Shown here: positions 1 to 64,000 of the stretch, one piece after another
Layout of the letters: the number at the start of each line of letters is the position of its first letter
Numbering within the stretch: position 1 is the first letter of the stretch
From: Bacteroidota bacterium
GTDB taxonomy: Bacteria; Bacteroidota; Bacteroidia; Flavobacteriales; BACL11
NCBI GenBank assembly: GCA_036141595.1
Contig: JAYZXD010000040.1
Span: 3,552-67,551 of the forward strand
Direction: 5' to 3'
Length of the DNA stretch: 64,000 nt
Made by a program: the position numbers and the translations under genes
The notes under the pieces: generated by a model
Database searches by the model: none
What the model was told of the DNA's origin: nothing
Seen by the model: only the letters and a program-made list of their open reading frames with translations

Positions 1-211
1 TTTTATAAGTACAATGTACAACAGCCCCATCTTGAATATTTACTTGATTTCCTAAAATAATTGAGTTTACATCTCCTCTTAATACAGAAGAAAACCAAAT
101 ACTACAATTATTACCTGTTGTTACATCTCCAACTATTGTAGCATTTTCAGCCAAATAATTATTTTGTCCAATATTCGGTTTTGCTCCTTTAACACTTTTT
201 ATTAAGGCCAT
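1..211 (-). CDS. Gamma carbonic anhydrase family (hexapeptide-repeat) protein, 3' end outside window
   Basis: Not in ORF track; manual translation from ATG at 211: MALIKSVKGAKPNIGQNNYLAENATIVGDVTTGNNCSIWFSSVLRGDVNSIILGNQVNIQDGAVVHCTYK, with IW..VLRGDVN and NIQDG..H motifs. Confidence 0.9.
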   Translation of the reverse strand, partial: MALIKSVKGAKPNIGQNNYLAENATIVGDVTTGNNCSIWFSSVLRGDVNSIILGNQVNIQDGAVVHCTYK

Positions 212-249
212 AATTAACTTTGTTTGTATTTTTGACAAAAATAATAATT

Positions 250-834
250 ATGAAATATAGTATTTATGCGGAAAGCACTCCGAATCCTAAAGTTATGAAA
301 TTTGTATCTAATAAAATGTTAGCTGATAAAAGTATTGAAATTAATAATTTGAAAGAAGCAAAAGGAATTTCGATTGCCGAGGAATTACTCAAATTCCCTT
401 TTGTTGAAAGTATTTATTTGAGTAGTAATTTTATTTCTGTTACTAAAATAAATGAAGTTGAGTGGGAAAATATTGCAATGCAGTTAAGAGTTTTTATTAG
501 CGACCATTTAAATAGTAATGAAGTTAAAAATTATACAGAACATATTGATATTTCAAATAAGAATGAAAATAAAATTAATGAAGTAAAAATTAAAACATTT
601 ACTGCAAAAGAAAAAGAAATTGAAGATATTTTAAACGAATATATTAAGCCTGCAGTAGAGGCCGACGGGGGTGCAATTACTCTAAATTATTATAAAAAAA
701 ATATTGTTTGTGTAGATCTTAAAGGGGCATGTAGTGGTTGTCCATCAGCAACAAGCACTTTAAAGCAAGGTATTGAGGCATTACTCAAACAAAAAATAAA
801 CCCAGACATAGAAGTTATAGCCAATGAAAGATAA
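250..834 (+). CDS. NifU/NfuA-type Fe-S carrier (Nfu_N + NifU-C)
   Basis: ESTPNP..MKF N-terminus; YIKPAVEADGG...GACSGCPS (CxxC); ATG 250 preferred over TTG 220. Confidence 0.9.
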   Translation: MKYSIYAESTPNPKVMKFVSNKMLADKSIEINNLKEAKGISIAEELLKFPFVESIYLSSNFISVTKINEVEWENIAMQLRVFISDHLNSNEVKNYTEHIDISNKNENKINEVKIKTFTAKEKEIEDILNEYIKPAVEADGGAITLNYYKKNIVCVDLKGACSGCPSATSTLKQGIEALLKQKINPDIEVIANER

Positions 835-1540
835 ATTAATAATTTTAATTTTATTTATAGCTAATTTTATTGTTAATGGGCAAGAGCAAAAAGCTTCCTT
901 CGGAATACAGTACAAACCAATTATTCCTTTAAAATACTTTAACTCTTCACATCAAAATAGCAGTCAACTTGGATATGATTTTAAATTAAATCCAAGATAC
1001 AGCAATACGTTTGGAATGATCATTAGATACAAAATAAATAAAATATTTTGGTTTGAAAACGCTATAAACTACACAAATAGAAATTATAAATTGGAGTTGA
1101 GAAATCAGAATATTAATATTAATGATTATAATAACTTCAATATTAGATCTTATGAAATTCCTTTACAAATACTAACTTATATACGTATATCCAATTTATG
1201 GTTTGTAAATGCTGCATTTGGAGCATCGCATACCATTCTTGCTTCGGATGTACAATCATACGGAAATAATTTAAGTGGTTTTAAGCAAAATTTTTACAGG
1301 AAAAGTGGTGGGTACAGAGCCTTACTAGCTAACTTAGGAATGGAATATAGAAATCAAACTAAGGGCCATTACTATGCTGGAATAAGTTTACATTTTCCAT
1401 TTAGTGAGACTGGAAGAATATACCCAGAGTTCTCTGAGGGAAACGATATATTCAATGATGGTAATTTTAATGACAAGTTCTTCATAGAAGTTCCTGGCAG
1501 CTATGTTACATTAGATTTCAGATATTTTTTTCCGAATTAA
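824..1540 (+). CDS. Putative outer-membrane beta-barrel protein
   Basis: Signal peptide, alternating aromatic beta-strands, C-terminal YVTLDFRYFF. Confidence 0.6.
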   Translation: MKDKLIILILFIANFIVNGQEQKASFGIQYKPIIPLKYFNSSHQNSSQLGYDFKLNPRYSNTFGMIIRYKINKIFWFENAINYTNRNYKLELRNQNININDYNNFNIRSYEIPLQILTYIRISNLWFVNAAFGASHTILASDVQSYGNNLSGFKQNFYRKSGGYRALLANLGMEYRNQTKGHYYAGISLHFPFSETGRIYPEFSEGNDIFNDGNFNDKFFIEVPGSYVTLDFRYFFPN

Positions 1541-1542
1541 AA

Positions 1543-1857
1543 CTACTCTGCGTGCAAATGAGCTTTTTTAGCATAAAGCTCATCCTCTGTTTCTACATTA
1601 TCCTCGTCTGGCAAACAACAATCAACTGGACATACAGCTGCACATTGGGGTTCATCATGAAAGCCAACACACTCAGTACATTTATCAGTTGCAATGTAAA
1701 ATGCTTCTAAAGAGAAAGGCTCACGATTTTCGCTATCCTCAAGTTTTGTTCCGTCTGAAAAACGCCACGATTCTTCTGGAGGATAAATGGCATTATTAGG
1801 ACACTCGGGCTCGCAAGCTTCGCAGTTAATACAGTCCTCAGTTATTTTTATTGCCAT
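1543..1857 (-). CDS. 4Fe-4S dicluster ferredoxin (YfhL-like)
   Basis: CINCEACEPEC and CTECVGFHDEPQCAAVCPVDCC. Confidence 0.92.
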   Translation of the reverse strand: MAIKITEDCINCEACEPECPNNAIYPPEESWRFSDGTKLEDSENREPFSLEAFYIATDKCTECVGFHDEPQCAAVCPVDCCLPDEDNVETEDELYAKKAHLHAE

Positions 1858-1874
1858 AATAAATTTATTTTTTG

Positions 1875-1882
1875 CAAAAATA
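1875..1882 (-). promoter_or_regulatory. Bacteroidota -7 promoter box (TATTTTTG) for the ferredoxin
   Basis: Matches TAnnTTTG, 17 nt upstream of ATG. Confidence 0.55.
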
Positions 1883-1938
1883 GTTAATTTTTCTCACATT
1901 TAATGTTAACATATGTAGATACAAAAATCAAAATTAAT

Positions 1939-1946
1939 TAACTTTG
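1939..1946 (+). promoter_or_regulatory. Bacteroidota -7 promoter box (TAACTTTG) for the FNR-ferredoxin pair
   Basis: Matches TAnnTTTG, 10 nt upstream of ATG 1957. Confidence 0.6.
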
Positions 1947-1956
1947 CATTTAAAAA

Positions 1957-3012
1957 ATGATAAAGACAGATATACTAATCATTGGAGCTGGCCCTACTGG
2001 TCTCTTTGCAGTCTTTGAAGCTGGATTATTAAAATTAAAGTGTCATTTGATTGATGCCCTTCCACAACCAGGAGGACAATGTTCAGAAATATATCCAAAA
2101 AAACCTATATATGATATTCCTGGTTTTCCTGAAATATTAGCTGGTGACCTAACAACAAACTTATTAGAACAATGCAAACAGTTTGAACCGGGGTTTACTT
2201 TAGGAGAAAGAGCAGAAAAAATTGAAAAAGATGAAAATAATATTTTTACTGTTACCACTAATAAAGGCACTAAACATCGAGCTCCTGTAGTTGCTATAGC
2301 AGGCGGCCTAGGAAGTTTTGAACCTAGAAAACCATCAATAGAAAATCTTTCATTTTATGAAGATAAAGGAGTTGAATACATAATAAAAAATCCTGAGATT
2401 TATAAAAACAAAAATGTTCTTATAGCTGGAGGAGGAGACTCTGCTTTAGATTGGACGATATTTTTAGTTAATATGGGGACTAAAGTTACACTTGTTCATA
2501 GACGAAATGAGTTTAGAGGAGCTTTAGATTCTGTAGAAAAAGTCAGAGAATTAAAAAAACAAAATAAAGTAGATATTATAACACCAGCGCAGGTAATTGA
2601 ATTAAAAGGTAAAAACAAGGTTGAAAGTGCAGTAATTTCCAAGGAAAGCAATGAAATATTAGAAATTCAAATTGATCATTTTATTCCATTATTTGGCTTG
2701 TCACCAAGACTTGGTCCAATTGGAGAATGGGGGTTAGAAATTGAAAAGAACTCAATAAAAGTTGATACTTTTGACTATCAAACAAATGTTCCAGGAATTT
2801 TTGCAATTGGAGATATTAATACATACCCTGGAAAATTAAAACTAATTTTATGCGGATTTCATGAAGCCACTCTAATGTGCCAATCTGCATATAAAATTAT
2901 TAATCCTAACAAAAAACATATTTTTCGCTATACAACTGTAAGTGGAGTTGATGGTTTTGACGGTACAAGAAAGGAAGCAGAAAAGCCTGTAGTTCAATCA
3001 CTAAACGATTAA
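1957..3012 (+). CDS. Ferredoxin--NADP+ reductase, thioredoxin-reductase type (YumC-like)
   Basis: GAGPTG FAD motif, GGQ...YPKKPIYDIPG, GGGDSALDW, HRR; no TrxR CxxC. Confidence 0.88.
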   Translation: MIKTDILIIGAGPTGLFAVFEAGLLKLKCHLIDALPQPGGQCSEIYPKKPIYDIPGFPEILAGDLTTNLLEQCKQFEPGFTLGERAEKIEKDENNIFTVTTNKGTKHRAPVVAIAGGLGSFEPRKPSIENLSFYEDKGVEYIIKNPEIYKNKNVLIAGGGDSALDWTIFLVNMGTKVTLVHRRNEFRGALDSVEKVRELKKQNKVDIITPAQVIELKGKNKVESAVISKESNEILEIQIDHFIPLFGLSPRLGPIGEWGLEIEKNSIKVDTFDYQTNVPGIFAIGDINTYPGKLKLILCGFHEATLMCQSAYKIINPNKKHIFRYTTVSGVDGFDGTRKEAEKPVVQSLND

Positions 3013-3014
3013 TA

Positions 3015-3347
3015 ATGTCTGATATTAAAATTTCGATTAAAGATCGAGAAAATAAAACACATGAAATTTTAGCTCCTACTGATATGTCTATGAATCTAAT
3101 GGAAGTTATTAGATCATATGAACTTGTCCCAGAAGGGACATTGGGAGTATGTGGAGGAATGGCTATGTGTGCTTCCTGTCAATGTTACATAACTTCAAAT
3201 CATAAAATTGATGATATGGGAGATGAAGAAGAGGCTATGTTATCTGAAGCATTCAATACTAAAGCTAATAGCAGGCTAAGCTGTCAAATATTTATAACAA
3301 AAGAACTTGATGGTTTAATCTGTGAAATAGCACCGGAGGAGTTATAG
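3015..3347 (+). CDS. 2Fe-2S ferredoxin (adrenodoxin-like)
   Basis: [10 protein letters not shown]...SRLSCQ. Confidence 0.92.
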
Positions 3348-4529
3348 TTCTAAACTTAAAGAAACATTATTTGCAAATAAAAATTCTTTTGGATTTTCTA
3401 AACACTCTTTTATTTTACACAAAAAACCAACAGATTCTCGACCATCAATTACTCTATGATCATAAGATAATGCAACATACATTATTGGTCTAATGACAAT
3501 TTTTCCTTCTACAACTACGGGTCTTTCAACTATATTATGCATACCTAAAATTGCAGATTGTGGTGGATTTATTATTGGGGTGGAAAGCATCGATCCAAAA
3601 ACTCCACCGTTAGTTATTGTAAAAGTACCACCAGTCATTTCATCAATAGTAATTTTACCATCTCTTGCTTTATTTGCTAATCTTTTAATCTCAGATTCTA
3701 TTTGCGCAAATCCCATTTTTTCAGCATTGCGTAAAACTGGTACCATTAGCCCTTTTGGTGCACTTACTGCAATACCTATATCAACATAATTATGCGAAAT
3801 AAGTTCATCGCCATCTATCATTGAATTTACATCACCATATTCCTCTATGGATTTTGTAACAGCTTTTGTAAAAAATGACATAAAACCTAATCCAACGTTA
3901 TGTTTTTCTTTAAAGATTTCTTTATAAGTATTTCTAATTTGAAAAATTGATGTCATATCAACTTCATTAAAAGTTGTAAGCATTGCCGTTTCGTTTTTAA
4001 CAGCAACTAATCTAGAAGCAATTTTTCTTCTAAGAGAAGACATCTTTTTTCTATTTTGTCCTCTCTCTTCAGAAGGGCCTGAATTAATTAAGTTTAAAAC
4101 ATCATTTTTTGTTATTTTACCGGCTTCCCCTGATCCTTTTAGATCTTCAGCAGATATGTCGTGTTCATTGATTATTGCAGATGCAAGAGGAGTGGCTTTA
4201 TTAATTTTAACTTTATTAATAGATATATTTTCTGGAGTTGCAGTTAAATCTTTTTTCTCTTCTGATACTATATTGTCTTTGTTCTTGTTTTTAACAGATG
4301 TATCAATAATGCAAACGACATCTCCAACTGAAACAGTCACCCCTTCCTCGCTTAAGATTTTTATAACACCACTTTCTTCTGCAGGAAGTTCTAATGTTGC
4401 TTTGTCTGAGTCTATTTCCGCAATAGATTGATCTTTTTGTACATAATCACCATCGGCTACTAACCATTCTATTATTTCAACTTCCGATATTGATTCTCCC
4501 GGACTGGGAACTTTCATTTCTAGTAACAT
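3342..4529 (-). CDS. sucB: 2-oxoglutarate dehydrogenase E2, dihydrolipoyl succinyltransferase
   Basis: Lipoyl domain (SDKA), [21 protein letters not shown]; follows sucA. Confidence 0.96.
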
Positions 4530-4535
4530 TCTTTT

Positions 4536-7235
4536 TTATTTAAAAACTTTATCAATTATTTCTTTTTGTTCTAAAGCTGATGTTTTGCTTGATCCTGTAG
4601 CTGTAGCTGCAGAAGGAATTCTTGCAATCACCTCAATATTATATGCTCTTAATTCAGATAAAATATAACTCCAGGCTCCCATATTTTCAGGTTCTTCTTG
4701 TACCCAAAGAAGTTTATCTGCATTATACTTTTTAATTAATTTAATTAAATAAACTTTATCTAATGGAAATAGTTGTTCAATTCTAACAATAGCTATGTTA
4801 GTGATGTTATCATTCTTTCTTTTTGTATCAAGTTCATAATAAATTTTTCCGCTACATAAAATAAGCTTTTTAGTCGATTGATTGTTTACTACATCATCAA
4901 TAATTAATTCAAATTTACCTTTGGCTAAATCAGAAATTTTTGAAATACATTGAGGGTGTCTTAACAAACTTTTAGGAGTAAAAACAATTAATGGCTTTCT
5001 AAAATTTCTGTTTAATTGTCTTCTCAACACATGATAAAAGTTTGCTGGCGTAGTACAGTTTGTAATTTGCATATTATATTTCGCACACATTTGTAAATAT
5101 CTTTCTATCCTTGCTGAAGAATGTTCAGCTCCCTGCCCTTCATAACCATGTGGTAATAGCATAACTAGACCACTCATTACCTTCCACTTATCTTCAGCAC
5201 AAGATATAAATTGATCTATCATAATTTGAGCTCCGTTTGAAAAATCACCAAATTGGGCTTCCCAAATAGTTAAATTGTTTGGGGAGGCGATAGAATACCC
5301 GTAATCAAATCCTAAAACTCCATATTCTGAAAGTAATGAATTATATGCTTCAAAATTTGAAGTATCACTAATTTTGTTTAATGGAGAAACTTCTTGTTCA
5401 GAATCCTCTATTTTTAAAATTGCATGTCTATGTGAAAAAGTCCCTCTCTCTACGTCCTGACCACTTAGTCTAATACTATATCCTTCAGATAAAAGTGAAG
5501 CATATGCTAATAATTCTGCTAATGCCCAATCCACACTATTGAGCTCTTCAATCATTTTTTTTCTATCTGATAGTAGTTTTTTTGTTTTTTTAAATAATCT
5601 ATCTTGATTAGGAACTTCATAAAGAAATCTAGCTAAATCTTTTAATTTACTTTCAGTCATATTAGTTGATTTTTCTACTAGAAAATCCTCAGTAACTTTT
5701 CTTTTGAAGGCCTTCCACTCATCATTTAAAAAAGGTGTTATTTTAGCTTTAATTATTTCTTTTGCCTCATCAAATCTTTCTTGTAGTAAGTTTTTAAAAT
5801 CTGTATCTAAGTCTTGGGCAATGCCAGCTTCAACAACTCCTTCATTCATTAATTTTTGCTTATAAATTTCTCTAGGGTTTTGGTGCTTAGAAATTACTTC
5901 ATACAATAGAGGTTGAGTAAATCGTGGTTAATCTCCCTCATTATGTCCATACTTTCTATAGCATAATAAATCAATAAAAACATCTTTATTATATTTTTGC
6001 CTATATTCAACTGCTATTTGTAAAGCATGTACCACAGCTTCAACATCATCTCCATTTACATGAAAAACTGGTGATAATGTTACTTTAGCAACGTCAGTAC
6101 AATAAGTACTAGATCTAGCGTCATGGTAATTTGTAGTAAATCCTACTTGATTATTTACTGCTATATGAATTGTCCCTCCGGTTTTATAACCATCTAACTG
6201 AGCCATCTGTATTACCTCGTACACTACTCCCTGACCTGCAAGTGCCGCATCTCCATGAATCAAAATTGGTAATATTTTTTTCATATTTCCATTATATTCG
6301 GAATCTAGTTTTGACCTAACAATTCCTTGTACAACAGGGTCAACTGCTTCCAAATGTGATGGGTTTGGTGTTAAATTCAGCTTAATATTATTACCATTAT
6401 TACATTTTTGCATAGAAGTAAACCCCAAATGATATTTAACATCGCCTGCAATATTTTCGTCTTCATATAACTTGCCTTCAAATTCTGAAAAAATTTCTTT
6501 ATATGTTTTATTGAATATGTTAGCTAATACATTTAGCCTTCCTCTATGAGCCATACCTACAACAAATTCTTTGACGCCTAAGCTAGCACTGTGCTCAACA
6601 AGTGCATCTAGCGCAGGTATTAATGATTCAGCGCCCTCTAAAGAAAATCTTTTCTGACCAACAAATTTTTTATGTAAAAAATTTTCAAATACTACTGCCT
6701 GATTTAATTTATGTAATATATGTTTTTTTTGATTTGCATTAAAATTTGGAGTATTTGAATTATTATGAAGTCTTTGCTTGATCCATTCTATTTCTTGCGG
6801 GTCACGAATATACATGTACTCTACTCCAATAGATTGACAATATACTTTCTCTAAATGAGATATTATATCTTTTAATTTTGCAGGTCCAATTCCTACTTGA
6901 GTGCCCGCTTGAAAAACAATATCTAAATCATTTTTTTCTAAATCAAAATTAGTGTAATCAAGAGTAGGATTATACTTTCTCCTTTCTCTTACTGGGTTAG
7001 TTTTAGTAAATAAATGTCCACGCTTCCTGTATGCATCTATTAAATTAATCACTTTAAATTCTTTTTGAAAATGCTGAGGGATTTCAGTTTCTGAGTATAT
7101 TGTTTTAGCAAAATCAAATCCTTTAAAAAAGTTTACCCACTCATGATCAACACTATTTGGATCCTCTAAAAATTTATCATAAAGACCCTCTATCATAGAC
7201 GTGTGAGCTGCTCCTAAGAAAGTAAATTTATCCAT
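4536..7235 (-). pseudogene. sucA: 2-oxoglutarate dehydrogenase E1 interrupted by a single in-frame TAA (5928-5930); nonsense allele or sequence error
   Basis: ORFs 5928..7235 and 4536..5906 share a frame; junction reads GHNEGD*PRFTQPLLYEV versus canonical GHNEGDEPRFTQP; KRFSLEG, HGDAA, WEAQFGDF, LPHGYEGQGAEHSSAR all present. Confidence 0.85.
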
Positions 7236-7328
7236 TTAATCTGTTGTAATTCAATTAACAAAATTATTTATTTTTTGTGACTTATTACAATAAAAAAAAA
7301 TTAGTTATTAAATAGTATTAATGTGATT

Positions 7329-8291
7329 TTAAGAAGTCCTGTCCATTAACTTATTTGCAAAATAAATTAAAGTTGCTTTATTTTTAGATTCAACAGCATC
7401 AAGATGTTTCATTCCTTTTATATAATACGATTTCATTAGTTCAACAGTATGCTTATCAATATTTAATTTTGAAAAAATAGTCTTTACAGAATTAACCTTA
7501 TTAATGCTATTTGTTGAAGCACTATAGTAATCTTGTAATTTTTTTTTCGTTATCTTATCAGCTAGTTGTAAGGCTTTTAAATATAAGAACGTTTTCTTAT
7601 TGGACAAAATATCTCCACCGGTTTGCTTGCCAAAACTTTCATTACCAAAAACATCAAGCAAGTCATCTTTTAATTGAAATGCCAAGCCAATATTAATACC
7701 AAATTCGTATAGATGGTTCTGATCCTTTTCGTTAGCACCTCCAATTATAGCTCCTATTTTTAAAGCTGCAGCTAACAATACTGCTGTTTTAAATTGAATC
7801 ATTCTTATATACTCAGAAAGAGTAACTTCGTTACTATTTTCAAAATCCATATCAAACTGTTGCCCTTCACATACTTGATTTGCAGTTTTACTAAAAATAT
7901 CTAAAACTTTTTCTAAATGATGTGAATCTACTTGAGATATCAATTTATAAGCTTGAATCATCATTGCATCTCCTGAAAGTATTGCAATATTTTTATCCCA
8001 TTTCTTGTGCACTGTACTACTCCCTCTTCGCAAAGGTGCATTATCCATAATATCATCATGAAGCAAGGTGAAATTATGAAAAAACTCTATGCCTAACGCA
8101 GGAGAAATAACATTAGATAAATCTGACTTATAGAGATTGTATGAAATCAAAAGAAATAATGGACGAATTCTTTTTGCTCTTAAACCCATTATGTATTTTA
8201 TTGGGGCATATAATAGTTCAGGAGTTTTAGGATAAGAAAAATCACAAATTTTCTTCTCTAACAAATTATGTATTTTATCTATTTCGTTCAT
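7329..8291 (-). CDS. Polyprenyl (GGPP/FPP) synthase
   Basis: [13 protein letters not shown] and FQLKDDLLD aspartate-rich motifs. Confidence 0.92.
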
Positions 8292-9148
8292 GTTGACTCA
8301 ATAATATCTAATAAATAATTACCATACCCACTTTTAAGTAAAGGCTGTGCAATATTGGCTAGTTGTGTTTTTGTTATAAGCCCCATCCTATATGCTGCCT
8401 CTTCTATACATCCAATTTTTCTTCCTTGTCTTTCTTCTATTAAATGAACATATTGATTAGCCTGCATTAGAGATGAAAACGTTCCTGTATCTAGCCAGGC
8501 AGTACCTCTTCCTAACAACTTAACTTCTAATTTACCTTTCATTAGATAAGCTTTATTTACATCTGTTATTTCATACTCCCCTCTTTTAGATGGTTTTATG
8601 TTTTTTGCTATTTCTATAACTGAATTATCATAATAATATAAACCTGGTACAGCATAATTTGATTTTGGCTTTTCAGGTTTTTCTTCTAATGAAAGAACTC
8701 GAAAATTTTTGTCAAATTCAACAACACCATATCTTTCTGGATCATGTACATGATAACCAAATACAATACCACCATCAACATCTTTACATTTTGACAATGT
8801 GTTTATTTTCATTTGAAAAATATTGTCACCTAATATCATACAAACTTTATCACTACCTATAAACTCTTCACCTATTATAAAAGCCTGAGCTAAACCATTT
8901 GGTTCTTTTTGAACCTTATATTCAAGCTTACAACCTATTCTAGAGCCATCTCCTAATAATTTTTTAAATATTGGAAGATCGTTTGGAGTAGATATAATTA
9001 AAATCTCTCTTATTCCTGAATATATTAATGTGCTTAATGGATAATAAATCATCGGCTTATCATACACTGGCATCATTTGCTTACTCATTACTAATGTAAG
9101 TGGGTGTAATCTAGTTCCAGCTCCACCGGCAAGTATAATTCCTTTCAT
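8288..9148 (-). CDS. rfbA: Glucose-1-phosphate thymidylyltransferase
   Basis: [39 protein letters not shown]. Confidence 0.96.
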
Positions 9149-11526
9149 TTATTTTTTTTAATTTTTAATTTACTTAGTTCTATATCACTCTCCTCATCAA
9201 ATGTATCTATCAATGGTTCATTAAATGCTTCATAATTTATAATCTTTTCTAACGACAAAAGCAATGCTGGCAACAAAATTAAGTTAGAAAGCATAGCTAA
9301 CATCAATGTAATCGAGACTAATAAACCCATCGCAATTGTACCCCCAAAGTCTGAAACAACAAATATAAAAAAGCCAAAGAATAAAACAACTGATGTGTAA
9401 AACATACTTATTCCTGTTTCTCTTACAGCCGAAAATACAGATTTATTAATACTCCAATTATTTAATAATAGTTCTTGACGATATTTAGCTAAGAAATGAA
9501 TTGTATCGTCAACCGATATTCCAAATGCAATACTAAAAACAAGTATTGTTGAAGGCTTTAATGCGACACCAAAATAACCCATTATCGACGCAGTTAGTAA
9601 CAATGGAATTAAATTTGGAATAATTGAAATTATAACCATTCTAAATGAATTAAACATCCAAGCCATAAAAATTGAGATCAAAATAATCACTATAGATAGG
9701 CTTGTAAATAAATTTTTCAATAAAAACTTTGTGCCTTCTAAAAAAACTATAGTCGCTCCTGTAATAGTGACATTATAAATTTTTGGATCAAATATTTTAT
9801 CTATTTGTGGTCTAAGACTTGAAAAAATACTATCCATTTTAACACTTGATATATCTGCTACTCTCAGTGATATTCTGGCTTGCTGTTTTGAGGTATCTAC
9901 CAAATTATTTAAAATATTAATCTTATCATCTTTTTTATTCATCAACCTATTAATTATCGAAATTTCTTGTGAGTTAGGTAATGCATAAAATAAGGGGTCT
10001 CCATTATAAAATGCTTGCTTAGCATGCTTTATCAAATCAATATAAGATAATGGCTTGGAAAACTCTAAATACGAAAACAATAGATTTGATAAGCTATCGA
10101 TTTTTTTCATATTGTAGGCTTTCATTAGGCCATTTCTCTTTTTTGTATCTACTATAACTTCTAGAGGAATTACTCCTGAAAAATTATTTTCTAAAAATTT
10201 TAAATCTTTAAATAATTGTTGCCCCTTTGGAAGATCATCCGTTAAATTTCCGGTTGTTTTTACTTTATTTATTCCAACAAAAGAAACAATCAATAAAAAA
10301 AACGTAACTCCATAAATCATCTTTCTCTTATGCTTAACTAAAAAACTTAAATAGTTGACAAAGTCAATAAGCCATTTTTTTGTTAAGTGCTCTGTTTGTT
10401 TTTTTGTTGGAGAAGAAGCGAAACTAAAATATATAGGAATAACACATAAAGAAAGGATGAAAATAAAAATAATATTTAACGAAGCAATAACACCAAACTC
10501 CCTTAATGTTTCACTATCAGTTAAAATAAAAGACGCAAAACCTGCTGCAGTTGTTAAATTAGTTAATAAAGTTATATTTCCAATTCTTTGTATCATTATT
10601 TGTAATGAGTAAAACTTTTTTTGAGACTTAATAAATTCACTATGATACTTATTTATTAAAAATACACAATTTGGTATACCAATAACAATTATTAAAGGAG
10701 GAACAATTGCCATAAAAATTGATATGTCATAATTAAAAATTACAATCGTACCAAAAGAAAATATCACTCCAATAATAACCGTAATCATTGAGGAAACGGT
10801 TGCATTAAAAGACTTAAAAAATAAAAAAAGAATAACCGCAGTAATAATTAAAGCTAAAATTATAAAGTAAGTGATTTCTTCTTTAACCATTAAAGAATCA
10901 ATTGTCCTTATATAAGGCAGTCCCGAATAATGAATCGAAGATTTATATTTTTTTTCATATTCATTAACAATATCCTTTATTTTAAAAATTAATTCTATTC
11001 TTTGTGGAGTTTTTATAATATTTTCATCGAGTGAAATCAATAAAGTTGTTATAGTATTATCTAAATTATTTAAAACACCTTTATAGATTAACTGATTTGA
11101 AAAACTAATAAATGCACTATCAATTTCTTTTTTTGATGAGAAATCTTTTGAATACCATCTTTTTAATGCTAATTTAGATGTAGATGTATCCTTCACTAAA
11201 AAAGAAATATTAGTAATTGAAACAATACTTACAACTCCTTTCAACCCTTCTATATTTTGTGTAATATTGTTTATATCAGCTAAATTATTAACATTTAAAA
11301 AATTAGAATCTTTAATTGCAATAACAAAAAGGTTTTGCTCACCATATACTTTCAGAAAATCTTCATATTCGACATTGGTTTGATGATCATTAGGCAATAA
11401 TTTAGCCATGGTATAAGCTAATTTTGCATCCTTGGCATTATATGCCATTAATAAGGTAATACCAAGTAATAAAACAATAAGAAAAATTCTATTTCTTAAA
11501 ATAAATTTTGAAATATATTTCCACAT
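9145..11526 (-). CDS. MMPL-family (RND superfamily) transporter
   Basis: Two repeats of TM + periplasmic loop + TM cluster; GISVDDTIH motif. Confidence 0.88.
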
Positions 11527-11577
11527 TTTTAAGGATAATATAATTTAAAGAAAATTATACTAATAGAGATTTTTTCT

Positions 11578-12141
11578 CTACACAGTCATTATATCTTGTT
11601 CTTTTTGATTGTATATACTATCAATCTTTGATGTATAAGAATTAGTTAAATCTTGAACTGAATTTTCTGCGTCTCTAACCATATCTTCGGAAAGACCTGA
11701 TTTTGAAAGTTTTCTCATTTCATCATTTGCTTTTTGTCTGTGATTACGAATACTAACTTTAGCATTTTCAATTTCTGATTTAACTTGTTTAACTAAATCT
11801 TTTCTTCTTTCTTCAGTCAATGGAGGAACATTTACAATTACTTTTTCACCATTATTGGATGGATTAAAGCCTAAATTTGCTTCAACGATTGCCTGTTCAA
11901 TATCACTAATTAAATTTTTATCAAATGGCTGAATAGATAATGTCTGTGCATCAGTTGAAGCTATATTTGCTGCTTGAGATAAGGGGGTTAGAACCCCATA
12001 ATAATCTAGCTTAACAGAGCTTAGCATTTGAGGGTTTGCCTTACCCGCTCTTATTTTTGATAATGTAACTTCAAGTCTTGTAATAACATCATCCATTGCT
12101 TCTTTAGCAACATCTAAATTAAAATTAACTTCTTCTGTCAT
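11578..12141 (-). CDS. frr: Ribosome recycling factor
   Basis: IRAGKANP, PPLTEERRKDLVK; follows pyrH. Confidence 0.97.
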   Translation of the reverse strand: MTEEVNFNLDVAKEAMDDVITRLEVTLSKIRAGKANPQMLSSVKLDYYGVLTPLSQAANIASTDAQTLSIQPFDKNLISDIEQAIVEANLGFNPSNNGEKVIVNVPPLTEERRKDLVKQVKSEIENAKVSIRNHRQKANDEMRKLSKSGLSEDMVRDAENSVQDLTNSYTSKIDSIYNQKEQDIMTV

Positions 12142-12147
12142 ATCAAT

Positions 12148-12852
12148 TTATTTTACAAGGGTACCAACATTATCTCCTTTACAAACCTTATAAAGATTGC
12201 TTTTAGGTTTCATATTAAATACTCTAATTGGTAATTTGTTTTCTTGACAAAGTGTAAATGCGGTTAAATCCATAACATTCAATTTTTTTTTAATTACTTC
12301 ATCAAAGTTAATTTCATTAAACATTTTAGCATGTATATCTTTTTCTGGATCAGCAGAGTAAATCCCATCCACTCTAGTGCCTTTTAAAATTATATCTGCT
12401 TCAATTTCTATTGCGCGTAATACACCAGCAGTATCTGTTGTAAAATACGGATTTCCTGTTCCACCTCCAAAAATTACAACTCTTGATTTTTGTAAATGAC
12501 GCATTGCTTTTCTTCTAATATAGGGTTCTGCAACTTGCTCCATTCTGATAGCTGTTAATAATCTAGTCTGTATATCTAAAGATTCTAATGCAGATTGTAA
12601 AGCCATTCCATTAATGATTGTTGCTAGCATACCCATATGATCTCCTTGTACCCTGTCAAATCCAGCTCCTTCTGACTGTACTCCTCTATAAATATTTCCT
12701 CCACCTATTACGATTGCAACCTCAACTCCTTTATCAACTATAGTACTTATTTCATTAGCAAAATGACTTAAAATATTAGAATCTATTCCATATCCTGAAT
12801 CACCCATTAATGATTCACCGCTAAGTTTTAAAAGTATTCTTTTATATTTCAT
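12148..12852 (-). CDS. pyrH: UMP kinase
   Basis: [28 protein letters not shown]; ATG 12852 preferred, TATCTTTG box at 12865-12872. Confidence 0.97.
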
Positions 12853-12906
12853 AATAAAACTTTCCAAAGATAAAATAAATGAACCAAACTAATAAAATTA
12901 AAACAT

Positions 12907-12932
12907 AAAAAAACCACCTTAAAAAGGTGGTT
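12907..12932 (-). terminator. Rho-independent terminator after tsf
   Basis: Minus strand AACCACCT-TTTTA-AGGTGGTT hairpin running into a U7 tract. Confidence 0.8.
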
Positions 12933-12952
12933 AATTACTAAAAAAGATGAAA

Positions 12953-13921
12953 TTATCCAAGTGAGACTTTTTTAAAGTCAGAAATAGCAATCTGATCGCC
13001 ATAACTTAATATATATTCTGCAACATTCTTAGTTTCATCTTTAATAAATTTTTGATCTAACAAACACATTTCTTGATCTAATGTTGTATTGTCAGAAATA
13101 AATCTATCCATTTTACCTGGCACAATTTTATCCCAAATATGTTCAGGTTTTCCTTGATTTTTTAATTCTTCTTCTATAGTAGCTTTTGCTTTGTCTAGAA
13201 CCTCTTGTGTCAGCTGAGCTTTAGAAATAAATTGTGGTACATTTTTTAGAGTTTTGCCCAGTCTTTTTAACTCAATATTATCTTTTTCTATAGCCGCTAT
13301 TCTAGCTTCTGTTTCGGCATCAATAAATGATGAGTCTAAGTCCTTGTAAGATAGAGTAGTAGCCCCCATAGAAGCAACCTGCATAGAAATATCTTTGGAT
13401 AAAATCTCAGCGTTTTCAAAAACATTATTTATACCTACCAATACAGCAATCTTACTTCCATGTGTGTAAGAACCAACATATTTTGCCTCAAGTTTCTCAA
13501 AAGCAGAGATTTCAAGTTTTTCTCCTATAACTCCTGTTTGCTCAATTAATTTTTCAGCTACCGTCATATTTCCATAATTAGCTGCTAAGAAATCTTCTTT
13601 GTTATCAAAATTTAGAGCTATTTCAACAAAAGATTCAGCTAAAGATTTATACGAGTCATTTTTAGCAACGAAATCAGTTTCGCAAGCTAAAACAATAGCG
13701 ACTCCAGAAGTTTTATTATCATTGATTTTTACTATTGCAACACCTTCTTTTGCATCGCGATCAGCTCGCTTTGCTGCAACTTTTTGTCCTTTTTTTCTTA
13801 AAACATCAATTGCTGCATCAAAATCACCACTAGCTTCAATCAAAGCTTTTTTACAATCCATCATGCCAGCACCAGTTTGTTTTCTTAGCTTCGCTACGTC
13901 AGCTGCTTTAATACTTGTCAT
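12953..13921 (-). CDS. tsf: Elongation factor Ts (long form)
   Basis: LRKQTGAGMMDCKKAL, CETDFVAKN. Confidence 0.97.
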   Translation of the reverse strand: MTSIKAADVAKLRKQTGAGMMDCKKALIEASGDFDAAIDVLRKKGQKVAAKRADRDAKEGVAIVKINDNKTSGVAIVLACETDFVAKNDSYKSLAESFVEIALNFDNKEDFLAANYGNMTVAEKLIEQTGVIGEKLEISAFEKLEAKYVGSYTHGSKIAVLVGINNVFENAEILSKDISMQVASMGATTLSYKDLDSSFIDAETEARIAAIEKDNIELKRLGKTLKNVPQFISKAQLTQEVLDKAKATIEEELKNQGKPEHIWDKIVPGKMDRFISDNTTLDQEMCLLDQKFIKDETKNVAEYILSYGDQIAISDFKKVSLG

Positions 13922-13936
13922 ATCTTTTTGTTTAAA

Positions 13937-14692
13937 TTATATATTTTCTTCTGATATCTTTTTTGCTTTTTCTTTCTTCTCTTTATCCTTTGCAGCTTGC
14001 TCCAAACCTCTTTCATCTAAACCCTCCATAATTGCTTTTTTTATTATTGACAGAATGCAAACTATGGATTTTGATGCATCATCATTTGATGGTATAGGAA
14101 AATCTATAAGCTTAGGATTAGTATTTGTATCCGTCATAGCGAATGAACGAATACCCAAGTGATTAGCCTCTGAAACTGCAATACGTTCTTTATTAATATC
14201 TACAACAAAAATTGCTTCAGGCATTCGATTCATTTTTACAATACTACCTAAATTTAATTCAAGTTTTGCTCTTTGTCTATCAATCTGCAGTCTTTCTCTT
14301 TTGGATAACGTTGCAAATGTGCCGTCTTCCTTCATCTTATCAATTGTTTGCATCTTTTTAATTGATTTTCTTATAGTCGAAAAGTTTGTTAACAAACCTC
14401 CTGGCCACCTTTCAGTTATATATGGCATATTAAGAGATAAGGCTGTTTCTGATACAATAGACTTGGCTTGTTTTTTTGTTGCAACAAATAAAATTTTTTT
14501 TCCAGATTTTGCAATTTGTTTCAATGCAGCTGCTGCATCTTCAATCATTGCGACAGTTTTGTTTAAATCAATTATATGTATACCATTTCTTTCCATAAAT
14601 ACATATGGAGCCATTGCAGGATTATACTTTTTCTTTAGATGTCCAAAATGGACGCCTGATTCTAATAATTCTTTGAAATTTGTTCTTGACAT
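13937..14692 (-). CDS. rpsB: 30S ribosomal protein S2
   Basis: GVHFGH, RWPGGLLTNF, DTNTNP, PIPSNDD. Confidence 0.97.
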   Translation of the reverse strand: MSRTNFKELLESGVHFGHLKKKYNPAMAPYVFMERNGIHIIDLNKTVAMIEDAAAALKQIAKSGKKILFVATKKQAKSIVSETALSLNMPYITERWPGGLLTNFSTIRKSIKKMQTIDKMKEDGTFATLSKRERLQIDRQRAKLELNLGSIVKMNRMPEAIFVVDINKERIAVSEANHLGIRSFAMTDTNTNPKLIDFPIPSNDDASKSIVCILSIIKKAIMEGLDERGLEQAAKDKEKKEKAKKISEENI

Positions 14693-14769
14693 GTTTACTT
14701 TCTTTTTAAGTTAAGCAATTGCTTGGTAGAAGATTTAAAACTTGTCCAAGCAATTTAGATGCTAAACAT
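14691..14769 (-). promoter_or_regulatory. Structured rpsB leader (candidate ribosomal-protein leader)
   Basis: 10-bp perfect inverted repeat 14717-14726/14746-14755 plus outer 7-bp pairing 14763-14769/14691-14697 that includes the first two bases of the AUG. Confidence 0.5.
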
Positions 14770-14787
14770 TTGTTATTAATTTGATTT

Positions 14788-15174
14788 CTATCTTTTAACC
14801 CACTGGAACTTTTTTCTTGATTTTTTCTGCCCAGGTTTTTTACGCTCTACTACTCTAGCATCTCTTGTGAGTAAACCCTCAGATTTTAAAGAAGGTCTGT
14901 TATCAATATTTACTTCACATAATGCTCTTGAAATAGCTAAGCGAATTGCTTCAGATTGTCCTGTAGTACCTCCTCCGTTTACATTAACACTTACATCATA
15001 CTTGGCAAGGACGTCTAATAATTTAAATGGCTGCACTAATTTATATTGCATAGTATCCACTGGAAAATAATCTTTAAAATCTTTGCCATTTACCAAAATA
15101 TTTCCCTTACCTTTTGATAAATAAACTCTTGCTACAGCGGCCTTTCTTCTTCCTATTGCATGAATTGTATCCAT
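14788..15174 (-). CDS. rpsI: 30S ribosomal protein S9
   Basis: GRRKAAVARV, GGGTTGQ, LTRDARVVERKK. Confidence 0.98.
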   Translation of the reverse strand: MDTIHAIGRRKAAVARVYLSKGKGNILVNGKDFKDYFPVDTMQYKLVQPFKLLDVLAKYDVSVNVNGGGTTGQSEAIRLAISRALCEVNIDNRPSLKSEGLLTRDARVVERKKPGQKKSRKKFQWVKR

Positions 15175-15177
15175 ATT

Positions 15178-15633
15178 TTATTTTAAATCGTTTAAATTAA
15201 GTTTAGTAGGTTTTTGAGCATCATGATTATGCGTGTTTCCAGAATAAATATAACAGTTTCTTAAAATAGCAGCACCTAGCTTATTTTTTGGAAGCATACC
15301 TTTTACTGCATGCCTAACAACAGATGTTTCATCTTTGGCTAACATCTTGCTTGGTGTAATACGTTTTTGCCCACCAGGATAACCCGTATATGAAAATAGC
15401 TCTCGATTTGACATTTTTTTACCAGTCATAACTATTTTACCTGCATTAATTATTATAACATAATCTCCACAATCAGCATGAGGAGTATAATTTGTTTTAT
15501 ATTTTCCTCTAAGAACTTTTGCAACTTTAGAAGCCATTCTTCCTAATACTTGTCCATTAGCGTCAACAATGAACCATTTCTTGTCCGCATTCTCTTTGTT
15601 GGCTGATAATGTTTTATAACTTAATGTATCCAC
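15178..15633 (-). CDS. rplM: 50S ribosomal protein L13 (GTG start)
   Basis: WFIVDA, LGRMAS, YTPHADCGD, GMLPKN. Confidence 0.98.
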   Translation of the reverse strand: MDTLSYKTLSANKENADKKWFIVDANGQVLGRMASKVAKVLRGKYKTNYTPHADCGDYVIIINAGKIVMTGKKMSNRELFSYTGYPGGQKRITPSKMLAKDETSVVRHAVKGMLPKNKLGAAILRNCYIYSGNTHNHDAQKPTKLNLNDLK

Positions 15634-15661
15634 TACTTTATATTTATTTAATTAAGGGCTG

Positions 15662-15669
15662 CAAAATTA
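15662..15669 (-). promoter_or_regulatory. -7 promoter box (TAATTTTG) of the rplM-rpsI-rpsB-tsf operon
   Basis: TAnnTTTG followed by C, 28 nt upstream of the rplM start. Confidence 0.65.
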
Positions 15670-15709
15670 CACTTTTTTATTTTTCTGCAAAACTTTATTA
15701 TTTATTATT

Positions 15710-16897
15710 CTAAATTACATTTAAATTTTTACCAACCTTTACAAAAGCATTAACTGCTAAATCTAATTCTTTTCTAGAATGTGCTGCTGAAATTTGAACT
15801 CTTATACGTGCTAGATCTTTGGGAACTACAGGAAAGAAAAAGCCAATTACATAAATTCCTTCTTCAAGCAATTTATCTGCCATAATTTGAGATAGTTTTG
15901 CGTCATATAGCATTACAGGAACTATAGCATGTGAGCCTTTCTTGATATCAAAACCTGCTTCTATCATTTTATTTCGAAAGTAGCTTGTGTTTTCTTGCAG
16001 CCTATTTATCAAAGATTTATCATCACTTAATAAATCGATTACTTTAATCGCGGCTCCAACGATAGATGGTGCTAATGAATTAGAAAACAAATATGGACGA
16101 GACCTTTGTCTCAACATATCTATAATTTCTTTTTTTCCTGAAGTAAAACCTCCCATAGCTCCACCTAAGGCTTTACCTAAAGTTGATGTTATAATGTCTA
16201 CTCTACCCATCACATTACAATATTCGTGAGTTCCACGTCCATTTTTTCCCACAAATCCTGTAGCGTGACAATCATCAACCATAACAATCGCATCATATTT
16301 TTCAGCTAAATCACATATTTTATCTAGTTGCGCGATTGTTCCGTCCATAGAGAAAACACCATCAGTAACAATTAGCCTGTTTCTGTACTTTTGTGCGCTG
16401 GCTAATTGATGTTCTAAATCATTAATATTATTGTTCTCATATCTAAAACGAGCTGCTTTACATAAACGAACACCATCGATAATAGATGCATGGTTTAAAG
16501 AATCCGAAATAATTGCATCTTCCTTAGTTAAAAGTGGTTCAAATATACCTCCATTTGCATCAAAAGCTGCAGCATACAATATAGTATCCTCCATACCTAA
16601 AAATTTTGAAATTTTTTGTTCTAAATTCTTATGAATATCTTGTGTACCACATATAAAACGAACTGAAGACATCCCAAATCCATGAGTATCTAAGGTATCT
16701 TTAGCTGCCTTAACAACTTCTGGATGAGAAGATAATCCTAAATAATTATTAGCACAAAAATTCAATACTTTTTGTCCACTACTAACACGAATACTTGATC
16801 CTTGTGGAGAAGAAATTATTCTTTCTTTTTTGAATAATCCTGCATCTCTAATTTTTGTTAACTCTTTTTGTATTTGTTCATTAAATTTTACTAGCAT
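15710..16897 (-). CDS. kbl: Glycine C-acetyltransferase (2-amino-3-ketobutyrate CoA ligase)
   Basis: [41 protein letters not shown]. Confidence 0.96.
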
Positions 16898-16929
16898 AAG
16901 TTTATTTTTAGAATGTAAAAATACAAAAT

Positions 16930-16958
16930 AAAAAAGGAGACAAATGCCTCCTTTTTTT
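16930..16958 (-). terminator. Rho-independent terminator after gdhA
   Basis: Minus strand GGAGGC-ATTT-GTCTCC (one G-U pair) followed by U6; A/T runs on both sides. Confidence 0.75.
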
Positions 16959-17000
16959 ATAATCTAATGATTTAGAGAAAAATTTAACTAACCTAAATTA

Positions 17001-18335
17001 CTATACCAGACCTTGATCTAACATAGCGTCTGCAACTTTTACAAATCCTGCAATATTTGCTCCTTTAACATAGTCAATATAATCACCATTTTTACCATAT
17101 TCAACGCATGAGTTATGAATATCTTTCATAATTTGCTTTAATTTTGCATCTACCTCTTTACTAGTCCAACTCATTCTAAGTGAATTTTGACTCATTTCTA
17201 AACCTGATGTTGCAACCCCACCTGCATTAGCCGCTTTTCCAGGAGCAAATAAAATTTTAGCTTTCTGAAAAACTTCTATGGCCTCAGGGGTTGAAGGCAT
17301 GTTTGCCCCTTCTGAAACTAAAATACAACCATTATTTATTAATTGTATTGCTTCATCACGATTCAACTCGTTTTGAGTTGCACAAGGAAATGCAATATCA
17401 CAGTTAACAGACCATGGTCTACCTTCTTGAAAGTCACATCCAAATTTATCAGCGTACTCTTTAATCCTTCCTCTTCTAGTGTTTTTTAAATCCATAATAA
17501 AAGAAAGCTTTTCTGCATCAATACCACTTGGATCATATATAAAGCCTGATGAATCTGATAATGCAACTACTTTTGCACCTAAATCAGTGGCTTTTTGACA
17601 AGCATATTGCGCAACATTTCCAGAGCCAGAAATAACAACAGTCTTGTTAGCTAAAGAATCATTTCTTGTCTCTAGCATATTTTGAGCAAAATATACTGTT
17701 CCATACCCTGTTGCTTCTGGACGAATTAGTGAGCCTCCCCATGTAATTCCTTTTCCAGTTAGCACGCCAGTAAATTCATTTCTTATTCTCTTATACTGAC
17801 CAAACATGAAGCCTATTTCTCTTTTTCCCACACCAATATCACCAGCTGGAACATCTGTATTTGGCCCTATATGACGAAACAATTCAGTCATGTAAGATTG
17901 ACAAAAACTCATCACCTCATTATCAGACTTACCCTTTGGATCAAAATCGGCACCTCCTTTTCCTCCACCCATTGGCAGTGTGGTAAGAGAATTTTTAAAT
18001 ACTTGCTCAAATCCTAAAAATTTTAAAATAGACAAGTTCACTGTTGGGTGAAATCTAAGACCGCCCTTATATGGGCCTATTGCAGAATTAAATTCAACTC
18101 TATAGCCTCTGTTAACTTGAGTTTTTCCATTATCATCTAGCCATGGGACTCTAAACATTATAACTCTTTCAGGCTCAATCATTCTTTCTAACAACATTTT
18201 ATTATTGTATTTAGAACGATCTTGAATGAACGGAATAACTGCTTCAGCAACTTCTTCTACAGCTTGCAAAAACTCTTTTTCATTTGGATTCTTGCTTTTT
18301 ACTTCATTAATAAAATCATGGATGTATTTTTCCAT
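17001..18335 (-). CDS. gdhA: NADP-specific glutamate dehydrogenase
   Basis: [38 protein letters not shown]; ATG 18335 preferred. Confidence 0.96.
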
Positions 18336-18502
18336 TTTATTTATATTTAAGTTAATGTGTTTAAAATTAAATTTGGACAAATGTAATTTTTTTTTTAATT
18401 AATGCGGAGTTTATATAAAAATCTTGTCTACATATTTTAAATAAAAAAAAGTGAATGATTTTTAAAATGAAAATACAAATAAAAAAGTATCATTCAAATT
18501 TT

Positions 18503-18510
18503 TATATTTG
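18503..18510 (+). promoter_or_regulatory. -7 promoter box (TATATTTG) for TBDR-kdsB
   Basis: TAnnTTTG followed by C, 23 nt upstream of ATG 18534. Confidence 0.6.
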
Positions 18511-18533
18511 CTCCAACTTATCATTAACTTTTT

Positions 18534-20915
18534 ATGAACAAAATTTGTAGCTTATTAATCTTAATTTTTCTTAACAGCCAACTTTTGAACGCCCAAATAA
18601 TTAACGGAAAAATAACTGATCTTAATACTAAAGAGTCTTTAATAGGTGTTAATATTATATCAGAAGAAGGCTCAGGAACCGCAAGTGATATTGATGGAGA
18701 ATATCAGTTAAAGTTAACTGAAGGAAATCAAAAAATTACTTTTAAATATATTGGATATGAAGAAATTACTAAAACATTTAATATAGCGAAAAATGAAATT
18801 CTTAATTTAAATATTGCTCTTTCTTCAACTTCTGAGGAGTTAAATACTATTGTTGTTTCTGCAGGAAGATTTGAACAAAAAATTGAAGAAATCACAGTTT
18901 CAATGGAAGTAATAAAACCATCACTTATAGAAAACAAAAACACAACTGATATTCAAACTGTTATGGATCAAATTCCTGGCGTAAATATCACAGATGGCCA
19001 GGCAAATATTAGGGGTGGAAGCGGGTGGAGCTTTGGAGCTGGAACTAGAGTTTTGGTATTAGTAGATGATATGCCTCTTATTTCTGGAGATGCTGGTCAA
19101 GTACAATGGAAACTGATTGCAACAGAAAATATTAACCAGGTTGAAGTTATTAAAGGAGCTTCTTCTGCTCTTTATGGGTCTTCTGCTTTGAATGGAGTTA
19201 TAAATATTAGAACCGCCTTTCCCAGCCAAAATGATATTGATAAAAATAAATTTCCTGGATATACAAAAATAAATACTCATTTTGGTTTAATTGATAAACC
19301 AAAAAGAGAGGAGCTAAACTGGAATGGAGATAAAAGAAGAGCGTTTAAAGGAATAGAATTTTTACATGCTATGAAGATCAGTTCTTTAGACCTCTCTTTA
19401 GGAGGAAACATATTTTTAGACGATGGGTTTAGGCAAGGAGAGGTAACAGATAGAAAAAGATTTAATATCAATTCTACATATAAAAGCAAAAAAATTAATG
19501 GGTTGTCGTATGGTTTAAACGCAAACTTTTTGTTCCAAACAACTGGATCTGCAATAATTTGGGATAGTTACGATAGAGCTTATATTCCTCTAAACAATGA
19601 AATCACCACAACAGCTGGAGACACGTACAATATAGACCCATTTATTATATATATGTCCGGTAACAATAGGCATTCGTTAAGAACAAGATATTTAAAAGTT
19701 ATTAATGATAACAGTACAAAAGGAAGAGATAATGAACAAGACAATAAATCCGAAACATATTATACAGATTATCAATGGCAAAAAAATATTGAGAAATATA
19801 ATATTCGTATTACCTCTGGAACTACAAATGAAATAGTCTATGCAAAAGCTAACTTATTTAATGGAAAAAATACAAGAACAAATAATTCAATTTATACACA
19901 ATTTGATAAAAAAATTGGAAAATTTAACTTATCATTTGGAGCTAGATATGAACAATTTACAATTAAATCAGATAAAAAATATGTAATTAACGGCGATTCA
20001 ATTAATAAATTTTCAGCAGGCAAACCAGTTTTTAGAACCGGTGTTAATTACCAAGCTGCAGAAGCAACATTCGTTAGATCTTCTTGGGGCCAAGGATTTC
20101 GTTTTCCCTCAATGGCAGAGTTGTTTATTAGCGCTAACCAAGGAGGCCTAGAAATTTATCCAAATCCTGATTTAAAGCCAGAAAAAGGATGGAGTGCGGA
20201 ATTAGGTATAAAGCAGGGAATAAAATATGGTAAATGGGTTGGGTTTATTGATATCGCAGGCTTTTTAATGCAATATGACGATATGATGGAATTTACTTTT
20301 AATCAATGGGGAGATCCCTCAACTGCTCCATTACTTGGTCTTGGCTTTAAAGCTGTAAATAGTGGAAACACTCAAATCAACGGCTTAGAAATTAGTATAA
20401 ACGGTCAAGGTAAAATAAATAAAAATTTATCGCTTAATATTCTTGCAGGATATACTTACATGGATCATTTTTCACTTGATCCTGACAAAATATACGCATA
20501 TGCAGGGGACAATCAAGGAGTAAGCTACACCAACAGTAGTTCAGATCCTACCGTATTAAAATACAGATATAAACATATAGCAAAATTTGATACAGAAATT
20601 ACATACAAAAAAGTGTCGTTTGCAGCGAGCTATAGATATAATGACTTTATGAGCAACATTGACTACATTTTTACTACTCCGTTGGTAAACGAAGGAATTC
20701 CTGGAATTTTTGAAGGAATTCCTGGAATTAATGAATCAAGAGAAAATGCCAAAGATGGTGACTATGTAATAGACACTAGATTGGGATGGCAGATGAATGA
20801 CGCTTTTAGATTTGGCTTTGTAGTTAATAATATTTTAAACAGAGAATACATGACAAGACCTGCTACCATGATGTCCCCAAGAACATTTGCTGTACAATGT
20901 AATATCAAAATCTGA
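18534..20915 (+). CDS. TonB-dependent receptor (N-terminal CarboxypepD_reg-like domain, plug, barrel), substrate unknown
   Basis: Signal peptide, INGKITD..TKESLIGVNI, plug VEVIKGASSALYGSSALNGVINI, NPDLKPEKG. Confidence 0.92.
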   Translation: MNKICSLLILIFLNSQLLNAQIINGKITDLNTKESLIGVNIISEEGSGTASDIDGEYQLKLTEGNQKITFKYIGYEEITKTFNIAKNEILNLNIALSSTSEELNTIVVSAGRFEQKIEEITVSMEVIKPSLIENKNTTDIQTVMDQIPGVNITDGQANIRGGSGWSFGAGTRVLVLVDDMPLISGDAGQVQWKLIATENINQVEVIKGASSALYGSSALNGVINIRTAFPSQNDIDKNKFPGYTKINTHFGLIDKPKREELNWNGDKRRAFKGIEFLHAMKISSLDLSLGGNIFLDDGFRQGEVTDRKRFNINSTYKSKKINGLSYGLNANFLFQTTGSAIIWDSYDRAYIPLNNEITTTAGDTYNIDPFIIYMSGNNRHSLRTRYLKVINDNSTKGRDNEQDNKSETYYTDYQWQKNIEKYNIRITSGTTNEIVYAKANLFNGKNTRTNNSIYTQFDKKIGKFNLSFGARYEQFTIKSDKKYVINGDSINKFSAGKPVFRTGVNYQAAEATFVRSSWGQGFRFPSMAELFISANQGGLEIYPNPDLKPEKGWSAELGIKQGIKYGKWVGFIDIAGFLMQYDDMMEFTFNQWGDPSTAPLLGLGFKAVNSGNTQINGLEISINGQGKINKNLSLNILAGYTYMDHFSLDPDKIYAYAGDNQGVSYTNSSSDPTVLKYRYKHIAKFDTEITYKKVSFAASYRYNDFMSNIDYIFTTPLVNEGIPGIFEGIPGINESRENAKDGDYVIDTRLGWQMNDAFRFGFVVNNILNREYMTRPATMMSPRTFAVQCNIKI

Positions 20916-21613
20916 TGAAGGTTGTTGGAATTATTCCCGCTAGATATAGTTCAACTAGATTTCCTGGTAAACCTTTAGCAGTTATTAAAGACAAAAGCAT
21001 GATTCAACGGGTATATGAACAATGTAAAAAATCTAAAGAATTATCCGAGGTTATTGTGGCTACTGATGATCAAAGAATATTTAATCATGTCAAATCATTT
21101 TCGGGAAAAGTAGTTATGACAAATAAAAATCACCTTACAGGAACTGAAAGATGTAATGAGGCGGTGAAAAACATGAAAATTAATGCTGAAATTATTTTAA
21201 ATATACAGGGAGATGAGCCATTCATTAATCCAAATCAAATCAAAGAGCTTATTAAATTATTTAAAAATGAAAATACTGAAATTGGAACTTTAGCAAAAAA
21301 AATTACAGCTAATGAATTTTTAAATAATCCAAATAACCCAAAAGCAATTTTTGATAAGAATGGAAATGCTATCAATTTTTGTAGAAATATTAAAAATCCT
21401 GAAAAAAATACTATTTACTATAAACATATTGGAATATATGGCTACAGGATGGAAATACTAAATAAAATATGTGAACTAAAAGAAACTGATAATGAAAGAG
21501 AAGAAAAATTAGAGCAACTTAGATGGCTGGATAATAATTATAAAATAAAAATAGGTATTACTTCATATGAATCTCTATCAATTGACACTCCGGAGGATAT
21601 TCTAAGAATTTAA
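20915..21613 (+). CDS. kdsB: 3-deoxy-manno-octulosonate cytidylyltransferase
   Basis: IIPARYSSTRFPGKPL, NIQGDEP, HIGIYGY, EKLEQLRWL; TGATG overlap with TBDR. Confidence 0.96.
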   Translation: MKVVGIIPARYSSTRFPGKPLAVIKDKSMIQRVYEQCKKSKELSEVIVATDDQRIFNHVKSFSGKVVMTNKNHLTGTERCNEAVKNMKINAEIILNIQGDEPFINPNQIKELIKLFKNENTEIGTLAKKITANEFLNNPNNPKAIFDKNGNAINFCRNIKNPEKNTIYYKHIGIYGYRMEILNKICELKETDNEREEKLEQLRWLDNNYKIKIGITSYESLSIDTPEDILRI

Positions 21614-21646
21614 TGTAAAATAAGATAAAATGATTAATTTAGCAAT

Positions 21647-22615
21647 ATGAAAAAAAGTGTTTCTCAATATATTTCAGACCTTCTTTATACTAATGATTGT
21701 GTGATTGTTCCAAATTTTGGAGGTTTTGTAGGTAACAGAAAATCAGCAGAATTGAATAAAAAAACTGGTTCTTTGAGACCTCCTTCAAAACAAATTTTAT
21801 TTAACAGGAACTTAACAACTAATGACGGATTGTTATTTAGTTACATAGCACAAAAGGAAGTAATCTCTCAAGAAGAAGCAAAATTAAAAGTAGACGATTT
21901 TGTAATCGAATGCAACAACAAACTTGATACCACAAAAGTATTGAGAATAGCAAAAGTTGGTTTATTTACTGTAGCTCAAGAAGGAAATATCATCTTTGTT
22001 CAAGATAACTCAATCAACTATTACATTGGTTGCTATGGTATGAAGCCTACATATAACAAATCAATAGTTCGGAAAGAAGAATTTAACATAGCCTCAGAAA
22101 CAAACATAAAGTTTTTAACTCCTAACAAGCAAAAACCTAAAACTTTCTTAAGAGCTGCAGCAATAATTATTCCTTTAGTAGCTCTTTCGTATATTAGTTT
22201 GACTCAAGAAGAAAAAATTCTTGATGTATACAAAGAAATGGCAAGTCTAAATCTATTTAGTAATTCTGAAACAGTTAGTGAGCCTAAAAAAGGTAGTGAA
22301 AAAGGTACTGATAAAACAAACTACAATATTAGTTCTGATAACCAAGAAATGTATCTTGAAGATTTAGAAAATGAGAAAATATTGCCCAAGGTAAATGATC
22401 AAACCTTTTATTTAGTAGCAGGTGCTTTTGCGAAAAGAAAGAATGCTAACAAAATGTATGAAAAACTTAAAGGTTGGAACTACGACCCTCAGGTACTTGA
22501 GAGTGGTCAACTATTAAGAGTTACTTATAGCTCATTTAATAATAGAGAAGAAGCTATTTTAGCACTTGCCAAAATCAGAGAAGATAACCCGAGCGCTTGG
22601 ATGCTTACAGAATAA
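21647..22615 (+). CDS. HU/CCDC81-like domain + TM + SPOR domain protein
   Basis: ISDLLYTNDCVIVPNFGGF N-terminus, one TM segment, C-terminal FYLVAGAF...NA...AWML SPOR-like domain. Confidence 0.8.
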   Translation: MKKSVSQYISDLLYTNDCVIVPNFGGFVGNRKSAELNKKTGSLRPPSKQILFNRNLTTNDGLLFSYIAQKEVISQEEAKLKVDDFVIECNNKLDTTKVLRIAKVGLFTVAQEGNIIFVQDNSINYYIGCYGMKPTYNKSIVRKEEFNIASETNIKFLTPNKQKPKTFLRAAAIIIPLVALSYISLTQEEKILDVYKEMASLNLFSNSETVSEPKKGSEKGTDKTNYNISSDNQEMYLEDLENEKILPKVNDQTFYLVAGAFAKRKNANKMYEKLKGWNYDPQVLESGQLLRVTYSSFNNREEAILALAKIREDNPSAWMLTE

Positions 22616-22619
22616 TAAT

Positions 22620-23129
22620 ATGAGTGCAAAAACACCAAAACAATCCAGAGCCAACTTAACAGAAATTGTTTTACCTAACGACACTAACAACTTAAACAAT
22701 CTTATGGGAGGGCGTTTATTGCACTGGATGGATATAACCGCAGCAATAACAGCGAATAGACATGCACAAAGAACATGCGTTACCGCATCAGTAAACAACG
22801 TATCTTTTGAACATCCAATTCCACGAGGAAGTATTGTAACTTTAGAGGCAAATATTTCTAGAGCATTTAGCTCTTCAATGGAGATCTTTATTGATGTATG
22901 GATTGAAGACACATTATCAGGTGTGAAAACAAAATGTAATGAAGCTATATATACGTTTGTTGCTGTTGATGCAATGGGTAAGCCAGCAAAAGTGCCTAAA
23001 GTTACACCAGAGACAAAGTTAGAAAAAACAAGATATGATGGTGCTTTAAGAAGAAGACAATTGTCCTTAATATTAGCTGGTAAATTAAAGCCTGATGATG
23101 CAACTGAACTAAAAGCCTTATTTAAGTAA
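22620..23129 (+). CDS. Acyl-CoA thioesterase (hotdog fold, YciA-like)
   Basis: VLPNDTNNLNNLMGGRLLHWMD, VTASV, YTFVAVD; ATG 22620 preferred. Confidence 0.92.
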   Translation: MSAKTPKQSRANLTEIVLPNDTNNLNNLMGGRLLHWMDITAAITANRHAQRTCVTASVNNVSFEHPIPRGSIVTLEANISRAFSSSMEIFIDVWIEDTLSGVKTKCNEAIYTFVAVDAMGKPAKVPKVTPETKLEKTRYDGALRRRQLSLILAGKLKPDDATELKALFK

Positions 23130-24074
23130 GCTTAGTACAGAATCATATATTAATTGAGGATCTATTTCTTTGATACAACCATTTTTGCCATACTTACAAT
23201 GTCTCCCATGCTTAGAACATGGCTTAGCTGATCTTTTGGAAATTATTTTAATAGAGCTTGGATCTGTCATATAAGGAGTAAAACCCAATGAGGGCTTGGT
23301 ACATCCCCAAAATGAAATAATTGGCATTTTCAAAGCTGATGCGATATGCATCATTCCGGTATCATTAGTCAAAAGCATCTTACTTTTTTTAATTAAATAA
23401 GAAGATTCTTGAACTGAAAGCTTACCACAAAAATTATACACTGATTTGCATTCTACATTATTTATTATCTCTTTTGCTATATCCAAATCATTATTACCCC
23501 CAAGCAATACTACAGGTATTTTTAATTTAGAAACTACTTGTGTTATCTGCTTAGCAGATAGTTTTTTGGGATTATGTGTTCCTCCTATACACCAAGCTAT
23601 ATAACTTTGGCTAGTATTAAATTCTGGCTTTATAGATGAAGAAACATTAAAATCTAAGCCTTGATTATCATTTACAACATTTAGACTAGCAACAGTTGCA
23701 AAATATCTATCAACTACATGGTTTTTTAATAGGTCTATTCCAAAATAAATCAGTAAATATCTCCTTAAACTTTTCTTATTAAAAACAAATGATTTAGTTT
23801 GGATTTTATTTCTGATTTTCCAAGATCTTAAATTGTTTTGTAGATCAACCACATAATCATATTTATTTTTTTGCAAAAAATCAACTTTATCATTTAATGA
23901 AAAGATTCTGTTAATATATGTATTACCTTCAAGTAAAGAAACATACTGGGGCTTTGTTAAGAAATCTATTTTTGCTTTAAGCTGTTGATTTAAAGCTCTA
24001 ATCACAGGAGTAGTTAAAACTATGTCTCCCATTGCACTCAATCTTATAACTAATATTTTAGGTTTATTAGACAC
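23118..24074 (-). CDS. Glycosyltransferase family 9 (heptosyltransferase-like)
   Basis: ILVIRLSAMGDIVLTTP, TNDTGMMHIASA; GTG start. Confidence 0.9.
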   Translation of the reverse strand: MSNKPKILVIRLSAMGDIVLTTPVIRALNQQLKAKIDFLTKPQYVSLLEGNTYINRIFSLNDKVDFLQKNKYDYVVDLQNNLRSWKIRNKIQTKSFVFNKKSLRRYLLIYFGIDLLKNHVVDRYFATVASLNVVNDNQGLDFNVSSSIKPEFNTSQSYIAWCIGGTHNPKKLSAKQITQVVSKLKIPVVLLGGNNDLDIAKEIINNVECKSVYNFCGKLSVQESSYLIKKSKMLLTNDTGMMHIASALKMPIISFWGCTKPSLGFTPYMTDPSSIKIISKRSAKPCSKHGRHCKYGKNGCIKEIDPQLIYDSVLSLLK

Positions 24075-24112
24075 ACTGTAAAATTATAATAAATAATCCT
24101 AATTTTGTACTA

Positions 24113-24886
24113 ATGAAATTTATAGATACTCATAGTCATTTGTATAGTAGCAAATTTGATGAAGACAGACAGCAAGTTGTAAAAAATGCATTAAAATTAG
24201 GTGTAGAAACTATTTTACTACCCAACATATCTAGTAAATACACCAATAAAATGCTAAATCTATGTCACTTGTTTCCAAAAAATTGTTTTCCAATGATGGG
24301 TTTACATCCGTGTTATGTAACCAAAGAAAATTATGAAACAGAAATACTTCATGTTAATTCAGAATTAGAAAAAGGAACATACATTGCTTTAGGTGAAATA
24401 GGAATTGACTTGCATTGGGACAAAAGTAATTTAGAAATCCAAAAAGTTGCGTTTGAGCATCAAATAAAACTAGCAAAAAAATATAATTTACCTATTGCTA
24501 TTCATATAAGAGAATCATTTAACGAGGCATTTGAAATTATCGTAAAACATAATGATGATAATTTAAATGGTGTATTCCATTGTTTCACTGGTGATTTAAC
24601 ACAAGCAAATGAAATAATTAATTTAGGTGGCTTTTATCTAGGAATTGGAGGGGTATTAACATTTAAAAATTCGGGACTAGCAGCCACAATACAAAATTTA
24701 CCTTTAAAGCATTTAATTCTTGAAACTGACTCTCCTTATTTATCTCCAACCCCATACAGAGGAAAAAGAAATGAAAGTAAATATATTTTAAACATTGCAG
24801 AAAAATTAGCCGAAATTAAAAATGTAAGTTTAGAAAAAATAGCTAACATCACTACAAAAAACTCAAAAAAACTATTTAAATTATAG
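24113..24886 (+). CDS. tatD: TatD-family DNase
   Basis: IDTHSHL, GEIGIDL, GVFHCFTG, LETDSPYL. Confidence 0.95.
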   Translation: MKFIDTHSHLYSSKFDEDRQQVVKNALKLGVETILLPNISSKYTNKMLNLCHLFPKNCFPMMGLHPCYVTKENYETEILHVNSELEKGTYIALGEIGIDLHWDKSNLEIQKVAFEHQIKLAKKYNLPIAIHIRESFNEAFEIIVKHNDDNLNGVFHCFTGDLTQANEIINLGGFYLGIGGVLTFKNSGLAATIQNLPLKHLILETDSPYLSPTPYRGKRNESKYILNIAEKLAEIKNVSLEKIANITTKNSKKLFKL

Positions 24887-24938
24887 ACTTTATATCAAAA
24901 AACATAGAATGAAGTATTTTAAGATTTGTTTACTTTTT

Positions 24939-25028
24939 GGTGAGGTGGCCGAGTGGCTTAAGGCGCACGCTTGGAAAGCGTGTAAACGGGAAACTGTTTC
25001 GGGGGTTCGAATCCCTTCCTCACCGCCA
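24939..25028 (+). tRNA. tRNA-Ser (anticodon GGA), encoded CCA
   Basis: Acceptor GGTGAGG/CCTCACC, anticodon arm CACGC-TTGGAAA-GCGTG, long variable arm, GGTTCGAATCC, discriminator G + CCA. Confidence 0.97.
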
Positions 25029-25064
25029 ATAACAAACCCACTCAATTCAGTGGGTTTGTTATTG
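25027..25064. terminator. Long hairpin, probable bidirectional terminator between tRNA-Ser and the convergent YARHG gene
   Basis: 16-bp perfect inverted repeat CAATAACAAACCCACT-caattc-AGTGGGTTTGTTATTG. Confidence 0.75.
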
Positions 25065-25094
25065 TTCATTTTTGCATAATTATTATAATTAGAA

Positions 25095-25976
25095 TTACCT
25101 ATTATAATCCTCAAATTTTTCTAATTCAATATCCCATCCTTCATCTGAAACAGAAATAATTCCTCTATCAAGTATCTTTAATTCTTTATTGTAAAAATAT
25201 ATGTATTTACCTTCAATACATTCATACCCTTGATCGCAACCAAACAAAACATACAACTCAATAAAATTATAATCATGATTTATGTCATTTACTAAAGATA
25301 TTCCATAATAGTGTGATGCATAATTGGGATCCCAAATACTAGTAAGTTTATTTGTTAGTTGCTTTATGTTGTTAGACCTTACTGCCTGTACCCTTTCAGT
25401 TTTACTATCTGAAACAGGAAGTTTTATTTCTATAAATCCGTAGTCACTCATTACAACAAGCGTAACATTTTTATAATCCAAAACCTCAGAAACTGTATTC
25501 TTTTTCTTTATGAAAAAGTAAAAATCTTCTCTAATACCATCTTTATCCATGTCATAGCTAAGAGAGTAGCGATCTGAAAACACATTCAGGTTGTCTGAAT
25601 TAATCTCAAAAGGGCCATCTCTATTTATTCTTTCTTCAAGAAAACGAATTATACTTATTGTTTTTTTTGCTCTTGATGAAAGACTCATTTCTGAATAATT
25701 AACATTCGGCTCGTACCAATCTTGAGAATTAAAATATTCTTTTAAATCATGTGATTTAAATTCTCTTCCATACATCGCATAAATAGTATTTCTCAATATT
25801 CTTAAAGAATCTTGATTAAGACGAGTTAAATTCTTGAGTTTAAATATGTCTCTTTGAATATTCATTTTTAAAGACATATTTTCCGGAACTAATAAGTACT
25901 CTGATGAATAGAAGCTACTTTGCGAAAAGCAAAAAGTTATGTTAGTAAAAAAAAAAAAAAGAAGTAGTTTTTTCAT
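25095..25976 (-). CDS. Secreted YARHG-domain protein
   Basis: Signal peptide; LRILRNTIYAMYGREFKSHDLKEYFNSQDWYEP. Confidence 0.85.
   Translation of the reverse strand: MKKLLLFFFFTNITFCFSQSSFYSSEYLLVPENMSLKMNIQRDIFKLKNLTRLNQDSLRILRNTIYAMYGREFKSHDLKEYFNSQDWYEPNVNYSEMSLSSRAKKTISIIRFLEERINRDGPFEINSDNLNVFSDRYSLSYDMDKDGIREDFYFFIKKKNTVSEVLDYKNVTLVVMSDYGFIEIKLPVSDSKTERVQAVRSNNIKQLTNKLTSIWDPNYASHYYGISLVNDINHDYNFIELYVLFGCDQGYECIEGKYIYFYNKELKILDRGIISVSDEGWDIELEKFEDYNR
25947..25960. repeat. A14/T14 homopolymer in the signal-peptide region of the YARHG gene
   Basis: 14 consecutive A on the plus strand, encoding LFFFF. Confidence 0.9.
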
Positions 25977-25989
25977 TTTAGTTTATTAT

Positions 25990-27504
25990 TTATTCTATTA
26001 CTATTCTTTTTTCTACTGACCCATCATCGTAAATAAATAGTGATGGTTGATTTGTTTGTTTTGTCTCCCTGCCCAATAAGTCTATTACTTTAAAAATTTC
26101 TTTTTTTGTTACGTGTTCTTTTATGATAGTTATATCATTATCACAATTTCCAGGGAAGTTTAAATCTAACCAATCTAAACGATTACTAATCCATTGTTTT
26201 AATACTGTGATTTCTTCAGAGTATGATTGTGGAATAGGACTAGGCTCAATCCAGATCTGCTGACCGATATGTGGCCACCTTGTAAAATTTCTATTCTTTG
26301 CATCACTAATTAATGATGTATCTAAGTTAATCCAATTAAAAACAGAATCTTCATGCAAAAAAGTTGTTCTAAAATTCTGCCACCTACACTTTAATCTATT
26401 TTGGAATATAGTATCTTGCATCATTGATTGCCACCACATTGGCATAGACATTAAATCTTCACAATCAGGTTGATTTTGCAAATAAGTCCATCCAGTAGGG
26501 TCGTAATTTGAACAAACTTCAGAGACACCATATGTTTGGTCGAAATCCCATATAGGGCCCATATTTAACTTCCCACCATTTTTGTCTCTATCTTTATGTA
26601 AGTACGAACTCAATTTGTAACCATCTGAATTTTTACTTAATTCGTTAATAATCAAAAAATCTACAAAAGAGTTCAAATTAATATAATCTGTGTACCGTAT
26701 TCCTAAATTGTTGTGATAATCATTAGAAAACACCGCACTTTCAAAATAGCTAAACCAGTCCGCAATATAATCCTCCTGTTCTTGTTGAATATTTTCAGCT
26801 TTAGGATAATACCACTGATAAAAAAGTGGATAATAACCAGACTGTGAATTATAATTTGAGGAGAAACCCTGAGAGTAATATCCTAACCAGTCTAATCTTA
26901 AAATATATCCTCCTGTAAGTGAATCACCGTAAATATCATCTTCATCAAGCTTTGCAATATCAACTCGGTCGTCATCTCTTTTTATTTTTTCACATAAAAT
27001 ATACAAGCCTCTATAGTCATTATCTATAATTAATTCAACATAACGCCAATTCGAAGCATAGTGGCCCATTCTTTGAAACACATAAAAACTAAATGGAATT
27101 CTAACTTGACTTTTATCTATGACCATGGCATGAAGAATCCAGTCTTCTTCCTTACCCATGTCTAATAGTGATGCTGATGTATCTTCATCATCACTATTCC
27201 ATAATTCAATGGAATAAGTTTTTTTTTGAAAACCCTGAGTAGAATTACCTCTTGTCTCTATACCACAGAATCCATCATAATGGTTAGGAAAATCATTGAT
27301 GTTATTAATTAGACCAGAGCCATTATTAATAATCTGAAAACTGGCTGGTATTTTCGGCTCGTCAGGTATATTTGCTCCTCCAGTATTTATAATAATGATT
27401 GGTAAATTAGAGTTAGTAAGAGTTTGGCAATTAGCTATATTAAATTTTAAAATAAATATAGGAAGTAATGATAAGTAAAAATAATTCTTGATCGATATTT
27501 TCAT
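25990..27504 (-). CDS. CotH-family kinase with short T9SS-like C-terminal tail
   Basis: RGNSTQGFQKKTYSIEL, YRGLYILCEKIK, NSDG, GPIWDFD, WISNRLDWLD; tail DLLGRETK...YDDGSVEKRIVIE. Confidence 0.88.
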   Translation of the reverse strand: MKISIKNYFYLSLLPIFILKFNIANCQTLTNSNLPIIIINTGGANIPDEPKIPASFQIINNGSGLINNINDFPNHYDGFCGIETRGNSTQGFQKKTYSIELWNSDDEDTSASLLDMGKEEDWILHAMVIDKSQVRIPFSFYVFQRMGHYASNWRYVELIIDNDYRGLYILCEKIKRDDDRVDIAKLDEDDIYGDSLTGGYILRLDWLGYYSQGFSSNYNSQSGYYPLFYQWYYPKAENIQQEQEDYIADWFSYFESAVFSNDYHNNLGIRYTDYINLNSFVDFLIINELSKNSDGYKLSSYLHKDRDKNGGKLNMGPIWDFDQTYGVSEVCSNYDPTGWTYLQNQPDCEDLMSMPMWWQSMMQDTIFQNRLKCRWQNFRTTFLHEDSVFNWINLDTSLISDAKNRNFTRWPHIGQQIWIEPSPIPQSYSEEITVLKQWISNRLDWLDLNFPGNCDNDITIIKEHVTKKEIFKVIDLLGRETKQTNQPSLFIYDDGSVEKRIVIE

Positions 27505-27537
27505 TATTTTAGATTTAATAATTGCTAATTTAAATAT

Positions 27538-28986
27538 TTAAAACTGAAAATATATAAACGGAACTATATCTTTTCCACTAACTTGAACAATTATCCAGCA
27601 AATCAAAGCAAGAAAAAATGCCTTAATATACAGCGGACTTTTCTCTATAAAATTAATCAAATGAGACTCAAATTTTCTTGGAATCATATGTAAAGTATAT
27701 CCAATTATTATCATTAAAATGATGTAGGGGTATGATGAAGCTACTTGTAAACTATGAAGTAAATTAAAATTGTTTTTTATTTGAAAAATAATATCTAATG
27801 CCTTAGAATAACTATCAGCTCTAAAGAAAATCCAACAAAATGAAACAAAATGAAAGGTTAATAAAATTCCTAAAGCTCTTAAAATAATATTTTTTGGAAT
27901 TGAAATAAGAGACTTAATAATTTTCTCTATTACAAGCATTAAACCGTGCATTATACCCCAAAGAACAAACTTCCAGTTTGCCCCATGCCATAATCCCCCT
28001 AGTATCATTGTGATAGATAAATTTATGTACGTCCGTATTAATCCTTTCCTATTGCCTCCTAATGAAATGTACAAATAATCTTTTAGCCAACTAGACAAAG
28101 AAATATGCCATCTTCTCCAAAATTCAGTTACGCTAGAAGATTGGTAAGGCGAATCAAAGTTTATTGGCAAACAAAAACCAAGTAATAAGGCCAGACCTAT
28201 TGCTATGTCAGAATAGCCAGAAAAATCACAATATATTTGTAATGCATAAGCATAAACACCTATTAAATTTTCAATACCACTATAAAGAAGAGGATTATCA
28301 AAAACTCTGTCAACGTAATTAACACTAATATAATCTGAGATAATAGCTTTCTTAAATAACCCACTACCTATTAAAAATACTGCTTTACTCAAATTGTGAT
28401 TAGATAATTTTAACTTTAATCTAATTTGGGGTAAAAATTCAGATGCACGAACGATTGGCCCTGCAACTAATTGTGGGAAAAATGTAACAAAAAAAGCAAA
28501 ATTTAATATATTCTTTTCAGGAGTTAGCTTGCCCCTATATACATCAATTGAATAACTTAAAGTTTGAAATGTATAAAATGAGATCCCTACTGGCAAAAAA
28601 ATGTCCAACGATTCATAATTTGTTCCAAAACTGTTTATTATTTCTATAAAAAAATTTGTATACTTAAAGTATGCTAGTATACCTAGGTTGGAGACAATGC
28701 CGATAATAAGATATATAAGTCTTTTGTTTTTTTTAGAGTTATATATATATATACCCAAAGTATAATCAACTATTGTTGAGAGAATAAGTATCCAAAAATA
28801 AAAGCCGCTAGATTTATAGTAAAAAAAAAGTGAAAATAATATCGTCCAAACAGCTCTAGCAATTCTTTGCTTTCTAAATAAAATAAAAACACCTAAAAAA
28901 CCAAGAAAGAAAAACAAAAAAAGACCACTATTAAAAATTAATGGTTTTTCAATGTCATAATACAAATAATCCAGAAAATTAATCAT
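27538..28986 (-). CDS. MBOAT O-acyltransferase (AlgI/PatA/DltB-like)
   Basis: LPVGISFYTFQ, FFPQLVAGPIVRA, FWRRWHISLSSWLKDYLY, GLWHGA. Confidence 0.95.
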   Translation of the reverse strand: MINFLDYLYYDIEKPLIFNSGLFLFFFLGFLGVFILFRKQRIARAVWTILFSLFFYYKSSGFYFWILILSTIVDYTLGIYIYNSKKNKRLIYLIIGIVSNLGILAYFKYTNFFIEIINSFGTNYESLDIFLPVGISFYTFQTLSYSIDVYRGKLTPEKNILNFAFFVTFFPQLVAGPIVRASEFLPQIRLKLKLSNHNLSKAVFLIGSGLFKKAIISDYISVNYVDRVFDNPLLYSGIENLIGVYAYALQIYCDFSGYSDIAIGLALLLGFCLPINFDSPYQSSSVTEFWRRWHISLSSWLKDYLYISLGGNRKGLIRTYINLSITMILGGLWHGANWKFVLWGIMHGLMLVIEKIIKSLISIPKNIILRALGILLTFHFVSFCWIFFRADSYSKALDIIFQIKNNFNLLHSLQVASSYPYIILMIIIGYTLHMIPRKFESHLINFIEKSPLYIKAFFLALICWIIVQVSGKDIVPFIYFQF

Positions 28987-30409
28987 ATACTCTTTTTATA
29001 TATTTTTTATATGCTTTTAAAAGAGCATGACTGAAATATCTACCTTGTAAACTATATCCTGTTGCAGTGAAATGAACCCTATCCTTTTTTGCTAATTTGT
29101 CTTTTTTTAGTGCTTTAAATGAGCCTACTCCTCCCAAAATGTTAAATAAATCAAAATAGGCTATATTATGATGTTCTGCATATAAAATTAATGAGTCAGC
29201 TATTATCTTAGACTCAAAAGATTTCTTTTCGCTTTCTGCTGGAATCCATAAAATACAAGGTAAATCTTTATCAATTGACTTCAGATTATCATAAAAAGTG
29301 CTAAAGCTACTTGTAATTTTTACACTGTCTTCAAATGATTCATTGGTTCCAAGTGAAGCAACTATCAAATCTGGTTTTAAGTAAGGTAACTGATTAAAAA
29401 AAATTTCAGTATTATTATAATCATCATACGTAGCTCCGTTAACACCAATCATGTGATATAACACTCCAGAATTAAAAGTATTCTCCAACACAATACCATG
29501 CCATCTCATCAAATTTTGGGTCTTATTAGTTTTGATATTCTTGAAAAATATATATTCAGTTAATGAATCTAACAAAGTAATTTCAGTGTAGTATTTATGA
29601 GTTGATTTCTTGTAATTAAGATCAAATAATGCGCTGTCAGGTATTGATGATATTTTAACCTCTTTTTCTTTAACAATTATTTTTTGTCCTGGAAAAATTA
29701 AATCATTTTTTAAATCGTTTAACTTTTTTATTTTACTAACCGATGTACTAAACTTAGTTGCTATTTTTCCTAAATAATCACCAGTAATAACTTGATATTT
29801 TATTTCTTCAATAGCAGTAGCTGTTTCTTCTAAAATATCTCTATCTTTTGAACTCATGATAGAAAAATCATAATAATCTTGTCCAAAAGGATGAAAAATT
29901 TTCAAATTATTAAAATGATAATTTAAGTCTGATTTTGGATTTAAAGAGAGCTTTAATACGGCATTTGAATCCTTTGTTTCAATTAAAAAACCACATATAC
30001 CTATATTAGAATTATCTTGGTAATAGCTATTTCTACAACTAAGCCATTCAACATTACTAAAAGAATAAACGTCACTTGGACTATTTGAATTTGCAACCTT
30101 ATAAGGAAAAACTAATCCTCTACCAGCGTTACCAAATCTGTTTTGTAAAATATTTCTTATCTCACCTGTTATAAAACCTGCTTGAGTATGTGAGTTTCCC
30201 ACATGAATTATATTTAATCGGTCTATTTGACCTTTTTCTAATAAATCTAATTTTTTAAAAAAATTATTTAAGCTGCTATCATTTGATATGACCAAAACAC
30301 TATCATTTTTAAAAGTTGTAACACTTTCTTGCTTATCTACTGTTTGAGCAAAAAGCGATATATTACAACAACTGAATACTGTAAATATTATAGTAAGTAA
30401 TTTATTCAT
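28979..30409 (-). CDS. SGNH/GDSL hydrolase-family protein with inserted LysM domain
   Basis: HVGNSH (block I), GVNGA, LGTNE, DRVHF; LysM YQVITGDYLGKIA...LIFPGQKI; ATG 30409 preferred. Confidence 0.85.
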   Translation of the reverse strand: MNKLLTIIFTVFSCCNISLFAQTVDKQESVTTFKNDSVLVISNDSSLNNFFKKLDLLEKGQIDRLNIIHVGNSHTQAGFITGEIRNILQNRFGNAGRGLVFPYKVANSNSPSDVYSFSNVEWLSCRNSYYQDNSNIGICGFLIETKDSNAVLKLSLNPKSDLNYHFNNLKIFHPFGQDYYDFSIMSSKDRDILEETATAIEEIKYQVITGDYLGKIATKFSTSVSKIKKLNDLKNDLIFPGQKIIVKEKEVKISSIPDSALFDLNYKKSTHKYYTEITLLDSLTEYIFFKNIKTNKTQNLMRWHGIVLENTFNSGVLYHMIGVNGATYDDYNNTEIFFNQLPYLKPDLIVASLGTNESFEDSVKITSSFSTFYDNLKSIDKDLPCILWIPAESEKKSFESKIIADSLILYAEHHNIAYFDLFNILGGVGSFKALKKDKLAKKDRVHFTATGYSLQGRYFSHALLKAYKKYIKRVYD

Positions 30410-31790
30410 CAAGTGATTTTTTATACTCCTCATATTCATGCATTAAATATTCAAAAACTAAAGTGGATGCATATTTTGCCCCACTTGGGCTAAAATGAAT
30501 ATAATCCTTATTTGCATAATTAAGCTCTTCTACCCATCTAATCATACTATTTTCACCCCCCATTGCTTGATATAAATTAAAATATGCTACCTTACAAGCT
30601 CTTGCTGCCTCCCTTTGAGCTTTTACCACATGTTTAACAGAAGGGTTAGAAGACATATTTCCCTCTGGGTTTTTGTAAGATTGATCAGGAACACTTACAA
30701 TTAAAATCGAAGCATAAGGTATTGCTTTTTTAAAATGTCTTACAACTCTCTCCATTTGTTTTTGATACCAAACAAAGTTTGACTTTCCACTTATCACATT
30801 TAATCCAAACTGTAATATTATCAAATCATAATTCATTTCTTGATTAAAACTAGTAAGCATATTTGATGAAATTTTAGTCATTGGCATACCACTATTTCCC
30901 CTAATTGCAAAATTATCTACTAAAACTCCTTTGTTGCTTTCAAAGGATAATCCATAAATTGGTACTGGAGATGAAAAGTTGAATTGAATACTCAATTCTT
31001 TTTGTGCATATTTTGATAAATATAATGTGTTTAAATGCTTCTCTTTATCGAGAAGAAATGTATCTTTTTTTACAAACAGTTTACTACTCTTTACTTTTGA
31101 TGTGTCTACACCATAGAATAACTTTGTGGAAGGAAGTTCTTGCAAAAAACGATAATTACTTGATTTGTAAGAAACTCCATGATTCAAATATGTCATATCT
31201 GGCACAAAAACTTCTCCTGAAATACCAAGAGGAAAAATATTATTTGATTGGTTAACATTATAACTTTTCCATCCTTTTGAAAATCTGTGTTTAATGGTAG
31301 TCCTAAAAAAATTGGTGATTGAAGTTATAGGAACAAAACCTACTCCTCTACCCCCAAACCTTTCTTGAAGCATTGTTCTCAAAGTCATACTCATCAAATC
31401 TCCTTCAATCATAGAGTCACCATAGTAACCAATTCTTGAGGTTCCTTTTCCTTTGTTTTCTACATTTAAAAGTGATTGAAAAAAGTAAACAAGTGCAGTG
31501 TGATCGCCATCATAATTTTTAATTCTATCAATGCTGTCATTATACGCCTTGAATTTTTCTTTGTTTGCAATTATGTCTTTTAAAAAAATTATATTTTGTT
31601 TTAGCCTCGAGTTTTCTTGAATTATAGTGTTTCTAATAAGATGATTTTTTTTTATTGGTAAAATATTTGCCGGCCTATAGTTTTGCTTTAAATATTGAGA
31701 ATTTTCATAAACTATGTCATAAATACACAAGAATATAAACACAAAAGAAATTAGAAAAAACCCTTTAAATAAACTATTGCCTTTGTTCAT
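30402..31790 (-). CDS. Membrane-anchored SGNH/GDSL protein (PatB/Ape-like)
   Basis: N-terminal TM; YYGDSMIEGD, RGNSG, QFGLN, DYIHF. Confidence 0.85.
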   Translation of the reverse strand: MNKGNSLFKGFFLISFVFIFLCIYDIVYENSQYLKQNYRPANILPIKKNHLIRNTIIQENSRLKQNIIFLKDIIANKEKFKAYNDSIDRIKNYDGDHTALVYFFQSLLNVENKGKGTSRIGYYGDSMIEGDLMSMTLRTMLQERFGGRGVGFVPITSITNFFRTTIKHRFSKGWKSYNVNQSNNIFPLGISGEVFVPDMTYLNHGVSYKSSNYRFLQELPSTKLFYGVDTSKVKSSKLFVKKDTFLLDKEKHLNTLYLSKYAQKELSIQFNFSSPVPIYGLSFESNKGVLVDNFAIRGNSGMPMTKISSNMLTSFNQEMNYDLIILQFGLNVISGKSNFVWYQKQMERVVRHFKKAIPYASILIVSVPDQSYKNPEGNMSSNPSVKHVVKAQREAARACKVAYFNLYQAMGGENSMIRWVEELNYANKDYIHFSPSGAKYASTLVFEYLMHEYEEYKKSLDE

Positions 31791-32424
31791 AAATTTTCTT
31801 AGATTCTAATGTTTTTACCCTGTTTTTAAGCTCTTGAATTGTATATTCTGTAAAATCTGGTAATGGCCCATAGCCAAACTCTTTTTCAAGATCATTAATC
31901 CTATAAATTTTTGATTTAAGCTCAGAATTAAGAAAGTAATAATTTAAACTTTCTTCCCATGGTTCATTAATGTTAAAATCCCATACTTTACTAATGAAAA
32001 TTGAATCATCGTAAATAATAAAATCCACGTTTTCATATAACTTTTCGTTGATGTAAAAGTCTTTTTGTTTTAGTTTTTTTGTGTTAGCCTTTTGATTAAT
32101 TTTATATAAGTCAGTCCAAAGCACATAAGTTTCTTTAAATATATTAAGTAGTCCTGGCGTATTTACATTTATCCTTTCAGAAAAGAAACAACTGTCATTA
32201 ATTATAGCTTCAACTTTATATTCACCCGATTTAAGATTAATTTCTATTGTTCCAAAAGCAGGAATCTCATATTCTTTTTGATTGACTTTAACTTTTAAAT
32301 CTTCTGATTTAGGATTATCAATAATAATATGATGAGTTTTATTTATGTTACAGGATAAAAAAAATAAAACAAGAAAATTAAGCAAATATTTTTTATCTCT
32401 AAAAAATTGAATTGATAAATTCAT
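31774..32424 (-). CDS. Hypothetical lipoprotein
   Basis: Lipobox-like FFLSC after hydrophobic stretch; overlaps the downstream SGNH gene. Confidence 0.65.
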   Translation of the reverse strand: MNLSIQFFRDKKYLLNFLVLFFLSCNINKTHHIIIDNPKSEDLKVKVNQKEYEIPAFGTIEINLKSGEYKVEAIINDSCFFSERINVNTPGLLNIFKETYVLWTDLYKINQKANTKKLKQKDFYINEKLYENVDFIIYDDSIFISKVWDFNINEPWEESLNYYFLNSELKSKIYRINDLEKEFGYGPLPDFTEYTIQELKNRVKTLESKKIYEQRQ

Positions 32425-32455
32425 AAGTCAAGAAATAATTTAATTGAGCGTCAAA

Positions 32456-33451
32456 TTACTGGTCTAATAGTTCATACAAGTCATCCAAATTTGGAGATAA
32501 AATCATTTCTATTCTTCTATTTGCGCTTCTTCCTTCTTTCGTCGCATTACTGGCTATAGGATAAAATTCTGCTCTTCCGGCAGCCGTAAATTGAGATGAC
32601 AATAAATTAGAATTAGTTAAAAGAACTTTTACTACACTTGTTGCTCTTTTAACACTAAGATCCCAATTATCTTTAATTGCACCTTTACCATTTAAAGGAA
32701 TACTATCTGTATGACCTTCAACTAAAATTTCTAAATTTTGCTGATTTTCTAAAGCATTGGAGAGCTTATTTAAAGCAGAAATTCCATTTTGGTTTATATT
32801 ATATCTTCCAGAAGCAAACAACAAATCTTCCTCTAAAGAGATATATACTTTTCCATTTCTTTGTTCGATAGTTAACCCTTCTCCTTCAAGACCTGTTAAA
32901 GCTCTGGATATTGATTTTTTTAGTACTGAAACAAGACTATCTTTTTTATTAATAATTTCTTCTAGTTCTGAAACTCTAATGGATCTCTGTTTTAAATTTT
33001 CTTGAGCTATTTTTAGTTCATCCTCTTTTACTTTCAGTGATTTTAACACTTTATTTAGCTGATCTTCTTTTGTAAATATTTCATTTTCTGCTTGCTCTAA
33101 TTGCTCCAAAAGATTTTTAATCTCTTTTGCTTTATTTGACATAAATCTACTATTCTTAGAAGCCAGTAAGTCATATGATTCACTTAAAGATTTGTATTTA
33201 CTTCTAACCGAAGAAAGTGCTTCTGAGTTTTTCGCAGAATCATTTTTTAATCTATCAATATTTTGTGTTAACCTTTTAATTTTTGATTCTGATTCTTCTA
33301 AATTAGTTTGGAATACTAAGTTCTTTTTTTCTTCATTTGTTAAAGATTGTTTAACCTTTTCATGTTCTTCAATTAATGTGTTGTGAATCTTAGGTGTGAC
33401 ACATGAAGCAAGCAATGTTATTACTAATAATATGTACAGTAAACTTTTCAT
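32456..33451 (-). CDS. OmpA/MotB-family peptidoglycan-binding lipoprotein with long coiled coil
   Basis: LLASC lipobox; VEGHTD, NWDLSVKRA, NRRIE. Confidence 0.9.
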   Translation of the reverse strand: MKSLLYILLVITLLASCVTPKIHNTLIEEHEKVKQSLTNEEKKNLVFQTNLEESESKIKRLTQNIDRLKNDSAKNSEALSSVRSKYKSLSESYDLLASKNSRFMSNKAKEIKNLLEQLEQAENEIFTKEDQLNKVLKSLKVKEDELKIAQENLKQRSIRVSELEEIINKKDSLVSVLKKSISRALTGLEGEGLTIEQRNGKVYISLEEDLLFASGRYNINQNGISALNKLSNALENQQNLEILVEGHTDSIPLNGKGAIKDNWDLSVKRATSVVKVLLTNSNLLSSQFTAAGRAEFYPIASNATKEGRSANRRIEMILSPNLDDLYELLDQ

Positions 33452-33546
33452 ACTTAATGATATTTGGTTCTATACCAAAATTACAAAAAAGTATACTCTG
33501 TTAGAAAGATTAACAAATACTTTTCAACAAATAGAAAATATAAACA

Positions 33547-33981
33547 TTAATAAACTAATTGCCAGTAGCCCTCAACCCAAAAAAAGCCATTAGGAGCTAC
33601 GTGCCAGTAGCCTGGAATCCACTGGTGATTTCTTTTAATTTTTTTCCACTTTGCCTTTTTCCAAACATATTTTCTTTTAAAGCGATTCCACTTCCAGTAA
33701 CCTTCAATCCAAACGTATCCTGGGCGATTATAATTTGGACGATTAACAATTACTTTGGGCCTATTGGGTTTATTTACTACTACTCTGTTTGTTTTAACAA
33801 TAACTTTTTTGTTATTATTTCTATTATTATTAACAATAACTTTTTTGTTATTATTTCTATTATTTTTGACAATAACTTTTTTATTGGTGGTATTGGGCTT
33901 AACCTTTACTTGGCTATAAGAAGAAGTACCTAACAAAAGTAGAGTAATTAAAAATAGTTTGCTAAATATTGAGTTTTTCAT
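33547..33981 (-). CDS. Secreted basic protein with YXWGXW/WXXGXW repeats
   Basis: Signal peptide; YVWIEGYW, YVWKKAKW, HQWIPGYW, FFWVEGYW. Confidence 0.8.
   Translation of the reverse strand: MKNSIFSKLFLITLLLLGTSSYSQVKVKPNTTNKKVIVKNNRNNNKKVIVNNNRNNNKKVIVKTNRVVVNKPNRPKVIVNRPNYNRPGYVWIEGYWKWNRFKRKYVWKKAKWKKIKRNHQWIPGYWHVAPNGFFWVEGYWQLVY
33796..33882. repeat. 36-bp in-frame tandem repeat (about 2.4 copies)
   Basis: Unit AACAATAACTTTTTTGTTATTATTTCTATTATTATT at 33796 and 33832, partial copy at 33868; encodes NNNRNNNKKVIV. Confidence 0.9.
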
Positions 33982-34037
33982 GGTTATTATTTTTAAGATT
34001 ATTATTTTTATGACTTAAAAATTAAAAGTATAAAAAT

Positions 34038-34619
34038 ATGAAAAAAATCATAAATTACTTTTTTCGAGGATTATTATACTCTGTACCTATAACGGTTACA
34101 GGCACGTTTGTAGTATGGGCCTTCAATAAAATTGATAAAATTATTCCGAGTATTTTTCCAGAAATAAAAACAATACCTGGTCTGTTTCCTGGTGTAGGTG
34201 TATTATTAATAATTGTATTAATAATACTAATTGGCTTTTTTGGGTCATTAGTAATCTCAAGTCCAATAAATAGATTTTTTAAACACATACTAAAGCAAGC
34301 ACCGCTGTTAGAAACAATCTACACATCTGTAAAAGACTTAATGGGGACTTTCATAGGAAATAAAAAAGGATTTAAAAAAGCTGTGTTTGTTAAACTATTT
34401 GATAATTCAAATGTTGAAAGAATCGGATTCATTTCAAATGATGATTTAGCTTCATTAAATATCAACGAAGGAAGAGTATTAGTTTATATTCCTCATTCTT
34501 ATAATTTTTCAGGTAACCTTTTCGTAGTCGAAAAAAAATATATAACACCAATTGATGCCCCTTCAAGCGAAGTCATGAAACTGATTGTTTCAGGAGGAGT
34601 AACTAACATAAACAATTAA
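34038..34619 (+). CDS. DUF502 family membrane protein
   Basis: Two TMs; PLLETIYTSVKDL, VYIPHSYNFSG, MKLIVSGG. Confidence 0.88.
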   Translation: MKKIINYFFRGLLYSVPITVTGTFVVWAFNKIDKIIPSIFPEIKTIPGLFPGVGVLLIIVLIILIGFFGSLVISSPINRFFKHILKQAPLLETIYTSVKDLMGTFIGNKKGFKKAVFVKLFDNSNVERIGFISNDDLASLNINEGRVLVYIPHSYNFSGNLFVVEKKYITPIDAPSSEVMKLIVSGGVTNINN

Positions 34620-34623
34620 TGAT

Positions 34624-36834
34624 ATGAAAAAACTAAATTTGCTTTTAATATTTTTTGCATTTATACATAACGTTTTTGCAGGAGACACAACAACTATAAG
34701 AATTCACGACCAAACTGATATGACATGGTATGGAAATTATGATGAATGGGGAGTATTACCTGACGCAAGTAATAAATATAGAAAAATATATCTTCACTAC
34801 ACAATGGGATGCGCTACTGGAGGCTGCTCAGACTGGGACTATACCACTCAAATTTTTGTAAAACATCGAACTGGAGAAATTGATTCATCACTACAAATTA
34901 CTCCACAGTTTACTGTCAATGGCAATACATTAGACACCATCATGTACTCTAATACTATAACACATATTAGTTCTTGGGATTCAACAACAAATAGTGTTGA
35001 CTCAGTATTGTCTAACTTATTAGAGATTATTATATTTAATGATTCAAGTAATCCAACAATAGCAACAGATACAATATATGCTTATGAAGCAGGCTTTTAT
35101 AATATGATTTATGATAGTATTGGTAATATCATTGGTCAAACTTATTGCACCCCAGATTCTACACTCATAAATTCTAACTACAACTGGTATCAGTCTTTTG
35201 ATGTAATTGAAAATTATGAATTAGCAAGAGTTATAACACCTTATGGCAATGGATTATCAAATAATTGGAGTTTTACCACGACATTTGACATTACTGATTT
35301 CGAAAAAATATTAAGGGACTCAGTTGAGATTAGATGTCATTACAGCGGATGGTCTTCTGGATTTAGTGCTACACTCGACTTTGAGTTTATTGAAGGAATA
35401 CCTGCTAGAGATGTTTTAACTGTTGAAAATATTTACACAGGCGGGCATAGTTATGTAACATCAACAGATTTTGAAGCAAATAAGTTAAATACTAAAAAGC
35501 TTCACATTAACTCAAATACGGAAAATGCAATGATTAAAATGACTACTACTGGTCACGGATTTGACAATAATCAAGTTGCTGCAGAATTTAAACCAATTAA
35601 CTATTATTTAAATATTAATGGCATTCAAACTCATACACAATATAATTGGGATGCAGACTGTGGAGAAAACCCAATCTTCCCTCAAGGAGGAACATGGCTA
35701 TATGACAGGGCAAATTGGTGCCCGGGAAAAAGAGCACAGGCCTTTGATCATGAAATAACTCCATATATAAGTCCAGGAGACTCAATAGAAATTGATATTG
35801 ACTTTCAAGAGTATAGTTGGAGTGGAACTCAAACTCCTTCATATATAATTGAATGTCAACTTTTTGAATACACAAATCCAAATTTTACAAATTCTGCAGA
35901 AATAATTGACATAATCAAACCGTCAAAAAAAGATGAGCATAGCCGTAAGAATCCCATCTGTGGAAAACCATTAATAATTATCAAAAATTATGGAGAAAAT
36001 GCTTTGACATCTCTCGATATTGAATATAATGTAAAGGGGGGGGTGTTACATACATTCAATTGGACCGGTAATTTAGGTTTCTTAGAAACAGAAGAAGTCG
36101 AACTTCCTAACTTGTCTTCTTGGGCAGGTTCTAACAATATTTTTGAAGTCAGTTTAAAAAATCCTAACGGTCAAACTGATGAATACAATGAAAACAACTT
36201 TATGAGTTCTGAATTTGATTTAGTGCCTGAATACCCTGAGACATTTGCTCTTTGGGTAAGTACCAACTCAGGTGTAATTAATACTTTATCGCAAGAATCA
36301 GAAACTAGTTGGGATTTTTATGATATTAATGGTAATAACATTTTCACCAGTGGAAGTTTGTATTCAAATACGCAATATAGAGATACTTTAACTTTTTCTC
36401 CTGGTTGCTATACTTTTGTTATGCAAGACACGGATGAAGATGGCTTAGATTTTTGGGCAAACAATGATGGAGGTGGAATAGTTAGATTTCGTGAAATTGG
36501 AGCTTCTTGGCTTAAAGCATTTAACGCTGACTTTGGAACAAATATTATTCATGAATTTATGATTGGAGGAAGTCAGAATATAGCTGAAAGTAACCGTAAA
36601 TGGGAAATTTTTCCAATTCCAACTGAAGACTACATTGAAATAAGCGGATTTGCAAATAACTTTACAGAAATAAATATCGTAGATAGTTTTGGAAAAACTA
36701 TTACTACCTTTCAACATAATAGTGCAGGTGAATTTCATAAAAAAATTGATATTAAAGATTATGCAAACGGAATTTATTTTATCCAAATTAAAGATGGCTT
36801 ATCTCATATAACAAAGAAATTTGTAAAAAAGTAA
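34624..36834 (+). CDS. Peptide-N-glycosidase F-related protein with T9SS C-terminal domain
   Basis: CSDWDYT, ELARVITPYG, TTGHG, AEF, QGGTWLYDRANWCPG; CTD IFPIP...GIYFIQI..KKFVK. Confidence 0.8.
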   Translation: MKKLNLLLIFFAFIHNVFAGDTTTIRIHDQTDMTWYGNYDEWGVLPDASNKYRKIYLHYTMGCATGGCSDWDYTTQIFVKHRTGEIDSSLQITPQFTVNGNTLDTIMYSNTITHISSWDSTTNSVDSVLSNLLEIIIFNDSSNPTIATDTIYAYEAGFYNMIYDSIGNIIGQTYCTPDSTLINSNYNWYQSFDVIENYELARVITPYGNGLSNNWSFTTTFDITDFEKILRDSVEIRCHYSGWSSGFSATLDFEFIEGIPARDVLTVENIYTGGHSYVTSTDFEANKLNTKKLHINSNTENAMIKMTTTGHGFDNNQVAAEFKPINYYLNINGIQTHTQYNWDADCGENPIFPQGGTWLYDRANWCPGKRAQAFDHEITPYISPGDSIEIDIDFQEYSWSGTQTPSYIIECQLFEYTNPNFTNSAEIIDIIKPSKKDEHSRKNPICGKPLIIIKNYGENALTSLDIEYNVKGGVLHTFNWTGNLGFLETEEVELPNLSSWAGSNNIFEVSLKNPNGQTDEYNENNFMSSEFDLVPEYPETFALWVSTNSGVINTLSQESETSWDFYDINGNNIFTSGSLYSNTQYRDTLTFSPGCYTFVMQDTDEDGLDFWANNDGGGIVRFREIGASWLKAFNADFGTNIIHEFMIGGSQNIAESNRKWEIFPIPTEDYIEISGFANNFTEINIVDSFGKTITTFQHNSAGEFHKKIDIKDYANGIYFIQIKDGLSHITKKFVKK

Positions 36835-38748
36835 ATGAAATATTGTAATTCGTTAACTAAATATTCTCGCTTTTTCACAAGAGAAGTAATGGTTGGAAAT
36901 GTTGGTATTGGTGGAAACAATCCAATTCGTATTCAGTCAATGACTACTACCAATACTATGGATACAGAAGCAACTGTAAATGAGTCTATAAGAATGATAA
37001 ATGCAGGCTGCGAATTAGTGCGAATCACTGCCCCAAGTAGAAAAGAGGCTGAAAACTTACAAAATATAAAAAACGAACTATTGAAGAGGGGATACAACAC
37101 TCCACTAGTTGCAGATATACACTACACTCCAAAAGCAGCTGAAATTGCTGCTAAAATTGTAGAAAAAGTTAGAGTTAACCCAGGCAATTATGCAGATAAA
37201 AAAAAGTTTGAAGAAATAGAATATACTGATGATAGCTACAAGATTGAACTCCAAAAAATAAAAGAAAAATTCACTCCACTCGTTAAAATTTGTAAAAAAT
37301 ACGGCACAGCTATGAGAATTGGAACTAATCATGGCTCTTTATCAGATAGGATCTTATCCAGATACGGTGACACACCGAAAGGCATGGTTGAATCGGCCAT
37401 GGAGTTCTTGCGTATTTGTAAGGATGAAAATTATTTAGAAATTATCATATCTATGAAAGCCTCAAATACAAGAGTTATGGTGCAGGCTTACAGATTACTT
37501 GTGGCTGAAATGATAAAAGAAAAAATGAATTTTCCATTGCATTTAGGAGTTACAGAAGCAGGAGAAGGTGAAGATGGAAGAATTAAATCTGCTGTAGGTA
37601 TTGGAACATTATTAGCTGATGGAATAGGAGATACAATCAGAGTTTCACTAACTGAAGCTCCAGAATTTGAAATGCCTGTTGCTAAAAAAATAATTAGACA
37701 TATTAATGAGATAAAAAATCACCAAAAAATTTGTTCACTAATAAAAAATCCACTTCATAGTTTTGATTATAAAAAAAGAAAAACCAACACAGTAATGAAT
37801 ATTGGAGGAAAAAATCCTCCAATTGTCAAAGGAGATTTCAGTCTCAAAAAAAAGATAACACCAGCATCTTTTTTTGCTTTAGGTTACAGCTACTCTATTC
37901 CCTTAGACAAATGGCATATTTCTGAAATGGCTGCAGATTATGTGTTTGTTGGAGACCATAATTTAGATTTTGAAGTTCCTGGAACTTTAGGTGTAATTTA
38001 TAATTATAAGAAATGGATACAAGATAAAAAAGGTTACCCTCTTTTAACAGTAAATGAATACATACAAGAAAAAGTTAAATCAGAAAAAATAAATATGATT
38101 TATACTTGTTTTTCTGATCTAAGTCAGGAACTAACAAACAAACTAAAAACAGACAAAACAGCAGTTCTTTTAATAGATACGAACAATAATAATGGAATTG
38201 CAGAACAAAGAAGGTTACTTGCAGAACTAATTAATAATAAAATAAAAACTCCTGTAGTAATCGGTAGAACTTATCAAAAGATGTCTGAACAACAATTACA
38301 AATTTCTAGTTCTGTAGATATTGGTGCTTTACTAATAGATGGATTAGGAGATGGCATCTTTATTTCTGCTTCAGAATGTATTTCTGATCAAAATAATAAT
38401 TCTTTGTCATTTGGAATCTTACAAGCTACAAGAACTCGTATTTCTAAAACTGAATATATATCATGTCCAAGCTGTGGAAGAACTCTTTTTGATCTACAAG
38501 AAACTACTGCAAAAATAAGAAAAGAAACAGATCATTTAAAAGGAGTTAAAATAGGTATTATGGGCTGTATTGTTAATGGCCCAGGCGAAATGGCAGATGC
38601 TGATTATGGGTATGTAGGAACTGGTCCAGGAAAAATTACGTTATATAAAGAAAAAACTGTTGTGGAAAAAAACATAGCAGAGACCGAGGCTGTTAATGCT
38701 TTAATTAATCTTATCAAAAAACACGGAGATTGGATAGAAAAAAATTAG
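36835..38748 (+). CDS. ispG: HMBPP synthase (long, three-domain type)
   Basis: [51 protein letters not shown]. Confidence 0.97.
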
Positions 38749-39902
38749 TCAACTTTAATTTTTAATGCAACCTCTTTGGCTTGTTCAACCAACTTTTTCA
38801 CATTTTCTTCTCCGTATGCAAGAGCTACACCCATTCTTCTGTTTAGACTTGACTTTGGTTTTCCAAAAATCCTGAAGTCAGTATTTTTTATACTGGCAGC
38901 ATTATCAAGCCCAGTTATTTTTGGGGTATCATTCGATTCTTTAGTTGCTAAAATAACTGCAGATGCACCATTTCTTGTTAATGTAATTTCAGTAACAGGT
39001 AAACCTAAAATTGCACGTGCATGTAGTTCAAATTCTGTAAAATTTTGAGTGCCTGCTAATGTTACCATTCCTGTATCATGTGGTCTTGGAGATAACTCAG
39101 AAAAATATACATCATCCTTTGCAATAAAAAACTCCACTCCCCATATACCATTGCCTGAAAGTTCTTTAGTTATTCTTCTTGCCATATTTTGAGCTAGTCT
39201 TAAATGTTTTTCTTTCATTTGAACAGGCTGCCAGCTCTCTTGATAATCACCCCTCTCTTGCCTATGACCAATTGGTGAACAAAATAATGTATTACCACTA
39301 TTCTGTGTAAGTGTTAAAAGTGTAATCTCATATTCAAAATCAATAAATTCTTCAACAATAACCTCAATTAAATCACCTCTTGAGCCAGAGATAGCTGAAT
39401 TCCATGAGCTTTTTATGTCTGATGTAGATTTGATAACTGATTGTCCCTTTCCAGAGCTTGACATTAATGGCTTTACAACGCAAGGTAGTCCAATAACCTC
39501 AACTGCTTGCTGAAGCTGATGTAAATTATTAGCATACTTATATTTTGCTGTAGTGAGTCCTAATTTAATAGCAGCTAAATCTCTAATAGCTTTTCTATTC
39601 ATTGTGAAATTAGCTGCTTTTGCTGATGGAACTACATTATATCCCGCTTTTTCATATTCATAAAATTTTTCAGTTCTAATACTTTCTATTTCTGGAACAA
39701 TGTAGTCTGGGTTATGTTTATCAACTATTCTGTCTAACTCATTTCCATCTAGCATGTCAATAACTTCAAATTCGTGTGAAACATGCATTGCCGGGGCGTT
39801 AGGGTAATTATCAACTGCTATAACATATTGACCCATTCTTTGAAATGATATTACCAATTCTTTACCTAGCTCCCCAGAACCTAATAAAAGTATTTTTTTC
39901 AT
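38745..39902 (-). CDS. purT: Formate-dependent phosphoribosylglycinamide formyltransferase
   Basis: [46 protein letters not shown]. Confidence 0.96.
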
Positions 39903-39903
39903 T

Positions 39904-40803
39904 TTAATCCCAAAGTTCGTTCGGATAAATTCCGCTTTTTATAAATTTATTTATAGTAGAGACAGCAATTGGCTTATCTTCTTTGTAGGTAACCCCAAAC
40001 CAATTATCAGATGTTGGAATCACTTTAACTTTCATTTTTTTGCTTTTTATCATTTCAGTAATAATATTAGGAATATAATACTCTGCTGTATTGTTTGAGG
40101 GATTTTCTTTAATAAACTTATAAAGTCCATTTTCTATTTCTTTAAAAATACTTGGGTGAAAACCCCAATAGTTCATTGATACATATAAATTTTTATTTAA
40201 ACTTTTTTTCTCAGAATTATCATCGACATCATAATAAATTATATTGTTAATTCGAGAAATTTCAGTTCTCTCAACAACTTCAACTAAATTATTTTCTTTG
40301 TCTAACTTACATATTCCTCTATTAACTGTACCATGATCAGATAATGTTTTTTCTAATTTATAACCCACCATTGCCATATAGTTTTCAGCACATAAATCCT
40401 TTAAAAAACTTGAAATAAGTAAAAATGATTTTGGTCCGTAAAAATCATCTGCATTAATTACAGCAAATGGCTCTTGAATAACATCCTTTGCTACTAATAC
40501 AGCATGAGCAGTTCCCCATGGTTTTTTCCGTTCAACAATTTCTATGTTTTCAATTTTTATATTAACCTCTTGATATACATACTGTATATTTATCATATCT
40601 TCAAACTTATTAAATTTTAAACGAAATGATTTATCAAATTCTTTTCTAATAACAAATACAATTTTACCGAAACCTGATTTAATTGCGTCATATATTGAAT
40701 ATTCAATAATTGGTTCATTGTTTGGGCCAATACCATCTATTTGTTTTAAACCACCATAGCGGCTCCCCATACCAGCAGCTAATATTAGTAATGTAGGCTT
40801 CAT
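39904..40803 (-). CDS. Sugar-phosphate nucleotidyltransferase
   Basis: [37 protein letters not shown]. Confidence 0.88.
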
Positions 40804-40805
40804 AT

Positions 40806-41393
40806 TTATATTTTTTTATTTAAAATTTTTGCAATGTATTTTCCGAATATATCAAATTCTAAATTAACAACAGTTCCCTTTTTAATTTTATGAAAATTTG
40901 TATGTTGTAAGGTATATGGAATAATGGCTACAGAAAACTTGTTTGACTCTGAATTCACAACTGTTAGGCTTACTCCATTTACACTTATAGAGCCTTTTTC
41001 TACTGTTATATTACTTTGTTTTTCATATTCAAAAGTAAAAAACCAAGAGCCTTTTTCTTCTGAAACACTTGTACAGGTAGCAATTTGATCTACATGCCCT
41101 TGTACAATATGTCCGTCTATTCTAGATCCAAGCTTCATACTTCTTTCAAGATTAACTTTATCACCAATATTTAAACTATTTAAATTTGTTTTTTGTAAAG
41201 TTTCATCTATTGCAGTAACAGTATGTGTATTTTTATTTAAATCTACAACAGTTAAGCATATACCATTATGTGAAACAGACTGATCTATTTTTAGCTGATT
41301 AGACATATTAGATTTAATAGTGAAATGTTTATTTTTTTTATCTACTATTATTGATTCAACTTCTCCTAACTCTTCAATTATTCCTGTAAACAT
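40806..41393 (-). CDS. ribE: Riboflavin synthase (alpha chain)
   Basis: MFTGIIE, GHIVQGHVD, KGSISVNGVSLTV, VNLEFD. Confidence 0.96.
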   Translation of the reverse strand: MFTGIIEELGEVESIIVDKKNKHFTIKSNMSNQLKIDQSVSHNGICLTVVDLNKNTHTVTAIDETLQKTNLNSLNIGDKVNLERSMKLGSRIDGHIVQGHVDQIATCTSVSEEKGSWFFTFEYEKQSNITVEKGSISVNGVSLTVVNSESNKFSVAIIPYTLQHTNFHKIKKGTVVNLEFDIFGKYIAKILNKKI

Positions 41394-41416
41394 ATATTTA
41401 ATAATTTATCTCTTAT

Positions 41417-41506
41417 TCATCTAACTTTGGTACGTTTCCTTATTGGTAATGTTGGTTTCACAGCTTAAAGAAAACCCTACAGTTCATAAAATATAGTTAG
41501 ATTTGT
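41417..41506 (-). ncRNA. 6S-Flavo-like structured RNA
   Basis: Closing stem AUCUAACU/AGUUAGAU; internal stem GUUUUCUU/AAGGAAAC needs a G-U pair available only on the minus strand; UUUUAUGAACUGUA and AAUAAGG motifs resemble 6S-Flavo as I remember it; TAATTTTG box at 41512-41519 just upstream. Confidence 0.6.
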
Positions 41507-41528
41507 CATGTCAAAATTACAAATTTAT

Positions 41529-42947
41529 ATGAAGACTTTAATTAAAAAGAAAACAACAATAAATAAAAAAGATAATCTTATAATTTTAACTGATAAGAAA
41601 GATAATCTTAAACAATATGGTATTTCCGAAAAAGAACATATTTATATAAAAAAAGTAAATGATGAAATTATTTCAATTAATCAATATGATCGATATATTT
41701 TTATTGTTAAGCCAAAAAAAAATAGAAACATCAATTTACATAGTGAAAACTGTAGATTAATTGGAGATAGATTAATCGAAAGACTTATTGATGTAAATTC
41801 TATCGTAATTATTGACACAATAATGAAAAATGATGATGCATTAAAAATAGCTGAGGGCATGGCGCTTTCAAACTACACATTTGATAAATATAAAAAAGAA
41901 CAAATAAAAAAATTAAAAGAAATTCATATAGTTAGTAATACTCCATCTAAAGAAATTAATGAGCTAAATAAAGTTATTGAAGGTGTTTACTTTTCGAGAG
42001 ATCTTATAAATGAGCCATTTTCTCATTTAAAAGCAATTGATTTAGCCGCAGCTGCAAAAAAATCCTCTAACAATAATGGTTTTAAAGTCAAAGTTCTTTT
42101 AAAAAAAGAAATAGAAAATTTAAAAATGGGGGGGCTTTTAGCTGTAAATCAAGGTAGTCTTGACGAGCCAACCTTTACAATTATGGAATGGAAACCTAAA
42201 AATGCAAAAAATAAACAACCAATTGTCTTAGTTGGGAAAGGAATAGTATATGATACTGGGGGATTAAGTTTAAAACCAACCAAAGACTCAATGGATTTAA
42301 TGAAAGTTGATATGGGAGGCGCTGGTATCGTAATTGGCACTATGCAAGCTATATCAGCAAATAAATTACCTGTACATGTTATTGGACTAGCACCCGCAAC
42401 TGACAATAGACCCTCTGGAAATGCATATGCCCCTGGCGATGTAATCACTATGTATGACAAAACAACAGTAGAAGTACTTAACACCGATGCAGAAGGACGC
42501 CTAATTCTCGCTGATGCGCTTAGCTACGCAAAAAAATATGATCCTCAATTGGTCATTGACTTAGCAACACTAACAGGTTCTGCTGCTAACTCAATAGGGC
42601 ATTATGGGATTGTTAGTATGCATAAAGGAGCAAAAAGCGAACATGAAAAATTAAAGCAAGTTGGACATAAAGTACATGAAAGGTTAGCTGAAATGCCTTT
42701 TTGGTCGGAATATGATGATTTGATTAAATCTGATATAGCTGACATTAAAAATATTGGGGGGACACAAGCTGGAGCAATTACTGCAGGCAAGTTTCTTTCA
42801 CACTTTGTTAACTATCCATGGATTCATCTTGACATTGCGGGACCAACATTTACCAAGGAAAAATATGGGTATCGAGGGAAAGGAGCGACAGGAATGGGAG
42901 TAAGATTACTTTATGAATTTATAAAAAATATTTATGAAAAAAATTAG
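41529..42947 (+). CDS. pepA: Leucyl aminopeptidase (M17)
   Basis: VGKGIVYDTGG, MKVDMGG, NTDAEGRL, DLATLTG, HLDIAG; start 41529 or 41508. Confidence 0.93.
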   Translation: MKTLIKKKTTINKKDNLIILTDKKDNLKQYGISEKEHIYIKKVNDEIISINQYDRYIFIVKPKKNRNINLHSENCRLIGDRLIERLIDVNSIVIIDTIMKNDDALKIAEGMALSNYTFDKYKKEQIKKLKEIHIVSNTPSKEINELNKVIEGVYFSRDLINEPFSHLKAIDLAAAAKKSSNNNGFKVKVLLKKEIENLKMGGLLAVNQGSLDEPTFTIMEWKPKNAKNKQPIVLVGKGIVYDTGGLSLKPTKDSMDLMKVDMGGAGIVIGTMQAISANKLPVHVIGLAPATDNRPSGNAYAPGDVITMYDKTTVEVLNTDAEGRLILADALSYAKKYDPQLVIDLATLTGSAANSIGHYGIVSMHKGAKSEHEKLKQVGHKVHERLAEMPFWSEYDDLIKSDIADIKNIGGTQAGAITAGKFLSHFVNYPWIHLDIAGPTFTKEKYGYRGKGATGMGVRLLYEFIKNIYEKN

Positions 42948-43977
42948 ATTGGGTATAACAATAGGAGATTCAAACGGTATTGGATTAGAAACGATAATCA
43001 AAACATTTAGTGATAATAGAATGATAGATTTTTGTACACCTATTGTTTTTGGATCATCAAAAATTGCACAAATACACAGAAGAGCTATTTCTAAACAAGA
43101 TTTTACATTTAATATAATTAATAGTATTGATGAAATAAATCCAAAAAAACCTAATTTAATAAATATTGACAATAAAGAAATTGATGTAAATTTTGGTAAG
43201 GCGTCTATAGAATCAGCATCTTTATCTTATCTTTCCATTGAAAAAGCAACAGACGCATTCAAAAATAATCAAATTGATATTATAGTTACTGCTCCAATTA
43301 ACAAAATATCTATTCAGAAAAAAGTAAATACCTTTATTGGTCATACCGAATTTTTTGAAGAAAAATTTAATTCAAAAGCTATAATGATTATGACTAGTGA
43401 TATTATGAAAATTGCATTTGTTACAAGCCATATTCCATTATCAAAAATAAGCAAGCACATAACTGAAGAAAATATAATTTTAAAAGCAAAAAAATTTAAC
43501 CACGCTTTAATTCAAGATTTTGGAATTAGAAAACCAAAAATTGCTGTACTCTCTTTAAATCCTCATGCAGGAGAAAATGGCCTTCTTGGAGCAGAAGAAA
43601 ATGATATCATTTCTCCAGCAATTGATAAACTAAAAGAAAATAATATTTTGGCTTTTGGGCCTTACCCTACAGACAGTTTTTTTTCAAGTAATAACTTAAA
43701 AGCTTTTGATGGTATATTATCTATGTATCATGATCAGGGACTAACTCCCTTTAAAACTTTATCGTTTAATAAAGGAGTAAATTTCACTGCTGGACTTGAG
43801 GTAATAAGAACGTCACCTGTGCACGGTACTGCATACCAAATTGCTGGAGAAGGATTGGCAGATGAGTCTTCATTTAGAGAGGCTGTTTTTTTAGCTTGCA
43901 AAATTTTTAAAAAACGATTAGAATATAGTGAATTAAATAAAAATCCACTTTCATTTAAAGACGTATCAAAAAGCTAA
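42934..43977 (+). CDS. pdxA: 4-hydroxythreonine-4-phosphate dehydrogenase
   Basis: GITIGD.NGIG.E, TAPINK, GHTE, NPHAGE, MYHDQGL. Confidence 0.94.
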   Translation: MKKIRLGITIGDSNGIGLETIIKTFSDNRMIDFCTPIVFGSSKIAQIHRRAISKQDFTFNIINSIDEINPKKPNLINIDNKEIDVNFGKASIESASLSYLSIEKATDAFKNNQIDIIVTAPINKISIQKKVNTFIGHTEFFEEKFNSKAIMIMTSDIMKIAFVTSHIPLSKISKHITEENIILKAKKFNHALIQDFGIRKPKIAVLSLNPHAGENGLLGAEENDIISPAIDKLKENNILAFGPYPTDSFFSSNNLKAFDGILSMYHDQGLTPFKTLSFNKGVNFTAGLEVIRTSPVHGTAYQIAGEGLADESSFREAVFLACKIFKKRLEYSELNKNPLSFKDVSKS

Positions 43978-44001
43978 TAATGAAGTCACAATAAATTTAT
44001 A

Positions 44002-44009
44002 TATATTTG
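44002..44009 (+). promoter_or_regulatory. -7 promoter box (TATATTTG) of the yceD-rpmF operon
   Basis: TAnnTTTG followed by C, 21 nt upstream of ATG 44031. Confidence 0.65.
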
Positions 44010-44030
44010 CCATCCTTTTGTTTCTAAGAA

Positions 44031-44543
44031 ATGGATGATTTTATAATAAAGTTAGGTTCAGTAAGTAGTAATAAATCATCTTTTTTTTTTAAAATAAAAG
44101 ATACGTTCTTTGAAGATTTTGTTTTTTTTGAATTTAAAAATGTTGATATTAATGTTAATGTAACTTTGTTTAAAGATTTAAATAAAATTTCTCTTAAATT
44201 ATTGTTAGAGGGAAAGATTAACGACGTTCCATGTGATTTATGTAATCAACATTTATCAATAGATATAAATTGCTCGACGAAGTTAATTATAAAAAGAACT
44301 CAAAGAAATTTATCTTCAACTGAAGAGATAATTTATCTTCAAAAAAATGAAAATAGTATAAACTTAAAACAAATAATTTTTGAATTAATTGTTGTAAACA
44401 TACCTGCAAAAAGAGAACACCCAGTAGATAAAAATGGAAATAGTACATGCGATAAAGGTATGATTGAATTATTAAATAAATATATGCCTGGCAAGTCAAA
44501 ACTGTCTGACCCTAGATGGGATGCATTAAAAAACTTAAAATAA
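44031..44543 (+). CDS. yceD: DUF177/YceD family protein
   Basis: PCDLC, C-terminal [10 protein letters not shown]; directly upstream of rpmF. Confidence 0.88.
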
Positions 44544-44547
44544 AAAA

Positions 44548-44733
44548 ATGGCACATCCAAAACGAAAGATCTCTAAAACAAGAAGAGATAAAAGAAGAAC
44601 ACATTACAAAGCAAGTAGTCAAACTATCAAAGTTTGTCCTGAAACTGGCGTAGCTCACCTTTACCATAGAGCCTATGAGCATGATGGTAAAATGTACTAC
44701 AGAGGAAAACTAATTTCAGAATCTAAAATTTAA
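44548..44733 (+). CDS. rpmF: 50S ribosomal protein L32
   Basis: [22 protein letters not shown]. Confidence 0.97.
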
Positions 44734-44798
44734 AAATAAAAATCAAAGTCTTTTTACAATCAGTGTAATTAGATTATTTTTTTTTATTTAATTTTGAT

Positions 44799-45737
44799 AT
44801 GAGAATTGGAATAGATATTATGGGAGGAGACTTTGCTCCTGAAAAAACTGTTGCTGGGGCAGTATCTGCTCTAAAAAAATTATCAAAAAATACTAAGCTA
44901 ATATTATTTGGGCACAAGGATGAAGTTTATTTACAACTAAAAAAAATTAACTGCTCATATAAATTCGAAATTGTTCATTGCGAAGAAATAATTTCTATGG
45001 ATGAACATGCTACTAAAGGATTTAGATCTAAACCCAATTCAAGTATTGCCAAAGGATTTGAACATTTAAATGCTGGTAAAATCGATGGATTTGCGTCAGC
45101 TGGAAATACTGGTGCTATTTTTGTTGGAAGCTTTTATGCAATAAAAGCAATTGCTGGAGTCATGAGACCACCGCTGTCTGCAATACTTCCTAGAGCAAAT
45201 GGAGGATCAACAGTTTTACTTGATGTTGGTGCAAATGTGGATTGCAAACCCGATGTGCTATATCAATTTGGTATATTGGGCTCTTTATTTTCAAAACATG
45301 TTTGTAATATAGAAAAACCAAAAGTAGCGCTTCTTAACGTGGGAGAAGAAAAATGCAAAGGTAACTTGGCAAGCCAAACTGCCTATAACTTAATGGAAAA
45401 CAACGAAAATTTTGAGTTTATCGGAAACTGTGAAGGAAGAGATATTTTTAATTCACAGATAGATGTAATTGTGTGTGATGGATTTACTGGTAATATCGTA
45501 TTGAAAGAAGCTGAAGGTATTTACGAAATAATGAAACAAAGAGGATTACTTGATGACTTTTTCAGTAGATTAAATTACGAAGATTACGGGGGTACTCCAA
45601 TACTTGGACTTAATAAACCTGTAATTATTGGCCATGGAATATCAAATGAAGCAGCTATTAAAAATATGATATTATTAACAGAAAATATCACTAGAGCTGA
45701 TTTAGCAAACAAGATAAAAAATAGTATTACCTTATGA
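44799..45737 (+). CDS. plsX: Phosphate acyltransferase
   Basis: IDIMGGDFAP, SAGNTGA, LDVGAN, CDGFTGNIVLK. Confidence 0.95.
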   Translation: MRIGIDIMGGDFAPEKTVAGAVSALKKLSKNTKLILFGHKDEVYLQLKKINCSYKFEIVHCEEIISMDEHATKGFRSKPNSSIAKGFEHLNAGKIDGFASAGNTGAIFVGSFYAIKAIAGVMRPPLSAILPRANGGSTVLLDVGANVDCKPDVLYQFGILGSLFSKHVCNIEKPKVALLNVGEEKCKGNLASQTAYNLMENNENFEFIGNCEGRDIFNSQIDVIVCDGFTGNIVLKEAEGIYEIMKQRGLLDDFFSRLNYEDYGGTPILGLNKPVIIGHGISNEAAIKNMILLTENITRADLANKIKNSITL

Positions 45738-46735
45738 AAAAAATAACTGCTGCAATTACTGGAATTGAAGGTTATGTTCCTGACTATATTTTAACAAATA
45801 AAGAGTTAGAGAGCTATGTTGACACAAATGACGAATGGATTGTTTCAAGAACAGGAATAAAAGAACGTAGAATTCTAAAAGAAGAGGGAAAGGGAACATC
45901 AGTTTTAGGTTCAAAAGCTGTAGAAGGTCTTTTAAAGAAAACAAATACTTCTGCCAAAGACATTGATCTAATTATTTGTGCAACTGCTACACCTGATATG
46001 ATATTTCCTTCTACAGCGTGTTTAATTGCTGATAAAATTGGTGCATGCAATGCTTTTGCTTATGATTTGATGGCTGCTTGTTCAGGATTTTTATTTTCTT
46101 TATCAACTGCTGCTAAATTTATTGAAACAGGAACGTATAAAAAAATTATAGTAGTAGGAGCTGACAAAATGTCTTCAATAATAAACTACGAAGATCGAGC
46201 AACTTGTATTATTTTCGGTGATGGAGCGGGAGCTGTTTTACTTGAGCCTAATGAAAATGGATTAGGCATTCAAGATGCAATTCTAAAAAGCGATGGTTCA
46301 GGAGGAGAGTTTTTACACATGAAAGCAGGGGGTTCTGCTAGACCTGCAAGTCATGCTACAGTAGACGCCAAAGAACATTCAGTATACCAGGATGGACAAA
46401 CAGTATTCAAAGCTGCAGTGACCTCTATGGCAGATGTATCAGAAGAGATAATGAAAAAAAACAATCTATCTTCTGAAGATGTTACATGGTTAGTTCCTCA
46501 TCAAGCAAATCAAAGAATAATAGATGCAACTGCAAGAAGAATGGGAGTAGGAAATGAAAAAGTAATGATTAATATTGAAAAATATGGAAATACCACCAAT
46601 GGCACTATTCCTTTGTGCTTATGGGAGTGGGAAGATAAATTAAAAAAAGGAGATAATTTAGTGCTTGCCGCTTTTGGGGGGGGCTTTACTTGGGGAGCAA
46701 TGTATTTGAAATGGGCTTATGATTCAAATAAATAA
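45734..46735 (+). CDS. fabH: 3-oxoacyl-ACP synthase III
   Basis: RTGIKERR, AACSGF, PHQANQRII, YGNT, FGGGFTWG. Confidence 0.97.
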   Translation: MKKITAAITGIEGYVPDYILTNKELESYVDTNDEWIVSRTGIKERRILKEEGKGTSVLGSKAVEGLLKKTNTSAKDIDLIICATATPDMIFPSTACLIADKIGACNAFAYDLMAACSGFLFSLSTAAKFIETGTYKKIIVVGADKMSSIINYEDRATCIIFGDGAGAVLLEPNENGLGIQDAILKSDGSGGEFLHMKAGGSARPASHATVDAKEHSVYQDGQTVFKAAVTSMADVSEEIMKKNNLSSEDVTWLVPHQANQRIIDATARRMGVGNEKVMINIEKYGNTTNGTIPLCLWEWEDKLKKGDNLVLAAFGGGFTWGAMYLKWAYDSNK

Positions 46736-46756
46736 TTATTTTTGTAAAATATAAAT

Positions 46757-47299
46757 ATGAAAAAGATGAATTTAGAAGATATTCAAGAATTAATCAAATT
46801 TGTTGCAAAATCTGGAGCAACAGAGGTAGATCTAGAAATTGATAATATTAAAATTTCTATAAAATCTCCTGCTAAAAAAAGAAGAGGCAAAGAAGAAGTC
46901 ACTGAAGTTATTCATCAAATACCTACACAAATTATAAATCCATCACAGGTGCCTGTTACAACTCCTGCTCCAGTAGCTGTACAAACTACAACTACGGATA
47001 TGGATTCGGCTAATAAAGAAAAATCAACTCCGAAAAGTGAGGTAAATGATGACGACAAATACATCACCGTAAAAGCATCAATGATTGGCACCTTTTATAG
47101 ATCATCTGCTCCTGACAAGCCTCCATTTGTAAATATTGGTGATACAATTAAAGAAGGAGACACAATCTGTATTATAGAAGCTATGAAATTATTTAATGAA
47201 ATCGAATCTGAAATAAGTGGAAAAGTCATTAAAGTTTTAGTGGATGATAATACTCCTGTTGAATTTGATCAACCACTTTTCCTCATCGATCCATCATAA
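46757..47299 (+). CDS. accB: Acetyl-CoA carboxylase biotin carboxyl carrier protein
   Basis: MIGTFYR, EAMKLFNEI. Confidence 0.97.
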   Translation: MKKMNLEDIQELIKFVAKSGATEVDLEIDNIKISIKSPAKKRRGKEEVTEVIHQIPTQIINPSQVPVTTPAPVAVQTTTTDMDSANKEKSTPKSEVNDDDKYITVKASMIGTFYRSSAPDKPPFVNIGDTIKEGDTICIIEAMKLFNEIESEISGKVIKVLVDDNTPVEFDQPLFLIDPS

Positions 47300-47311
47300 T
47301 TTTATTTTATT

Positions 47312-48649
47312 ATGTTTAAAAAAATTCTAATTGCCAACAGAGGTGAAATTGCCTTAAGAATCATTCGTACTTGTAAAGAAATGGGAATTAAAACTGTAGC
47401 GGTATATTCAAAAGCAGATGAAGCCAGTTTACACGTAAGGTTTGCAGATGAAGCGGTTTGTGTTGGCCCTGCAGCTAGTAGTGATTCTTATTTAAAAATA
47501 TCAAATATTATAGCGGCTGCAGAAATAACAAACGCGGACGCAATTCATCCAGGTTATGGATTTTTAGCTGAAAACTCTAATTTTTCCAAAATATGTGCTG
47601 AAAATAATATAAAGTTTATTGGAGCCTCTCCTGAAATGATTGATGGTATGGGAGACAAGGCTGCAGCTAAAGAAACAATGAAAAAGGCAGGTGTACCAAC
47701 AATTCCTGGATCAGACGGGCTAATTAAAAACTTTGAAGAATGTAAAAAACTAGCAAAAGAAGTAGTTGGCTATCCAATAATGCTAAAAGCAACTGCAGGA
47801 GGTGGTGGTAAAGGTATGAGACTAGTATGGAATGAAGAAAATTTAGAGGATGCTTGGAATAGTGCTAAGACAGAAGCTAAAGCAGCTTTTGGTGATGATG
47901 GGATGTACATGGAGAAGTTTATCGAAAATCCTCGTCATATTGAAATTCAAATAATTGGAGATAAAACAGGTAAGGCGGCGCACCTTTCAGAAAGAGACTG
48001 TTCAATACAAAGAAGACATCAAAAATTAGTAGAAGAAACACCTTCTCCTTTTATGACTGATCAACTTAGAGAAGATATGGGTAATGCTGCAATTAAAGCT
48101 GCAGAGTCTGTAAAATATGAAGGGGTCGGTACTGTTGAATTTTTAGTAGATAAACATCGAAATTTTTACTTTATGGAGATGAATACTAGAATTCAAGTGG
48201 AGCACCCTGTAACAGAGGAAGTAGTTGATTATGATCTAATTCGAGAACAAATAAAGGTTGCTGCAGGTATTAAAATATCTGGTAAAAATTATTCACCTCA
48301 GCTACATGCTATTGAATGTAGAATTAATGCAGAGGATCCTTATAATGACTTTAGACCATCTCCTGGATTGATTAACAACTTTCATGCTCCTGGGGGGCAT
48401 GGAATAAGAATTGATACACATGCATATGCAAACTATATGATTCCTCCATATTATGATTCTATGATAGCTAAACTAATTACGGTTGCTCAAACCAGAGAGG
48501 AAGCAATTTCAAAAATGGAGAGAGCATTAGATGAATTTATTATTGAGGGTATTAAAACAACAATACCTTTTCACAAAAAACTAATGAGAAATAAAGACTT
48601 TCGCAAAGGAAACTATACCACAAAGTTTATGGAAGACTTTGAGCTTTAA
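47312..48649 (+). CDS. accC: Acetyl-CoA carboxylase biotin carboxylase
   Basis: [35 protein letters not shown]. Confidence 0.97.
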
Positions 48650-48673
48650 TTAAAAAATCAATTTTTTGATTAA

Positions 48674-50809
48674 TTAATTTATAACTACTTTTTTTATCAC
48701 AATACCCTCTTCAGAAAAGATCTTCAAAAAGTAAATACCTTGATTATCAATATCAATTGGAAAAGAATTATATCTAGCTAAATACTTACCACTAGCATCA
48801 AATAAACGAATAGAATATATTTCTATATCATTTAAAATATCTATACTTCTAGTTGAAGGATTAGGAAACACATCTATTTTTAAGTTTATTAAATTGCCTG
48901 TAGTATTTATATTACTTAACTCAGACCACCTTTTTTCAAATTCTTGTAAATAAATATTTGCAATAGTTGCGTCATAAATAATTAATGTGTTTTCATCAGA
49001 ATTATTTTCTGCATTGTTACTCCAATTGTGAGAGCCAGTAATTAAAATTGGTTCTGAAGCAGTAACATTTGCGTCAGCTATTGCATATTTATGATGAAAA
49101 GAATTTGGCACTCCAGTATGGGATCGCATATTTACTCCATTAGTTTGTAAGTTAGCAAATTCACTACCTGTGGAGTTTTCATCTTCAATAATACCCCTAA
49201 TGCTTATTCCAAACTCATTATTTTTATCTATAATAGTTTGTGCTAAATCGTCCCTAGTGAAACTTAATAAACCAAACTCAAAAGAATAGTCAACTGATTG
49301 AATAACTTTATTTATTTGAGATGTCGTTTGATCTGAGGGAGAAAAATATAATTCTATATGCTTGCCAGCAACATTAAATTTATGAGGAGTATTGTCACTT
49401 TTTTGACTTCCAAAATTTCCTGCCCACATCTCTTCAAACTCTAAAGTATAAGCTTTAGCTAAGGCTTGATCTTGAATAAAAATAATATTGTTGTAATCAT
49501 TAAATAAATTAGATGGATTAGACCAATTAGTAGACCCACCCATTATCCATGAATTATTAGTAGAATTTGCATCTATAATAATAAACTTATTGTGCATAAT
49601 GCCTGGAAGACTAGAATTTCTGTAAACGACAGGAATATTAGGATGTAAATTTGATAACATAGAGTTAACAACATCATCATCTGCAATATATCTAACTGAG
49701 ACGCCTCTGTTATAAGCATCATTAATTGCATTTGCAATTGTTCCATCTGATGCATTATACACACAAATATCCAAACTTGTTTGCGCAAGGTCCATGTAAG
49801 CCTTTATAGTATCATTAAAATATGTTGTTATGTTTTGTGCATCTGTACCTGTAGAAAAAGAATTATCTACTGAATGATTAAAGTAGGGGCGGATAGCCCC
49901 AGTAGAATTAGAAGCAGTAGAAAATAATCCAACAGAGGAGAAAGCTGTATCATTTCCATTAATAGAAAAACATTCTACATAATAAAAAGTAGCAGGTGTA
50001 AGACCTGTTAAGCTTACTGTATGCATCATATTGCTACCTCCATTGTTAACTATAGTGCCTAAAGCTGAAGATGTACCGTAATTATAATTTGCTGAAGAAG
50101 AATCAGATACAGTCCACGACAAATCGAAACCTGTAGTAGTAATATTGGTTTGCTCAACCGCTGAGGTAAACAACAGTGCTCCTGAAGAAATAATATCTGA
50201 GCTATCTCGAGGCAGAATTTGATAGCCATCATTGGCAGGAACAATAAATGTATATTGAGATGATATACCAATTAATGTTACTGGCCCTATAGGTATCATT
50301 GAATTTTCAAGTGGACTTCCTGACTTTATATACACTTTTCCTTGTTGTCCGCCAGAGTTAAAATCATGCGTACCAACAGTAAAAATAGAACCTCCATTAT
50401 TAAAAATTGTATTATTAATTTGTACCAATTCAGCCTCAGTGTCTTCTCCAATCATTGCAGGGGTTACTGATTGTGGTACTGGAAGAGGGTTGTTTGAAGA
50501 ATGAATAATTGGGCTTCCTGCAACATAAACCTCAAGCAATCCATTATAATCAGCTAGCTCTCCAGTGATTGATATACTGTCTCCTCTTAAAACATTTGAC
50601 AAATAGTTATTTGTGGTCAAGTCGTATAATGCTATTCCCGCTGTACCATCTTCAATATATCTAATTATACCCATTTCGTCACCATTTGTTACAATACCTG
50701 TGATTGTAACTGTTGAACCTAACACTTGAGTTCTTGCAGTTGCAATATCTTGTTGCGCAAATGTTATAAATGAAGTAAATGCCAAAATTATTAGTAGTGT
50801 TCTTTTCAT
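48674..50809 (-). CDS. Secreted multidomain protein: OB-fold pair + Fn3 + two PLD (HKD) domains + T9SS CTD; putative nuclease or phospholipase
   Basis: IATAR...VTITGIVT...YIEDGTAGI...GD.I.ITG.L..YNGLLE and GYQILPRD (YhcR/DUF5689-like OB folds); HTVSLTGLTPATFYY (Fn3); HNKFIIID..GSTNWS and HHKYAIAD..GSHNWS; CTD VFPNPS...GIYFLKI. Confidence 0.8.
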   Translation of the reverse strand: MKRTLLIILAFTSFITFAQQDIATARTQVLGSTVTITGIVTNGDEMGIIRYIEDGTAGIALYDLTTNNYLSNVLRGDSISITGELADYNGLLEVYVAGSPIIHSSNNPLPVPQSVTPAMIGEDTEAELVQINNTIFNNGGSIFTVGTHDFNSGGQQGKVYIKSGSPLENSMIPIGPVTLIGISSQYTFIVPANDGYQILPRDSSDIISSGALLFTSAVEQTNITTTGFDLSWTVSDSSSANYNYGTSSALGTIVNNGGSNMMHTVSLTGLTPATFYYVECFSINGNDTAFSSVGLFSTASNSTGAIRPYFNHSVDNSFSTGTDAQNITTYFNDTIKAYMDLAQTSLDICVYNASDGTIANAINDAYNRGVSVRYIADDDVVNSMLSNLHPNIPVVYRNSSLPGIMHNKFIIIDANSTNNSWIMGGSTNWSNPSNLFNDYNNIIFIQDQALAKAYTLEFEEMWAGNFGSQKSDNTPHKFNVAGKHIELYFSPSDQTTSQINKVIQSVDYSFEFGLLSFTRDDLAQTIIDKNNEFGISIRGIIEDENSTGSEFANLQTNGVNMRSHTGVPNSFHHKYAIADANVTASEPILITGSHNWSNNAENNSDENTLIIYDATIANIYLQEFEKRWSELSNINTTGNLINLKIDVFPNPSTRSIDILNDIEIYSIRLFDASGKYLARYNSFPIDIDNQGIYFLKIFSEEGIVIKKVVIN

Positions 50810-50832
50810 ATCAATTGTTTAATTAAAAAATA

Positions 50833-53637
50833 TTAAAATATAAATCTTGCTGACAAAGTATACCTTCGGCCTAATCCAAAAAAGACTCCGGCAGATTTAG
50901 CATCAAAATCTTGATAATTTGAATTATATGGATCATTATTTTGAGAATCAGATATATATCTCTCATTAAATAAGTTTAATATACTTAATTTTAAATCTAG
51001 CTTATTGTTGTCCCATAACTTGAATTTGTATCCTGCATGTAAATCAATTAAGTTATATGAAGGTATTTTCCAACTTTGTCTTCCTGCATTTACTCCGTTC
51101 AACGATAATGGATCAAAATCAGAAAAATATCTTGAAAAATTAGTCCCTCTTATTTTTATGTAGGTGTTAGTGTTTGGTTCATATCTCAAACTAAATCCTT
51201 GTTGCGTTTGAGCTGCATCACCCACATGAACACCATCTGCATCAAAAGTCGCAACTATTTCATTTCCAAAATCGTCAGTAATTGGATTATTGTTGTCGTC
51301 CGTAAATCTAACTGTATCCGAAGATGCCCATTTCCAATTTCCAAATGAAACTAATGCTTCTAATGTAAGTTTTTGAGTTAATCTAATTGCCAAATCAAGC
51401 TCAGCTCCCTTATGTAATGCATCCATACCATTAATATTAGCCCTATATGGAATATCATCTACCAAGACTGTAACACCTCCATTAGATGGCTTATTTTCCC
51501 ACTGTGTATAATAAACATTAAAGTTAGAGGAATATTTAGAGGACCTGAAAGAATGACCCCATTCAAAAGCTTTAACTATTTCATTTTTTATATCTCTAAA
51601 CAAAGTATTATCGTAATAATATACGTTATTAAATCTTGGAGCTTTTGAGATATATCCAACATTAAAAAATATATTATTGTTTTCATCAACATTTAAATTT
51701 GCTCCTGTCTTTAAAGTATAGCCTCTAATCCATTTCCAATCTGTTTCAGCATTTTTTGCCTCTTTGGAATTCATTGTATAGGCAACACCATTATGAATAA
51801 TAGTGTCCTCTACCATTTCTTTTGTAGCTCCAGTTAAATTGCCATTTTCATCATATGTCGGCTGGGTCATAACAGATGTTCCCAAAGCTTCATAATATGT
51901 AGTGTCTGCTAAAACTAAATCCTTCTTTTTAAAATAATCTATTCTCTTATATGCAGAATTTGAAGCAGAAATATTAAAGAATGTACTTAGCATGCCATTA
52001 CTGTACTCAGCTTGAGAAAAAACTCCACTCCATTTAACTATTCCATCATTGTGATAACCAACCTTATCTCCCTCTCTTTTAATTTCTGAATCCTGGAGTC
52101 CATTTGCTCCATCGAGGGCATAATCTGCACCTAACAAATCATAAACTTCTCTATAATGCTCTCCTCTATAATACCTCATATCTACGCCTCCAGAAAGATT
52201 AATTTCATCACTTACTTGAAAATTTAAAGTTGATAATCCCCCATACCAGTAATGATTATTTATTGAACTCCTCAGATAGGTTCCTGCTTTATTTTCGTTG
52301 AGAGAATAAAGTCCGTCAATATTATTTTTATTTGCATTATATGCCTCTTGAAGATTATACTGACCTTCATCATCATAATTATTTGTATTGCCACTTAAAC
52401 CTGTTCCTCCACCATTACCTAATGAAACATATAAAATATTAGATAGATAAAATTTTTCAGAAGCAGTCCAAAAATGTCGTAATGAAAATTGAGGTTTATG
52501 ATAATAATTTTGTTTGGTATTTAGCCTACTTCTGTCATGTATTGTGTCTCCATTTATGTTTACACTCCACCGATCTAAATATCCCCAATGTTTATTATAT
52601 TGAATTCCTTTATTTACAATTCTATTTGTAAAATCTGATGTGTCACCCAAAGCTCTAGCAAAAGTGGTATCATAGGTCGCTATGTCACTTTTATAAGATC
52701 TTTGTCCATGCTTTTGCGGAGCACCCATAGCTGATAGACTTAAAACATGCTTGCCTAGTTGCTTTTGAACCTTTAGGTAATAAAAATATCCCTGAGTCCA
52801 TGTCTCATCAACAAACCCCATGCCATTTTTATACGAACCGGCAAGTGTGTATCCCCAATCACCTTTCAACTTACCTGAATTATAACCAATTGAGGTTGTT
52901 GTTCTTCCAAAACTTCCAACTGATTGCTTAATAACACCAGAAGATTTATTTCCTGTGCCTTTTGTTAAAATATTCATTGTCCCTCCAACAGATGGAATGG
53001 CAATTTTCGAAGCTCCTAACCCTCTTTGTACCTGAATGTTAGATGTTACTGCATCTAAACCAAACCAATTACTCCAGTATACCCAGCCATTCTCCATATC
53101 ATTAACAGGTATTCCGTCAATCATTACAGCGACATTTCGTTGGTTGAATCCTCTAATTGTAATTCTTGCATCACCATCACCACCTCCACTTTGTGTAGCG
53201 TAAACTCCAGGTGTTGAGTTTAAAACCATTGGAATATCTTGAGAAGCTAACTCCTCACTTATTTTTTTCATAGGTATTGTTGAAAATGCAACTGGAGTCT
53301 TTCTTTCTCTAGCAACATCAGAAACAACTTGTACTTCATTTAATAGTTTGGTTTCTAATTTAAAGTTAATTATTTGAGGATCTTTAGAAATTAAAACTTT
53401 ACGATTTATTACTTTGTAACCGACATATGAAACTTGAATACTTCTTTCTCCTGGTTGAGTATAAAATAAGAAATTACCCTCAAAATCTGTCGCAGTTCCC
53501 AAACCCTTGCCAAAAACTATTGTAGCCCCTATTAGCGGCTCACCTGTATTTGCATCTGTAATTTTTCCACTTACAGCAACCTGGGAAAAGGAACTAAAAA
53601 AACTAAATAATAAAAAATAAAAAATAAGTTTTCTCAT
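50833..53637 (-). CDS. TonB-dependent receptor (not SusC-type, no SusD partner)
   Basis: Signal peptide, GKITDANTGEPLIGATI, plug IRGFNQRNVAVMIDGIPVNDMENGWVYWSNW, C-terminal Phe. Confidence 0.93.
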   Translation of the reverse strand: MRKLIFYFLLFSFFSSFSQVAVSGKITDANTGEPLIGATIVFGKGLGTATDFEGNFLFYTQPGERSIQVSYVGYKVINRKVLISKDPQIINFKLETKLLNEVQVVSDVARERKTPVAFSTIPMKKISEELASQDIPMVLNSTPGVYATQSGGGDGDARITIRGFNQRNVAVMIDGIPVNDMENGWVYWSNWFGLDAVTSNIQVQRGLGASKIAIPSVGGTMNILTKGTGNKSSGVIKQSVGSFGRTTTSIGYNSGKLKGDWGYTLAGSYKNGMGFVDETWTQGYFYYLKVQKQLGKHVLSLSAMGAPQKHGQRSYKSDIATYDTTFARALGDTSDFTNRIVNKGIQYNKHWGYLDRWSVNINGDTIHDRSRLNTKQNYYHKPQFSLRHFWTASEKFYLSNILYVSLGNGGGTGLSGNTNNYDDEGQYNLQEAYNANKNNIDGLYSLNENKAGTYLRSSINNHYWYGGLSTLNFQVSDEINLSGGVDMRYYRGEHYREVYDLLGADYALDGANGLQDSEIKREGDKVGYHNDGIVKWSGVFSQAEYSNGMLSTFFNISASNSAYKRIDYFKKKDLVLADTTYYEALGTSVMTQPTYDENGNLTGATKEMVEDTIIHNGVAYTMNSKEAKNAETDWKWIRGYTLKTGANLNVDENNNIFFNVGYISKAPRFNNVYYYDNTLFRDIKNEIVKAFEWGHSFRSSKYSSNFNVYYTQWENKPSNGGVTVLVDDIPYRANINGMDALHKGAELDLAIRLTQKLTLEALVSFGNWKWASSDTVRFTDDNNNPITDDFGNEIVATFDADGVHVGDAAQTQQGFSLRYEPNTNTYIKIRGTNFSRYFSDFDPLSLNGVNAGRQSWKIPSYNLIDLHAGYKFKLWDNNKLDLKLSILNLFNERYISDSQNNDPYNSNYQDFDAKSAGVFFGLGRRYTLSARFIF

Positions 53638-53646
53638 GAAAAAATC

Positions 53647-54564
53647 TTATTCAACAACTAACTTAGCTACAGAACTTTTACCATTCAAAAAACTAATGTG
53701 TACAATGTATACACCAGAGGATAGATCCTCTGTGTAAATTGTATTTTTAAAAGATAAATTCTTTCCAATTACATTTTTTAATGAAATTTCTTTAATCTCA
53801 AAATTCGAGTTTATTGTGACTTGAGAACCCTCACTAGCAGGGTTTGGGTAGAGAACAAAAGATGGTTCTGTTAAATTTTCTGATAAATTTGATGTACCAA
53901 AACAATCACAATTATGAGCTCCTAAGCTTGTGTATGTAGCGTCAGGTAAAGAATCATATTCTAAAGTAGGGTCAAATAAGATTGGATTTTGAGTAACGCC
54001 GTTTTGTACAGATGATTTTCTAATTAATGTTTGCCTTTTTGTCCACCAGGTCCCTCCGTTTGCGTCAGTGTATCCTGCGGAAATATCATCTGTCCATGCT
54101 GCACCAGGATCTTCTCCAACTTTACCAAAAATATCAATGATATTTCCGTTTTTCTCAATAGTCATAGCGTCGTCACCATTGAAATAAAATGTATTATTAG
54201 CACTGTAGTCTCCACTACAATGATCGTTCAATAAGGCAAAAAAAGCTGGATCTACAGGAAGAGACCAGTAGGTTGAAACCCAAACAGAATCTTGTTGCCC
54301 ATTACCAACCACTACAACATCTCCAGAATTAATCGTTCCTGAAAGCTGCCATACTTCTGGATTAGAACTTGATCCATTACCATATCTGTTAATTGTATAG
54401 TCGGATAAATCTATATCAAAACTTGTAGGATTATAAATTTCAATTGCATTGTTGTTGCCAGGTCCTTCGACATATTCAGAAATAAATAAATCTGAACACA
54501 TGGTGTTTTGAGCACTTAAGCTAAGAGTAAAAATCATTGATAACAAAAACAGATATTTTTTCAT
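53647..54564 (-). CDS. Lamin-tail-domain protein with T9SS CTD
   Basis: DLFISEYVEG..NNNAIEIYNPT..IDLSDY, FNGDDA, TLIRK; CTD LYPNPA...GVYIV..KLVVE. Confidence 0.85.
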   Translation of the reverse strand: MKKYLFLLSMIFTLSLSAQNTMCSDLFISEYVEGPGNNNAIEIYNPTSFDIDLSDYTINRYGNGSSSNPEVWQLSGTINSGDVVVVGNGQQDSVWVSTYWSLPVDPAFFALLNDHCSGDYSANNTFYFNGDDAMTIEKNGNIIDIFGKVGEDPGAAWTDDISAGYTDANGGTWWTKRQTLIRKSSVQNGVTQNPILFDPTLEYDSLPDATYTSLGAHNCDCFGTSNLSENLTEPSFVLYPNPASEGSQVTINSNFEIKEISLKNVIGKNLSFKNTIYTEDLSSGVYIVHISFLNGKSSVAKLVVE

Positions 54565-54577
54565 TTTTTTTTTTTTT
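54564..54577. repeat. T14 (A14 on the mRNA) run ending in the A of the LTD start codon
   Basis: Direct count; variant promoter box TAGTTTAG at 54589-54596 on the minus strand. Confidence 0.85.
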
Positions 54578-54659
54578 GATTTGTGCTGCTAAACTACAAA
54601 AAGTAAAATAGAAAATATTATCAAAATATTAAATATATTTGAAATTATATAAGACTGTA

Positions 54660-56555
54660 ATGAAAAATAAAATCGACTCATTTAAAAAATATAAAGATGA
54701 ATACAAAAAAAGTGTTCAAAATCCTGAATTGTTCTGGAAAAAACAAGCTGATCAATTTAGTTGGGAAAAAAAATGGGATACAGTTCTAAAATGGGACTTT
54801 AATAAAGCTGATGTAAAGTGGTTTGAAGGAGGAAAGTTAAACATTACCACTAACTGTATTGACAGACATCTAAATAAAAACGCTAACAAAACTGCAATTA
54901 AATGGATTCCAAATAACACCAAAGAAGACACTATAAATATAAATTATTCTCAATTGCATAAACAGGTATGTAAATTTTCTAATGTACTTAAAAAAAATAA
55001 TATTAAAATAGGTGATCGTGTATGTATTTATATGCCTATGGTACCTGAACTTGTGATTGCAGTCTTAGCATGTGCACGTATTGGTGCAATTCACTCTGTT
55101 GTTTTTGCTGGTTTTTCTGCAACCTCTTTAAAAGACAGAATTAATGACGCCAGCTGTAGTCTTTTAATTACATCTGACGGAGGATTTAGGGGCAATAAAA
55201 TTATTCCCTTAAAAAATATTTCTGATGAAGCTATGAAAGAAACACCCTCAATAAAAAAATGTATTGTCTTAAAAAGAACAAAAACAACAGTAAATATGCA
55301 TAAAGATAGAGATGTTTGGTGGCATAAAGAAATGTTAGGCGCCAGTGAAAAATTTAATGCAGAGACAATGGATTCTGAAGATCCTCTTTTTATATTGTAT
55401 ACGTCTGGGTCTACTGGAAAACCAAAAGGAATCCTACATACTATAGCTGGATATATGGTATATACAGCATATACTTTTAAAAATGTTTTTCAGTATGATA
55501 ATGAAGATATTTATTGGTGTACAGCAGATATTGGATGGATAACGGGGCATTCCTACGTTATATACGGCCCTTTGCTAAATGCAGCTACATCTGTAATGTT
55601 TGAAGGTGTTCCTTCTTACCCTCATGAGGGAAGATTTTGGGAGATTATTGAAAAAGAAAAAATTAATATATTCTATACCGCCCCAACTGCAATAAGAGCC
55701 TTACAAGCCAAAGGAACAAAATTTGTTACACCTTTTGATTTAAAGTCTCTGAAAGTTTTAGGAACTGTTGGAGAACCTATAAATGATGATGCCTGGAAAT
55801 GGTATAACAAACATGTTGGAAACAATATGTGTCCAATTGTAGACAGTTGGTGGCAAACAGAAACTGGAGGAATAATGATTTCTAATTTAGCAGGCGTGAC
55901 CCCTTCTAGGGCTACATATGCTACACTTCCTCTTCCTGGTATCCAGCCTTGTATTGTAGATAATAAAGGTAATGAAATTAATGATTCCAATACCAAAGGA
56001 AATCTTTGTATTAAGTTCCCATGGCCATCTATAGCACGTACTATATATGGTGATCACAGAAGATTTAAAGACACTTATTTTAAAAAATTTAAAAATAAAT
56101 ATTTTACAGGAGATGGTGCATTAAAAGACAAAGATGGAATGTATAAAATTACAGGCAGAGTGGATGATGTTATTATTGTCTCCGGACATAACTTAGGTAC
56201 GGCAGAGATTGAAAGTGCCATTAATCAACATAAAAATATTTGCGAAAGCGCAGTTGTAGAATTTCCACATAAAATTAAGGGTAACGGAATTTATGCATTT
56301 GTCATATCCCGTGAACTACCAAAAAATCTAGATCAACAGAAAAAAGAAATCAATAATTTGATATCTTCTAATATTGGTCCAATTGCAAAAGCTGATAAAA
56401 TACAATTTGTAGAAGGCTTGCCAAAAACAAGATCTGGCAAAATTATGAGGCGTATATTAAGAAAAATTGCTAGTGGTAAAACTCATTCTTTAGGTGACAC
56501 TAGTACTTTGCTTGACTCTTCAATTGTTGATAAAATTAAATCAAATAGAGAATAA
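54660..56555 (+). CDS. acs: Acetate--CoA ligase
   Basis: YTSGSTGKPKG, WWQTETGG, PKTRSGKIMRR; ATG 54660 preferred, TATATTTG box at 54634-54641. Confidence 0.96.
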   Translation: MKNKIDSFKKYKDEYKKSVQNPELFWKKQADQFSWEKKWDTVLKWDFNKADVKWFEGGKLNITTNCIDRHLNKNANKTAIKWIPNNTKEDTININYSQLHKQVCKFSNVLKKNNIKIGDRVCIYMPMVPELVIAVLACARIGAIHSVVFAGFSATSLKDRINDASCSLLITSDGGFRGNKIIPLKNISDEAMKETPSIKKCIVLKRTKTTVNMHKDRDVWWHKEMLGASEKFNAETMDSEDPLFILYTSGSTGKPKGILHTIAGYMVYTAYTFKNVFQYDNEDIYWCTADIGWITGHSYVIYGPLLNAATSVMFEGVPSYPHEGRFWEIIEKEKINIFYTAPTAIRALQAKGTKFVTPFDLKSLKVLGTVGEPINDDAWKWYNKHVGNNMCPIVDSWWQTETGGIMISNLAGVTPSRATYATLPLPGIQPCIVDNKGNEINDSNTKGNLCIKFPWPSIARTIYGDHRRFKDTYFKKFKNKYFTGDGALKDKDGMYKITGRVDDVIIVSGHNLGTAEIESAINQHKNICESAVVEFPHKIKGNGIYAFVISRELPKNLDQQKKEINNLISSNIGPIAKADKIQFVEGLPKTRSGKIMRRILRKIASGKTHSLGDTSTLLDSSIVDKIKSNRE

Positions 56556-56581
56556 TTATTTAGATTATATACTTTTGCAGC

Positions 56582-57313
56582 GTGTCAGATAGCTTAATCA
56601 TCATACCAACCTTTAATGAAAAAGAAAATATTGAGAGTATCATAAAAAAAGTATTTTCTCTAAAAAAGCAGTTTAACATACTAATTGTCGATGATAATTC
56701 TCTTGATGGCACAGCCAATATTGTTAAAACACTACAAAAAACATACCCTAAAAAATTATTCATAGAAGAACGAAGCAAAAAGTTAGGTCTAGGTACCGCT
56801 TATATTCATGGTTTTAAGTGGGCCCTTAAAAAAGACTATGAATTCATTTTTGAAATGGATGCAGATTTTTCACACAACCCCGATGATTTAATTAAGCTGT
56901 ATGATGTAGTAAAAAACAACAATGGAGATTTAGCTATTGGATCAAGATATGTGAAGGGGGTAAATATTGTTAATTGGCCCATGAGTAGATTGCTTTTATC
57001 TTTTTTTGCTTCAAAATATGTTAAAATAATAACTGGCATGCCAATTCATGACTCTACCGCAGGCTTTAAATGTTACAAAAAGAAAATTTTACAAACAATA
57101 GAACTTGATAAGATCCAATTTGTAGGTTATGCATTTCAAATTGAAATGAAGTTTAAAGCGTGGAAGTATGGCTTTAGAATCGTCGAGGTACCTGTGATTT
57201 TTACTGACAGAAAGGAAGGCGTATCTAAAATGTCAGGAGGAATATTTTTTGAAGCAGTGTTTGGTGTATTACAAATGAAGATAAAAAGTATATTTAAAAA
57301 CTGGAAAAAATAA
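56582..57313 (+). CDS. Polyprenol monophosphomannose synthase-like GT2
   Basis: IIPTFNEKENI, VDDNS.DGT, KLGLGTAY, EMDADFSH; GTG start. Confidence 0.9.
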   Translation: MSDSLIIIPTFNEKENIESIIKKVFSLKKQFNILIVDDNSLDGTANIVKTLQKTYPKKLFIEERSKKLGLGTAYIHGFKWALKKDYEFIFEMDADFSHNPDDLIKLYDVVKNNNGDLAIGSRYVKGVNIVNWPMSRLLLSFFASKYVKIITGMPIHDSTAGFKCYKKKILQTIELDKIQFVGYAFQIEMKFKAWKYGFRIVEVPVIFTDRKEGVSKMSGGIFFEAVFGVLQMKIKSIFKNWKK

Positions 57314-57314
57314 A

Positions 57315-58649
57315 ATGCAAATATTGATAAAAAATGCTTGCGTAGTAAATGAAAATAAAATTTTTTCTTATGATGTTCTTATACGAAATGAAAAAATTTA
57401 TAAAATTGCCAAAAATATTGATTCTTATGCTGAGAAAGTAATAGATGCAGATGGCTTATTTTTAATTCCTGGTGTTATTGATGATCAAGTTCATTTTAGA
57501 GAGCCAGGTTTAACACACAAAGCCACTATTGGTACTGAAAGTAGAGCTGCAATTGCAGGTGGCATTACGTCATTTATGGAAATGCCAAACACAAAACCCC
57601 AAGCTTTGACACAAAAGCTTTTAGAAGATAAATTTAAAATAGCATCAGAGAATTCTTTAGCAAACTTTTCATTTTTTATGGGTGCCAGTAACGACAATCT
57701 TGATGAAATACTAAAAACAAACCCAAAAAATGTAGGTGCTATAAAAATATTTATGGGTTCATCAACAGGAAACATGCTGGTAGATAATAAAAAAGTTTTA
57801 GAAGAAATTTTTTCTAAATCTAAAATGCCAATTGCTGTGCATTGTGAAGATGAAGAAACGATTCAGCATAATTTAAATATTGCAATAAAAAAATACGGAA
57901 AAAAAATCCCAATAGAAGAGCATCCAAAAATAAGAAGTGTTGAAGCGTGCTATAAATCAAGCAAACTAGCTGTTGATTTAGCAAAAAAACACAATACTCG
58001 TCTTCACATATTTCATGTTTCAACAGAAAAAGAATTAGAGTTGTTTGAGAATAATAATGACTTAATTAATAAAAAAATAACGTCAGAAGTGTGTATTCAC
58101 CACTTGTATTTTGATGAAAAAGATTATAAATCAAAAGGGAATTTAATAAAGTGGAACCCTTCAGTAAAAAAATCTAGTGATCGTAAAGCTTTATTTCGCG
58201 CATTACTAAATGACAAAATAGACGTTATTGCTACCGATCATGCTCCTCACACTTTAGAAGAAAAAAATAAAAATTATTTAGACGCTCCATCTGGGGGGCC
58301 ACTAGTTCAACATGCTCTTAATGTCATGCTTGATTTTTATCACAAAGGTGAAATCTCTTTAGAAAAGATTGTAGAAAAAATGTGTCATAACCCTGCAATT
58401 TGTTTCAGTATTGAAAAAAGAGGGTTTATAAAAGAAGGGTACTATGCAGACCTAGTTCTATTAGATTTGAACAAATCTTGGCAAGTAAGTAAAAATAACA
58501 TTCTTTATAAATGTAAATGGTCTCCGTTTGAGGGCAAAATTTTTAATAGTAAAGTAACTCATACAATAGTAAACGGAAATATCGTTTATGAAAACGGTAT
58601 TTTTAATGAAAATAAAAAAGGAATGCGTCTAATGTTTGACAGGTCATAG
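57315..58649 (+). CDS. pyrC: Dihydroorotase
   Basis: DDQVHFREPG, EMPNT, KIFMGSSTG, KWNP, IATDHAPH. Confidence 0.92.
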   Translation: MQILIKNACVVNENKIFSYDVLIRNEKIYKIAKNIDSYAEKVIDADGLFLIPGVIDDQVHFREPGLTHKATIGTESRAAIAGGITSFMEMPNTKPQALTQKLLEDKFKIASENSLANFSFFMGASNDNLDEILKTNPKNVGAIKIFMGSSTGNMLVDNKKVLEEIFSKSKMPIAVHCEDEETIQHNLNIAIKKYGKKIPIEEHPKIRSVEACYKSSKLAVDLAKKHNTRLHIFHVSTEKELELFENNNDLINKKITSEVCIHHLYFDEKDYKSKGNLIKWNPSVKKSSDRKALFRALLNDKIDVIATDHAPHTLEEKNKNYLDAPSGGPLVQHALNVMLDFYHKGEISLEKIVEKMCHNPAICFSIEKRGFIKEGYYADLVLLDLNKSWQVSKNNILYKCKWSPFEGKIFNSKVTHTIVNGNIVYENGIFNENKKGMRLMFDRS

Positions 58650-58662
58650 CGAATAATAAATC

Positions 58663-58938
58663 TCAATTTTTTTGTTCAGATTTACATACTCTGTAGTTGT
58701 TCTTTTTAGCTAGAATTTTAAACTCTTTTAACGATATACCCTTAGCTAATGCTTCACAACACGGCATGGATCCGTCTTCTAAAAAAATACATTTGGTCGG
58801 ACCTTCAGTAGCATAACATCCGAGTGAACACCATTTTTCGCAAGCATCTTGACATACAATATTTTGTTTTTGTGATGAAGAGCATGCAGTAAAAACAACT
58901 AGAGCAAAAAGAGTTAGTATCTTTGAAAAAATATTCAT
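58663..58938 (-). CDS. Small cysteine-rich lipoprotein
   Basis: Lipobox FTAC; Cx3Cx3Cx3Cx8Cx9CC cluster; own TAACTTTG box at 58965-58972. Confidence 0.7.
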   Translation of the reverse strand: MNIFSKILTLFALVVFTACSSSQKQNIVCQDACEKWCSLGCYATEGPTKCIFLEDGSMPCCEALAKGISLKEFKILAKKNNYRVCKSEQKN

Positions 58939-58964
58939 ATAATTAGTACTATAATTTTATATTG

Positions 58965-58984
58965 CAAAGTTAATAATATATTTG
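58965..58984. promoter_or_regulatory. Back-to-back divergent -7 boxes (TAACTTTG on minus, TATATTTG on plus)
   Basis: Sequence tgcaaagttaataatatatttgca between two divergent lipoprotein genes. Confidence 0.6.
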
Positions 58985-58988
58985 CAGA

Positions 58989-59339
58989 ATGAGAGTTTTT
59001 ATAATTTGTCTTTTAATTCTTTTTGGTTGCCAAAAAAACATGCAAAATAACGATCTTGGTGTTTTATCAAAAAAAAAATTCACAACGGTTTTTAAAGAAA
59101 TTCATTTGGTAGAAGCTGAGTTTGAAATTAATAAACGAAATGGTGTCAAAAATGCCTATGACATTTTATTAAGTAATTATAATGATATTTATCAAAGAAA
59201 TCAAGTGAATGAAAAAGACTTTAAAAAGGCACTAGACTACTATGCACAGAGTCCAGAAAAACTAGAACAAATATACATTGATATTTTAGGTGATTTAAAG
59301 CAAGAAAAAACTATTCTTGATCAGCAAGAAACCAACTAA
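58989..59339 (+). CDS. DUF4296 lipoprotein
   Basis: LFGC lipobox; EIHLVEA, F..ALDYY...P..LEQIY; lies between pyrC and the epimerase. Confidence 0.75.
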   Translation: MRVFIICLLILFGCQKNMQNNDLGVLSKKKFTTVFKEIHLVEAEFEINKRNGVKNAYDILLSNYNDIYQRNQVNEKDFKKALDYYAQSPEKLEQIYIDILGDLKQEKTILDQQETN

Positions 59340-60315
59340 CATATTTACGTATTGTGCTATCAAAATCTGTAAACTCAAAAGATAAAAAACTCTTTATTTT
59401 TTTTGAATCATAAGCTTTGCTACTCATAGCAGAATTAGCCGTTTCTCTTGTAATAAGAGGGCTTTTGCCAGTCACAAAAGATCTTAAAGCTTCTATTCGC
59501 CATGCAACTTCTTTTAAAAAAGGTGTTACTTTAATTCTAGCTTTTGGCTTACTCATAGCCTCGGCTATCTTATTAAAACAATCTTGGTATTTTAAGTTAA
59601 TACCGTTAACAATATATCTTTCGTTTTTTGCAGAGGAAAAAAGAAGTTGTACTAATATATCTGCAACATCAACCACATCAACATAGCCTGTAGATCCTGT
59701 GGAGTAAAAATTTAAACCATTATATATTTTTTCAAAAATTTGAGAGCTCCCTTTTTGCCAATCTCCTGGCCCAAGAATCACTGATGGATTAATAATTATT
59801 ACATCAATTCCTTCTGCAGCTGCTCTCCAGACTTCTTGTTCTGCAAAATATTTAGTTATAGAATAATTACTTATGTTTTTTGTAAATTTAAAATCACAAG
59901 ATTCATTGATAATAGTGTTATTTTTGGTTGTCCCCAGTGTTGCTATTGAACTGACATAGCCAATTTTTTGAACTCCCGCATCTAATGCAACATTCACGAC
60001 ATTAGCAGTTCCTTCAGTATTTACTTTTTTCATTAAATCAACATCGTAAGGAGAAAAAGAAACAATAGCTGCACAATGTAATACCATGGTACACCCTTGA
60101 ATTGCATCTTCTAAAGAGCCAATATCATTGATATCTCCTTCTACCCAACTAATTTTTTCAAATAATTCAATTTCGTTATAATAACTAAAAACCTTTTGGC
60201 AAATTTTTAGTGATGAGGATGATCTTTTAAGAGCTCTAAAATTATTTCCTTGTTGAGATAATTTTAACAAAACATGTGAGCCTACCAAACCTGTTCCTCC
60301 TGTAACAAAAATCAT
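59311..60315 (-). CDS. NAD-dependent epimerase/dehydratase (extended SDR)
   Basis: VTGGTGLVG, HCAA, YSITK, NPSVILG. Confidence 0.9.
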   Translation of the reverse strand: MIFVTGGTGLVGSHVLLKLSQQGNNFRALKRSSSSLKICQKVFSYYNEIELFEKISWVEGDINDIGSLEDAIQGCTMVLHCAAIVSFSPYDVDLMKKVNTEGTANVVNVALDAGVQKIGYVSSIATLGTTKNNTIINESCDFKFTKNISNYSITKYFAEQEVWRAAAEGIDVIIINPSVILGPGDWQKGSSQIFEKIYNGLNFYSTGSTGYVDVVDVADILVQLLFSSAKNERYIVNGINLKYQDCFNKIAEAMSKPKARIKVTPFLKEVAWRIEALRSFVTGKSPLITRETANSAMSSKAYDSKKIKSFLSFEFTDFDSTIRKYVSWFLADQE

Positions 60316-60399
60316 ATAACAAAGATAAATGTTTAAATTTTAAGCCCCAAAAAATACGTCTCAGATTTAATTATTTATATATTTTTGAAAAAAAAACAC

Positions 60400-61668
60400 G
60401 TGAATTTTATTACTGAATTAAAATGGCGAGGTCTTGTTCATGATATTATGCCAGGTACAGAAGAGCAGTTTGAAAACAACATGACTTCTGCTTATATTGG
60501 TTTTGACCCCACAGCTGACAGTTTACACATAGGAAACTTAGTGCAAATCATGACTTTAGTTCACCTTCAAAAATGTGGCCACAAACCTTTTATTTTAGTA
60601 GGTGGTGCAACAGGAATGGTAGGCGACCCTTCAGGAAAAAGCAAAGAAAGAAACTTACTCGACTTAGAAACAATTAACCATAATTTAAAATGCATTAAAA
60701 ATCAACTTCAAAAATTTTTACATTTTGATAATAGTAAAAATAGCGCTGAAATTGTTAATAATTATAATTGGTTTGAGGAATTCAATTTTCTTGATTTCAT
60801 CAGAGATGTTGGTAAACACATTTCAATAAACTATATGATGTCAAAGGACTCTGTCAAAAGTCGTTTAGAATCAGGAATGAGTTTTACTGAATTTTCGTAT
60901 CAATTGGTGCAGGGTTATGATTTCTACTGGCTATGGAAAAATAAAAACTGTAAAGTGCAGTTAGGAGGTTCTGATCAGTGGGGAAATATTGTAACTGGCA
61001 CAGAACTAATTAGAAGGAAAGAAAATGGCAAGGCATTTGCTGTGACAACTCCATTAATTCAAAAATCCGACGGAGGCAAGTTTGGAAAAACAGAAAACGG
61101 AAATGTGTGGCTAGATAAAAGCAAAACTTCTGTATATAAGTTTTATCAATTTTGGCTCAATGCCTCTGATGAAGATTCAAAAAAATATATTTATATTTTT
61201 ACTTTATATTCTAAAGACCAAATTGTGGAGATTATTGCAAAACATGAAGAGAGTCCACACTTAAGGCTACTCCAAAAATCTATTGCTGATGAAATTACAA
61301 AAAGAGTCCACAGTAATGAGGAACTTGAAATAGCTAAAAAGGCATCTAATATTCTTTTTGGCAACTCTACAGAAAAGGATTTAAAATCTTTAGATGAAGA
61401 AACTTTTTTATCTGTTTTTGAAGGTGTTTCAACAACAAAAATAAAAATTAAAGATCTTGAAAATAATTTATTAGATATTCTTGTAGATAAGGCTAATGTT
61501 TTTACAAGTAAAGGTGAAGCAAGAAGAATGTTAAAAGCGAATGCAATAAGTATAAACAAAGAAAAAATAAATGAAGACTTTAGATTTTCTGAAAAAATCT
61601 TAATTAATAATAAGTATATTATTATACAAAAAGGTAAAAAAAATTATTACTTAATTATTGCTTCATAG
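60400..61668 (+). CDS. tyrS: Tyrosine--tRNA ligase
   Basis: GFDPTADSLHIGN, GGSDQWGN, KFGKT; GTG 60400 preferred, TATTTTTG box at 60380-60387. Confidence 0.97.
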   Translation: MNFITELKWRGLVHDIMPGTEEQFENNMTSAYIGFDPTADSLHIGNLVQIMTLVHLQKCGHKPFILVGGATGMVGDPSGKSKERNLLDLETINHNLKCIKNQLQKFLHFDNSKNSAEIVNNYNWFEEFNFLDFIRDVGKHISINYMMSKDSVKSRLESGMSFTEFSYQLVQGYDFYWLWKNKNCKVQLGGSDQWGNIVTGTELIRRKENGKAFAVTTPLIQKSDGGKFGKTENGNVWLDKSKTSVYKFYQFWLNASDEDSKKYIYIFTLYSKDQIVEIIAKHEESPHLRLLQKSIADEITKRVHSNEELEIAKKASNILFGNSTEKDLKSLDEETFLSVFEGVSTTKIKIKDLENNLLDILVDKANVFTSKGEARRMLKANAISINKEKINEDFRFSEKILINNKYIIIQKGKKNYYLIIAS

Positions 61669-62107
61669 CGTTCTTTAAAACCTCTTCAAATTTTTTGTAT
61701 TTCTTACTTCCAAATAAAATATTTTTACCGTTTGACAAATATATTTTTACTCCAAAATTACCGCTGACATTATAGGCCTTTCCATTAAAACCATGCTTTA
61801 TTCCCCACCCTCCATAATCAATAATTGGTCTATATTTTACTGCCTCTATTTTTTTAATCTCACTAAAATTAATTACATGCTTTTTAATATGAATTGGAAA
61901 AAACTGATAGTATAAACCCTCTTCTGTTATAAAAACTCTGAGTTCTAAAAAATAGAAGAAAACAAGTATCGCAATGCTGACAACAATATAACTAAGATTA
62001 AGATTATTTACATCAAAAGGATAAACAGCGAAAACCGGAAGAGAAAATAAAATTAACCACAGCCACCACTGGCTAAATTTTTGATTCTCGTTAAATAAAA
62101 CCTTCAT
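61655..62107 (-). CDS. Hypothetical membrane protein (bacterial PH-like/DUF6141-like)
   Basis: FNENQKFSQWW, two TMs, YRPIIDYGGWGIK, AYNVSG. Confidence 0.7.
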   Translation of the reverse strand: MKVLFNENQKFSQWWLWLILFSLPVFAVYPFDVNNLNLSYIVVSIAILVFFYFLELRVFITEEGLYYQFFPIHIKKHVINFSEIKKIEAVKYRPIIDYGGWGIKHGFNGKAYNVSGNFGVKIYLSNGKNILFGSKKYKKFEEVLKNAMKQ

Positions 62108-62111
62108 AAAT

Positions 62112-63506
62112 TTATTTTGAACTTAATAATTCCGCATAATTTTGGAAAAAATAAGATATTGTTTCAATTCCCTTTAAATAATTAAAAATGCCATAATGTT
62201 CATTTGGAGAATGTATTGCGTCTGAATCTAAACCAAAGCCAAGAAGTATAGATTTCACTCCTAATTCTTTTTCAAAAAGAGCAACTATAGGTATTGAGCC
62301 CCCACTTCTCACTGGCACTGGTGTTTTTCCATAAGTTGTTTGCATAGCTAAACTAGCTGCTTTATATGCTGGAATATCTGTTGGAGAAACATAAGGTTCT
62401 CCACCATGATGAGGCTTTACCTTTACTGTTACTGATTTTGGGGCAATTTTTAAGAAATAATCTGTAAACAATTGTGTTATTTCTTCATCAGATTGATTAG
62501 GTACTAACCTCATAGATATTTTAGCAAATGCTTTAGATGGTATAACTGTTTTAGCGCCCTCACCAGTGTACCCCCCCCAAATTCCATTTACATCTAAGGT
62601 TGGTCTTATACCTGTTCGCTCCATTGTCGTAAATCCTTTCTCGCCGTGAATATCGGACAAATCTAATGCCTCCTTATACTTTTTTAAAGAAAATGGTGCT
62701 CTTGCAATATCAGCTCTTTCCTCATCAGACAAAATTTGAACTTTATCATAAAAACCAGGAATTGCAATCTGATTATTCTCGTTTTTCATTTTGCTAATCA
62801 TTTCACACAAAATATTAATCGGATTTGCTACTGCACCACCGTATAGTCCGGAATGTAAATCTCTATTAGGTCCCGTAATTTCAACTTCAAGATAACTTAA
62901 GCCCTTAAGGCCAGTAGTTATTGAAGGAGTATCATTAGCAATAATTCCTGTATCAGAAATAAGTATAGCATCACTTTGCAATTTATCTTTATTTTCTTTT
63001 ACAAAAGAAGATAAATTCTCTGAACCTACCTCTTCTTCTCCCTCAATCATAAACTTAATATTGCAAGTTAATTTATCTAAATTGTTCATTAACTCAAATG
63101 CTTTTACATGCATGTAGAACTGACCTTTATCATCACATGCACCTCTTGCAAAAATAGCTCCGCTAGGGTGTATTTTTGTTGTTTTTATAACAGGATCAAA
63201 GGGGCCGCTTTCCCACAGATCCAAAGGGTCAGCAGGCTGGACATCATAATGACCATAAATTAAAACTGTTGGTAAGTTTGGGTCAATTATCTTTTCTGCA
63301 TAAACTACTGGATAACCAGCGGTTTCACATATTTCAACATTATCTGCACCCGCACTTTTAATGCTCTTTGCAACTGCATTAGCACAATTTAAAACATCCT
63401 TACTATAGCTTGGGTCAGCAGAAATAGATGGTATTTTTAACAAATCTATCAATTCGTCAACAAATCTGTCTTTATGTTTTTCTATATAATCTTTTATTTT
63501 ACTCAT
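62112..63506 (-). CDS. M20 family dipeptidase
   Basis: YGHYDVQP, RGACDDKGQ, EGEEE, DLHSG, GGSIP, HSPNE. Confidence 0.93.
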   Translation of the reverse strand: MSKIKDYIEKHKDRFVDELIDLLKIPSISADPSYSKDVLNCANAVAKSIKSAGADNVEICETAGYPVVYAEKIIDPNLPTVLIYGHYDVQPADPLDLWESGPFDPVIKTTKIHPSGAIFARGACDDKGQFYMHVKAFELMNNLDKLTCNIKFMIEGEEEVGSENLSSFVKENKDKLQSDAILISDTGIIANDTPSITTGLKGLSYLEVEITGPNRDLHSGLYGGAVANPINILCEMISKMKNENNQIAIPGFYDKVQILSDEERADIARAPFSLKKYKEALDLSDIHGEKGFTTMERTGIRPTLDVNGIWGGYTGEGAKTVIPSKAFAKISMRLVPNQSDEEITQLFTDYFLKIAPKSVTVKVKPHHGGEPYVSPTDIPAYKAASLAMQTTYGKTPVPVRSGGSIPIVALFEKELGVKSILLGFGLDSDAIHSPNEHYGIFNYLKGIETISYFFQNYAELLSSK

Positions 63507-63509
63507 ATT

Positions 63510-64000
63510 TTATTGTGTTAAAATTTTACCTTTCATTTCATTTGGAATCTCAATACCCATTAAATTTAAAATTGTGGGTGCAATATCAGCTAATATACCA
63601 TCATTTACTTGTTTATGCTCTGTATTTATAATAAAGCATGGGACCGGATTTGTAGTGTGTGCTGTATTTGGCGACCCATCTGAATTAAGTATATATTCTG
63701 CATTTCCATGATCCGCAATAACTACAAATACATATCCATTTTTAGTTCCTGTCTCAACAACTTTTTTTAAACAACAATCTACCGATTCAATTGCTTTAAC
63801 TACCGATTTATAATTTCCAGTATGCCCAACCATATCAGGATTTGCAAAATTAATACAAATAAAATCAGCTTTTTTATTTTTAAATTCTTGAATTGTTTTC
63901 AAAGTAAGTTCTTCAGAACTCATTTCTGGTAGCAAGTCATATGTAGCTACTTTTGGAGAATCCACCATAATTCTTTTTTCAAAATTAAACTTTTCTTCAC
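63510..64000 (-). CDS. gpmI: 2,3-bisphosphoglycerate-independent phosphoglycerate mutase, 5' part outside window
   Basis: SPKVATYDL.PEMS, NFANPDMVGHTG, ADHGNAE, HTTNPVP; frame open to the window edge. Confidence 0.95.
   Translation of the reverse strand, partial: EEKFNFEKRIMVDSPKVATYDLLPEMSSEELTLKTIQEFKNKKADFICINFANPDMVGHTGNYKSVVKAIESVDCCLKKVVETGTKNGYVFVVIADHGNAEYILNSDGSPNTAHTTNPVPCFIINTEHKQVNDGILADIAPTILNLMGIEIPNEMKGKILTQ

Follow-up and report, generated by a model that had tools for sequence, protein, structure and literature searches.

A three-gene surface locus in a marine flavobacterium, probably for the use of extracellular nucleic acid

Organisation of the operon

The window, a 64,000-nucleotide stretch of DNA from a Bacteroidota genome that is 76% complete, carries three adjoining genes on the minus strand, the strand of all features described below. 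They occupy 53647-54564 (305 aa), 50833-53637 (934 aa) and 48674-50809 (711 aa), and encode, in this order, a secreted lamin-tail-domain (LTD) protein, a TonB-dependent receptor and a phospholipase D-like (PLD) protein, here called genes 1, 2 and 3. As a sequence-only reading had it, the genes are co-oriented and closely spaced, with gaps of 9 nt (LTD/receptor) and 23 nt (receptor/PLD gene), and the open reading frame coordinates agree. The neighbouring genes lie on the opposite strand, accB/accC convergent and an acetyl-CoA synthetase gene divergent; the trio is therefore a discrete unit. No SusD gene occurs among the trio or its neighbours, and within the operon there is no gene for a periplasmic nuclease, a regulator or an inner-membrane transporter.

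The promoter-like box that the same reading placed before the operon stands in part. A conserved box, TTTGTAGTTTAGC (54588..54600), ends 24 nt before the LTD start codon. Of 19 relatives inspected, 8 have it unchanged (as TTTGTAnnTTAGC) upstream of their LTD gene and 2 have it with a single mismatch, and the relatives that share it are all among the nearest. With one mismatch, it resembles the consensus of the -7 promoter element, TAnnTTTG. The exact Bacteroidetes-type pattern, TTTG-N17-23-TAnnTTTG, was not found upstream of the operon; the box is not enriched across the whole window (4 matches against 3.5 expected), and a sigma-70 scan gave 33 matches against 34.2 in shuffles, with no excess. 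A run of 13 A (54565..54577) directly precedes the ATG of the LTD gene, and A-rich leaders are seen in the upstream regions of relatives too; such a run may have a role in translation start in Bacteroidota.

A secreted lamin-tail-domain protein

By Pfam and NCBIfam matches, gene 1 (53647..54564) encodes a surface protein with an LTD domain at residues 24–148 (54121..54495; PF00932, 57 bits, cut-off 34.3), together with a type A C-terminal sorting domain (CTD) of the T9SS (type IX secretion system) at residues 238–304 (53653..53853; TIGR04183, 34.1 bits, cut-off 23). In the AlphaFold2 model (pLDDT 89.2), the LTD domain superposes with the Ig fold of lamin A/C (1ifr; Foldseek probability 1.00, TMt 0.61) and with lamin B1 (7dtg; Z 8.2). 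An Ig-like fold and a Pfam score above the gathering threshold together place it in the lamin tail domain family. The fold of the CTD matches those of T9SS substrates (8glj, Z 9.5; 8glk, Z 9.2). The LTD domain matches the NCBIfam ExeM model in its N-terminal part only (positions 11–140; E 2.1e-19). We rejected an assignment of gene 1 to the ExeM/NucH nucleases (NF033680/NF033681), for which it scored 69 bits against a cut-off of 1300, with no full-length match.

The best structural match to the body of the protein (residues 2–219) is BT_1938 (4q1z; Z 10.4, rmsd 4.8, 177 residues aligned), which lies outside Foldseek's first 50 matches. DUF4876 proteins are putative lids of non-SusC TonB transporters, as in BT_1938/BT1939 (Price et al., bioRxiv 10.1101/2023.03.17.533168), and BT_1938, like gene 1, is encoded next to a non-SusC receptor. 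BT_1938 is, however, a lipoprotein, whereas gene 1 has a T9SS tail, and the two show no sequence match. DUF4876 gave no Pfam match to gene 1 at E<=1, and membership in that family was rejected, the resemblance being structural only (Z 10.4).

A non-SusC TonB-dependent receptor

Profile matches identify gene 2 (50833..53637; 934 aa) as an outer-membrane receptor with a carboxypeptidase-regulatory-like domain (CarbopepD_reg_2) at residues 22–104 (53326..53574; PF13715, 62.7 bits) and a Plug domain at residues 111–219 (52981..53307; PF07715, 57.5 bits). No SusC/RagA model is listed among its NCBIfam matches at E<=0.1; with neither such a model nor a SusD gene, a SusC/SusD-type polysaccharide-utilisation locus was rejected. 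Within the Plug domain lies a block of conserved columns, NGWVYWSNW (residues 183–191; 53065-53091), invariant from N183 to W191 in 58 aligned relatives except at V186 (90% or more). A paralogous receptor with the same YWSNW block adjoins ribonucleotide reductase, so the motif itself is no marker of DNA transport.

A candidate secreted nuclease

Gene 3 (48674..50809; 711 aa) combines DUF5689, a fibronectin type III (Fn3) domain, tandem Nuc-like PLD halves and a CTD. The DUF5689 domain, which is OB/HIN-like and predicted to bind DNA, covers residues 27–206 (50192..50731; PF18942, 38.4 bits, cut-off 28.6). It was found when the N-terminus was scanned alone, a whole-protein scan having missed it, and a genome-wide search also placed it (contig coordinates 53743-54282). 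Of the tandem N-terminal OB folds that had been read from the letters, the first is supported by an AlphaFold2 model of residues 1–315 (pLDDT 88.7), in which residues 17–107 match the OB fold of RPA (3e0e; Z 11.8, rmsd 2.1, 83 aligned) and p204 HIN-dsDNA (5z7d; Z 11.4); a putative second barrel spans about residues 108–209. Foldseek on the N-terminus ranked p204 HINab-dsDNA second and IFI16 HINa seventh. In a control search, DUF5689 also had a match in B. subtilis, perhaps to YhcR. The Fn3 domain (residues 210–303; 49901..50182) was assigned by its resemblance to many Fn3 domains (VIA-align Z about 11), and the Pfam models fn3 and Pur_ac_phosph_N match below cut-off.

PLDc_2 matched twice. The first PLD-like half (residues 336–462; 49424..49804; PF13091) matches Zucchini (4h4a/4gen, E about 1e-8), and the second (about residues 485–632; 48914..49357) matches MitoPLD/Zucchini (9lkx, 2.7e-15; 4ggj, 1.6e-12) and Nuc (1byr, 1.8e-7). 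HKD motif 1 (residues 406–413; 49571-49594) and HKD motif 2 (residues 572–579; 49073-49096) are intact and fit HxK(x)4D(x)6G(S)xN, two per active site; residues H406, K408, D413, G425 and N428 of the first and H572, K574, D579, G592 and N595 of the second are invariant in 46/46 relatives. A T9SS type A sorting domain follows at residues 647–710 (48680..48871; TIGR04183, 33.5 bits, cut-off 23; PF18962, 28.1 bits). The sequence-only reading had thus been sound in its account of the three proteins: gene 1 encodes a stand-alone LTD protein that ends in a T9SS tail, gene 2 a TonB receptor outside the SusC family, and gene 3 a T9SS protein with OB-like and Fn3 domains and two intact HKD motifs.

The PLD superfamily includes lipases among its members. 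By sequence, the PLD part of gene 3 is closer to the nuclease members: all seven PLD-family PDB sequences that match it are Zucchini/MitoPLD or Nuc, and the only NCBIfam enzyme models that match are those of NucT, far below their equivalog cut-offs (63.7 bits against 297). Zucchini/MitoPLD proteins are known as single-strand nucleases. Gene 3 shares the HKD chemistry of the Nuc/NucT/Zucchini branch, and its halves each align to a monomer of these nucleases, which are dimers with one HKD motif per chain. Unlike them, it fuses both halves in one chain, set in a 711-aa surface protein with predicted DNA-binding, Fn3 and T9SS modules. We therefore call gene 3 a predicted secreted nuclease, by homology.

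Conservation of the locus and exchange of the nuclease

Of the 68 genomes of the window's family, 59 gave a match to the LTD gene, 57 to the receptor and 54 to the PLD gene; as read from coordinates, 39 have all three on one contig in the order LTD-receptor-PLD. Nearly all good genomes of this family of marine flavobacteria, which measure 1–2 Mb, retain the operon. Six family genomes that were inspected for want of a PLD match carry instead a 713-aa ORF in the same position, which in 4/4 scanned comprises Endonuclease_1, Fn3 and a T9SS tail.

With the receptor, we found 80 loci across Flavobacteriales, Bacteroidales, Saprospiraceae, Marinilabiliales and others. In 74 of the 78 loci with room for it, the gene directly upstream of the receptor is an LTD gene (76/78 discounting two spurious small ORFs), and in 65 of the 67 with room the gene directly downstream encodes a nuclease (66/67 with locus L092). 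The 65 downstream nucleases comprise 45 with DUF5689 and PLD, 15 with Endonuclease I and DUF5689, 4 with Endonuclease I and another N-terminus, and 1 fragment. The three-gene linkage is thus conserved both in the family and across Bacteroidota. Extended loci encode T9SS proteins that unite LTD and DUF5689 in one chain (L052, L077, L113, L114), and DUF5017+DUF5689 proteins also occur (L052, L113). Nuclease type (PLD or Endonuclease I) changes 10 times on a FastTree phylogeny of 73 receptors, at least 7 of these changes being forced by well-supported branches. These repeated swaps at one position point to a shared substrate that is nucleic acid, not lipid. Roughly a fifth of an even sample of the class Bacteroidia (about 33 of 151 genomes) has a receptor of this type, taken as a full-length match of at least 42% identity.

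The source genome encodes the T9SS translocon protein SprA (contig C23) which, with their sorting domains, places the products of genes 1 and 3 among T9SS type A cargo. It also encodes a 5'-nucleotidase C domain, a CNT nucleoside transporter and a PafA/NPP-type phosphodiesterase. Short pieces of all three genes, at least 99% alike, occur in contigs from two marine metatranscriptome runs, a weak signal in which DNA carry-over is possible.

Comparison with known systems

The sequence-only reading knew of no characterised system with this architecture, but a characterised relative exists. The ddbABCDEF locus of B. thetaiotaomicron (Sharan et al., PNAS 2025; PMC12478041) encodes a non-SusC TonB transporter, DdbC, a DUF5689 partner, DdbD, and secreted nucleases. 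DdbD was modelled as a DNA-binding partner, a predicted lid, of DdbC, and DNA depletion requires the locus (PMC12478041). Both systems are PUL-like sets of secreted nucleases (in our case by homology only) and a non-SusC transporter with a carboxypeptidase-regulatory-like N-terminus; in both, a DUF5689 module (PF18942, above cut-off here) is encoded directly after the transporter gene, and SusD is absent. The present locus differs in that DUF5689 forms the N-terminus of the nuclease and is no separate lipoprotein; that its surface proteins have T9SS tails, not lipoprotein signals; that its nuclease is PLD-type (Endonuclease I in relatives); and that an LTD protein is always encoded upstream. 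The words 'lamin' and 'LTD' are absent from the main text of PMC12478041. Many Bacteroidales versions of the present locus have an Exo_endo_phos_3 gene nearby, and such a gene also adjoins canonical TonB receptor and DUF5689 pairs.

Homologues of DdbC were defined in that study by more than 50% identity and more than 75% coverage to Bt1, Bt2, Pv1 or Pv2 (PMC12478041). By eye, its Pv-type DdbC queries (Dataset S4) share the YWSNW plug block with gene 2, and 48 of 76 residues are identical between gene 2 and Pv2, as counted by eye on the printed sequence. Gene 2 shares 19-24% identity with the receptors that adjoin stand-alone DUF5689 genes in 8 genomes (DdbCD-like pairs of the canonical kind), and its best match in genomes with such pairs is another, stand-alone receptor (32-33%) beside a phosphoglucose isomerase gene. 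By this comparison, therefore, homology of the gene 2 transporter to DdbC appears not to be specific.

A related pair is known from Riemerella anatipestifer, where RA0C_RS04915 and RA0C_RS04920 are essential for transformation (PMC8459023). As that source describes them, these too comprise an outer-membrane barrel with a carboxypeptidase-regulatory domain and a DUF5689 protein. The present locus differs in having no ComEC link, a DUF5689 fused to a nuclease, an LTD partner and a receptor of another subfamily. In ExeM/NucH and YhcR, LTD and OB-type modules likewise accompany a secreted nuclease; here, the modules are split over two proteins flanking a transporter, and the catalytic domain is PLD, not Exo_endo_phos.

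Proposed function and alternatives

We conclude that the locus is probably a three-gene outer-surface module for the use of extracellular nucleic acid, most likely a widespread variant of the DNA-utilisation system described in gut Bacteroides in 2025. The earlier suggestion of a PUL-like locus for nucleic acid is well supported by DUF5689, the nuclease-like PLD, the linkage and the replacement by Endonuclease I. We infer the steps of its mechanism from sequence. Both flanking proteins would be exported by the T9SS and stay on or near the cell surface, where the LTD protein and the tandem OB/HIN-like DUF5689 domain would hold DNA or RNA. The tandem Nuc-like PLD of gene 3 would act as a pseudo-dimer, with one active site from two HKD motifs, and cut the polymer to oligonucleotides. 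The receptor would then take these into the periplasm, with the LTD protein, the DUF5689 domain or both as an extracellular substrate-delivery partner. Phosphatases, nucleotidases and a nucleoside transporter encoded elsewhere could finish the process, yielding phosphorus, nitrogen and nucleosides for a small, streamlined marine flavobacterium.

The LTD protein may take the place of SusD. On the precedent of Ddb, the DUF5689 domain of the nuclease would be an equally good candidate for the receptor's partner. In favour of the LTD protein are its near-universal position directly upstream of the receptor, even where the nuclease has no detectable DUF5689, and its structural resemblance to the putative DUF4876 lid BT_1938. 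We also entertain, tentatively and at less than even chances, a farther-reaching proposal: that the trio is a distinct, phylum-wide third type of DNA utilisation. The extracellular lid of the TonB-dependent transporter would then be an LTD protein anchored by the T9SS instead of a lipoprotein, the DNA clamp of the DdbD type would have been transferred to a nuclease that can be exchanged, and the whole would be the main route of uptake of dissolved DNA or RNA in planktonic marine Bacteroidota.

Three alternatives to nucleic acid use were weighed. The nuclease could serve a purpose other than feeding, such as remodelling extracellular-DNA matrices or escaping DNA traps, and the linkage of the receptor would then reflect regulation or something unrelated. 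Nucleases secreted by the T9SS are known, among them NucA, whose CTD is in 8glk, and a ddbF-type nuclease of B. thetaiotaomicron has been tied to bile-dependent biofilm formation (PMC8851478, as cited in PMC12478041). We nevertheless think this improbable: the linkage holds across orders at the counts given above (nuclease 66/67, LTD 76/78), the operon persists in planktonic organisms whose 1-2 Mb genomes retain little non-essential DNA, and nucleoside uptake and nucleotidase genes are present in the genome.

Natural transformation, in which the receptor and its DNA-binding partner would pass intact DNA through the outer membrane, to be imported by way of ComEC and recombined, seems slightly less probable still. 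RA0C_RS04920, a member of the DUF5689 family, is essential for transformation together with the adjoining RA0C_RS04915 (PMC8459023), and the Riemerella locus also has an adjoining nuclease (PMC12478041). Here, however, one chain joins the DNA binder to a nuclease whose catalytic motifs are intact, and the receptor shares only 19-24% identity with the receptors of DdbCD/Riemerella-type pairs. ComEC (PF03772) was found in 10 of 21 high-quality family genomes (10 of 25 searched), and gave no match in about half of the good genomes with the operon, which argues against transformation; it was not found in the source genome (76% complete), in the 98%-complete same-genus genome G041, which keeps the operon, or in G019, G023, G033, G049 and G060, all with the operon.

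The least probable reading, and a very unlikely one, is that the PLD protein acts as a lipase, or on phosphodiesters in general, and releases phosphate or head groups, products that the receptor would import: the superfamily includes phospholipases, the closest PDB entries were deposited as 'mitochondrial cardiolipin hydrolase' and the Fn3 region weakly matches the purple acid phosphatase N-terminal domain, but those entries are Zucchini/MitoPLD, known as single-strand nucleases, bacterial Nuc matches too, the N-terminus of gene 3 is the OB/HIN-like DUF5689, and the many same-position exchanges for Endonuclease I genes are sensible only if the shared substrate is nucleic acid.

Significance

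Dissolved DNA and RNA are large marine pools of phosphorus and nitrogen, and we know of no described machinery for their uptake in abundant planktonic Bacteroidota. If the locus is used for extracellular nucleic acid as we propose, the 2025 concept of a gut DNA-utilisation locus would extend to T9SS-bearing environmental Bacteroidota, the bacterial lamin-tail domain would gain a concrete role, and a TonB transporter would be served by T9SS-anchored partners. The repeated swaps between PLD and Endonuclease I on a fixed LTD-receptor backbone constitute a clean natural experiment that defines the substrate.

Operon organisation and genomic context

The locus comprises three minus-strand open reading frames: gene 1 (53647–54564), encoding a 305-residue lamin tail domain (LTD) protein, gene 2 (50833–53637), encoding a 934-residue TonB-dependent receptor, P0002, and gene 3 (48674–50809), encoding a 711-residue PLD protein. 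With intergenic gaps of 9 nt between genes 1 and 2 and 23 nt between genes 2 and 3, the co-oriented, tightly spaced arrangement described in the sequence-only reading was borne out. The flanking genes, accB/accC, fabH and plsX on one side and acetyl-CoA synthetase on the other, all lie on the plus strand, marking the trio as a separate unit. Near the operon, at 56582–58649 of the window, are GT2 glycosyltransferase and amidohydrolase genes, which also occur in distant Bacteroidales loci (for example at 12650–16356 of locus L022), where they are followed by genes for a MORN-repeat protein and for Exo_endo_phos_3. This neighbourhood looks like an old synteny around the trio.

The host assembly, G000, spans 1.29 Mb in 41 contigs, is 76% complete and has roughly 30% G+C; among named relatives the nearest is a metagenome-assembled marine 'Flavobacteriales bacterium' with 93% receptor identity. 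The type IX secretion (T9SS) translocon SprA is encoded in G000. Gene 1 matches the Pfam lamin tail domain at 57 bits (cut-off 34.3) and carries a type A T9SS sorting domain. Gene 2 has a carboxypeptidase-regulatory-like N-domain and a plug, and no SusC/RagA model matched it.

A homopolymer of 13 A residues (54565–54577, minus strand) directly precedes the LTD start codon. The corresponding leaders of relatives are A-rich and shorter than 13 A, and length variation of the run could alter expression. Upstream of gene 1, the proposed promoter-like box, TTTGTAGTTTAGC, is kept in the nearest relatives; it is an inexact fit to the generally known Bacteroidetes promoter pattern, and scans for the exact pattern, for sigma-70 sites and for terminators did not exceed chance where the operon starts. 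In contigs from two marine metatranscriptome runs (X1 and X2), short pieces of all three genes were at least 99% alike to the window; the 13-A stretch was skipped as a repeat in this mapping. These pieces may come from DNA carry-over rather than RNA. The pieces are short and none bridged two of the genes, so we make no statement on a single transcript; uncovered parts carry no meaning.

Domain architecture of the gene 3 protein

In the whole gene 3 protein Pfam recognises a pair of PLD-like halves, a stretch resembling Fn3 and a T9SS tail, and DUF5689 is unlisted at E ≤ 0.1 when all 711 residues are scanned with hmmscan. Scanning residues 1–215 alone (window 50165–50809) brought residues 27–206 above the gathering cut-off as DUF5689, with 38.4 bits (cut-off 28.6; E = 1.6e-9). 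A genome-wide search of G000 returned this site as the sole DUF5689 match. We modelled residues 1–315 with AlphaFold2 from an alignment of 44 relatives (pLDDT 88.7, pTM 0.70). Modelled residues 17–107 superpose on the OB fold of RPA (3e0e; Z 11.8, rmsd 2.1, 83 aligned) and on the HIN domain of p204 bound to double-stranded DNA (5z7d; Z 11.4, rmsd 2.3, 89 aligned), while residues 210–303 superpose on Fn3 domains with Z of about 11. Foldseek ranked the p204 HINab–dsDNA complex second and IFI16 HINa seventh for the same model. The tandem OB-fold-like domains proposed earlier thus appear right in substance: the OB matches fall on residues 17–107, and the model predicts a second barrel at about residues 108–209. 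A stretch 58% identical to gene 3 residues 18–253 occurs in a 1886-residue protein (L008:1096–6756, on contig C1 of G064, a genome of the window's family) with Pfam matches to BD-FAE, Omp28 and BNR_2, and the DUF5689-Fn3 module is therefore found in other large surface proteins too.

The catalytic part has two intact HKD motifs, as previously claimed, HNKFIIID...GSTN at residue 406 and HHKYAIAD...GSHN at residue 572, whose H, K, D, G and N residues are invariant in all 46 aligned relatives. The seven PLD-family matches in the PDB comprise only Zucchini/MitoPLD entries, the best at 2.7e-15, and Salmonella Nuc at 1.8e-7; every one pairs with a single half of gene 3. Both Zucchini and Nuc are nucleases; the Zucchini/MitoPLD entries are deposited under the name 'mitochondrial cardiolipin hydrolase'. 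The only NCBIfam enzyme models to match gene 3 are those of NucT, under their cut-offs.

Conservation of the trio and exchange of its nuclease

To place the operon in its family, we surveyed 68 genomes, 21 of high quality. The LTD protein is present in 59 genomes (21/21 of high quality), the receptor in 57 (20/21; E ≤ 1e-100) and the PLD protein in 54 (20/21; E ≤ 1e-5, a few being tail-only matches). Coordinates read by hand place LTD, receptor and PLD genes in this order on a single contig in 39/68 genomes; in the remainder the trio is mostly broken by contig ends. Eight genomes have the LTD and receptor genes with no PLD match. In all six of these examined (G061 and G020 were left out), the third place holds an open reading frame of 713 residues, which in the four scanned consists of Endonuclease_1, Fn3 and a T9SS tail. 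In two genomes, G051 (contigs C6 and C9) and G056 (C62 and C85), the complete trio occurs twice, which may reflect duplication or strain mixture, and in-frame stops interrupt the receptor or LTD gene in three others (G057:C4:325560–328250, G030:C12:6001–8505 and G031:C2:19133–20033).

Across the phylum, with one genome per species scanned, we found 583 receptor relatives and surveyed the loci of the best 80, whose labels include Flavobacteriales, Bacteroidales, Saprospiraceae, Marinilabiliales, Lentimicrobiaceae, Prolixibacteraceae and Rikenellaceae. Among these 80, a script placed an LTD gene directly upstream of the receptor in 74 of the 78 loci with room for one, or 76/78 once a spurious small ORF in L052 and L091 is discounted; the genuine exceptions are L021 and L080. 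A nuclease gene lies directly downstream in 65 of the 67 loci with room, and in 66/67 when a spurious ORF preceding the PLD gene of L092 is set aside; L080 has no nuclease there. The three-gene linkage is thus kept in relatives, as the sequence-only reading requires, at both phylum and family level. Pfam scans of representative loci agree with the scripted architectures.

The downstream nuclease itself varies. The 65 loci comprise 45 DUF5689+PLD, 15 Endonuclease I+DUF5689 and 4 Endonuclease I proteins with another N-terminus, plus 1 fragment. Rooted with three stand-alone paralogues, a FastTree phylogeny of 73 receptors shows ten changes of nuclease type, and starred branches force at least seven changes of the PLD label; support values are purely local, and relatives are not independent of one another. 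The N-terminus of the class C Endonuclease I proteins aligned with the DUF5689 profile (hhalign) only across signal peptides, and gave weak Pfam matches to F5/8-type-C and an NCBIfam match to choice-of-anchor D under the cut-off.

An even sample of the class Bacteroidia gave a receptor match at E ≤ 1e-90 in 51 of 149 good genomes, and full-length matches of at least 42% identity in about 33 of 151, read by hand; DUF5689 matches lie just downstream of the receptor in G173, G165 and G169. Some extended loci add upstream T9SS proteins, namely LTD + Big_2 + DUF5689 or DUF5017 + DUF5689 fusions (L113:6956–16000, L114:2–8790, L052:3–2921 and L077:3543–5840), and some, such as L090, add a second, Endonuclease I gene. 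RA0C_RS04920, a transformation protein of Riemerella, is reported to combine DUF5017 with DUF5689 (PMC8459023).

The LTD protein as a putative SusD substitute

The LTD gene almost always directly precedes the receptor, also where the nuclease has no detectable DUF5689. Its AlphaFold2 model (pLDDT 89.2) has its best structural match in BT_1938 (4q1z; Z 10.4, rmsd 4.8, 177 aligned), a DUF4876 protein proposed to be the lid of the non-SusC transporter BT1939 (Price et al., 10.1101/2023.03.17.533168). BT_1938 was missing from the first 50 Foldseek matches to the model, and we found no sequence relation between the two proteins. A complex prediction for receptor residues 112–934 and LTD protein residues 22–198, from 58-row alignments, scored 0.17 against a mark of 0.32, which counts neither for nor against the pairing. 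It is plausible that the LTD protein acts as a putative SusD substitute.

Relation to the ddb locus

The earlier statement that no characterised system resembles the trio is outdated. Sharan et al. describe ddbABCDEF of B. thetaiotaomicron, which encodes three nucleases together with DdbC, a TonB transporter, and DdbD, a DUF5689 protein that was modelled as a DNA-binding partner of DdbC and likened to the p202 HIN domain; DNA depletion requires the locus (PMC12478041). By this precedent, the DUF5689 domain of gene 3 would be a candidate partner of the receptor. The words 'lamin', 'LTD', 'T9SS', 'phospholipase D' and 'endonuclease' are absent from the main text of that paper. None of the literature searched described an LTD-receptor-PLD or T9SS version, and mentions of DUF5689 were confined to PMC12478041 and PMC8459023.

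P0002 may belong to the DdbC family; a comparison with receptors of DdbCD-like pairs gave no sign of specific kinship. In eight canonical, DdbCD-like pairs, in which a receptor gene is followed by a stand-alone DUF5689 gene of 445–478 or 696 residues, the receptors are only 19–24% identical to P0002 and rank no higher against it than other receptors of their own genomes. The best P0002 match in these genomes is a different receptor, 32–33% identical, which adjoins phosphoglucose isomerase and has no nuclease nearby. The Phocaeicola (Pv) DdbC types share with P0002 the YWSNW plug block and its neighbouring blocks, which the Bt types lack (Dataset S4, PMC12478041); counted by eye, 48 of 76 plug-core residues are identical between P0002 and Pv2. 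In the G321 family, a search for a Pv-type locus yielded nothing more than a YWSNW receptor of 30% identity adjoining ribonucleotide reductase, and the T9SS tails there indicate that this family is not Phocaeicola-like. A YWSNW paralogue of about 30% identity adjoins ribonucleotide reductase in the window's family and another family (L096:1–3767; L109–L112, for example L109:6863–14716), so the block cannot serve as a marker of DNA transport. Receptor paralogues of the window's own family (L095, L096) have no nuclease genes beside them. A DUF5689-PLD-T9SS gene is found on the opposite strand in L109 and L110, a few kb away from the paralogue; it is absent in L111 and L112.

Transformation or nucleic acid utilisation

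The ddb locus is related to Riemerella transformation genes (PMC12478041, PMC8459023), and the trio could by the same token serve transformation. Against this, ComEC (PF03772) was not found in the 76%-complete G000, occurs in 10 of 21 good family genomes compared with 20–21 of 21 for the operon, and has no match in the operon-bearing G041, which is of the same genus and 98% complete.

Genes for a 5'-nucleotidase C-domain protein, for a CNT-family nucleoside transporter and for a PafA/NPP-type phosphodiesterase lie elsewhere in G000; neither Endonuclease I nor Exo_endo_phos_3 (PF19580) was found in this 76%-complete assembly. Exo_endo_phos_3 genes do lie beside canonical pairs (L100:3276–4328, L102:12033–13076) and close to the trio in Bacteroidales (L022:15343–16356, a weak match to the ExeM/NucH DNase model), and in G041 one is located about 60 kb away from the operon, on the contig that carries it (C7:339512–340390).

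The comparative evidence strongly supports the prediction, already made in the sequence-only reading, that the substrate of the trio is nucleic acid. We rate the trio as a putative T9SS-coupled, LTD-associated DNA-utilisation module, in which the exchangeable nuclease would bear a DdbD-type domain.
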